NCBI GenBank assembly: GCA_033442325.1
Contig: JAWQFM010000008.1
Location: forward strand, 1,596,287-1,660,286
Origin: Salpingoeca rosetta
Taxonomy: Eukaryota > Protista > Choanoflagellata
Direction: 5' to 3'
DNA length: 64,000 bases
Shown here: one piece after another, positions 1-64,000 of the stretch
Numbering within the stretch: position 1 is the first letter of the stretch
Layout: each line of letters starts with the position of its first letter
The notes under the pieces: generated by a model
What the model saw: the letters and a program-made list of their open reading frames with translations, nothing else
Database searches by the model: none
What the model was told of the DNA's origin: nothing
Made by a program: the position numbers and the translations under genes

Positions 1-107
1 AAAAAAAAAAAAAAAGAAAAAAAAAGAGAGAAAAACGCCTAGCAATCCCACAAAGACAACCAAAAAAAACAATACAAATAATAAAAAAAAAAAAAAAAAA
101 AAAAAAA

Positions 108-141
<34 letters not shown>

Positions 142-226
142 CATATATCCCCATATAACATTAATAACGCAGCGTATAAAAAACTACCTTATAACTTTAC
201 TAAATGAAAAATAATGAAAAAAAAAG
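1..226. other. A-rich low-complexity sequence, probably low-quality contig edge
   Basis: Long poly-A runs with no coding signal, unlike the rest of the window. Confidence 0.6.
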
Positions 227-359
227 TATGTGTGTGTGTGTGTGTGTGTGTGTCCGTGTGTCCGTGTGTCCATCTGTCCGTCCGTCTGCTTGTCCGTCTC
301 TCTATTCCCCCCCCCCCAACACACACGCCCTCTCACCCCTCCGACCCCCTGGTCATCAG

Positions 360-5852
<5,493 letters not shown>

Positions 5853-6426
5853 GAAGACAGATGACACGTAGATACACGCACTCACATGCGCATGCACAAG
5901 GGCAGACACGTGCACTTGAACATGTTGGGGTGCAAGTGGTGTGACTGCCACGTATGTTTTGAGGAGTATCGTTGTATTGAACGGGTTCAGCTATCATGGA
6001 AGGAGAAAGCGAGGGAAGCAAGGCAGCAAGCAAGGGACGCCAGGTGAAACACCGCGCTTGTGTCACAACGAAGCAACAAAGCAAAGAACAACACGCAAAT
6101 ACGCAAAAACAGAACGAAAAGAGGCAGATGATCGTGGACAGTGATTAACAACCCAAACACCAACACAAATGCGCACTGCTACTACTACGGTTTCTACACA
6201 TGTACACAACGCGCGCGTACATGGCAGCACGCAGGGGTCGAATCGATTGATTAGAGGAGAAAGGAGGAGGAGGAGGGAGGGGGGGGGCAAGAAGGTCGTT
6301 GGCGATGCTAGCAGGGAGTGACAAATTGTTGCAGGGGTGATGTGGCGGCGATGGCGGTGATGGCGCTGGAGCTAATATGGCGAGGATAACAAGGGACAAA
6401 CAAACAAACAAAGGGTGTGACTATGA

Positions 6427-7161
6427 CTAGTTGCCGACCGATGCTGCCGGTGCCCAGGGCTGGTAGTCGCTGACAGCCTTGCGAGCCTCGTCGGTGAATG
6501 GGCCGTCGATGCGGATGGAGATGGCGGGCGTGTCTGGGTCGAGGCAGACCGCCTGGTGCTCGTAGCGCGGGTCAAACCAGCCTGCATGGCCCGTGCAGCG
6601 CTGCGGCTGGGCCGAGGAGTCCTCGGAGAAGACCTGGATGGTCTTTGCGGTGCCGGCGCGCAGCCAGAGGAACTCGTTCAGTACGTCCGGGATGGTGTGA
6701 TCGCGGTGCCTGATGCCGTCCTTACCAGAGCGGTCGATGATAACCCAGATGCGGCCCATCTCCTTGAGCACCTTGCCGATGACTTGCTCCTCAATGAACG
6801 CCTTGAACTTGGGGAACTTGTTAAAGAGGGGCGCGTCCTCCCACATGTCGCTGCGGCTGCGGTTCTGGTGCTCCATGGCGCCCTTTGCCGTGGGCATGCG
6901 CAGGTACAGCCCAAACGTGGAGTCGCTCACGTTGCCGGACGTCTCGAACCGCTTGACGGCAGCGCCGTCCACGTGCGTCTCCGGGTCCTTGGACTCGGTC
7001 ACAACCCCGTGCGGGTACACGACGCGGCCGGGGTCCGCCTCATCCACGGACCGGTTCAGTGTCTCCACGCCCACGCGCTGAATCTCCTCCACAACCTCCT
7101 GCCACTGCTTCTCATCCACAAACTGGTCCAGGCTCGCAATCATCCTGCCCGTTGTTCCGTA
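6427..7161 (-). CDS. 2OG-Fe(II) oxygenase / Asp-Asn beta-hydroxylase-like (DSBH) protein; main exon, with a possible short first exon at 7659-7591
   Basis: HxD motif (GIRHRDH), EFLWLR, WFDPRYEH (distal His) and SIRIDG. Acceptor CAG at 7164-7162. The catalytic region has no introns. Confidence 0.7.
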   Translation of the reverse strand, partial: YGTTGRMIASLDQFVDEKQWQEVVEEIQRVGVETLNRSVDEADPGRVVYPHGVVTESKDPETHVDGAAVKRFETSGNVSDSTFGLYLRMPTAKGAMEHQNRSRSDMWEDAPLFNKFPKFKAFIEEQVIGKVLKEMGRIWVIIDRSGKDGIRHRDHTIPDVLNEFLWLRAGTAKTIQVFSEDSSAQPQRCTGHAGWFDPRYEHQAVCLDPDTPAISIRIDGPFTDEARKAVSDYQPWAPAASVGN

Positions 7162-7869
7162 CTGCACGCTAATGAGTCGAGAGAACAGAGGAACCCTCGT
7201 TTGCCTTGCTGTGCTTTGGTCTGTGCGGTGCGGCGATGCTGTTTGTCCGAGGGAGGTGGTGGGAGGTGTAGCTTGAACGTCCGTGACCGCGGGCGACACG
7301 CAGAATGAGGTTTGAACTGCGCACGACCGCGGTCTGCGCACCCATCGAATCGCAAAAAGAAAAAAAAAAACGGGATAATCACCAGAGCAAGCAATGAAGG
7401 AGAGAAGGAGAGGCGACAAAGCAAGCAAGCAAGCAGACAACGAATGGCCAGGCACGCGAATCGCATGGCCAGCAAGAGAGCAAGAGGACGACGGCATGGA
7501 ACACGCATCATTGTTATCATATCCGGCGCACGAACAGATGAGCGGAGAGACAATGAAGAGGGCGAAGGCGAGGGCAAGAGCAAGGCGGACGCCAGCACGC
7601 GGGAGACATCCGTTCCGGCGCAGTTCCACGAGTTTGTTGGTTGGAGCGTCCAGAGTCATGGAACGGTGCGAGTCGCAGTCCGTTCAACCAGGTGCGTCGT
7701 GTATGTGTGCGTGTGCATGTGTGTGTGTGTGTGCGTGCGTGTGCGCGCGCGCGCGTGTGCGTGTGTGTGCATGTGCGTGTGTATGCGTGAGCGACGAGTT
7801 TGGGTCCATTCTGATGCCATCGTTCACAACCACAACACAGGGCGTGACTGACTGTCTGACTGACTTAAT

Positions 7870-8055
7870 GCATGGCACCCAAACCGACAACGAGTGGCGT
7901 GGTAACCCCCACAACATACCTTCCTCCTGCCAGCCCAACGGACCGACAGGAAGGATGGCGACCTCATCCGGGTCCAGAAGAACGCGTGAGCCCTCCTGGA
8001 GCACCAGAGTGTGCCGCCAGACCATCCAGGCTAGAGGCCCAGATGGTGCCGATGC
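7870..8055 (-). ncRNA. Candidate Fanzor omegaRNA scaffold
   Basis: Microsatellite-free segment 3' of the Fanzor stop. Consecutive hairpins at 8047-8021, 8015-8000, 8000-7973, 7969-7953 and 7951-7925, plus 5'/3' complementarity (8055-8045 with 7879-7870). Confidence 0.55.
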
Positions 8056-8186
8056 TGTGTAAGGCAAGGTTCATCACACGTGCATGAGACTTGTGTGAGG
8101 GGCGTTAGTGAGGGGATTCTGCTTGAACAAGCAACGGCAGTCATCTGCAACAACCACGACAACAAGAGCAGCAGCACGAAGATGAA

Positions 8187-8218
8187 CGCAGCAGCAGCAG
8201 CAACAACAACAACAACAA

Positions 8219-8274
<56 letters not shown>

Positions 8275-8275
8275 T
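8187..8275. repeat. (CAG/CAA)n trinucleotide tract just 3' of the Fanzor stop
   Basis: Direct reading. Confidence 0.9.
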
Positions 8276-11200
8276 CATCCCACGTTTGCTATGCTCCATT
8301 CGCGACACATGCGGCGCGACACTGTCACCAGCCCGTTATCCATATCAGGACCGTCCGGCTCGGAGGACCCACGCCACGGACCAAGCTCACCGTTTGCCTC
8401 CTCCACCAGGGACCTGCACACCCACAAGGCACGGGCGCATCGATTGCGGTGAGATTGCGGAACAGCACACACACACGTGCACACACGTGCACACATGCAC
8501 TCGCACATGCACATGCACACACACACACACACGTGTGCACACATGCACTCGCACATGCACACACACACACATATATACAATTTACACTCACTCATACGCA
8601 TTTACACACACACACACACACATGCGCTCACGCACAAACTCATGCACTCACATGTACACACATGCACACTCGCATACACACATGCACACACGCATTCACA
8701 CGTGCACACACGCATACACGCATACATATTTACACACACGCATTCACATACACACGCACACGCTCGCCTACATGGAACCATACCTCGCAGCGATAGTCTT
8801 TGCGGCAGCAACGTCTCGGTCAGCAGACGCACCGCAGTGCGTACACGTGGCAATCCTGTCAACCATTTGCGTACACACGTGCATGAGCACACACGCATAT
8901 CCGCACCCTCTTCTCTCATACATGCGCACACACACACAACCACGCATATCCGCACCCTCTTCTCACATACATGCGCACACACACAACCACCCATATCCGC
9001 ACCCTCTTCTCTCATACATGCGCACACACACACACACAACCACGCATACCCGCACCCTCTTCTCACATACATGCGCACGCACACACACAACCACGCATAT
9101 CCGCACCCTCTTCTCACATACATGCGCACGCACACACACAACCACGCATATCCGCACCCTCTTCTCACATACATGCGCACACACACACACACAACCACGC
9201 ATATCCGCACCCTCTTCTCTCATACATGCGCACACACACACACACAACCACGCATATCCGCACCCTCTTCTCACATACATGCGCGCACACACACACACAC
9301 AACCACGCATATCCGCACCCTCTTCTCACATACATGCGCACACACACAACCACGCACATTCATGCACATACCTCGTTTGCTCGTCAATGCGGTTTGGCCA
9401 GGCACAGCAGAGGGAATACTTTGTCGTCCTGAACTCCTCCACAATTTTTGTGTCGACCCGGCAGCCGATGGCGCGGCGTAGCTCCAGGATGGGAGCCTTT
9501 GTCCCTCCGCCGCGACCCTTATGGACGCTGGGAGCAGGAGGCAAGAGAGGCAAGAGGCGAGTTCAGTTGGGCTGTTGTCGGTGCGGCGTGACCGTTGGAT
9601 GTGGGCAAGGGTGCATTGTTGTGCGTGTGTGTGTGTGTGTGTGTGTGTGCGTGCGCGTGCGTGCGTGCGTGTGTGCGTGTGTGCTTACCAGTCTCCGAAG
9701 AACACCCGACAGTCGCGTCCAAAGCGTGTCGCAAGCTCGCCGGCGACTCTGCTTCGGAAGCGACAGTGCTTCAGCTTCTCATGAAGCCTCCACTTCAACT
9801 CTCGCCTGCTCACACCTTCCCTCAAACACTCCCTCGCAGACGCAACCACATCGTCCACGCTCCCTGGCTCCGCACCCCCGCCCTGCTCTTCCCGTTCTCG
9901 CTGCTCCCGCTCTTCCTCTCCCTTGTCCCTGCCTTCCTGCCCCTCTCCCTTGTCCCTGCCTCCCTGCTCCTCCTGCTGCTGTCGTCTCAGCTGCTCCTCC
10001 TTCTCAATCCGTGCCTTCTCTTTCCTGCGCCTGCTCCTCTCCCTCTTCGTCCGCTTGCCCCGCTCCCTCTTCTTCCTGCGTGACCCCGTCTCCCCCTTCC
10101 CCATCGCCCCTCCCTGCTCCCCACCCTCGTCGCTACCCCCTGACCTTGCTGGCACTGTCGCCGTTGGCTTGTGGTGTCGCCGTCCCCGCCCCGTATACAA
10201 CTGGTTCGCTATTCGCTTCTGTGACACCAGCATTTTTTTGCCGTCTTGGATCCGAACGCATGCCAGCGGGATGCGGGTGCCTGGGTCGACCCCAACCACG
10301 GGTGTGATGGGGCTGGTGTCGCAGACGGTGTCGCGGCGCGCGCTGGGCTCCACCAGGAGGTATGCCGTGTAGCCGTCCGTCCTGATGGACGTGACGCGAC
10401 GCTTCCGGAACTGCCTGGCCACGTCTGCTCCGAGGAAATCGAGGAGGGACGGAGCTTGCCTTGGCTGTGGTCGCACTGCGGCAGGCTGTCGGCACTGGCG
10501 CTGGGAGTGGCCGAGGCGGCCACACTTGCAGCAGGTCAGGTACCGTAGTAGTCCTGCATCTAGTTGTATGAAAGGGTGCTTGTTTGTGAATGTGGGGAAT
10601 ATCTTGAACGAGGTCAAGTCGGTGTCGGGCGGTGCAAGGGTCCTCGCAAGATGCTGCGCGGCGCCGATGTAGAGGGCCAGCTCGGCCGTGTGCTCACATG
10701 CGAAGCGCGCGCCTTCGTCATGGTGCTCCGCCACCTTCTTCAGTTGCCGTTGAGCAGCTCTCGCCTTGTTCTTGAGATCCCGTTGGAGGAGCGGGGTGAA
10801 CTCCTTGGACGCCAGGTTCAGCAGCTTGTATGCCTAAGTGGTGAAGATGAGCACGTGCAAACACGCGTGTGAGTTGGTTGTGTGTGCATGTGTATGAGTT
10901 GGTTGTGTGTATCGCGTTGGTCGAGCTGGGACACACACCGCGATGCATGATGTAGCAACAGCAGGCATGGGAGTAGGATCATCAAGCAGACAAGGCAAAC
11001 ACGCAAGCATGCGCACAGACATACCATGGTGGCCGTCATCCATTTCGGTGGGTCCGGTATCCCCACGCCGTGCTGTCGGAGGATTGACAGCATCGGATGC
11101 TGGCTATGTTTTTTGTGGTTGCGCAGTGTGGTGAAGAGGTTGCTTAGCTTGTCTGCTGTCAGCTGTGGCGCCAAGTGCTGGAAGCAGTAGGCAGGTCTTG

Positions 11201-14200
11201 GGGATTTGCCTGTGGCTGCTGCTGTGACTGTTGTTGCAGTGGCGGGCGGTGTTGTTGCTGCGGCTGCTGTTGCTGTGGCTGCTGTTGTTTGCTGCTGCAC
11301 CTTTTGCCCTTTGCACGGGTTGTCAGACGGCGACGCCGCTCGGGACTTCTTGGGGCCCTTCTTCTTCTTTCTTCTTCTTGAGGGTCTTCGACGCCTTCGG
11401 CACGCTCCTGGCCTCGCGGAAGGCGACCTTGCGCTCCACAATTTCCTTTCTTGTGGTCTGGGCGAGTCCGCCAGAGTGGAGAGGATTTCCCGGTGGTGTT
11501 GTTCCGCAGTGCGCAGAATGTGCAGGTAGAGTGCCGTGGTTGCAGTGCACTTCATCTGCCCAGCATACCTGCGTCAAGCGTGGATGTGCGTGACAAGGCA
11601 GGGCGGGTGTGCGCATGCATGAGCGTGTGATTGCGCACGCGGGCACGAACCTCGCATGAAGTGCGAGAGTGGGATGAAGGGTGCATGGTGCAGTGAAGGA
11701 AGCAGTCAGGCAGTTCAGCGCATTGTCGGCCATACCTGCACATCTCCAGCACCTTTGAGCGCTCCAGCTCCACTCCAAGCCGCTTGAAGGGCATCAGGAC
11801 CGCCACCCTGTTGTGCACCAACATCGATAATTGCAGTTGGAAGAGGGCAAAGTGTGAGCGGGCGCAGGGCCAAGCGACAAGGGTTCAGTCACAGGTGCAG
11901 ACGGCAAGCGGTTCACGCAGCACAAACACAACGCATGCAACATAGCGCAGCAGGCAGGCTATGCAAGAGTAAACCTTGGGTTCTTGTTCTGATCTTGACC
12001 GCGTCGCTTCTGGCCACGTTTGCCCCGCTTGGTGCTCTTGCCACAATCGTCACGTCCATTGTGATCGCGAGGCTTGCGCCCTGGACGCCGCGAACGCTAC
12101 GTCACCATACAAAACACGTCACCAGATAGTACATAAGTCTACAGCGCAAAATCTCAGGGTTTCAGGCACAGCAAGCACAGCGCACCACACACGGGCGATG
12201 GCATACGCAACCATGTTGAGACTTACGTGTGATGTTGTCTCAAGTCGACCATTCCGCATGTCGGATACGATGGCTTTGAGAGCCGGGCGAAGCCGCACAC
12301 GGTGGCAGGTGTGGCCCGTGTCAGGGTCTGCACGTCCACGTGCGCGTTCCACGGCATTCTCCACGTGCACCACTCCGGCGACCGTGCGCCCCTAATGTGG
12401 TTGGTTGCAAACATGTCGGTGAGACGTGAGTGTCTTACAGTGGTTGTGCGATACAAATCAAAGCAGGGCCGTACAAGCAGGCGCACGCTCCGCAAGACAT
12501 TGCAACCCCCCACGCAAGGCATTCACGCAAGACACTGCAATATCATACCTCGTTTGCGGGGTCGCTAGTGAACTCAAACAGAGGGGTTGTGGCAGGATGG
12601 GCGCTGTCGCCGTCGTCGTCGGCCGGCTCTGGTGCAAGTGGTGGCAGCCTGCGCCTTGCCTGCGCAGTGTCGTCCCAGACGACCTGGCAGGTAAAGGCAA
12701 GCATGGCATGACGCACCTTTGCGTCGAGGTCGTCGGTTATGATGTAGTTTTGCCTGAGGTGCTGCATGATGTCGGTGTAGGTCTTGTATTTGTGTGTGAC
12801 GTACATCGCCGTGCGCATGCCGATCCCGTGAATGTGCGCACCTGGTGAGCAGGGGAAGGGGCAGCAATGCGTGAGTACTTGGCGCACACGAGCACACGAA
12901 GAGAGAGATAGAGATAGAGAGACAGAGAGAGAGATAGGGGAGGGAGAGACGGAGAGACAGAGAGAGATAGGGGAGGAGGGATGCAAGTACACACGTGCAC
13001 ACAGACAGACACTTGCACGCTTACAAACGCGCATACATGCAAGCATGCACAGACAGACGCGCAGGCATACACACAGGCAAACACGTAAGGCCAAGCACGT
13101 GCATAACTCATACCGGAGTGCTTTGGAAGGTAATCGCAACCGGACAGTACAGCAGCAAGCTGCAGCGTGTCCAGGCGAAGATCGCGAAGCGACAGGCGAA
13201 CGCCGTAGCGCGTTAACGTGAGCTCCTGCAGGTGGTGAAACTGGATCGAATCACAGGTCCTGCCAGGTGTGTGATGTGATGTGAGTGGGGCAAGGCAGCA
13301 GCAGGTCGCGCGCGGTGAGATCAAAACGCTTGTTACAAGGAGCATGGTGGGAAGTCGACGTGGCAAAGGCAGGTCAAATGCACTCAAAGGCACGCCAAGT
13401 GGCACGCACAAGCATGCACAAGCAAGCAAGCGGGACATCAACACGATGGCATCAACACGATGGCTCACCCGGAGCTTCGCAGGTTGCGGAGGACGTGGGG
13501 CACGCCAAAGCACAGCATGTCGCTGTCGTCGCTGAGGACGGCAGCGACACGGCCGGTCCGGGCCATGAAGGCGAGTTGGGCGTCGGCCTCGTAAGGTGCC
13601 ACCACGTACTCTGTGAGGCCAAGCACAAACAAGCACAGCGGGTTCGTGAGGAAGAACGGTCTCCGTGCAAGCCACTCGGACACAAGATGGGGGCGGGACG
13701 GAGGAAGGGGCACAGAGGGCTCACAAAGATGGTCAAGTGTCACTGCCAGCGCGCGCACACACACGTGCACGCACAGCAGGGCAAATCAAGCGATCACATG
13801 CATGCACAGGAGGGCAAATCAAGCGATCACATGCACCAATGTTGAGGCGATCCAGCATGGCCATGAGGGTGCGTTGCATGTCACGGCTGACGTGCAATGC
13901 CCTTCTGCTGGCCTTTCTTGCTTCGTGGACTTTTCCTTGCTTGCGGAGCTTGAGCGCCTCCTCTCTCGCGGCCCTGTAACATCCACAATCCATGACAAAG
14001 AACGGTGCGTGAGCGTGACAAGCGTTGGCTGCAGGGCGGTTGCAGCTCTGCTCTTGAGCAATCACAGGCAGGTGTTCTTACTTTCGTTGGCGCTGACGGC
14101 GCGCGTTTTCCTCTGCTTTGGCGGCGAGGGGAGCGCCATCAAACACCACGACAGGTGTGATTCCGGCTGTCGTCAGGAGGGCGAGCCTCTTGAAGACAAA

Positions 14201-14655
14201 TCTGCAGCGTTGACACGCATGTCACAGAGTGAGTAGTAGAAGCACGGAAGCAGCAGGCAGCACAATGTGGCAGGGCTGGCATGCATGTACAGGCGTGGGG
14301 TGATGGTGTGTGTCGTACCTGTAAGGACGTAAGTCCTCGGCGTTGCGCAGCAGTTCCAAGGACCTGGAATAGCATCCTGTCAAGTGCATCGATGTGAGTA
14401 GATAGAAAGGAGGAAGGGAAGGGAAGGGTGTTCGAGATCATGTTTGAGGGCGATCCAGGAGGGCGACGCAATCAAGCAGGCAGAGCAATCAAGCAGGCAG
14501 AGCAACCAAGCAGGCAGAGCAACCAAGCAGGCAAACCCCTTACCCTTATAGGCAAAGGATGATATGTCAATGGCCACGCGTTGGCCAGTGAACCTTTCAA
14601 GGTTCACTGTCTGTACCACGGGGCGTACCAGGTTGATCAGTCCTGGTACGCCCAT
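8275..14655 (-). CDS. EXO1/XPG-family 5' nuclease fused to a Fanzor (TnpB-like RuvC RNA-guided nuclease); 15 exons, ~1140 aa
   Basis: Exons 14655-14544, 14376-14319, 14201-14082, 13973-13837, 13610-13469, 13259-13114, 12841-12549, 12391-12227, 12096-11975, 11807-11736, 11568-11025, 10833-9689, 9527-9372, 8855-8784 and 8413-8275. All introns are GT..AG, phases match and the total is 3423 nt. EXO1 motifs: [45 protein letters not shown]. Fanzor motifs: LYLHILR, FKIFP..FIQLD, SIRTDGY, VGVDPG (RuvC-I), [14 protein letters not shown] (RuvC-II), [14 protein letters not shown] (Zn finger plus RuvC-III). Confidence 0.88.
8890..9360. repeat. Intronic minisatellite, ~44-50-bp unit, ~10 copies
   Basis: ACCACGCATATCCGCACCCTCTTCTCACATACATGCGCAC(AC)n repeated within Fanzor intron 13. 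Confidence 0.95.
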
Positions 14656-15328
14656 GTCTCACACACACACACACACACAGGCAACAACGCAAGCACACGC
14701 GAAAACACGTGCGCAAGCGACCCAGACCCAGGCGTAAAACTGCTGAGTCAGCAAAAATGGAGAAGCGAGCACAATTTCGTGAGGACAACGATGATGAACG
14801 CAGCCGCGCGGCGCAACGGGTAAGCGAAAACAAGATTGGAGATGGGCAAGGGCGAGAGGGGAGGTGGGACAAGGGCGAGGAGAGAGGAGAGAGGAGAGAT
14901 GGGAGATGGGAGACGGAGACAAGGCCCCGTGCCGTCACAAAAGACGATGGCCGCAGAACACCGATGGGGTGCCAACGAACAGCAAACATCTGCAAGGTAT
15001 GCTGTTACAGGAAGGGGAGGGGGAAGAGGACATGGATGGATATTGGGATATTGGGCAAAGGCGTACCTTTTGTTGATGCTTGGGTGAGGCGGGGAGGGGG
15101 GAGGCGAGTGCGGAAGAAGAAACCGGGCGCTGCTGGAGATAGCTGAGGAGAGGGTGACGGGGGGGGGAAGCGAGAGAAGGAGAGAGGAAGATGGTGAGTC
15201 GAGGATGCATGATGCTGTCAGCGTACAGATGTGCGGGCGGTGCTCATGCGCTCTTTCACACACTCACACCACGCACACGCAGGCAAACAGGTGCACAACC
15301 ATGCCTGGCAGTCATCCTCACTCTCTCA

Positions 15329-15364
<36 letters not shown>

Positions 15365-15393
15365 GGCAAACAGGTGCACAATCATGCCTGGCG

Positions 15394-15468
<75 letters not shown>

Positions 15469-15627
15469 GGTGCACAGTACAGGTGCACAATGACGACGGC
15501 GTCATCCTCACTTACACGCAGGCGCAGACGAGCGGGAAAATGAATGTGGCACAAGTGAGTGAGTGTGTTTGTTGTGTTGCAGTCTGTGCGATCGTTCGCA
15601 CACGCACGTGTGTCTGCAATTGTATGT

Positions 15628-15847
15628 GTGTTTCGTCTCCCAGCCCCAGTTATGCAACAAGCACGTGCGTGTTTCGTCTCCCCCCCCCACAGTTATGCAA
15701 CAAGCACGTGCGTGTTTCGTCTCTCCCCCCCCCCCAGTTATGCAACAAGCACGTGCGTGTTTCGTCTCCCCCTCCCCCAGTTATGCAACAAGCACGTGCG
15801 TGTTTCGTCTCCCCCTCCCCCAGTTATGCAACAAGCACGTGCGTGTT
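15628..15847. repeat. Intronic minisatellite, ~42-bp unit x5
   Basis: GTTATGCAACAAGCACGTGCGTGTTTCGTCTCCCC.. repeated. Confidence 0.95.
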
Positions 15848-16433
15848 TAGCGCCACGCAACACACACACACACACACAATCACACACACACACACACACA
15901 CACAATCACAGGTGCCACGCCGAGAAGTTGGCACGGCACGAGTAGCTCTGCGGTTCCGTGAGCGGCCAGCGGGCGGTTGCGCTGGACATTGTGTGCATGT
16001 ACGAGCAGCCGCGATGGCTGACGGTTGAGGAGTCGCGGGAGCTGCTGGAGAAGGAGGCGGTGGCGCTGTCGCACACAAAGGCGAAGAAGGCGCGGAGAAA
16101 GGCACGCAAGGAGGCAGAGCAGGAAGAGGATGATAAGGATGGTGATGAGGATGGCGAGGACGATAAGGCTGAGGAGAAGGACTCCAAGAAGACAGGGAAG
16201 AAGAAAAACAAGGGCAAGGCAAAGGGCAACAAGGGCAAGGGCAACAAGCACGGCAAAGACACCACCAGCACCGACGACGACGATGCGAATGGCGATGATG
16301 ACGAAGACAAGAAGAGCGAAGGCGACGTGCTGGAAGTGAGCACGACGCAACTCGACGGCCCCTGTGACATCATGCACCTCCTGCGAACAGCAGAGGCGCT
16401 TCCCCTCACCCTTCACGCCCACAGGTGAGCTCA

Positions 16434-16483
<50 letters not shown>

Positions 16484-17907
16484 GTGCTGATGAGCGTGTT
16501 GTCGTCTTGTGAGCGTCCGAGTTTGCTCTGCTTGTGTTATTGTCCTGACATCCACACCACCCTCACTCTTTCATGGCCAACTTCTTCGTCGCAATCCATG
16601 ATCTCCTTCACCCTCTCTTCTTGCTCACTCCACCTCCCTTCCTTCATCTGCAACAGAGACAAGCGGCTTCAGATTATGCGCGCGTCCTCGGGCAAGTACC
16701 TGAGCCGCACCCCCGACATGCTGCTCCGCCTGACCATGGCATACCTGCTTGGCCTGCACCACGTCAACCTCACGCTGCTGTGGGCCGACGCGAAGAAGGC
16801 GCTTGGCGAGTTTGCCCGCTACCGCCCGCTAGTGCTGTGGACGCTCTTTGAGGACAAGTTCATGCGCGTGCTTGACGCGAGCGTGGAGATGGGCGAGATC
16901 ATGACGGAGCAGGCGCGCACCATTGGCCAGCAGCAGGTGACAGACTCGGCACACCGCATCGTCGACGACCGCTTGGACGTGCTGTCGTTCCGGTGTCTGG
17001 TGCACCCGCTGGAGCATCGCATCAACCTTCTGCAGAAGCCGGACTGGGACAACAACATGACGCAGGTTGCAGACCGGTTTGTCAACGCCGTGTGCCCGCA
17101 ACCGCGCGTTGATGTGCTCAAGCTGATGCAAACCTTTGCCGAGCTCGCCAACACCTGGCCCCTCCTCACCGAGCAAAAGCACAGGTGCGTTGGTATGCTT
17201 GTTGTAGGTGCGTGCGTGCGCGTGCGTGTGTGTGTGTGAGATCGCATGTGCGCGTGTGCGTGTGTTTGTGAGATCGCCTGTGCAAACCACCCTGCCTGCG
17301 TTTGTGCCTGCGAGACTGGTGCATTTGGTTTGATGTGTACCTGGGATCAGTGCCATTGCTGCTCAACAGAGGGCTGCGCTTGAACGTTGTTGTATTGTAT
17401 CCCCATTTCCCATCTCCGCTCGTCTCCATGCTCATGGCCATCCCTCCGTCCACCTCAACAGACGCTGGTTGAGAAGTTCCTCCAGCTGCACGACGACTAC
17501 CTGGTGGTTGAAGAGGGAGCAGGAAAACTGCAGGACATTTCCGTCGCAAACGCCGGCCTCGCGGGTGCGTTCACGCGCTGCTGTCGTGTCTTTTATTTTG
17601 CTCCAACATGTTATGTGATCTTGCTTCCACCTGCTGTGGCGATTGCAGTGTGGTAATATGACACCTGTTGTTTGCACGGGTTGCTGTGCCGACCCCAGCG
17701 CTTGTGCTCAATTCTTACCGTCGACTCCTCGCTTCACAATCTGCATGTTGTCGTGCGTGCCTGCAGGCATTTCGATGCAGTCGCTCGGCATTGAGGATCT
17801 TGGCGGCGACCTCGACAATCTCAGTGACGATGAGAGCGTCAGCAATGACGACGACGAGGAGGACAATGATGACCGGCGCCGGAAGCGCAGCGCGATGCAG
17901 CACGACG

Positions 17908-18050
17908 GCCGTGGTGGTCGTGGTGGTCGTGGTGGTCGTGGTCGTGGTGGTCGTGGTCGTGGTGGTCGTGGCCGTGGCCGTGGTCGTGGTCGTGGTCGTG
18001 GTCGTGGCCGTGGTCGTGGCCGTGGTCGTGGTCGTGGCCGTGGTGGTCGT
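17908..18050 (+). repeat. Coding (GGT CGT)n repeat encoding an RG/RGG tract
   Basis: GRGGRGGRGRG.. inside a UTP20-like exon. Confidence 0.85.
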
Positions 18051-18543
18051 GATAGCAAGCGCCCAAAGCGGGAGGATGACACTTCTAACGACAACCCTGA
18101 CGATGATGACACGAAGCGCGATGGTGCCGACGCCACCAACGATGGCGACGATGCTGTGCAGGCGTATGATCCAACGGCGGCTGCGCGTCGTCGCGTGTTC
18201 TGGCGGCGGCGGCGGTTCTGGCGGCGGCGGCGGCAGAAGCGCGGAAAGGTCGCGCTGAGCCAGATGGAGGCCATGCTCTCTGATGGAAGCCATGCTCTCT
18301 GTGCTCGCCAGCTTCAACAACGGGAAGGCGCTGATGGAGTGGGAGCGCCTGCAGGCGATTGTGCACAACTTCCTGCACCACTCTGACGCGAACATCCGCG
18401 CCAACGCCCTCAAGGCAAGCGCTTCGTTCAGCCGCGTGGTGCGCAAGTACCTGGAGCCCATGATGGCTGTCAACACGGAGATGGGGCCCCAGCTCACAGA
18501 GCGCTTGAAGACATTCAGCGTCGCCTCCCCAGCCGGTGTGTGT

Positions 18544-18649
<106 letters not shown>

Positions 18650-18891
18650 GTGTGAACCTTGTAGCATTTTTTTCGTGATTCCGTTCACACTCGCTGTACA
18701 ACACTTACCCCCATACGATTCACCGCCACCCCTTTCTACACGTGTGCAGTCGTAGCACCGGAGCATGTTGAAGAGGTGACAACCGTGTTCTTCCGGCTGC
18801 TACAGGCCAAGATGTTTGCGCGCAAGGGCAAGTCCCAGAAGTACTCGCCCAAGTTCCAGCGCGCCCTCATTCTCCGCTACTTGGCCGACTG

Positions 18892-19071
18892 NNNNNNNNN
18901 NNNNNNNNNNNNNNNNNNNNNNNNNNNNNNNNNNNNNNNNNNNNNNNNNNNNNNNNNNNNNNNNNNNNNNNNNNNNNNNNNNNNNNNNNNNNNNNNNNNN
19001 NNNNNNNNNNNNNNNNNNNNNNNNNNNNNNNNNNNNNNNNNNNNNNNNNNNNNNNNNNNNNNNNNNNNNNN
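18892..19071. other. Assembly gap
   Basis: Run of N. Confidence 1.
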
Positions 19072-20256
19072 CCAAGGGGGGGAGTTTCAAAAGCTCCTGG
19101 TGGTGGGGGGGTTTTTTTGTTTTTGGGAAAACGCGTGTGGGCCCACGTGTGTGTTTGTGTGAACATGTGTGTGTGTTGGTGTGCACGTGTGTGTTTGTGT
19201 GAACATGTGTGTGTGTGCGTTTGTGTTTGTTTGCGTCCGCACTCGTCACAGGTGTTTGTGCCGTGAATTGTGTTGTCGTGTGACCATTCCTTAACCCTAT
19301 GTTGCCCGTTGCCCTGATCTTCCCTTTCCACCACACTTCTCAACACCCCCCCCCACCCGTCACAGGTTTCCTGATGCTTGCCGAGTCGCTGCTGAAGGTG
19401 TTTGACACGCGTCTGCAGCCGCACCTGCCGATGATGGTGGCCATCATGGTGCAGATGGCGCGCGAGGCCCACGCTCTGCTCGCCGTCGTGATGAGGTCGC
19501 CCCGCGCTACATCCGTGAACTCAGGATGATCCGCAAGCTCAGCATCCGCCGCCTCTGCAGCCTCTACAACTTCTTCAACGCGGTGCGTGGCGTGTGTGCG
19601 TGTGTGCGTGTGTGCGTGTGTGTGTATGTATGTGTGTGTAATAGGAGGGTGCACCGGAATTGGAGACATGCACGTGCGTCAATCAACCACACACGTGTAT
19701 GCGGATCATGTGTTCGTCCGTCATTGCGCCTGCTCTGTCCTTCTTCCTACTGTGCACGTGTGCAGAAATTGCTGGAGCCGTTTGCGAGCGCGGTGCACGA
19801 GCACGTGATTGGGCCGCAGGTGGCGTCGCTGTATCACGAATGCTCAAACGCCGTCGTCCCCATCCTCCAACTCCTCATGTGAGCACACACCGCTGGGTGT
19901 TGATGAGGGCTACGCGCATTGGGGGTGTGGTTTCGGCCTCGTTTGTTGTTTGTGTTTTGATTCGCCTCCCTCCCATTTTGCCTCACGCAACGTGGCAAAC
20001 CTGCCCCAAAATCCATGAATGCACAACCGTTCTCCCCTGACCACTCCTGTTTGTGATCCCTCTCAATACTCCTGTCCTTCTGCAGCACGTGGAGCGGGGA
20101 TCCGAAAATGCACCGCATGAACAACACGGGACGATGGAGCGGTGGGACCAGCCCGAGGACATTCAAGAGCTGGGGAAATCGGTTCGTGCTCTGGTGTACT
20201 GTCACGTTGAGACGCCCGAAAGCCGGGAGGGGGGGGGGGGTAGTGGGGGGTGTTGT

Positions 20257-20324
<68 letters not shown>

Positions 20325-20701
20325 CTCGCGCTCTCTCCTTCATCACCCACCCACTTGTCTCTTTGTTCAGACGCACGACTTGATCCGCGGCATTATCGGG
20401 GCGAAGCACATATCCAGCGCCATGAGCGAAGAGAAGCACAAGGTCTGGCCGTATTGTTCTGCTCTTGCGCTTTGTCTTTGGGCTGTATTTGAGAGAGGAA
20501 AGGGTCATGGTGTGAGGGCGCATAGCACAGCCCTTTGTTGGGACTCACATCAATCACATGTCTGATGCATCGACCATGTTGTTGAAATCGTTTAGGTGTC
20601 GGCCAAGCGTGCTGTCAGACACCAGCGCGAGCAACAAGAGCTCATCACAAACCCGAAAAAGGTGTGTGTGTATTGTGTGTGTGTGCGTGTGTGTGTGTAT
20701 G

Positions 20702-20801
20702 NNNNNNNNNNNNNNNNNNNNNNNNNNNNNNNNNNNNNNNNNNNNNNNNNNNNNNNNNNNNNNNNNNNNNNNNNNNNNNNNNNNNNNNNNNNNNNNNNNN
20801 N
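20702..20801. other. Assembly gap
   Basis: Run of N. Confidence 1.
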
Positions 20802-21218
20802 GTGTGTGTGTGTGTGTGCGTTCGCGTCTTCATCAGAGGCACAGGGGGTTGGCCCGACTGTACTGTGCACGCCCCTTTTGTTTTGCGTTGCACGATACCG
20901 CGCCAGCCAGTTGCTCACCCCACCATTCTCCTTTATTTACTCCAGGCGCTGCGGCGCAAAGCGCGATCGCACGAGCTCAAGCGGGATGCGCGCCGGCGCA
21001 AGAACGCGGGCATTGGCGGCATGCCCATCAACCCCGTGGAGCTCAAGAAGCTGCACAACAAGCGGCGCGAGCACAACCGGAAGCTCAACCTCATGGACGA
21101 ATAGCCCCTTCCTTGGCGCTGTGTGTGTGTGTGTGCGTGTGCGTGTTGTGTTCTGTTCTGTTTGTCGCAGAACGACTTGTAAACAAACACCAACAGTGTT
21201 GTCAACACCGACACGCGG

Positions 21219-21278
<60 letters not shown>

Positions 21279-21393
21279 CACTCGATTTTTGGCAACGAGT
21301 CGCGCCTGGCCTCCCTTTCTGCTTTCATGATTCCCAGACTTAACTCAAGGCATATGCGAAGAGCAAGGGTGCGTGCAGGCGAGCAAGCAGACG

Positions 21394-21452
<59 letters not shown>

Positions 21453-21459
21453 AAACATT

Positions 21460-23037
<1,578 letters not shown>

Positions 23038-23660
23038 GTCTTGTCGTGCCCGCTTTGGTGAGTTGGTGGCAGCTCGCCTTCATCCTTTCATCGTCGTCGC
23101 TCAACACCTCGAAATTAGGCAAAAACATCATCGCCCATCGTGGATGATGGTGGTTGAAATTTCCTTTATTTTGCCGACGATTTGCACGAAAGATGCAACT
23201 TGACAGCGGTTGCTTGGGGCGTGTGCGTCACCCTTGCACCCCAAACCAGCGCAGATGCATGTGCAAGGCCGGCGTGGTGCTGCCGGGCAGCCTGCACACG
23301 ACTCAAATCCAACCACAAACGAGAAAAATAAAACCCTACCATTTCGTGCGTCACGTCCGTGATGAAAGTGCAAAGGTACAACAACAACAGCAGCGTGCTT
23401 TCCCCTCTCCTTCGCTTGTTGCGCTGTGGGAGAAACGAGGGTGTAGAATTGTAACGCACAACACTGCAAATTTTCTACAACGGAGTGGTTGGTGTCGGCA
23501 AAAGCAAAGAAGTGAAGCAGAAGAAGCAACGGACGACATCCATCCACAGAGCAAAGAGCGAGCGAGTGCTTGTTGACACACGACCGCCGCCCAACGCTAA
23601 AGAACAACAGCACCACCACCACCACCACCTTCGACAGGAACAGCCCCTACAACATACGCC

Positions 23661-25018
23661 ATGGATTTCCTGATTGCATTGGTTGGCAAGGACTTTGTCC
23701 TCACTGCCGCTGACAGCGCGTCTGCGCGCAGCATCATGCGCATGAAGTCAGGTGCGTGTGTGTTTGCTTGTTGTGTGTGTGTGTGAGTTAAGCGTGTTTG
23801 GTGTTTGCTTGTGGTGTGTGTGTGTGTTGAGCGTGTTTGTGTGTGTGTGTGTGCTGTGTGCGCGTTGTGCCCATGTGTGCTGCTTGTCGTTTGTCGAATG
23901 GTATTGTACAAACGGTGTCCACATCAATAGTACACAAACAAACGACCATACAGCCGTTTACCCTTGTGTTCACTTCATTGCATTTGTGCCCACGCTCATT
24001 GCCTCTAACAGACATGGACAAGATGATCCCCCTGTCCAGCCACGCCCTCATGCTTCTTGCAGGCCCTGGTATGTTTCGCTCTTTACAGCTGGTGTTGGTT
24101 TTCGTTGAGGTGTTCTTCCTGTGTGTTGGTTGTTGGCTCTCGATGCTGACTTGCATAGCACACATACATACATACATACATACATACATACATACATACA
24201 TACATACATACATACATACATACATACATACATACATACATACATACATACATACATACATACATACATACATACATACATACATGCATGCATGAAAAAC
24301 TCACCCATTTCCGTTTGTCTATCAATTGTGTACTCGTTGGTTTGCGTTCTACTGCACTGACAGTCGGCGACTGCTCCAACTTTGGCGACTACATCCAGGC
24401 AAACCTGAAGCTGCAAGCGCTGACAAACGGCTTTGAAGCATCCACACACGCCACCGCAAACTACGTTCGCAAAAACATTGCCGATGCTCTCCGATCACGC
24501 GTACGTTTGGATCGTGCATGCAACTGCATCTGCATGCGTATGCATGTGTGCATGTGTGTATGTGTATGATGCACATATACGCACGTGTGAGTGCTACGTG
24601 TGCGTGTGCGACTTCGTCTGCATGTGTGCATACCAACATGCGTGCGTGCGTACTTTTTTTTTGTGTTCGCTTCTCTCCAATTCACACGTGCACTTCGTGT
24701 TGATGACGGCGAGCAGGGTGCGTATCAGGTCAACTCGCTGATTGCGGGCGTCGATGAGCAGGATGGTCCCAGCCTCTACTACCTCGACTACCTCGGCACA
24801 ATGGTCAAGGTGCGAACCTTGGTTGTTGTGGCAGACCATGTTCAGGAAGGCATGCATTACTAGCATCTGTGTGCTGTTGCTGCTGGTGGCAACCGCTTTT
24901 TTTTTTTTTGCAGTGTTGTTTTCGTGCTGATTGTGTGTGTGTGTGTGCGTGCGTGCGTGTGTGTGTGCGTGTGCGTGTGTGTGCGTGTGCGTGTGCGTGT
25001 GCGTGCGTGTGTGTGTGC

Positions 25019-25053
<35 letters not shown>

Positions 25054-25225
25054 TGTGTGTTCATGCCGCATCTCTCGCTGCAGGTTCCCTATGGTGCACA
25101 TGGCTACGGGAGCTTCTTCACATTTGCAACACTCGACCACCACTACCGCGAGGGCATGTCTCTGGAAGAGGCAACAGATGTCCTCAAGAAGTGCTTCCTC
25201 GAGGTGCGTGTGTGTGTATGTGTGT

Positions 25226-25265
<40 letters not shown>

Positions 25266-25563
25266 ATGTGTGTGTGTGCAGATGTGTGTTTGCCTGGTGT
25301 CGTTGTCTTGTCGCTCATCGCCATGTCTGGTGAATGCAACAACAACCGCCAACTCTCGCCGCAAATGTATCCGTCATCACAACGCTCACCTGTCGCATGT
25401 CGATACATGCTTCACCACCACCATCATCATTCACGTGTGTGCGTGCGTGCGTGCTTGTGTGTGTGTGCAGATCAAGACGCGTTTCCTGATGAACTTGGAC
25501 TCGTTCAAGGTCCGCGTTGTCGACGCCGATGGCATTCGCGAAGTTGAGGTGGCGCAGCCCTGA
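23661..25563 (+). CDS. PSMB2: 20S proteasome subunit beta type-2 (beta4/Pre1), 6 exons
   Basis: [18 protein letters not shown]..., [71 protein letters not shown]. Confidence 0.95.
24163..24285. repeat. (CATA)n microsatellite
   Basis: Direct reading. Confidence 0.95.
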
Positions 25564-25978
25564 GCACCATGTATCCTCGCATGAGTGTAACGCTGTCTGT
25601 GGTTGGCTGGTGTGCGCGTGTGCTCACGCCACATGCGTGCAGCATGTCTTTGCCGTTGTTCTTTCGTGTTTGTTCTGTCGTGGGGTTTGTTGTTCTCTCA
25701 TTCGTCTGTCTTGTCTCTGTGCGGGTTTGTGATGATGTGATGGGGCTGAAAACCACATCTGTGTTGTTGGTTGCAATTGTCCGCGTGAACATTCTATGCT
25801 TGTGAACTCCAAATGAACGAATCAAGCCATTTCCTATCCTGACGTGTATTGGATGTGCATGTACAAATGACAAAGGGAGCACGTGCGCGCGTATGTGCAC
25901 ATATGTATTGCGCGTGTATGTGTGTGTGTGTTGTGTTGTGTTGATGTGTTAACGGTTGTGTGCTGAAAGCTGCCTCCA

Positions 25979-33764
<7,786 letters not shown>

Positions 33765-34069
33765 GGCGGCACCACAAGGGTGAAGCGATATATGTGTGTG
33801 TGTGTGTGTGCGCTTCACGTGCGTGTGTACTTGGTTGTTTGGTCGCACTACTGTTCGGTGGTGCTGATGCGGTGTGGTCGCGGTGTGGAACATGCACACC
33901 AGCCAGCCAAACAGGAGGTGTTGTGTCTTTTGTGTGTGTGTTGTGCTGGAGGTCCTCCACGGCAAAATTGACTTCTGCATGCAAAGGCAATTTTGACGTT
34001 GTCTGTTGGGCGACACGCGACAGTTAAAGATCCTCAAACAACAGGAAACAAGGAAGAAGCACCGCGGAT

Positions 34070-34387
34070 ATGAGCGAGCACGTGGTTGGCTTGGACACAG
34101 GCATCAGCAGCAGCAGCAGCAGCAAGAACGCTGCTGCGTTCAAGCAGCATGCCAAACGCAAAGGTGCGCTGACATATGCTGTGTCGGGTATGATAACAGT
34201 GCTCCAGGGTAGAGGGGGGTGATTGAAGATGCCGTGTGTGTGTTTCTGTCTGTCTGTCTGTGTGTGTGTGTCTGTGTGCGTTTGTGTGTGTGTGTGTGTG
34301 TGTGTCTGTGCGTGTGTGTGTGTGTCTCCTCTCTCTGTCTGTCTCTGTCTCTCTCTCTCTCTCTCTGTGTCTCTCTCTCTCTCTCTG

Positions 34388-34422
<35 letters not shown>

Positions 34423-35225
34423 TTATCTCTCTCTCTGTGCCTGATTGCTTTTGCTGAGAGGTGGTGCGATCGCACGACTCTGACAATTGGGATTGTTGCC
34501 GTGTTGCGTTTTGCGTTGTGCTTTGTCGCAGCTGCGCGTACTGCTAAGCAGAAGAAGATCCAGAAGGCGAGGCAGATGAGAGAAACAAAGAAGAAAGTGT
34601 GGGAGAACAAGATGAAGGCCGAGGCACAGATTGAGAAGCGGGCAGCGAAATACAAACGCGGAACACACCTGCCAAAGGTAACACGTGCAGACCCTCCTCT
34701 GATCGCACCCACACCTGTGTTTGTGCGAACAAGAGATGAGGAATCACAGCAGGACTTGTGTACCTGTGTCTCCACATGGCTATGCGTGCGTGTGAATGCG
34801 TTCGCATGTCTGTGCGCGTTAGTGTATTTGTGTGTGTGTTCGCATGTCTGTGTGTGTGTGTGTTCGCATGTCTGTGTGTGTGTGTGCATGTGTGTTGGAG
34901 CTTGAGCATCTGTGTATCTTCACAGGCCTGAGACAGATGGAGACTCAACTGTGTTCTCCCCGCCATGCTACTGCGGAATGCATGTTTTGCAGAGAATGCG
35001 CCCAAAGGACAAGATTGCAAAGTCCAAAGTGGAAAAGGCGAAGAAGGAGCAGAAGCGTGCAGCACGCGAGGCTGCCAAGGCCGAGATCCTGCTGACGGAG
35101 GACGCCGGTTTCCTTGAGGCCGAAGGGCTGGAGAAAACATACAACTTCCGCCAAACAGACATTGCAGAGGCGGTGGACGAAAGCTCTGCAAAGAAGGTGC
35201 GGCAGCGCAGTGTGATTGATTTGAA

Positions 35226-35256
<31 letters not shown>

Positions 35257-35878
35257 TATGTGTGTGTGTGTATGTGTGTGTGTGTATGTATGTGTGTGTG
35301 TGCGTCTTTGTAGGCGCTGTGTCACCGCTGTTCAACGCCAACATGTGGCGCATATAATCTCATGCGCATGCGGTGTCTGATGCACAGGTGTTCAACCTCA
35401 AGCTGGATCAGTTTGGGCCATACTGCACGCGTTACACAGCCAACGGCAGGTCCGACCACCTCTCTGCATTGGTCGTGTGCCTTACACGTTCACATGGCGT
35501 GGCATGCGTACCAGCAAGCACATGAGCATTTCACAACACCACGTTCCTTGCACACACTTACATACACGCACGTACACACGCACGCACACGTGTCCCTCCT
35601 TGTGTGTCCGATGCAGGCACCTGTTGATTGGCGGGCGAAAGGGCCACATTGCTGCTTTCGACTGGCAGTCTGGCAACCTTGCCTGCGAGATCAACGTTGG
35701 CGAAACCGTGCGCGATGTGCAGTGGCTCCACAACTCAACCATGTTTGCCGTTGCACAGAAGCGGTGGGTCAACGGCTGCGGTGTTGTCTTGGCGCTGTGT
35801 GGTGTTGGTTTGGTGCGAGTGGTGGTTGTGTGTTGTGCTGTCGGCCCGCAGCTGTTGCTGCGACAGCTTGGTCGGCCA

Positions 35879-35968
<90 letters not shown>

Positions 35969-36488
35969 NNNNNNNNNNNNNNNNNNNNNNNNNNNNNNNN
36001 NNNNNNNNNNNNNNNNNNNNNNNNNNNNNNNNNNNNNNNNNNNNNNNNNNNNNNNNNNNNNNNNNNNNNNNNNNNNNNNNNNNNNNNNNNNNNNNNNNNN
36101 NNNNNNNNNNNNNNNNNNNNNNNNNNNNNNNNNNNNNNNNNNNNNNNNNNNNNNNNNNNNNNNNNNNNNNNNNNNNNNNNNNNNNNNNNNNNNNNNNNNN
36201 NNNNNNNNNNNNNNNNNNNNNNNNNNNNNNNNNNNNNNNNNNNNNNNNNNNNNNNNNNNNNNNNNNNNNNNNNNNNNNNNNNNNNNNNNNNNNNNNNNNN
36301 NNNNNNNNNNNNNNNNNNNNNNNNNNNNNNNNNNNNNNNNNNNNNNNNNNNNNNNNNNNNNNNNNNNNNNNNNNNNNNNNNNNNNNNNNNNNNNNNNNNN
36401 NNNNNNNNNNNNNNNNNNNNNNNNNNNNNNNNNNNNNNNNNNNNNNNNNNNNNNNNNNNNNNNNNNNNNNNNNNNNNNNNNNNNNNNN

Positions 36489-36556
<68 letters not shown>

Positions 36557-36992
36557 TGTTTGTTGTGTGTGTGTGTGTGTGTGTGTGTTTGTGCATGCGT
36601 TTGGCTGCGTGCTATCGATGTGGGTTGTCCGCATTCCTGCAACATTCTGATTCACACTCGTGCGCGTGTGTATGTGTGTGTTCGTGCATGAATTGCTTCT
36701 GCAGCGTTGGCGGTGGATGGCACGGGCCACACGATGGTGACGGCCGGCGTCGACAGCCTGATCAAGGTGATGATGCCCGCTGCCACCGCCGCTCGTGGCG
36801 TGTTTAGATGTTGGGGGATGGGGGGTTTGCACACACGCTCACATTGTACACTTGCAAACTTGCACATTCGCACACTTGCGTTCTTGCGTTCTTGCATGTG
36901 GAGAGAAGAAGCATGCGTACGTGTTCGCATGCGAGGTGTAGCCATTCGTGTCATGTCTCACATGTGCGTACTTGTGTGTTTGCCGCCGCCGC

Positions 36993-37040
<48 letters not shown>

Positions 37041-37186
37041 GTGATTGTGTTGTTCCGTCTTCTCTACATCACAGGTCTGGGACGTGCGGAATTTCAAGGA
37101 CAAGCCGGTACGCGTAACCACATGTGCCCCGCTAGTTGCATGCGTGCTATGTATTGCATGAAGTATGGAGTATGTGTGTTTGTGTG

Positions 37187-37222
<36 letters not shown>

Positions 37223-38897
37223 TGTGTGTGCTTCATTCCCCCTATCTACGCCCAACCCACATCGTGCACAACAGCTACTCACCGTATCCCCCCCCCACAA
37301 CACACACACACACGCTCCCCTTGTTGTATTTTCCACCGACTGCCGTGCGCAACAACAGCTGCACTCGTACTACACGCCAACCCCTGCCTCATATCTTGAC
37401 TTCAGTGCTCGCGGCTGCCTGGCCGTTGCATTTGGGCCCCACGTTCAGGTCAGATCATTGTCCGATCGGAGGAAGCAGAAGTGTCTTGAGAAGGACGTGG
37501 TTATCGTCGTGGTTGTGGTTGTGGTTGTGGTTGTGGTTGTGGTTGTGGTCGTGGAGAGGGAGAACAGCGAACCTCGTCCACATGCGCATACATACACGCG
37601 CGCGCGCACATGCACGCACACACTCACGTACACATGCACACCCACACACGCACACACACACACACACATCGTTCTTACGAACCAACAACGGCTTCATCCA
37701 CTGCTGTTATTTTGTTGTTGGCACGAACAGATTTGGCGCGAGCCGCACAAGCACAAGGCCAGGGCACCATACATGCAGCACGACATACCTGCGTCGCCTG
37801 TGCAGGACTGCCGGTTCTGCCCCTTTGAGGATGTGCTTGTCACCGGACACGAAAAGGGCATCGACAGCATCCTCGTTCCAGGTGCGGTTGTTTGCGCGTG
37901 CTTTGCGCGTGCTTTGCGCGTGTTTGGAGCACTATCCGCATGCACACGTGTGCGTGCGGATGCTTGTGACCCCCACCTTTGTGTTTCGTGTCACGCTTGT
38001 CCACCTCGCTGTACAACGTCCCAACTTTCTTCGTCTCCCGCGTGCTCTCCACCTCCCCATTCTCTCCGCCTCACTGCGAATGCCACGGGGCCCTGCAACG
38101 CACCTGCCAGGATCTGGTGAGCCGAACTTTGATGCGTACGAGGCGAATCCGTACGAGACGGTCAAGCAGCGCCGCGAGCATGAAGTCAAGCAGCTCCTCG
38201 ACAAGGTCTGGCGGACTCTTGGTTGATGGCATGGGCGATCGATGCGATGGCGCACCGCAACTTGCACACATTCGCACAAAACTGTGTGTTCGCACCCATA
38301 CATAACCACCCACGTGAGCACGCTTACACGCACACATAACCACACACATACGCATGAGCACACGTTCGCTTCACTCACTCGACCACGTCCCATCTTTCTC
38401 ACGCAATGACACGTGCCTCATTGTTGTTGTTGTTGTTGTTGTCGTTGTTGTTGTGTGGGTGTGTTTGTGCAGATTCCGCACGATCTTATTTCGCTGGATC
38501 CGCGGGAGGTGCTCAAGCCCGTGTCGTCGCGCATGCAGGGCGATGCTGGTGATGACAATGATGATGATGATGGCGGAAAAAACGCCGAGCAGAGCGCAGA
38601 TGCCAAGCGCAAGCGCGCGCGGAAACGCAAGGTGGAGAAGCGGTATCTTGCGAAGAACAAGAACATCCGCGACCAGCGGAAGGTGCAGATTATGCAACGC
38701 ATGGAGAAGGAACAGCGGCGCAAGGAACTGCGTAAGTTGTTGCTTGGTTTGCTTGTTTGTTTGTTCGTTTGTTTGCGTGCTTGTCGTGACACTTGCCCCT
38801 TTCCTGCCTTCCTTCCTTACACACAACACACCACAACACAACGCAACACAACACAGGGGCTGGTGGCAAGCACGGAGCACTGGACCGGTTCAAATGA
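34070..38897 (+). CDS. WDR46: WD repeat protein 46 (BING4/Utp7), multi-exon, spans a gap
   Basis: [94 protein letters not shown]-terminal ALDRFK*. Confidence 0.95.
35969..36488. other. Assembly gap
   Basis: Run of N. Confidence 1.
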
Positions 38898-39159
38898 GGC
38901 GCGCGGCAACTGCTGCTTCTTCTTGGATGTTTGTGTTTTTTCGCTGACGTGTGCACAATAAAACTGCTGACTCAGCCACAATGTAACTCTGTGTCCGCCG
39001 GTTACCAACCAACCCCAAGAAGTGGTGGTTGGCAGTGTGCAGGCAGCCGTGATGTGTGACTGTCATTTACCCTCGATCTCGATCGATCGCTCGTTCTCGT
39101 TCGAAGCAGCAAAGCATCCACGCCTGAGCACTCCACAAAGCACAAAGCACAAGGCCAAG

Positions 39160-42100
39160 ATGGCTGATGATGAGCTTGTGGTGCACGCGCACCGGCACAT
39201 GGACGGCACGTTCTTGTGCAACCTGAACTTGAGCAAGCAGCAGCTCGCCAAGCTGCGGCAATCGCCACCAACCAGCAGCAACACCACCAAGACCAGCAGC
39301 AGCACCAACAGCAGTGGTACTAGCGTGGCATCGTCGTCACGGCCACCGTTTGTCGTTGTGCTGGACCGCTCTGGGTCCATGCACGGCGAAGTGAAGCGAA
39401 TCGTCACCAAGCTGCTGCCCGACATCCTGGAGCGCCTTTCATACACTTGGGCGACGGTGATCGCCTTCGACACCACGACCGCCGTGATGCCAGAGATGAC
39501 GGTGGAGCGAATGCGCGTTTCTCCCCTGCGCGCACAGGGCTGCACCAACTTCAAACCAGCGACAATGGCGCTGCTGGACGTGCTGCGGCAGAGCAAAGAC
39601 CAGCGCATCCGCGTGCTCACCATCTCGGACGGCATGATGAGCGACCGCGACGCTGCGGCAATCTACGCCAGCCAACACGCCGCAGACGTGAAGCAGGGCC
39701 GCGTCATCAACAGCAAGGCCATCCGCTACTTCACCTCCTCGCAGCAGCCAGACACGCGCGGCCTCTCCGCTGTGCTGCAGTTCAACACCGGCGGCACGGC
39801 GTCCCTGATCGACTTTGACGCAAGGACCGGCTCGAACAGCGACTTTGTGGACATGGTGGTCGGCCTGTTTCAGGATGACGGCATGGACGCGACCATGGAG
39901 CTCCAGTGCGACGACGGCAGCCCCATCTTCAAGCGCATGCCCTGGGACGAGCCACAAGCCTCCATGCTGCTCACCCTGCCTTCCTCAGACCAGCACAAGA
40001 AACCCAAGCAGAAGAAGAGCAAGCAGCCGCAAGCGCATGCGGCCGACGAGGGCAACGATGGGGACGTGGCGTACACGTGCTCGTTCTGGCTGAGCGCCCT
40101 CCCTTCAGCATCAGCGCCGCTGCGCATCGCCGCGAGCGCAGACACGCGTGTCGTCATCAAGGAAGCTGACCCCATCACGCCAGACACCTTTGACAGGTGG
40201 ATGGCGCCCGTGATCGACCAGGCCATGGCGCACATCCGCGTGCTCAAGGTGCTCGACACCACGCAGGCGCAGCAGGAGGTGCAGACAATCGCCGCGTACT
40301 TTGACCAGCTGCAATCCACGCTCACCGCCATCGCCACCAGGAAGCAGCAGCAGCAAGAGGAGGAGGAAGCTGCGGCACAGGCTGCCAACGGCGCCAGCAC
40401 CACAACAACAGCAACGACAGCGTCGTCGCCTTCCACGATGATGCGGCTGCGGCAGCTGAAGCGGCAGATTGAGCAGCGCAAGAAGTCGCTTGTAAACCGC
40501 CTGCTTGAGCTGGCAAACGACGAGCGGGTGTCGCAGCTCAACGCCGCACAGCAGGCCGCGTACCTGCGGGAGACCGACGCCTCCAAGAACGCACGCGGCC
40601 TTGCCCGCCGCGCAGCAAAGGGCCCAACCGGTGATGAGATGACGCGGGCCGTGCGCGAGGAAATTGCAGCCATTGCCAGCAGCATTCACGAGCTGGACGC
40701 GGTGGACGACAGCACACACGCCGTGTCGTTCATCTCGCAGGAGACAACCGTGGGTGCGCTACGTGACCTGGCAGCCTTCTTCAAGGCTGATGGCGATGGT
40801 GATGGTGATGATGATGATGACGGCAGCGGTGTTTTGCATGAGATGGCGGTTCCCGAGCTGCTGCGTGCCGTTGGCATCGTCGGCATGGCCTGCAAAGGCC
40901 AGGTTGGCGACTACCCAGATCCGATGACGTGGCGCGTGGACAACATCTACCCCGGCTGCTTCATCACCGTCGCCGACATGACCGAGCACGAGCTGTTTGC
41001 TGCCGCCAACAGCGGCGGTAGCGGCATCGGCGGCTCACCGTTGGGCGACGCAGCGCGCCTGCGCGTGCCTGGTGGCGTGGACCAGGAGACGTCCTTCATC
41101 ACCAATGTCATCCCCGTGTTTGAGGACGTGCGCGTGCACCACTTCCTGCGCCGCCACGCCGCCACGCTGCTGGAGCTGATTTCCGGCGTGGGCATGCGGC
41201 GCATGATTGCAGTCGTGCCCATGACACACGCCTTCACGCTTGCGGCCGGCACGTGGGCGTGCGTGGACGCGCTGGCAGCGGCACCGTCGCCGGCAGAGCG
41301 GCCCGAGGTGCTGGTGCGCGCGTGCACGGCGACGCTGCGTGACCTGGACATTGCCTTTGGCAAGTACTTCCAGCACGTGTTTCCGTTTCTGCAGCGGCCG
41401 GACACGCAGCCGCAGGACCGCAGCTTCTACCTGTGCAACAACGGCCTGACCAACATGCTCACCGTGCTGTACCGCGCGGAGCGGCTGAAGTGGCCCTACC
41501 CGCGCCCGCGCGTGCTTCGCGCCATCTACAACTACGAGTGCTACCAGTTTACAAAGAAGGCCATTGCCAAGCACCTTGACGCGCGCCAGGAGTTTATTGA
41601 CGGCACGCTGCACGCCCTGTTCAACCTCGACTACGACCGTGACTGCTGTGCCGTCGGCGCTCCCTTTGAGGACACGCCGGCGTTCGCGTGCGCATATGCG
41701 GTGGGGGCGCCCGACGCTGCCACGCTGGGCCCGTTTGCCCGCACCTTCCGCTTTGTGGAGGGCATGGTGCTGCTGCCACCGCTCATGAAACTCGTCGTCG
41801 ACCATCACCACCACCACCAGCAGCAACAGCAGCAGCAGCAACAGCACAGTGGTGACGGCGGGATGGCTGCGCTGGTGGACGCGGTGCGATCTCTGCCGCA
41901 CGTGGACGAGGCGTTCAAGCACACCTCCTTTGGCCTGGCTGCGGACCTGCCACTGGACGTGTTCCGCGCCGTGCAGCTGGCGCAGGGCCTGCTGTGCCCG
42001 CGCAAGGACCTGCGGGTGGACGACGAGGCAGAGCTGATGCGGCTGCCTGATGTGCACGACAGGGCCGGCGCCGCCGCGTATGTGCTGGAGCAGGTGGTGC

Positions 42101-42714
42101 TGCCCCTCTATGAGCGCGAGTACAACCGCCGCGTGGACGCCAAGCGCGCAGCGGAGGAGGCGGAGGCCGTGGCGGCGCTGGTGGACGCCCTTGTCCAGTG
42201 CGAGAGCGAGGACGCGTTTGTGGCCATAATGCAAGACGGTTACACGCACCGCGGCACGCACGTGCGCATGGACAACCCGTCCTCTGCTGGGGTGGATGCG
42301 CTGATGGCTGGGCTGGCAGCAGAGGAGAAGAGCGTGCCCTGTCGCCTGCGCAAGATTGAGCTGCTGGTGCTCGCCGTCCGGGAGAAGAACAGCTCAGACG
42401 CGACCAGCAGTGATGGTGCTGATGTGGAGGTGGTGTGGAACCGGGGCAACGTGCTGCGGCTGGATCTGTCGGTGTTTGCAGCGGTGTATGTGCGGGCGGG
42501 CGAGGTGGCGGCGTGGGCTGCGATCAAGGCCGAGCACAAGAAGCGTGCCATCCACCTCTACCGCGAGGCCGCCAACCGTCACGGCCACAGCAACGCGCTG
42601 CCGTCGTATTGGGCACTCGGGTACGCCACGCTCGATGCCATGCGTGCGGCCGTGTCGGCAGAGGAGTACCAGGAGTACTGCTCAAAGCACACACGGTGCT
42701 GCGGGTTTGCGTAA
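39160..42714 (+). CDS. Intronless vWA-domain protein, ~1184 aa
   Basis: MIDAS motif VVVLDRSGSM..GCTNF..LTISDG followed by a long uncharacterised region. One continuous ORF with coding-like GC3 bias. Confidence 0.9.
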   Translation: MADDELVVHAHRHMDGTFLCNLNLSKQQLAKLRQSPPTSSNTTKTSSSTNSSGTSVASSSRPPFVVVLDRSGSMHGEVKRIVTKLLPDILERLSYTWATVIAFDTTTAVMPEMTVERMRVSPLRAQGCTNFKPATMALLDVLRQSKDQRIRVLTISDGMMSDRDAAAIYASQHAADVKQGRVINSKAIRYFTSSQQPDTRGLSAVLQFNTGGTASLIDFDARTGSNSDFVDMVVGLFQDDGMDATMELQCDDGSPIFKRMPWDEPQASMLLTLPSSDQHKKPKQKKSKQPQAHAADEGNDGDVAYTCSFWLSALPSASAPLRIAASADTRVVIKEADPITPDTFDRWMAPVIDQAMAHIRVLKVLDTTQAQQEVQTIAAYFDQLQSTLTAIATRKQQQQEEEEAAAQAANGASTTTTATTASSPSTMMRLRQLKRQIEQRKKSLVNRLLELANDERVSQLNAAQQAAYLRETDASKNARGLARRAAKGPTGDEMTRAVREEIAAIASSIHELDAVDDSTHAVSFISQETTVGALRDLAAFFKADGDGDGDDDDDGSGVLHEMAVPELLRAVGIVGMACKGQVGDYPDPMTWRVDNIYPGCFITVADMTEHELFAAANSGGSGIGGSPLGDAARLRVPGGVDQETSFITNVIPVFEDVRVHHFLRRHAATLLELISGVGMRRMIAVVPMTHAFTLAAGTWACVDALAAAPSPAERPEVLVRACTATLRDLDIAFGKYFQHVFPFLQRPDTQPQDRSFYLCNNGLTNMLTVLYRAERLKWPYPRPRVLRAIYNYECYQFTKKAIAKHLDARQEFIDGTLHALFNLDYDRDCCAVGAPFEDTPAFACAYAVGAPDAATLGPFARTFRFVEGMVLLPPLMKLVVDHHHHHQQQQQQQQQHSGDGGMAALVDAVRSLPHVDEAFKHTSFGLAADLPLDVFRAVQLAQGLLCPRKDLRVDDEAELMRLPDVHDRAGAAAYVLEQVVLPLYEREYNRRVDAKRAAEEAEAVAALVDALVQCESEDAFVAIMQDGYTHRGTHVRMDNPSSAGVDALMAGLAAEEKSVPCRLRKIELLVLAVREKNSSDATSSDGADVEVVWNRGNVLRLDLSVFAAVYVRAGEVAAWAAIKAEHKKRAIHLYREAANRHGHSNALPSYWALGYATLDAMRAAVSAEEYQEYCSKHTRCCGFA

Positions 42715-42736
42715 ATGACGCGTGGGTGTTGTGGGT

Positions 42737-42790
<54 letters not shown>

Positions 42791-43134
42791 GATATGAGAG
42801 TGCGAGTGATGGAGTTCGCCATGATATGAGAGTGCGAGTGATGGAGTGCGCCATGACATGAGAGTGCGATTGTTAGTGTACGCCTTGCATCGCTTTGCTG
42901 TCCTTCTCCAGCTTGTTTTGCTGATGTGTTGACTTGACTTGACTTTTTGCTATGTGACATTATCATCCTATGAATGAAGAAATGAACACACACACACACT
43001 CTCTCTCAGTTACATGCCACGATGAACAGCAACAACAACAACCACAACCGCGTCTGCCGGTGTGATGAACGAGAGCAGTGCCAAACCCACACCACAAAAA
43101 CAAGCAACAACAACAACAACAACAACAAACGACA

Positions 43135-43799
43135 TCATGTGGTTGCACGCGCCTTTCTGTTCCGAACTGCGTCACGTTGCCCTTTGCTCTCGCCTCCCTT
43201 CTTGTTCGTGCTCTGCTTGGTGTCTTCCTGATTGTTCTCCTTCTTCTCATCTCCTTTGCCTTGCTCTTGACTTGCACGCGCCTGCGCCTTGATCCGTTGC
43301 ACCTGCACGTCCTTCAACAGCGACGCAGCGCTCAGCAGCCACCCAACCTGCCACGCGTGCAGTGTACACGTTGTTGGGGATGTGTGTGTGTGTGTGTGTT
43401 GGTTTGTGTGAGTAGACAGGCATACGTTCAATCTAGACAGCTTTCCCCCGCTGTGCCCAACGCACACACATGCACACATGCACACACATGCACACACATG
43501 CACGCACATGCACACACATGCACACATGCACACACATGCACACACACAGACACACACACACGCACGCACCGTGAGCAGCATTGTGTTGAGGAGGATGGGC
43601 AGCGAGATCACCACGGAGAAAAACATGCCATGCGAGTCAAAGTACTGGTGGCGCGAAAACTCCCTTCGTTGTGCGGGTGAGAGGGATGATCGTGGAAAAC
43701 GTGCGCGTTGAGTTGGTGCGGCATGGAATGGAATGGGTGCTCGAAGAGTTGGTGCGGTGACCGCGAAATGAACGCAGGCACAGCACACACACACACATG

Positions 43800-43838
<39 letters not shown>

Positions 43839-44122
43839 TCACTCGCTCACTCACACACACCCTCTCTCACACACACGCGTACTGACTCATTTACTCACAT
43901 GCATGCACACACGCATGCACGTACACTCACGCACTCGCTATACGCCTTACCTCCAATGCAACGCCGCCAACTCATTGAGTGTTTCGCCCAAGTACACGAC
44001 GCCCACTGCAAATCGTGAAACAGCACACCATGACATCACAAACCGTCAGCTACCGACTGCGCGCACAAGGGCATGGAAACCGAGCACGTATGCACAGAAC
44101 TCACGCACGCACACACACACAC

Positions 44123-44188
<66 letters not shown>

Positions 44189-44676
44189 GCACGCACTGTG
44201 ACTACGCACGGAGGGATGCGCCCAAAATGCACTGCAAGGTGAGGTAACCCTTGGTGCTGATGATCAGCAGAAGCGTGATCAGGTGGAAGACGCAGACGAA
44301 CACAATAAACGGCTCTGTCCATTCAATCTGCATATAAGCAAAATCAAGAAAGAGGAGTGAGCGGCGACAAAACAACGACGGCGGCAAATGGGGAAGGGTG
44401 CGGGTGAGGGGAGAAAGCGAGTACATGCGCCAAACCGTTCTCAAAGTGCATTGGCCGCTGCCACAACAAACAACCAAACAGTCGGAAAGACATGCCCTGT
44501 GCACCTGTGCACCTGTGCACTGGCACCAGCACCAGCACCAACACCAACGGCATTCATGTAAACACCACGATCACCTGAGAGAAGAAGCCATGCCAGAACT
44601 TCCACGAGTTCATGTCTGAGCCACCTTCAACTGGCACAGCGGGCTTGAACTCGCCCCACTCCCCCAACAAGTCCAT
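43135..44676 (-). CDS. TMEM18: Transmembrane protein 18, 5 exons
   Basis: IEWTEPFIVFVCVFHL, VYLGETLNELAALHWR|EFSRHQYFDSHGMFFSVVISLPILLN. Confidence 0.9.
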
Positions 44677-44765
44677 CGTGGCACAGAGAGACTGTGTGTG
44701 TGTGTATGTGTGTGTGTATGTATGTGTGTGTATGTATGTGTGGGTGTGTGTGTGTCTGCTCTGTC

Positions 44766-44810
<45 letters not shown>

Positions 44811-44974
44811 CTGAAGTGCTTTGTCAGCAACGTCCGCCGATCGTCGAAATTTAGTGAAAATGCCAATCAATCCTCCACAATGACGACAGCGAACGCCAAC
44901 AACCAGCTCTCGTGGCCAATATGTTTAAAGCGGGAAACGAAAAGCTGGGGATGGACTAGTTGGCAAAGGTAACG

Positions 44975-44981
44975 AGAGAGA

Positions 44982-45060
<79 letters not shown>
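44975..45060. repeat. (GA)n microsatellite
   Basis: Direct reading. Confidence 0.95.
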
Positions 45061-45064
<4 letters not shown>

Positions 45065-45195
45065 AACGTGGGAAGGGAGGGAGGAGGGGATGTACGTATG
45101 CACACATACACACATACACACATGCACACACATACAACACAAGCAACGCATTCGAGAGCAATGACATCAAGGAAGCAGTGTAACAGCTGGAGGTG

Positions 45196-46587
45196 TCAGA
45201 ATCGTTGTGGCGCATCCTCTGCTTGCGCCTCCATTTGATCAAAGTCGAGGTCCGCATACTTGGTTTGATGGCTCTTGCCCCTGTGTATATGTATGAATGT
45301 GTGTGTGTGTGCATGTGTGTGCATGTGTGTGTGTGTGTTTGTGGTCAGAAAGTGGCGGAGGACAGTTTTCAGCCCCCGCACCCTCACCATGCAAACCACA
45401 AGCAGCACGCGTGAAGCAAACAACAAAGGACCACAAACACGCACACGCGCGCGCGCGTGCACAACAGACTTTGATTGCGGAATCTTGAACTTGGCTGTGC
45501 TGCTGAGGTCGAGTTGTGCATATGCGACGTTGCGGTTCGGTGCGGCAGAGCGGTCCTTTGAAGGTGTTGGTGTTGGCGTCGTGCTGTTCGACTCAATCTT
45601 CACCCCAGCATAGTCGCTCTATCCACGATCAAGCACATGTGTACGCGTGTATGCGTGAGACAGACAGACAGACGGATAGAGAATGCGCGCGAGCGTTGGT
45701 ATGTGTGCGTGAGTGTAGGTAAACACACAACACCCCTCCTTCAACCCCCACCCCCATCTTCCACTGCTACTGCTCACCTTTGAAACTTCGCCACCGCGAT
45801 CCGTGTCTGGTGGCGGTGTGCTGTGCTGCTGTGTTTGGTTGATGTGGTGGTCCACGATGCGAAACAGTAGTTTCGCCTGCATGTGCACGGCGAGCACAGC
45901 CCAGGTGATGGCACATGGTGCGGCAGGTGTCAGCGAGCATTTGCACAGACCATTGATGCTCGCAATCTCATGCAAGACACACACACACGCACACGCACAC
46001 ACACATACACACACACGCATGCACGCACGCACGCACACACACACACATACACACACGCACAAGCACTGACCTTTGGGGTTGAGACGGCCCAGATACCAGG
46101 CCCGTCCGTACAGCGCCTACCGGCCTCGAAGGAAAAATACTTCTTGTCGTAACCAAACCGCCTCAAGTACCGCAACTCCCACTTGGCTTTTCCATCCACG
46201 CCTGCGCGGGAGATTGAAGGGCGGTCAGACAGACACGCGGTGAGCGGCAATGCTTCAAACGCGCACATTGGCGCGACCTACTTGCACCCGTTTGAAGCAT
46301 CGCACGATGTGCGAGCATCATTGTACCACACAACTACTCAAAAAGTACACAAACACGCATACGGCCACACACATGCACAATCATACACACCATGCTGTTG
46401 GAGCTCCATGTACTCGGGCGTGACAAGGAGGTCACCACGGCCAATTTCCTTTTCTTGTGCATCCAGAATGACCACAGAGAATGTCTTTGTTTCGGGCTGA
46501 CCAAATCACGCACGTGTAACCAAGACACCATGTCGTGAGGGCACATGAGGCACGAGACGAGCAAACTCACAACGCACATGGTCGCAC

Positions 46588-46626
<39 letters not shown>

Positions 46627-46701
46627 CACACGCACACACATATACACACACCCTGGTCTTACCAATGGCTCATTTGCCAGACAACCAAGTGCTGCACCCA
46701 T
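45196..46701 (-). CDS. FRS2/DOK-like IRS-type PTB domain adaptor
   Basis: MGAALGCL N-terminus; FSVVILD..GDLLVT; WELRYLRRFGYDKKYFSFEAGRRCTDGPGIW (IRS-PTB signature); tail motifs VAYAQL and KYADL. Confidence 0.85.
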
Positions 46702-46886
46702 GTTGTGCTGTCGTAGCTGTGAATGTGAAGGGTGTTTGTCGCTGTCGCGATCGCGGTTTGTCACACGGATAAGGGAGTTGGGCCGAGCCGGAAGAAAAAG
46801 GGAGTGTGTCAAGGACACGCACGCACACCAAACAATTAGGTTGATAAAATGAGCTGAGCACAGCGCCACTTGCTTCCTGAGCCAGT

Positions 46887-46917
<31 letters not shown>

Positions 46918-47617
46918 AGGGAGGTGGAGAGGGAAAGTTTGGGTTGGCTGCTGTCGATCATGTATGAGCGATTGCGGCAATGCAGGACTGCAGGTAGGCT
47001 GTTGAGGGCGGGAAAGGCGGCTTCGCCAGGATGGTCTCCTGTGCGACAAATCGGCACTGCAGCTTGTTCTTCTAAGTCGGTGGCGTCGGTGGCGTCGATG
47101 TTGTGAGGTGAAATGTGAGACACCACACTCGGATTCCTGGAATGGAAGCTCGCGACTTACGAGGCGGTGATGTTGAGAGTGCGCCAGCAAAGCACACACT
47201 TCAAGCAAGCAAGCAAGAGTGCGAAGGGAAAAACAAACCCCAAAGTCGCAGAAAATTATTGACATCATTAGGGAATCATCGTGCCTAAACCATGACGAGG
47301 CAGCATGCTTGCGTTTGGATGGGTTGTTGTGTGCTTTGTGGCGTGCTCTGCATTGTGTGGGACACCTTTGTGTGAAACACCTTTGTGTCTGAGGCTTTGG
47401 TGCGTTTGGATTGTGGGTGGGTGTGCAAGAGCTGCGAGTAGTTGCATGGTGGATGGGGTTTTTGAAAGTTTCCTTCGAAACAGCAACGAAGCGATGATAC
47501 ACGCATGAATGGAGGAAGCACAGACTGAATGGAAACAAACGTGCGTGTGTTTGTGTGTTTGTGCGTGAAGAACGTTTGTGTGGAGATGGTGGCTGGACGT
47601 GCTTGGACACCACGCCA

Positions 47618-47879
47618 TCACGCTTCCTCCACAACACCTGCCCTGTGAATGACAATATCCTCCGTCGGCCTGTCAAACAGGGCAGTGGTGGTGGTGGTGG
47701 TGGTGGTGGTGCAGGCGTAAGGGGGCACGAAAGCAACGCGAATGTATGTTGGAGCATCAAGCGTACATTCGTTAGCAAGTCAGATCCATAGACGGGGCAT
47801 TCACAGACGCACGTATATTAACCGACGCATGCAGAAATGCATTCATTGCAAAGACATTACTGACACACGCACAATACAC

Positions 47880-47935
<56 letters not shown>

Positions 47936-48550
47936 NNNNNNNNNNNNNNNNNNNNNNNNNNNNNNNNNNNNNNNNNNNNNNNNNNNNNNNNNNNNNNNNN
48001 NNNNNNNNNNNNNNNNNNNNNNNNNNNNNNNNNNNGGTGGTATTTGCCTCTATCCCTGCCCGCACAGAGAGAGTTGGGGTGGGGGTCAGGCACGGGAACA
48101 GCAACGTCAACATAACAACAGTGGTTGGTGGTTGGCGGAGACATGGCTGGGAGGAGAACATGGATGGAAGGATGTACCTGAAATGGAACGCAGATCGTGC
48201 ATGCACAAAACCACACAAGCACACACAATCACGCAAACAAGCAAAGTTGCAAGCAAGCAGCACGCACCGTCAAGCCACTGCGCTGGGGCCAGGGTGACGA
48301 AGAATTGGCTTCCGTTTGTGTTGGGACCACTGCAGTAGGGAAGCAAAGGTTGCATGTGATGAGTGGGACGCAATGAAAGACAACAAGTGGCGACACACAC
48401 ACACACACACGCACGCAATTATAAGCATGTGCGCAATGCAGAACGTTCAGAGACTTGTACACATGAGCAGGACCTGTTTGCCATGGACAGGATGCCGGCG
48501 CCCGTGTGTTTGAGCTTGCGGTGGATCTCGTCCTCAAACTTGGCGCTGCA

Positions 48551-48620
<70 letters not shown>

Positions 48621-49078
48621 GTGGTCGTGCGGTACGATGTGAGCGCGCGTTGGTAAAGGACGACCTGAACGAAATGCAGCATGCTTTGTCGGCAGAAAGA
48701 AAGCACCCACAACACAGCACACACACGCGCGCGCACGCACACACACATGTACACACACACACACACACATGTACACGGACGGACACACCCGTAGATGGAA
48801 GCGCCGCCCCTGCCTGTGCCGGTTGGATCCCCGGTTTGTGCCATAAAATCCTGCACACATACGGTGGTGAGATGTTGGGAGGAAGCGAGGGAGGGAAGAA
48901 AGGGGTCACTGATGAGCTGTACTGAGACGCGCAACAAGTGTTGTTCGCACACACACTCACACACGCACGCAGGGGGATACAAGTCATACCGCAATCACGC
49001 GATGGAAGATGCAGTTGTTGTAGTAACCTCTCCTTGCCTGCAACATGGACGACGAGTCGAACGTTAGCAGGAAGCAGT

Positions 49079-49163
<85 letters not shown>

Positions 49164-49563
49164 TGGGTGTGTGGGTGTGGGTGTGGGTGTGTGGGTGTGT
49201 GGGTGTGTGTGTGTGTGTGGGTGTGGGTGTGGGTGTGTGATATGGAAACAAGAAAGGGTGTGGCTGACAAAAGAGGAGAGCACTCGCTCCTGCTCACAGA
49301 GACACACGCACAGCAGAACACAGAACATGCGCACACACATGCAGCACGAACACACTCCCACGCACCAGTTCTGCAAAGTTACGGCATGTCTTTGGGGCGT
49401 GATCCCAGTACAGCTCGCAGGTGAAGTTGCCCTGCGTGGTCATGATAATATGTGGTGTGCGCGAAAGCGATTAGCACAGCGATTGATTTGCAAAGGTGTT
49501 CTTTCACTGACACGTACATGGACAACAACCAGCAAGCACATGTCACCACCAAGCAGATGACAT

Positions 49564-49636
<73 letters not shown>

Positions 49637-49700
49637 CACGTACCATGGATGTGACAAACTCGACCTCGCGCGGTCGCCATGATGACGGTGGAATGGACAT
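47618..49700 (-). CDS. PPIL1: Cyclophilin-type PPIase, PPIL1 orthologue
   Basis: MSIPPSSWRP..ELYWDHAPKT..RRGYYN..GDPTGTGRGGASIYG..KHTGAGILSMAN..SQFFVTLAPAQWLDG. One exon probably lies in the gap at 47936-48035. Confidence 0.92.
47936..48035. other. Assembly gap
   Basis: Run of N. Confidence 1.
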
Positions 49701-49956
49701 GATATGCCTGTGTATGTGTCAAACAAGCAACACCACAACAGCGTCAGCATCAGCAGGAGAGGCAGGTAACACACGCACACATCACCATGCACACACATCA
49801 CCATGCACACACACACACATCACAACACCACACCACCACTGACCTGCTTTCTTTCTCTTCTTCTTCTTCTTCTTCGTGTCTTGTGCACAAAACCGGAAAA
49901 CAAGCAACAAGCAAGCAAGAAGCAGGCGAACGTTTACACACACAAGACACGACACG

Positions 49957-50471
49957 ATGGTGGGTGATGGTGGTGGCAGTGACACACTGCTGCGCATGCG
50001 CATGTGCGTGTGCGTGTGTTATGTGGAATGTGACGTGAAGCTGGTCTTGCCTTGGCGATATTTAGGAAGAGAGAGAGAGAGAGTGTGTGTGTGTGTGTGT
50101 GTGTGCCCTGCGCACTGGTGCGCGCTTCTCTCACGCCCTTGCCCTTGCGCACAACGATTCAACAACGCGTTCGCAGTCTGTAACGCTGCACACGGATCTT
50201 GGCGATATCAAGATTGAGATCTTCTGCGAGCGCGTGCCACGCTCAGCGGAGAACTTCCTCGCCCTCTGTGCGAGCGGGTACTACGACGGCACGCTCATCC
50301 ACAGGAACATCAAGGGGTTCATTGTACAGATGGGTGACCCCACGGGCACGGGCAAAGGCGGCGAGTCCATCTGGGGTGGCTACTTTCCAGACGAGTTTGA
50401 CATTACCCTCAAAGTGAGTTCAGGACATGTGTGTGTGTGCGACTGTGTGTGTGTGTGTGTGTGTGTGTGTG

Positions 50472-50513
<42 letters not shown>

Positions 50514-50531
50514 TGTGTGTGGGTGTGTGTG

Positions 50532-50604
<73 letters not shown>

Positions 50605-50612
50605 CGTCTCCT

Positions 50613-50687
<75 letters not shown>

Positions 50688-50922
50688 GCTTTGATTACAT
50701 GGCATGCAACGAACTGCTCATGGCTGATTCTCATCCACATGCACATGCTCACGCCCAATGTCAACGTGCGTCCCTCGCAGCACAATGCGCGCGGCATCGT
50801 GTCGATGGCAAACCAAGGGCCAGACACAAACGGGTCCCAGTTCTTCATCACATACGGCAAAGCACCCCATCTTGACCGCAAATACACCATCATCGGCCGG
50901 TGAGTCGTACACAAGATGCACG

Positions 50923-50957
<35 letters not shown>

Positions 50958-51233
50958 GTGCTGTGTGCTGTGTTTGCACGTACACCACCTCGCAGTACAT
51001 CTCTCTGCGTATTCTGCCCACCCTTGTCATTCTTCACATCCCAATTCATTGACGTCACCAACCACCGCCACTGCCCCCACCACGACTGCCGCAGGATGAT
51101 TGACGGGTTTGACACGCTGGAGGCGATTGAGAAGACGCCTGTCAAGGGGAAGAAGCATCGCCCCGAGATTGAGATTCGCATTCGCTCCGTCACTCTCCAC
51201 GCCAACCCCATTGCCGAGGACGCAGCGTCGTAA
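49957..51233 (+). CDS. PPIL3: Cyclophilin-type PPIase, PPIL3 orthologue
   Basis: M|[58 protein letters not shown]. Confidence 0.93.
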
Positions 51234-51270
51234 CACCCGACGTCGCCTGCTCTGTGTGTGTCCGTGTGTG

Positions 51271-51301
<31 letters not shown>

Positions 51302-51302
51302 G

Positions 51303-51333
<31 letters not shown>

Positions 51334-51819
51334 GTGTCTGTCTCTCTCTCTGTGTAGGTGTGTGTGTCTCTCAGTCTCTCTCTCTGTGTAGGTGTGTGTG
51401 TGTCTCTCTCTCTGTGTAGGTGTGTGCACGCGTTCGTCTTTTCACCCCTGTATGTACCTCAGCGTCTCGCTTTTTCTTTTCTCCCCCCTTGCCCTTCTTT
51501 CTTCAACCATGTGTCTGTATCAACATCCGCATGCTCACAGTTCCCACTCTCTGCAAACTAGCAGTTCGCTCGCGCGTGCGTGTGTGCGTGACAGGATAGG
51601 CTGTTCCTCTTCTTCACGTTGCATTCCATGCAGTGATTAAAACTTCTCCAGCGCATACGCGTTCATGTATTGGCGGGGTTGGTGCGTTCTCAAAGACAAA
51701 AAAAGAGTTGTGCATATTGATGTTGAAGAACAGTGGCTCACGTGCCACCACCACCACCACCACTGCAAACTACCATCCACCACCACCACCATGACGACGA
51801 CGACGACGACGACGATGCA

Positions 51820-52114
51820 TCAGCCGATGACGGGGATGTTGTCGTAGTTGTTGAAGACGCGGTTGATGCTCGTGCCGCCGAGCCCGCCAGGCCGGATCAT
51901 CACGTCGAACGCCTGGCATGCACACACATGTACACACACATCCGCGGGTGTTTACATAGGACATGGGCGTCAGCTACAACCAATCACCGATGTGTGTGCA
52001 CATGTGTGCATGTAAGGTCTGCTTCAACAACAACAACACCACCACCACTACAACCACAACGAACCACCAGCCACCCCCAAGTCTGCAAGAGCAGCTTGCA
52101 CCATCATCATCACC

Positions 52115-52145
<31 letters not shown>

Positions 52146-52464
52146 CCTGTTTGCCAATGGCGGATGCGGTGACGTCGTCTTCCTCCACATCGTCTGTCAG
52201 CACCAGTCCCTCCTTGTCCTCAGCGACGTGGATCTGCAATTCCAGCCCGCACATGTGACCAGAGGAGGGTGAGCAGCGAGGGGGGGGGGTTGAGTTGATG
52301 TGGCGGTGGCGTGGTGGTTGGTGGCAACGCCAAAGGCAAACCACAACCAGTGAGAGGGGGCGCACATAGACAAAGTAACAGAGACGTGGACAGAAAAAGA
52401 GTTTCACGCACACACACACACACACACGCACACACACGCACACACACACACACACGCACGCACG

Positions 52465-52495
<31 letters not shown>

Positions 52496-54619
52496 CTGTG
52501 TGATTTTGTTGTTCTGGACGCGGTAGAGGAGAGCGAGGTCTACTGTTGGCGGGTGGACGGTGTACCCAATGTGCGAAAAACACGGGCCCTCCCCCTTGCG
52601 GTAGAAGTCGAGCGCAAACTGCACACGCCCGCACGTGCACATATATGCGGTAGTGGTGATAATGAGGTGGAATGACGATCGAGTAGTGCCTTGAGGTCTT
52701 TGAGTGGCACAAAATATCGTTCACATGCGCATGCACACACACACACACATACACACACATACACACACGCACACAAACACGTGCTTGCACAAGCGCAGAG
52801 GGCAGCACGCACCGTTGGGTCAGTTGGACGGTTGCTCTCGACAAAGAGGCGTTTGCATGGCTTTGCCGGCCACGGGCGCGTCATCTTGAAGTTGTTCTGG
52901 AGATCGGCACCACTCACAAGCCGCTCTAGTTAACCGTGCACACACACACACACACGCACGTACAAAAGGCGGCGAAGGTGGTGATGATGATGATGGTGGT
53001 GGTGGTGGTGTGAAAGAGCAGGATGTGAGCTGGTGGAGAGGAAGATTGAACGCCACGCACAAGACCTGGACGTCACACTGATGCATGCACACACATGCAC
53101 ACATGCACACACACATGAGCGCCACGCACCCCTGCGCACGAGGCCACGGAGTTCAAAGGACGTTGTGTCAAAGAGCTCCAGCAGCTCCTTCACGCGAGTG
53201 TTTGCGTTGTTGTTTGCCGTCCACACCTCCAGGAACCGATCAACAACCTGCAGCGCACACAAGCACCACGTCGTCGCATCCACGTGAGCACGTGCCTCCA
53301 CAACCCATGCAGAGAAGATATCATACACACACACACAACACGCACACACACAAAACACACAACACAACACAACACACACACAACGCAACACACACACAAC
53401 GCAACACAACACACAACGCAATACAACACAACATACACACATACAAAGCATGCGACTTACGAGCGGGGCAGAGAGGTTGAACATGGGGTCGGTGGCAGCA
53501 ACATCGCCACCGCTGCCAGCACCACTGCCACTGTGGCCGTGCTTTGTGGGCTCCCTCGACCTGCTACGCCGCTCCCGTCCTCGGTCCTCGTGACGCCCCC
53601 GCTCGCGGTGCCGCTCACGCCTCTCGTCCCGCCGTCGATCGTCGTGTCTGCGATGGCGGTCATCGCGGCTGTACCGGCGCCGGGGACTGCGGCTGCGGCT
53701 GCGATACCGGCGTCTCCTCCTTGGGCTGCGACTCCGGCTGCGGCTGCGGCTGCGGCTGTCATGGTGCCGTCTGCGCCTGCTGCTGGACTCGCGATGTCGA
53801 CTCCCGCGCCGATGTGGACTCCTGCTCCTGCTTCTGTGTCTGTGTCGGTCTCTGCTGCTGGAGCGGTCTCGTGCCTTGGTCGTGGCTCGCCTACTGTCAT
53901 CGCTTCTCTGCCGTGATGTTGGCTCTGTTGTCTTTGCCGCGAAGTCCTGTGCCTCCTTCTCTTCCTTCTCTTCCTTCTCCTTTGCCTGCTGCGCAGCCAG
54001 CGCCTGTTTCTGTGCCTCGGCTTGCTGCTTCCTTGCCTCAAACGCCTGTCAGTGCGTGCGTGTGTGTGCGTGTGTGTGTGCGTGTCGGCGTGTTGGTGTG
54101 TGCGTGAGGAAAGCGGGGAGAGAGGGAGAGGGAGACGAGATGCGATGGACTGGAGTGTGTCAAACCACACAACACCACGAGAGCGCTTCACGAAACACTA
54201 GCAATACACATGTACAGCCACAACCACAACCACAACCACACACCACACACCACACACCACACACCACACACCACACACCACACACCACACACCACACACC
54301 ACACACCACACACCACAACCACAACCACAACCACACACAAGCAACACACACACACTCTCTCTCTCTCATGCACCTTCATCATCTGTGCCAATTCGTCCCC
54401 GCGGCCGTAGGGATCCACGTAATCATCACCCACATCCCCACCACCGCCACTGCCGCTCTCTTTCTTCCTCGCCTGCTCCTGCTGCTCCTGTTCCTGCTCC
54501 TCCTCTTTCTTCTTCTTCTCTGCCTCTGCCTTTGCCTTCCGCTCCTCAAACTCCTTCATGGAGCGAGCGAGCGCATCATCCTCGCCCCAAGGGTTGAGGT
54601 ACTCATCACTGTCACCCAT
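51820..54619 (-). CDS. Hypothetical protein: coiled-coil N-terminus, RS/RD-rich middle, possible NTF2/SnoaL-like C-terminal domain
   Basis: Spliced exons MGDSDEYLNPWGE.., RDRHRHRSRSRS.., VVDRFLEVWTAN..LLELFD.., FALDFY..LALLYRVQNNKITQ, ..NIPVIG*. Confidence 0.65.
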
Positions 54620-55017
54620 GTCCACGGTTTGCACAAATTGCACCACTGCCAACGGGTGCAATTTACAATTTTCCCTGCAAATCCCACGTTCACCATCAAG
54701 GGTGCTTTTTGCAACGCAACCCACCTTGGGCCACTCAAAGCCACACACGCGCTGCTGCCGCTGCTTTCAGCCTTTTTCGCTTGTTTGTGGCGTGTGCGGC
54801 AACCGAGCGTGTGGAGCGAGGCAGGCAATCAAGCGTGCACGCCACCGACAGCAACTGTTCCAGGTTGTGAGCACACCACAGCAGCCAACACAGCAGCACA
54901 CCACAGCAGCCAACACAGCAGCCAACACAGCAGCCAACCCATCCACTCCACTCATCCTTCCATCAACCCATCAACCCAACATACACACACATTCACACAC
55001 ACACACACACATTCATT

Positions 55018-56720
55018 ATGAGCGTCCCCAGCGCACGCGCAGTCGCTTGGCTGCGACAACAGGTCCGTGCACCTGTGCCCAGCATGGCCCGCTCACTGCG
55101 CCTCAGCAGCTCAACCGCAGCAGCCACCGCGGCCACAGCGCCACCCTTCCAGTCCTGCATGACCTGTCAGGCAAGAAGGCGGCTTGTTACCACCACTTCC
55201 AGGCACGACCCTGCCAGCACCATGTTCCTGCGCCCTCGCACCACAGGCAGTGCTGCTGCTGCTGCTGCAGACGCGTCGTGGACCCCAGTCAATGGCGCCG
55301 CAAGCAGTGCAGGCAGCCACCGATACTGCAGAAACCCGCACGCCCACCACATGCACGCCATGGGCGGGGCAGGCGCGCTAGTGCAACCGGCAAGCACCCA
55401 ACACCACGCCATCACACACCACGTCTCATCCTCACACAACCACAACAACCACCAGCGACGACAGGCACACAGCCAGCAACAAGAGGTCGAGGTCGGCGAC
55501 GACCTGCTCCACCTCTTCAGGTCACAGCAGACCCGCTTCCAATACCAACAGCAGCAGCAGCAGCACGAGTACGCAGTAGGCAACGAGTCCCAGGGCTGGC
55601 ACCGCCAAGAACTTGCCCGTCTTCGAAGGCCAAAACAGCTCAGGCTCTGTAAGTGTTGGTGCTGGCGTTGTTGCTGGTGATTGCGACGAATGGTAGATTG
55701 GTGGCTGTGTTGGTCAGAATGTGGTATGTGTGCTTGTTTGGATGTATGTGTTTGTGTTTGTGTTTGTGGATGTGGATGTTGCCGTTTGTGTTCCGTCTGT
55801 GGCTTGCTGCTTTGTGTTGGCTCGGTCGTCTGTGTTGCGGTCCGTGGCTTTCTCTATGACGCTCACACATTCCTTGCCCACTTGACATGTGTGGCGTCGC
55901 GCTCGCGCTTGCGTTGCTGTGGCACTACCAGCCTCAGAGCTGTATACACATGCGGCGGATGTGCTGCGCGCTGCCGGTATCGACCTCTCCAACAGTGATT
56001 TCGACCACGCGGCACCCATTCTCCAGCCCATCCTCGCCATGCCCGGTGCGTGCTTGCATGCAGTGCTGGTCTGTGCCTGTGTTTGTTTGTTTGTTTGTGT
56101 GTATGTGTGTGTGTCTGTCTGTCTGTCTGTGTCTGTGTGTGCGTGTGTGTCTGTGTCCGTGTGCGTGTGTGTGTGCGTGCGTGTGTGTGTGTCTGTGCAT
56201 GCATGCAGCCATGCTCAGCCATGTGGCAGTGGCTGGCATGCAAGAAGGTAGTGCACATTGTCTTGTTATTATCATCACACACACCCTCCCTTACACCTTC
56301 TGCCCTGCCGTTGTCTGACTGTACTCTCACGCCATCCTGCCCAATGTGCATGTGGCTCTACAGCGGAGCGGATGCAGGCTGTGCTGCGCTTCTTCTCCGA
56401 CCCGACCTTTGGCTGCCCCGGCAAGTGGCTGGAGCACCTGCTGGCCAAGCACCCGGAGGCGCTGGCGGCCTTTGACCCTGATGTCGCCGCCAGCAACCTC
56501 CGCTTTGCCAAGGAAATCGACCTCAAGTGCTTCCCCTCCCTGGTAAGACACCGAGAAACGCAGGCAATGCACTCGTCGCTGCGCCTTGCAGAGTTGACTT
56601 TGGTGGCGTGTGGTGTTGCTGCCATTACTACCATTACTACTGTTGCGTGAATGAGTGGGCTTGTGGTATCATTGATACTCAACAATTGCCCTTGTCATCT
56701 TCGTCCTCGCCATTGCGTGC

Positions 56721-56766
<46 letters not shown>

Positions 56767-57209
56767 CAGGTGCATGACGTGCCGCGCCGCATGACATCAC
56801 AAGAGGACCTCAAGGACTTTTTCGATGCCTTCGAGGAGCTCGGCCTCTCGTACGAGACAACGGTGAGCGTGTCGCTGCAGTGTCGATGCAGTGTGGTGTA
56901 TCGTCACTGTGGCTGCTGGTGGATGCAATTTCAGTCGCCCTCGCGCCCTGCTCGACACACGTACACGCACACGCACAGCCCAAGCAGCTCTTCGTGCCCC
57001 TCACAGTCACGTGTGTGCTTTGTGCTATTTAGAAAACGGTGCTTGTGCCGTCCGCGCAGCGGAGTCTGTTTGGATATTCGCGCAGTCCGCGGCAGTTTAT
57101 CGACCGCCTGGCTGCCCTGCGCCGTTACTTTGGCTCAGACCTCCTCGAGCCAACCCTCGCACAGCAGCCCCAGCTCATCCTGTGCGTGCACCGTCATGAA
57201 AGTTGGCTG

Positions 57210-57243
<34 letters not shown>

Positions 57244-57928
57244 GGTGGTGGTGGTGTGCGGCTGTGTATGTGTGTTGTTGTTGTTGTTGATGCTGATGTT
57301 GTTGTTGTCATCTCCAGTCTTGCTGCTTCCCTCTCTTGTCATCAAGTGGCCTCTTTTCGGGCAGCACATATGCGCACGACGGCCACTCACCGCATTTCCA
57401 CGGATTGTGCATGAATGTGTGGGTGTGTGTGTGCATGTGTGTCAACGCCAGGTTGAGTCTGCAGACGCTTGTGGCGCGGCTGGCCATTCTCTCCATTGCC
57501 GGCGTCTACCAGCACGCCATCCAAAACCCCTCGTCGCCAGTGGTGCGCCCTCACTTGTGTTGTCTGTGCGTCTGTGTGTCTGTGTGTGTGTGATGTCATG
57601 TCGCTCCAAACGCCATCAACGCATGCGCCGTGCTTATGAGCAGCTAGCCAAGTCGTCGTTGCCGCCCTGCCCTCATCCCTCCTCACTGCAAACGATTGTA
57701 CGCGTGACTGTGCTGTGCTTCCAGATGCGTGGCCTGCTGTCGCTGCTGTGCACGGGCGTGAAGGACTTTGTTGCCAAGACAGGTATCCCCGAGACGGAGT
57801 ACCAGCAGGTGCTGGGCATCGCTCGTCGCATCATCCGCAGCCGCCACCCAGACATCCAGGTACACCCACTGACGATGGTGGTGGCAGTGGCAGTGGTGGA
57901 GATGCAACGGTCGCTTTGTCAGCGTGAC

Positions 57929-57965
<37 letters not shown>

Positions 57966-58174
57966 TTGTGGCGTTGTGGCGTTGTGGCCATTTCTGTTGT
58001 TTGCTTTGCGGACCATTCGTGTGGTGTCATGGCCATACTCACTCACCACTCACTCGCACCACCTTGGCCTGACCTTGCTCGTGTGATTGCCTCTCTGCTT
58101 GGCGTGCGTAGGAAATGATTGATGAGATGGACTTTACCCCCACCTTCAAGACACCTTCTGTGCAGCCGCTCTAA
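55018..58174 (+). CDS. Probable mitochondrial mTERF-like helical-repeat protein
   Basis: Arg/Ala/Ser-rich transit-like N-terminus; repeats such as LEHLLAKHPEAL..NLRF and LAQQPQLIL; terminal LVARL..LLSLLCTGVKDFV..EY pattern. Confidence 0.55.
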
Positions 58175-58711
58175 ATGGTGGTGCTGGTGATGATGACAGT
58201 AGTGTAACCTCCGCTGGCCCTGTGACGTGTGGCTTGTCGGGCTGCATGTTGTCGTCGTCGTCGTCGTATTTGCTTCGTATTTGCTTTGTACTTGCTTCGT
58301 GTGCCCCCCCCCCACCAACTTATCTCGGCCTCAACTAGCGCAGCCAGCTTTTGTCTATCTCGACTTGCTTCGCGCCCTTGCTTGTTCTTTCTATCGATAC
58401 CTCCCCCTCCCCCGCTGCTTCCTCCTCTCCTCGCTCCCTTGTCTTTGTATCCCCCCCCCCTTCTCTCTTCTCTTCTCTTTGCCTTGCGTGCGTGCGTGCG
58501 TGCGTGCTTATGCCACGCCCTGTCTGTGAACATGTGACGTGTGCTGCTGTTCAGCACCTCTCAAATGGACAGTGAACGGACAACTTTGATGCGAGAGCGA
58601 GTCCAGGCAGCGAGGGAGTGAGTTGTGACGATATGAGGCGAGTACACACGTCCCCCATGGTTCATTCCCCCATCCTACCTCGTCTTCATCAACCACACCA
58701 AACCACCAAAG

Positions 58712-61160
<2,449 letters not shown>

Positions 61161-61267
61161 CCGAAGCGGTTGTTTGATTTTGTCTGTCGGTGTGCCTGTC
61201 CGTGTCTGTGTGTATCTTGATATGTGTGTGCTGTGTGTCTGTGTGCCTGTCCGTGTCTGTGTGTGCT

Positions 61268-61299
<32 letters not shown>

Positions 61300-61614
61300 C
61301 TGTGTGTGTGTCTGTGTCTGTGTCTGTGTCTGTGTGCCTGTGTCTGTGTGTGTGTCTGTGTGTAACAACTGCCCATGGTACTTTGATGTCTCTCCCACCC
61401 GTTACGGTCGTGTTACGGCGTGTGTATGATAAGTAAAGCGTTGACGCTGCACTGTCAGCACAATGCAATCAATCGACCATGAGCGGGCGAGAGGGCTGAA
61501 GAGCCTCCAACGAAACACGAGTGAAAGCAAACAAGAGTCAGAAAGCGTCATGGCGAAAGTGTCGTGGTATATCCTTGTTGTGTGGTGTGGCTGTGTGATG
61601 TGACTTGTGGTTGA

Positions 61615-64000
<2,386 letters not shown>

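What the first reader, a model, noticed from the sequence alone, without database searches (positions are those of the whole stretch)
7865..8060. Candidate omegaRNA immediately downstream of the Fanzor
Read on the minus strand, this ~185-nt repeat-free segment is almost entirely consecutive stems with many G-U pairs. Examples: ACCAUCUGGGC/GCCUGGAUGGU (8047-8021), GGCAC/GUGCU (8015-8000), UCCAGGAGGG/UUCUUCUGGA (8000-7973), GGAUG/CAUCC (7969-7953) and UCCUGUCGGUCC/GGGCUGGCAGGA (7951-7925). The 5' end GCAUcGGCACC can also pair with the 3' end GGUGCCAUGC. G-U pairs that work on the Fanzor strand suggest structure at the RNA level. Established: Fanzor/TnpB omegaRNAs lie 3' of the ORF and run past the element end, with flanking sequence acting as the guide. 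Inference: the scaffold ends near ..GCCAUGCAUUAA (7865) and the following ~15-20 nt (GUCAGUCAGACAGUC..) would be the guide.
Basis: partly seen in the sequence, partly recalled or inferred. Interest (0 to 1): 0.82.

Follow-up and report, generated by a model that had tools for sequence, protein, structure and literature searches.

The report
Structured RNA in Fanzor transposon tail
A 150-200-nt stretch downstream of a Fanzor nuclease gene in the choanoflagellate Salpingoeca rosetta folds unusually well as RNA on the gene's strand only. It does not sit at the transposon end, and the proposed guide is not flank sequence, so calling it the nuclease's guide RNA remains unproven.

Summary
Window 8060-7865 (minus strand) folds at -99 kcal/mol with z -5.3. 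The plus strand gives z -1.0 and DNA parameters give z -1.3. The fold has 72 pairs, 13 of them G-U.

The neighbouring gene is a real Fanzor1-like gene, S. rosetta PTSG_12014, with four exons. Its stop codon is at 8770-8768, so the fold lies about 710 nt downstream, past microsatellites, not immediately after the gene.

- All readable copies (C8, C1, C12) stay about 99% identical through 7865 and through the proposed guide, which is a (GTCA)n-like tract.
- Homology stops sharply only at 7284/7283. That is the right end of a roughly 16-kb transposon, and seven genomic copies of this end share it. It carries a terminal hairpin (7334-7285).
- Under the Fanzor/TnpB rule the scaffold-guide junction belongs there.

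There was nothing to test covariation on. A covariance model found only the three copies, paralogous Fanzor loci lack the fold, and the protein has no close relatives.

Verdict: a genuine strand-specific structured RNA module in the Fanzor tail. It may be omegaRNA-related, but the proposed scaffold end and guide are refuted. Interest is moderate to low.

The parts
7905..8060 (-). Core of the structured RNA module. It is a multibranch fold with three hairpins, each with an 11-bp apical stem: 8047-8021, 8019-7956 (apex 8000-7973) and 7955-7922.
   Evidence: RNAfold z -5.3 on the minus strand only. Pair list with 13 G-U. One substitution among copies, G-U to A-U, keeps the pair.
7865..7907 (-). 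Weak 3' hairpin (7907-7874) and a tail ending in GCCAUGCAUUAA. The tail can alternatively pair with 8055-8045 to close the whole domain.
   Evidence: MFE. The constrained fold gives -97.2 against -99.0 kcal/mol.
7845..7864 (-). It is conserved inside the element, so it is not flank sequence.
   Evidence: Present in all three readable copies with one T/C change. Elsewhere in the genome only (GTCA)n microsatellites resemble it, at about the control rate.
7698..7793 (.). CA/CG-rich microsatellite between the module and the element end. Its length differs among copies.
   Evidence: Repeat family D2. Indels of 58 and 32 nt against the C1 and C12 copies.
7284..7334 (-). Terminal hairpin and right end of the transposon (...GUCGCCCGCGGUCA). 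This is the canonical position for a Fanzor/TnpB scaffold-guide junction.
   Evidence: Seven genomic copies end here and their flanks diverge immediately. Hairpin fold z -2.3 and -1.7 on the two strands. Three solo fragments of 57-91 nt keep it.
8768..8857 (-). Last Fanzor exon (…[25 protein letters not shown]) and stop codon (8770-8768).
   Evidence: Translation. 100% match to P0001 = PTSG_12014, residues 457-485.
9371..9526 (-). Fanzor exon 3 (…[13 protein letters not shown]…; first half of the zinc ribbon).
9691..10833 (-). Fanzor exon 2. It holds a CCHC zinc knuckle, the RuvC-I motif GVDPGTRIP, an E/K/R-rich insert and the FFGD motif.
11025..11093 (-). First exon of the annotated model PTSG_12014. 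Paralog models start further upstream, at 11555.
8461..8550. After it was left out of every search and masked in scripts.
23340..23362 (-). Approximate left end of the roughly 16-kb repeat unit (…GAC(R)CACGAAATGGTAGGG…). The Fanzor gene and the RNA module lie at the right end of this unit.
   Evidence: Shared boundary with the C10, C12 and C2 copies. The 10-mer TCACGGACGT lies beside both ends in this copy.

Best explanation
The segment is a structured domain of the sense-strand transcript of a Fanzor1-carrying transposon. It lies in the 1.5-kb non-coding tail between the Fanzor stop codon (8768) and the transposon right end (7284).

Shown:
- The fold is RNA-specific and strand-specific.
- It belongs to the element and is found only in copies of this element.
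- It is not at the element boundary.

Inferred:
- It is transcribed with, or just after, the Fanzor mRNA.
- It acts as an accessory or 5' domain of the omegaRNA precursor, for example as a protein-binding or exonuclease-resistant handle, or it is a relic of an older omegaRNA.
- The functional scaffold-guide junction, if the system follows the Fanzor/TnpB rule, is at 7284/7283 beside the terminal hairpin, and the guide is read from copy-specific flank DNA.

It is not a scaffold that ends at 7865 with GUCAGUCAGACAGUC as its guide.
For: Fold: z -5.33 on the minus strand against -1.0 on the plus strand, and only -1.3 with DNA energies. 13 G-U pairs, with no mismatch in the three 11-bp stems. It is the only structural outlier in the tail.

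Gene: PTSG_12014 lies on the same strand. PF07282 scores 25.7 bits, E 1.3e-5. Its nearest non-self relative, P0003 (blastp 3e-10), matches SpuFz1 8gkh at 7e-23.

Element: the module occurs only in the three readable copies of the element. The right end at 7284 is shared by seven copies and has a terminal hairpin.

Literature: Fz1 omegaRNA scaffolds span the right end and run 14-15 nt into variable flank, may lie at a distance from the stop codon, and have one to four stem-loops (PMC10432273; PMC11423790).
Against: - No RNA evidence was obtained.
- Copies are about 99% identical, so there is no covariation and no sign of selective constraint.
- The closest paralog (C2) has an unstructured 3' tail, z -0.7. 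No other Fanzor locus matches the covariance model.
- The module is 580-780 nt from the right end, across a length-variable microsatellite. That is further than any described omegaRNA.
- About 0.5-1% of windows in this locus reach a similar z, so a fortuitous or relic fold is not excluded.
Confidence: 0.35

Rival explanations
1. Fortuitous or relic structure. The fold was inherited from the ancestor of a young repeat family and has no present function.
For: Copies differ by about 1%, so nothing shows maintenance. Comparable z values occur in about 0.5-1% of windows here. There is no homolog in the genome or in paralogous Fanzor loci and no Rfam family.
Against: With 200 shuffles, z is -5.3 at -99 kcal/mol and the ensemble is well defined. 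The G-U asymmetry is strong: 8 G-U and 0 A-C in three perfect 11-bp stems. It lies on the sense strand, in the part of a Fanzor element where its RNA is expected.
Confidence: 0.3
2. One reading: a complete omegaRNA whose scaffold ends at about 7865, with the next 15-20 nt (GUCAGUCAGACAGUC…) as the guide.
For: The structure and strand fit. A multi-stem scaffold resembles GtFz1.
Against: The guide and the 580 nt that follow it are conserved in every readable copy. The conservation drop is at 7284, not 7865. The 'guide' is a (GTCA)n-type simple repeat. The module shows no similarity to either true terminus.
Confidence: 0.06
3. A cis-acting 3'-UTR element of the Fanzor mRNA (stability, localisation or 3'-end processing), or an independent small RNA unrelated to guide function.
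For: It has the same strand and the same transcription-unit geometry, and it is RNA-specific.
Against: No known family matches. The poly(A) site is unknown. The paralog's tail lacks any counterpart.
Confidence: 0.17
4. A single-stranded-DNA signal for transposition: hairpins recognised on one DNA strand, as in IS200/IS605 or Helitron ends.
For: The element has a subterminal hairpin at its right end, and 5'-truncated solo ends exist.
Against: With DNA energies the module is not better than shuffles, z -1.3. It is 580 nt from the end and unrelated in sequence to the termini.
Confidence: 0.05
5. A coding exon, of the Fanzor gene or of an overlapping gene.
For: An open frame spans 8067-7684 on the minus strand and another spans 7394-8062 on the plus strand.
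Against: The annotated protein ends at 8768 with the normal Fanzor C-terminus. Both ORFs run through a microsatellite whose length differs by 58 and 32 nt among copies, which shifts the frame. Neither has a Pfam match.
Confidence: 0.03

Closest known systems
Fanzor1 omegaRNAs (SpuFz1, GtFz1, PpFz1; Saito et al. 2023, PMC10432273; Xu et al. 2024, PMC11423790)
   Same: It lies on the sense strand, 3' of a Fanzor1-type ORF, inside the transposon. It is a string of stem-loops, as in GtFz1, which has four. It need not overlap the stop codon.
   Different: Known scaffolds span the right end or inverted repeat, and their 3' 14-15 nt come from variable flank. This module ends 580 nt before the right end and is followed by conserved element sequence. 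No expression, binding or covariation data exist.
TnpB omegaRNA/reRNA of IS200/IS605 and IS607
   Same: The general logic matches: a nuclease gene followed by a structured RNA near the right end.
   Different: In TnpB the scaffold overlaps the ORF's 3' end and stops exactly at the right end. [quoted passage not shown]
'Ghost' omegaRNA loci of Spizellomyces punctatus (PMC10432273)
   Same: This family also has short solo copies of the right end only (57-91 nt, at C6:377643, C6:749182 and C3:2064238). They keep the terminal hairpin.
   Different: Those fragments contain the terminal hairpin, not the module under review. If anything they point to 7284-7334 as the scaffold.
Fanzor1 genes captured by large DNA transposons, for example Helitron2-type CRe-1/2/3 with terminal hairpins and variable target-site duplications (TSDs) (Bao & Jurka 2013, PMC3627910)
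   Same: The Fanzor1-like gene lies at one end of a large (about 16 kb) element with a subterminal hairpin and a possible 7-10-bp target duplication, without matching terminal inverted repeats.
   Different: No Rep/helicase or any other transposase was found in the element. It carries an XPG-type nuclease gene instead. That paper lists only two Fanzor2 families for this species.

Membership tests
Fanzor/TnpB omegaRNA | Encoded on the nuclease's strand, 3' of or overlapping its ORF, inside the element | tested here: met
   The module at 8060-7865 (-) lies downstream of the stop at 8768 (-) and inside the element, whose right end is at 7284. The distance to the stop is about 710 nt.
Fanzor/TnpB omegaRNA | The scaffold's 3' end coincides with the transposon right end, and the guide is copy-specific flank sequence | tested here: not met
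   Copies stay homologous through 7865 and the proposed guide, down to 7284/7283, where the flanks diverge.
Fanzor/TnpB omegaRNA | Stable, strand-specific RNA secondary structure | tested here: met
   z -5.33 against -1.00 on the opposite strand; DNA energies give z -1.3.
Fanzor/TnpB omegaRNA | Structure conserved, with compensatory changes, among related elements | tested here: inconclusive
   Only three readable copies, 99% identical, with one pair-preserving change. The covariance model finds nothing else in the genome or in five other TnpB-like loci. The protein has no close relatives outside this genome.
Fanzor/TnpB omegaRNA | Expressed as a discrete RNA that binds the nuclease and directs cleavage | not testable with these tools
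Fanzor1 protein (premise of the finding) | RuvC-I D, the [TS][TS]-x-x zinc ribbon and the C-terminal RD motif, with homology to solved Fanzor1 | tested here: met
   The motifs [17 protein letters not shown]…CTHCG and [10 protein letters not shown] are present. PF07282 has E 1.3e-5 at 25.7 bits, just under the 26.3 cut-off. P0001 against P0003 gives 3e-10, and P0003 against SpuFz1 8gkh gives 7e-23. The link to solved Fanzor1 is transitive; there is no direct PDB hit.
Rfam families (ribozymes, snoRNA, miRNA, tRNA-like) | Match to a curated covariance model or a tRNA fold | tested here: not met
   No hit at gathering scores in the 64 kb. Over 7865-8060 the only hit was IRES_Bip at E 0.84 (noise); the stronger hits in the scan fell on the neighbouring microsatellites. 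No tRNA was found.

The most novel reading that the evidence does not exclude
The omegaRNA of this intron-bearing Fanzor may be assembled by splicing.
- The module contains AAG|GUAUGU at 7919, the donor type used by two of the gene's three introns.
- A U11CU5 tract followed by CAG| ends at 7334, just before the terminal hairpin.
- Removing 7919-7334 would place the three hairpins directly next to the terminal hairpin and the flank-derived guide, giving a spliced scaffold of about 190 nt.

A weaker variant is a Fanzor with a fixed internal guide aimed at (GTCA)n microsatellites.
Probability: 0.06. Interest if true: 0.85.

Novelty: new member of a known kind. Interest (0 to 1): 0.35.

Why it matters
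Fanzors are the eukaryotic RNA-guided nucleases. For most families, including those of choanoflagellates, the closest living relatives of animals, the guide RNA has not been defined. Correct placement of the scaffold-guide junction is what makes such a system testable or usable.

This work moves the expected junction of this family from 7865 to the transposon end at 7284. It also shows that the striking fold is an internal tail domain. If that domain proves to be part of the omegaRNA, whether as a long precursor or joined by splicing, it would show how a bacterial-type guide RNA is produced inside a spliced eukaryotic transcription unit. If not, it is an ordinary structured stretch in a transposon's untranslated tail.

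Tried and rejected
RNA evidence
- The look-up of sequencing runs listed three raw RNA-seq runs.
Those places were not sent to any search afterwards and were masked in scripts.

Protein and RNA family searches
- Pfam, NCBIfam and PDB searches of the largest Fanzor exon alone gave only a zinc-knuckle hit.
- Rfam gave nothing.
- The covariance model R1 found only the three source copies genome-wide, and nothing at E<0.1 in the C2, C6, C8, C14, C29 and C10 loci.
- An exhaustive phmmer search of P0001 gave only its paralog and one marine-metagenome Fanzor1 on a 1.5-kb contig with no 3' flank.
- The look-up of encoding contigs had no record for P0001.

Copy comparisons
- My early reading that the C10 copy lacks the module was withdrawn. 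The gap there is a withheld run of N, not a deletion.
- No terminal inverted repeat matches the right end.
- The module has no similarity or complementarity to either terminus.
- The terminal 407 nt as a whole is not unusually structured, z -0.7.
- The tail of the C2 paralog is not structured.
- No transposase domain was found in the 16-kb unit.

Technical
- Two background z-scans timed out. The third, with 12 shuffles per window, is coarse.

Full report
**Setting.** The window is G000:C8:1596287-1660286 of a 55.4-Mb, 68-contig assembly. A word search with the largest minus-strand ORF returned a 100% match to hypothetical protein PTSG_12014 of Salpingoeca rosetta (P0001, 485 aa) and 94% to PTSG_04012 (P0002). 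The genome is therefore that choanoflagellate.

**Observation.** Read on the minus strand, 8060-7865 folds at -99.0 kcal/mol. Two hundred dinucleotide shuffles average -76.7 +/- 4.2 (z -5.33, none as good), and the centroid almost equals the MFE.
- The plus strand gives z -1.00.
- With DNA energies, where G-T pairs count for little, the values fall to z -1.34 and -0.18.
- The MFE has 72 pairs, 13 of them G-U. Three hairpins (8047-8021, 8000-7973, 7950-7926) each have a perfect 11-bp stem, and together they hold 8 G-U and no mismatch.
The other two are replaced by a longer helix.
- A sliding scan of 7100-8900 shows this is the only strong outlier in the region, and only on the minus strand.
- There are no internal repeats, no tRNA and no Rfam family.
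- In a coarse scan of the whole window, about 0.5-1% of 150-nt windows reach a similar z, mostly simple repeats and palindromes.

The fold is real and RNA-specific, but not unique in kind.

**The gene.** P0001 maps to four minus-strand exons: 11093-11025, 10833-9691, 9526-9371 and 8857-8771. The stop codon is at 8770-8768.
- The protein carries GVDPGTRIP (RuvC-I), [17 protein letters not shown]…CTHCG (zinc ribbon) and [10 protein letters not shown] (RuvC-III).
- Pfam PF07282 (Cas12f1-like TNB domain) matches at E 1.3e-5, 25.7 bits against a cut-off of 26.3.
- An exhaustive phmmer search of 1.8 billion representatives found only its paralog and one other protein, P0003, at E 8e-4. Pairwise blastp against P0003 gives 3e-10.
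- P0003 matches the solved Spizellomyces Fanzor1 (8gkh) at 7e-23, and also the Parasitella and Guillardia Fanzor1 structures.

The gene is therefore a divergent Fanzor1-type nuclease gene with host-style introns.

Bao & Jurka (PMC3627910) listed two Fanzor2 families for this strain. Those probably correspond to the stronger TnpB-like loci on C14 and C29. The present family seems not to be among them.

The fold is therefore about 710 nt downstream of the stop, behind CA-rich and CTG/CAG microsatellites, not immediately downstream.

**The decisive comparison.** The module (query 7840-8130) has two other copies, at C1:3213122-3213412 (99%) and C12:269428-269718 (98%). A fourth element copy on C10 is masked by N over this part.
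- Aligning the copies shows four differences in 241 nt.
- One is in a stem and keeps the pair: G-U here, A-U in the others.
- The proposed guide GTCAGTCAGACAG(T/C)CAGTCAC is present in all three.
- Homology continues, apart from microsatellite length changes, to 7284/7283 in C1, C12 and C10. There the four flanks diverge at once.
- The last 57-91 nt of the element also occur as three solo fragments ending at the same base. In all, seven copies share …TGCGTGTCGCCCGCGGTCA.
- This end carries a 17-bp terminal hairpin (7334-7285) that works on both strands.
- The 'guide' is a short (GTCA)n-type repeat. Outside the element only such microsatellites resemble it, at the control rate.

The drop is 580 nt further on.

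**The element.** The repeat unit is large.
- Similarity to the C10 and C12 copies runs from 7284 up to about 23355, where a second sharp boundary (…GAC(R)CACGAAATGGTAGGG…) is shared with C10, C12 and an inverted copy on C2.
- The unit is about 16 kb here and 17.6 kb on C12.
- It also carries an XPG_N/XPG_I nuclease gene on the same strand.
- No transposase domain was found.
- This copy has the 10-mer TCACGGACGT beside both ends. The other copies give no clean duplication, so I leave the target-site question open.

The Fanzor gene sits at the right end of the unit and points towards it. That is the canonical arrangement for a guide RNA read across the right end.

**What is known.** For SpuFz1 the 75-nt scaffold spans the right inverted repeat and transcripts run 14-15 nt into variable flank. 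OmegaRNAs may lie at a distance from the stop codon, and 'ghost' loci keep the RNA without the gene (PMC10432273). Fz1 scaffolds have a conserved SL1 plus one to three further stem-loops and vary widely in length (PMC11423790). By these rules the scaffold-guide junction of this family should be at 7284/7283. The solo right-end fragments are then the nearest analogue of ghost loci.

**What could not be tested.**
- *Covariation.* The copies are about 99% identical. A 158-position, 61-pair covariance model finds only the three copies in the genome and nothing significant in the C2, C6, C8, C14, C29 or C10 loci. The closest paralog's tail is unstructured.

**Interpretation.** I take the segment to be a structured domain of the sense transcript of the Fanzor tail, with confidence 0.35. 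This is the only strongly structured part of the 1.5-kb tail. It is RNA-specific, and it lies where the element's RNA is made. Whether it is an accessory or 5' domain of a long omegaRNA precursor or a relic of an older scaffold cannot be decided here.

Rivals:
- a functionless inherited fold (0.30);
- another 3'-UTR or independent RNA role (0.17);
- a single-stranded-DNA signal (0.05);
- a coding exon (0.03).

One untested idea would rescue a guide-RNA role. The module contains AAG|GTATGT at 7919, the donor type of two of the gene's three introns. A T11CT5 tract followed by CAG| ends at 7334, just before the terminal hairpin. Splicing there would join the three hairpins to the terminal hairpin and the flank. 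This rests on motif matches only.

**Verdict.** It is a new, untested RNA module in a known kind of element, of moderate to low interest unless RNA data link it to the nuclease.

A follow-up elsewhere in this scan (s1-433381) reached a similar 'misplaced omegaRNA' verdict for a different S. rosetta Fanzor locus. I did not test that locus.

Noticed in passing
window 7284-23355 (minus orientation); copies at C12:268833-~286400 and C10:1410687-~1428200: A repeat unit of about 16-17.6 kb with sharp ends shared by at least three loci. It carries an XPG_N/XPG_I (FEN1/EXO1-type) nuclease gene (14655-13465, minus strand) upstream of the Fanzor1-like gene. No transposase domain or matching terminal inverted repeats were detected. 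The window copy has TCACGGACGT beside both ends.
   Followed up: partly
G000 C6:377643-377734, C6:749182-749261, C3:2064238-2064294 (L031-L033): Solo fragments of 57-91 nt of the element's right end, 98-99% identical. They end at the same base and keep the terminal hairpin. They are reminiscent of the 'ghost' omegaRNA loci of S. punctatus, or of 5'-truncated insertions.
   Followed up: partly
window 10470-10430 (minus strand; P0001 residues 123-137): The Fanzor1-like protein has a retroviral-type CCHC zinc knuckle (C-x2-C-x4-H-x4-C) in its N-terminal half, and an E/K/R-rich insert of about 110 residues after RuvC-I. Neither is known to me from described Fanzors (from memory, not checked).
   Followed up: no
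window 11555-11100 (minus): In the N-terminal exon the window copy differs from the C1, C10 and C12 copies by two compensating frameshifts (…[12 protein letters not shown]… here, …[16 protein letters not shown]… in the others). The C1 copy appears to read in a different frame right after the C-terminal DRD motif (its reading starts at a withheld N-run; not aligned at DNA level). So not all copies encode the same protein.
   Followed up: no
window 7919 and 7334 (minus strand): A donor-like AAG|GTATGT lies inside the RNA module. An acceptor-like T11CT5…CAG| lies just before the terminal hairpin. Together they would define a 586-nt intron joining the module to the right end.
   Followed up: partly
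G000 C14:437439-437645, C29:224083-224289, C2:2277755-2277907, C6:2025739-2025876, C8:355057-355161: Five further TnpB/Fanzor-type zinc-ribbon loci in the genome. C14 and C29 are strong, at 56-57 bits with uninterrupted ORFs of 400-500 aa. C2 is the closest paralog of the window's gene and lacks the intron in the zinc ribbon.
   Followed up: partly
window 14601-14750: The strongest high-energy structural outlier in the coarse z-scan: z -6.2 on the minus strand and -3.9 on the plus strand, -66 kcal/mol. It is probably a DNA-level inverted repeat near the start of the XPG-like gene.
   Followed up: no

Follow-up and report, generated by a model that had tools for sequence, protein, structure and literature searches.

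A transcribed gene in which an EXO1-type nuclease domain precedes a Fanzor, carried by a dispersed repeat of Salpingoeca rosetta

The DNA analysed here (the window) is a stretch of 64,000 nucleotides from contig JAWQFM010000008.1 of S. rosetta, and on its minus strand 15 exons with GT..AG boundaries, running from 14655 to 8275, join in phase into an open reading frame of 1140 codons. Our rebuilt EXO1–Fanzor model has GT..AG at 14/14 introns, matching phases throughout and a length of 3423 nt, encoding 1140 amino acids. These data reproduce exactly the coordinates, splice sites and phases of the 15-exon, ~1140-residue spliced frame proposed by the first-pass annotation, and every motif that it quoted was found in the translation, including AID (D30), VEEFRTT (aa 1048) and DRDVAAA (aa 1083). 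The start codon, ATG, lies at 14655 and the stop codon at 8277-8275, with an in-frame TGA 6 nt 5' of the ATG. With stop codons at a local frequency of 1.9%, a frame of 1140 codons would be open by chance with a probability of ~4e-10; the 119 linker codons alone would be open by chance with a probability of ~0.10, and the open linker is therefore modest evidence only. A tandem repeat was also seen inside intron 13. The features of the gene, in window positions, are as follows.

Begins 15067 or beyond, minus strand: non-coding upstream exon (RNA loose ends)
14745..15066, minus strand: 5' UTR intron, GT..AG; RNA loose ends at 14741 (18 + 22 reads) match ~15068
8275..14655, minus strand: EXO1–Fanzor coding region (splice sites, phases, RNA joints)
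14655-14544, minus strand: exon 1, XPG_N (Pfam E=7e-6)
14376-14319, minus strand: exon 2, within the XPG_N domain stretch 14082..14655
14201-14082, minus strand: exon 3, XPG_N (Pfam E=5.7e-8), aligned to human EXO1 residues 59-96
13973-13837, minus strand: exon 4, helical-arch spacer of ~45 aa that separates the N region from the I region, of EXO1/FEN1-like length
13610-13469, minus strand: exon 5, XPG_I (Pfam E=1.9e-17)
13259-13114, minus strand: exon 6, H3TH region (GCDY), which spans exons 6-7
12841-12549, minus strand: exon 7, H3TH region and end of the EXO1-type nuclease domain
12391-12227, minus strand: exon 8, linker
12096-11975, minus strand: exon 9, basic linker (17 K/R in 41 aa), NLS-like
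11807-11736, minus strand: exon 10, linker end; exon 10/11 junction peptide CRYAGQM collinear with family B
11568-11025, minus strand: exon 11, N-terminal Fanzor region
10833-9689, minus strand: exon 12, REC-like region, CCHC knuckle, RuvC-I and K/E-rich insert
~10492-10533, minus strand: CCHC knuckle (exon 12)
~10279-10293, minus strand: RuvC-I GVDPG (exon 12), aa 818
~9865-10179, minus strand: K/E-rich insert of 110 aa (exon 12)
9527-9372, minus strand: exon 13; exons 13-14 hold RuvC-II, the zinc ribbon SLCC...CTHC and RuvC-III
~9422-9442, minus strand: RuvC-II VEEFRTT
8855-8784, minus strand: exon 14, RuvC-III ADRD at 8813-8824
8413-8275, minus strand: exon 15, last coding exon

Domain tests were made exon by exon rather than on the whole spliced 1140 residues. 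Both Pfam and solved-structure matches indicated that exons 1-7 form an EXO1-type nuclease in which the catalytic residues are retained; the first-pass annotation had assigned the first ~370 residues to this nuclease and was right that the domain is full, but its end lies near aa 325-336. The best solved match of exon 5 was human EXO1, at 37.5 bits over 40 residues that match an equal length of EXO1, residues 145-184, compared with 25-35 bits for FEN1, 27 for XPG and 14 for GEN1, and exon 3 also scored best against EXO1. Exons 4 and 7, each searched alone, had no Pfam or PDB match; exons 6-7 resemble host EXO1-like paralogs over aa 190-240. The acidic active site and K-x6-R gateway reported earlier are borne out by D78, K85 and R92, which align to human EXO1. 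In addition, exon 5 holds the equivalents of E150, D152, D171 and D173, placed by the equal-length match ranges and not by residue alignment, and D30 and D225 (GCDY) were assigned by sequence position alone. These scores place the module nearer to EXO1 than to FEN1, GEN1 or XPG.

Within the S. rosetta genome the nearest relative of the module is an EXO1-like host paralog (L018), which scores 53 bits against 22-25 for FEN1 and XPG, is ~47% identical and shares intron positions with the module at aa 38, 142/143 and 190/191. In a small tree of nuclease domains, built on a query-anchored pseudo-alignment, the module groups with EXO1-like rather than FEN/XPG-like genes (86% support), with no resolution inside the EXO1-like group. 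It falls among extra EXO1-like paralogs on contigs C20 and C2b, within 8-10 kb of which no Fanzor was found, and a more canonical EXO1 of this genome apparently lies on contig C5. Orthology to canonical EXO1 was considered and rejected, as the C-terminal partner-binding tail is replaced by the Fanzor and a more canonical gene is that on C5; for these reasons we speak of an EXO1-type domain and not of the cell's EXO1.

The C-terminal part of the protein, exons 10-15 (aa ~450-1140), is a Fanzor/TnpB-type RuvC nuclease. Bao and Jurka (2013, PMC3627910) defined Fanzors by the motif D-x(125-275)-[TS][TS]-x-x-[zinc finger]-x(5-50)-RD, and we found D820, 232 residues, TT1053-1054, SLCC...CTHC, 5 residues and RD1084-1085 in this order; the first Cys of the zinc finger is a Ser with an adjacent CC (SLCC), as it is also in family B, a second and divergent family described below. 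A match to PF07282 (TNB zinc ribbon) was obtained at E=1.3e-5 and 25.7 bits, against a cut-off of 26.3, and the precomputed Pfam annotation of the database protein includes the same family. When a profile of the two families was searched against solved structures, ApmFz2 (9b0l) was the sole significant match (E=2.4e-4), with Glu467 and ADRD aligned; TnpB was weak and ranked after it, and no Fanzor1 structure appeared at E<=10. Language-model neighbours were Fanzor-type clusters (0.94), and AlphaFold2 gave the Fanzor half a mean pLDDT of 46, both alone and with a 4-row alignment. The D-E-D RuvC motifs listed in the earlier reading (GVDPG, VEEFRTT and DRDVAAA) are present, the ApmFz2 profile aligning the catalytic Glu and ADRD, and its basic exon 9 linker is likewise there. 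That reading had also allowed that the C-terminal half might fail to match TnpB or Fanzor proteins; the PF07282 and ApmFz2 matches were found instead. Its label 'Fanzor1-like', however, is not supported, as the only significant solved relative is a Fanzor2 and both Salpingoeca Fanzor families, SAl-1 and SAl-2, were placed in the Fanzor2 column by Bao and Jurka (2013; PMC3627910). The other of these, SAl-1, adjoins no XPG_I locus.

In family B, on contigs C2 and C7, the XPG_N, XPG_I, H3TH and Fanzor regions follow one another on a single strand inside ~3.5 kb and are 30-57% identical to the window gene (family A). Its acidic motifs are kept and its pieces join by GT..AG in phase, with three intron positions common to both families. 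The nuclease is ~39% identical between them and exon 12 is ~30% identical, a VVGxDPGTRxPL block being conserved. In the small tree of nuclease domains mentioned above, supports of 48-62% did not separate one shared fusion event of families A and B from two.

To follow transcription of the locus, we mapped public stranded RNA-seq and DNA reads to window positions 9365-14900. Two stranded RNA runs carry the joints of introns 1-11 exactly as modelled (7-94 reads each), as do RNA contigs; DNA contigs have none of them. Intron 13 is backed by loose read ends, its splicing likewise being absent from DNA contigs, intron 12 is used by the NCBI model PTSG_12014 and keeps its position in family B, and the donor position of intron 14 is also kept in family B. 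One RNA contig (contig 10, 2024 nt) spans exons 7-8-9-10-11-12, from the end of the EXO1-type domain to RuvC-I. These data show that both halves are spliced into one mRNA: the junction check across exons 8-11 that the first-pass annotation had suggested found the joints present and both halves in one RNA contig, in agreement with its one-gene model. We infer that the mRNA is translated as a single polypeptide, although translation could instead begin at Met codons in exons 10-11, as is assumed by the database models PTSG_12014 and PTSG_04012, which begin at two ATGs within these exons. The earlier statement that exons 9-10 offer no ATG start is accordingly right in part: ATGs do exist in exons 10-11, but junction counts are level (7-27) across introns 4-11, so that no separate Fanzor start is visible. 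Junction reads over exons 1-4 are 3-8-fold those over later exons, an abundant short isoform keeps intron 4 and meets an early stop, and read depth over the Fanzor exons is 1.5-3-fold that over exons 5-10.

The gene resides in a mobile repeat, the features of which are given below.

7284..23352, strand not assigned: dispersed repeat of ~16 kb carrying the gene, with copies elsewhere in the genome
18283-18675, plus strand: captured UTP20 N-terminal fragment within the repeat (UTP20_N match)
7284..8274, minus strand: 3' region from stop codon to repeat end, candidate site of a guide (omega) RNA
7284-7336, minus strand: hairpin in the last ~53 nt of the repeat, ending at its boundary (fold of 217 nt, z = -2.0)

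The end at 7284 is common to four full copies and three partial loci, and the far end to at least ten loci. A collinear copy lies on contig C12, and internally deleted copies on C10 and C1 have kept the Fanzor and lost the EXO1 exons. No transposase was found in the ~16-kb unit, and a search of Rfam returned sub-threshold matches on CA-rich sequence only. On either side of the window copy stands a 10-bp sequence, ACGTCCGTGA, that may be a target duplication; it was not confirmed at other copies of the repeat. The UTP20 piece is 91% identical to its parent gene. As a host fragment has thus been captured in the same repeat, and as the module shares intron positions with a host paralog, the most likely origin of the EXO1 module is capture, at the DNA level, of an EXO1-like host paralog.

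All of exons 1-15 are open in the C12 copy, and neither this copy nor the window copy has a stop codon in ~1100 codons. Comparison of the two gave a pN/pS of 0.35 (23.5 synonymous and 25.5 non-synonymous changes, p = 1.5e-4 against neutrality), indicating that purifying selection acted between the copies; selection on the EXO1 part alone was not significant (5 synonymous and 7 non-synonymous changes). Neither assembled copy is flawless, since C12 has no ATG in this assembly and the window copy is frameshifted in exon 11, where ~38+8 codons (~11465-11370 and 11310-11288) are off the conserved frame as judged against the C12 copy, most RNA reads and family B. The indels coincide with short homopolymers and may have arisen in assembly. 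RNA over exons 7-12 is mostly C12-like (31/37 variant sites), and RNA and DNA contigs from other runs pair an exon 1 like that of the window copy with later exons of the C12 type, which suggests a haplotype whose start is intact and whose exon 11 follows the conserved frame.

Taken together, we think it rather probable that this is one transcribed 15-exon gene for a protein in which an EXO1-type domain (aa 1 to ~330), a linker and a Fanzor act in concert, cutting and then resecting DNA in favour of homologous recombination. By analogy with the known activities of its parts the cut-then-resect idea is a reasonable one. By the known biology of Fanzor/TnpB, the stretch from stop codon to repeat end would encode a guide RNA directing the RuvC domain, which would cut a matching site such as an element-free allele or donor site; from EXO1 biology, the tethered EXO1 domain would strip the 5' strand at the break, and the resulting 3' tails would commit repair to homologous recombination with an element-bearing copy as template. 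On this proposal the element would be kept or copied because the template carries it. A stronger version, in which the ~16-kb element, having no transposase, spreads mainly by homing, with the fusion protein cutting the empty site and resecting it for copy-in repair, appears to us quite doubtful.

A different account of the locus is that the EXO1 exons are a co-spliced host fragment carried as a passenger, the Fanzor working alone, translated either from truncated copies or with an internal Met as its start. The repeat does capture host fragments (UTP20), the C10 and C1 copies retain the Fanzor without EXO1 exons, read depth over the Fanzor exons exceeds that over exons 5-10 by a factor of 1.5-3, the database models start in exon 11 and the open linker exons, at a chance of ~0.1, are weak evidence on the other side. 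We nevertheless consider this unlikely: every tested EXO1 catalytic residue is intact, two copies have the entire frame open and a pN/pS of 0.35 between them, family B has its ~39% identical nuclease in the same order with acidic motifs, junction counts carry no sign of an internal start, and the two captured parts differ in age, the UTP20 piece being young (91% identical to its parent) and the EXO1 module old (~47% to its nearest paralog). Similarly improbable in our view, although it accepts the fused protein, is that the EXO1 domain has another job, as an R-loop flap or gap nuclease, in Cas3-like nick widening, in guide maturation or in processing of element ends. XPG/FEN-family nucleases cut flaps, nicks and gaps besides ends, the boundary hairpin is the kind of structure that they recognise and no transposase was found in the repeat unit; nevertheless, the domain is nearest to EXO1 and not to FEN1, GEN1 or XPG. 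The significant synonymous excess and the ~1100 codons without a stop in both copies speak against a family that is non-functional and decaying, with transcription and splicing persisting by inertia, as do the reads from other runs that suggest a haplotype free of both defects (start present, exon 11 in the conserved frame), and the position of the indels at short homopolymers, where assembly may have introduced them. Decay would account for the defect in each assembled full copy (the exon 11 frameshift and the lost ATG of C12), the deletions in other copies and the abundant early-stop isoform, yet we hold it to be very improbable indeed.

Fanzors are eukaryotic RNA-guided nucleases in development as compact genome editors, and the transposons that they serve live in eukaryotic cells, in which recombination has end joining as a competitor. 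If the cut-then-resect reading is true, this would be the first sign that Fanzor elements directly manipulate the choice of repair pathway, and would offer an evolution-tested design for editors favouring templated repair; if homing also occurs, a close unicellular relative of animals would harbour a self-contained natural gene-drive-like mobile element. Given families A and B, it would further imply either two independent inventions or long retention of one fusion. S. rosetta grows in culture, goes through a sexual cycle and is amenable to genome editing, and the hypothesis is therefore directly testable in this organism. The 15-exon structure also corrects the gene models PTSG_12014 and PTSG_04012.

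The first-pass annotation had guessed that the fusion was novel, and an EXO1–Fanzor fusion is indeed absent from the searchable literature, but the Fanzor half has been known since 2013. SAl-2 was described as a stand-alone protein of 498 aa encoded by 4 exons, in 3 copies, with the right end alone defined (Bao and Jurka 2013, Mob DNA 4:12, PMC3627910); its sequence is that of PTSG_12014 (P0001), from the exon 11 Met to exon 14, and it is the same element as the window gene, its model omitting ten upstream exons. What the present analysis adds to that description is the EXO1-type domain, together with the linker and the evidence from RNA. An exhaustive HMMER search with exon 12 against 1.84 billion representatives matched only S. 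rosetta's own two proteins, word-indexed searches with PTSG_12014 and with the two-family profile, probably swamped by low-complexity words, returned the same two, and viral and metagenome contigs scanned with the conserved C-terminal profile gave no match. The fusion is thus known from the S. rosetta genome only, and these searches say little about its true range.

Human EXO1 (3qe9/3qea/5v0x) shares with the S. rosetta protein the XPG_N, short helical arch, XPG_I and H3TH regions, the acidic site and the K85/R92 gateway, but has a long C-terminal partner-binding tail where the S. rosetta protein has the Fanzor. With the Fanzor2 ApmFz2 (mimivirus L79, 9b0l) and TnpB (ISDra2, 8bf8, 8h1j) it has in common a split RuvC, a catalytic Glu by [TS][TS], a zinc ribbon and a terminal RD, to which it adds the N-terminal nuclease, a CCHC knuckle, the 110-aa K/E-rich insert and the atypical SLCC; its gene lies in a 16-kb repeat, in contrast with the compact IS607-like element of that comparison. 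Type I CRISPR Cascade–Cas3 likewise combines RNA-guided recognition with progressive strand degradation, although by different folds and domains. According to Meers et al. 2023, TnpB of IS200/605 elements reportedly promotes transposon retention through recombinational restoration of the element; this is a similar case of a transposon nuclease provoking restoration, with different folds and domains, homing of the S. rosetta element being only proposed. The natural pairing of an EXO1-type domain with a Fanzor also resembles fusions made for genome editing, among which Cas9–EXO1 and T5-exo fusions are engineered. In TREX2–SpCas9 (PMC13370227), too, a single polypeptide joins an RNA-guided cutter to an exonuclease that processes DNA ends. 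Such engineered Cas fusions are man-made and mostly employ 3'-5' or viral exonucleases, whereas the S. rosetta fusion is natural and transposon-borne, and has a predicted 5'-3' EXO1-type domain at its N-terminus.

Rebuilding the gene model independently from the sequence reproduced the structure proposed in the first-pass annotation, i.e. 15 canonical, in-phase exons that form a reading frame of ~1140 amino acids, and every motif named there was found in the translated gene. The gene runs on the minus strand from an ATG at 14655, with an in-frame TGA 6 nt 5′ of it, to a TGA at 8277–8275; all 14 introns are GT..AG with agreeing phases, and the coding length is 3423 nt (1140 amino acids). As the local stop-codon frequency is 1.9%, 1140 open codons would occur by chance with a probability of ~4e-10, so the frame is far beyond chance; the linker alone (119 codons) would be open by chance in roughly a tenth of cases.

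Raw reads from two stranded RNA-seq runs, together with one RNA contig set and one DNA contig set, were mapped on 9365–14900. Both runs, and the RNA contigs too, show introns 1–11 joined exactly where predicted, and none of these joints is present in the DNA contigs over the same interval.

Junction reads for each intron (run 1, run 2)
Intron 1: 30, 33
Intron 2: 33, 26
Intron 3: 94, 76
Intron 4: 8, 13
Intron 5: 11, 18
Intron 6: 13, 27
Intron 7: 7, 15
Intron 8: 12, 24
Intron 9: 16, 23
Intron 10: 10, 10
Intron 11: 11, 15

Because the counts are level from intron 4 to intron 11, nearly all transcripts that reach the Fanzor exons also bear the EXO1 exons, and over these junctions neither stranded run gives any sign of an internal Fanzor start site. 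A single 2024-nt RNA contig carries exon 7 (144 nt) followed by exons 8, 9, 10, 11 and 12, and further RNA contigs tile exons 1–5 and exons 5-6-7. Intron 13 is confirmed, since loose read ends at 9371 (62 and 54 reads) continue into exon 14. Intron 12, whose joint is absent among the RNA rows listed, is used by the NCBI gene model and keeps its position in a divergent second family (family B, on contigs C2 and C7 of this assembly); intron 14 lies beyond the RNA-mapped interval, and its donor stands at an identical codon position in family B and in family A, i.e. the present gene and its copies. A 5′ UTR intron (14745–15066) is likewise supported by RNA read ends and GT..AG boundaries. The splice junctions had been named beforehand as the point at which the proposed fusion transcript could fail, and with introns 1–11 joined and exons 7–12 on one contig it held; we have high confidence that the EXO1 and Fanzor halves share one fused mRNA.

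Exons 1–4 have 3–8 times the junction reads of later exons, and intron 4 (13611–13836) is retained in an abundant isoform with an early stop (RNA contig depth 867), which together suggest a short, early-terminating transcript beside the full-length one. Two plus-strand transcripts were also seen. One is antisense to Fanzor exons 12–13 (9365–10289; opposite-orientation reads), with a GC..AG intron spliced out at ~9557–9839 (47 and 55 reads), for which two minor alternative donors were also seen. The other, at 14757–14821, is divergent, starts ~100 bp from the fusion ATG (MEKRAQFREDNDDERSRAAQR...), is spliced from 14821 to ~15478 (25 reads) and overlaps the 5′ UTR intron of the fusion gene.

Over exons 7–12, the majority of reads carry the variants of the copy on contig C12 at 31 of the 37 listed sites. 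In exon 1, RNA and DNA contigs from other runs are window-like, with the ATG region present, just four gap letters relative to the window and without the 16-bp deletion of the C12 copy; the latter has all 15 exons open, its ATG being gone in this assembly. Small indels at short homopolymers in exon 11 separate the window from both the reads and the C12 copy, and as the frame of C12 and the RNA is the one conserved in family B, the window copy reads ~38+8 codons of this exon out of frame, through either mutation or assembly error.

The N-terminal half matches XPG_N in exons 1 and 3 and XPG_I in exon 5 (Pfam, E=1.9e-17 for the latter). Against solved structures, exon 5 scored best with human EXO1 (37.5 bits; FEN1 25–35, XPG 27 and GEN1 14) over equal-length ranges of 40 residues that place E150, D152, D171 and D173, and alignment of exon 3 with EXO1 residues 59–96 retains D78, K85 and R92. 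Judged by these alignments, the module is an EXO1-type nuclease domain. The genome also holds an apparent canonical EXO1 (C5:773475) and two EXO1-like paralogues, at C20:311089–314223 and C2:2449612–2452743, which both start MGVPGL.. and both contain ..GSDYLPK... Of these two, the C20 gene is plainly of EXO1 type, scoring 53 bits for EXO1 as opposed to 22–25 for FEN1 and XPG, and no Fanzor was found near or downstream of either paralogue (within 8–10 kb). The module has 46–47% identity with both and shares intron positions with the C20 gene at amino acids 38, 142/143 and 190/191; capture as DNA is its probable origin. With the partner-binding tail replaced, the module is distinct from the cell's own EXO1.

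Fragments of the C-terminal half are already annotated as PTSG_12014 (485 amino acids) and PTSG_04012. Bao and Jurka (2013; PMC3627910) describe the identical sequence as the Fanzor family SAl-2, a stand-alone protein with three copies and the right end alone defined, and enter the Salpingoeca families in the Fanzor2 column of their table. The Pfam PF07282 match scored 25.7 bits (cut-off 26.3), the sequence contains the family motif D-x232-TT-xx-zinc finger-x5-RD, and the language-model neighbours are Fanzor-type clusters. A RuvC-II/zinc ribbon/RuvC-III profile built from two Salpingoeca families matched the mimivirus Fanzor2 ApmFz2 (PDB 9b0l, E=2.4e-4), with the catalytic glutamate (E467 in ApmFz2) and the ADRD motif aligned, and next, weakly, ISDra2 TnpB; both structure predictions for this half were poor. 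On its sequence, the exon 10–15 half is a Fanzor/TnpB protein, and its earlier description as ‘Fanzor1-like’ finds no support, both the published table and the profile match being Fanzor2. For SAl-1, another Salpingoeca Fanzor family, the copy at C14:437487–437663 has an open frame of 813 amino acids, twice the published 400, and may also bear an unrecognized N-terminal extension; no XPG_I locus was found on C14.

The gene sits within a repeat unit of ~16 kb, whose features, with its far-end flank and the related UTP20 gene on C13, are as follows.

7284 to ~23352: repeat unit
8880–9360, intron 13: tandem array of ~9 units of ~53 bp, whose copy number in the window differs from that in the C12 and C10 copies
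16343–20130, plus strand: UTP20 gene fragment (UTP20_N match 18283–18675), also in the C12, C10 and C6 copies
~18850–19150 and ~20700–20800: N stretches
~23353–23370: far-end flank, in this and other copies often GATGA/GATGATG-like, inconsistently across copies
C13, ~1674141–1679477: fuller UTP20 gene

The C12 copy is collinear (~96% identity). The sharp end at 7284 is common to all four copies (window, C12, C10 and C1) and partly to three further loci, and the far end to at least ten loci; the window copy is bounded on both sides by ACGTCCGTGA, and the flank sequences may reflect target preference or target duplication. No transposase was found in the unit. As it contains the UTP20 fragment, ~91% identical with its parent on C13, the element captures host DNA. 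The 7284 end lies ~1 kb beyond the stop codon in the sense direction of the gene, and its terminal ~53 nt fold into a hairpin closing at the boundary. Fanzor and TnpB guide RNAs are normally encoded downstream of the gene, reaching this kind of position.

The mRNA encodes two nuclease modules with active-site residues intact in sequence, joined by a linker with a basic, NLS-like stretch in exon 9 (K or R at 17 of 41 residues), and the two halves are probably made as one polypeptide. More tentatively, we propose a cut-then-resect role, which we hold somewhat less likely than not: a guide RNA would come from the 3′ region of the gene, the RuvC domain would cut the site matching it, and the tethered EXO1 domain would resect the 5′ strand at that cut, biasing repair towards homologous recombination with an element-bearing copy as partner.

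Alternatively, the EXO1 part could be a passenger fragment, with function in the Fanzor alone, or the whole family a decaying relic; the C10 and C1 copies have internal deletions and have lost the EXO1 exons. Between the window and C12, in a comparison that leaves out the XPG_I exon owing to an N stretch in C12 exon 5, 23.5 changes are synonymous and 25.5 non-synonymous (pN/pS 0.35, p = 1.5e-4 against neutrality); by region, on counts too small for a test, the ratio is 0.45 (EXO1), 0.51 (linker) and 0.25 (Fanzor). Family B is the more telling sign of function.

Identity of family B (C2, C7) with family A
XPG_N: 30%
XPG_I: 50%
H3TH: present
N-terminal Fanzor block: 46%
REC/RuvC-I: 30%
RuvC-II/III: 57%

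Its pieces lie in the same order on a single strand within ~3.5 kb, retain the acidic motifs and can be joined through in-phase GT..AG introns, three of which lie exactly where family A has introns 10, 12 and 14. Whether the families descend from one fusion or two, their shared layout argues that selection maintains the EXO1–Fanzor pairing. An EXO1 domain so retained could have another job, such as flap or gap cutting, guide maturation or end processing, rather than the resection that we propose.

No report combining Fanzor with XPG was found in the literature searched, two broad Fanzor surveys consulted make no mention of an EXO1-type domain, and the papers found that link either Fanzor or TnpB to EXO1, a flap endonuclease or exonucleases in general deal with engineered tools or unrelated matters. 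The Fanzor half is already known, and its fusion with EXO1, which appears to be new, bears strongly on transposon biology and editor design.
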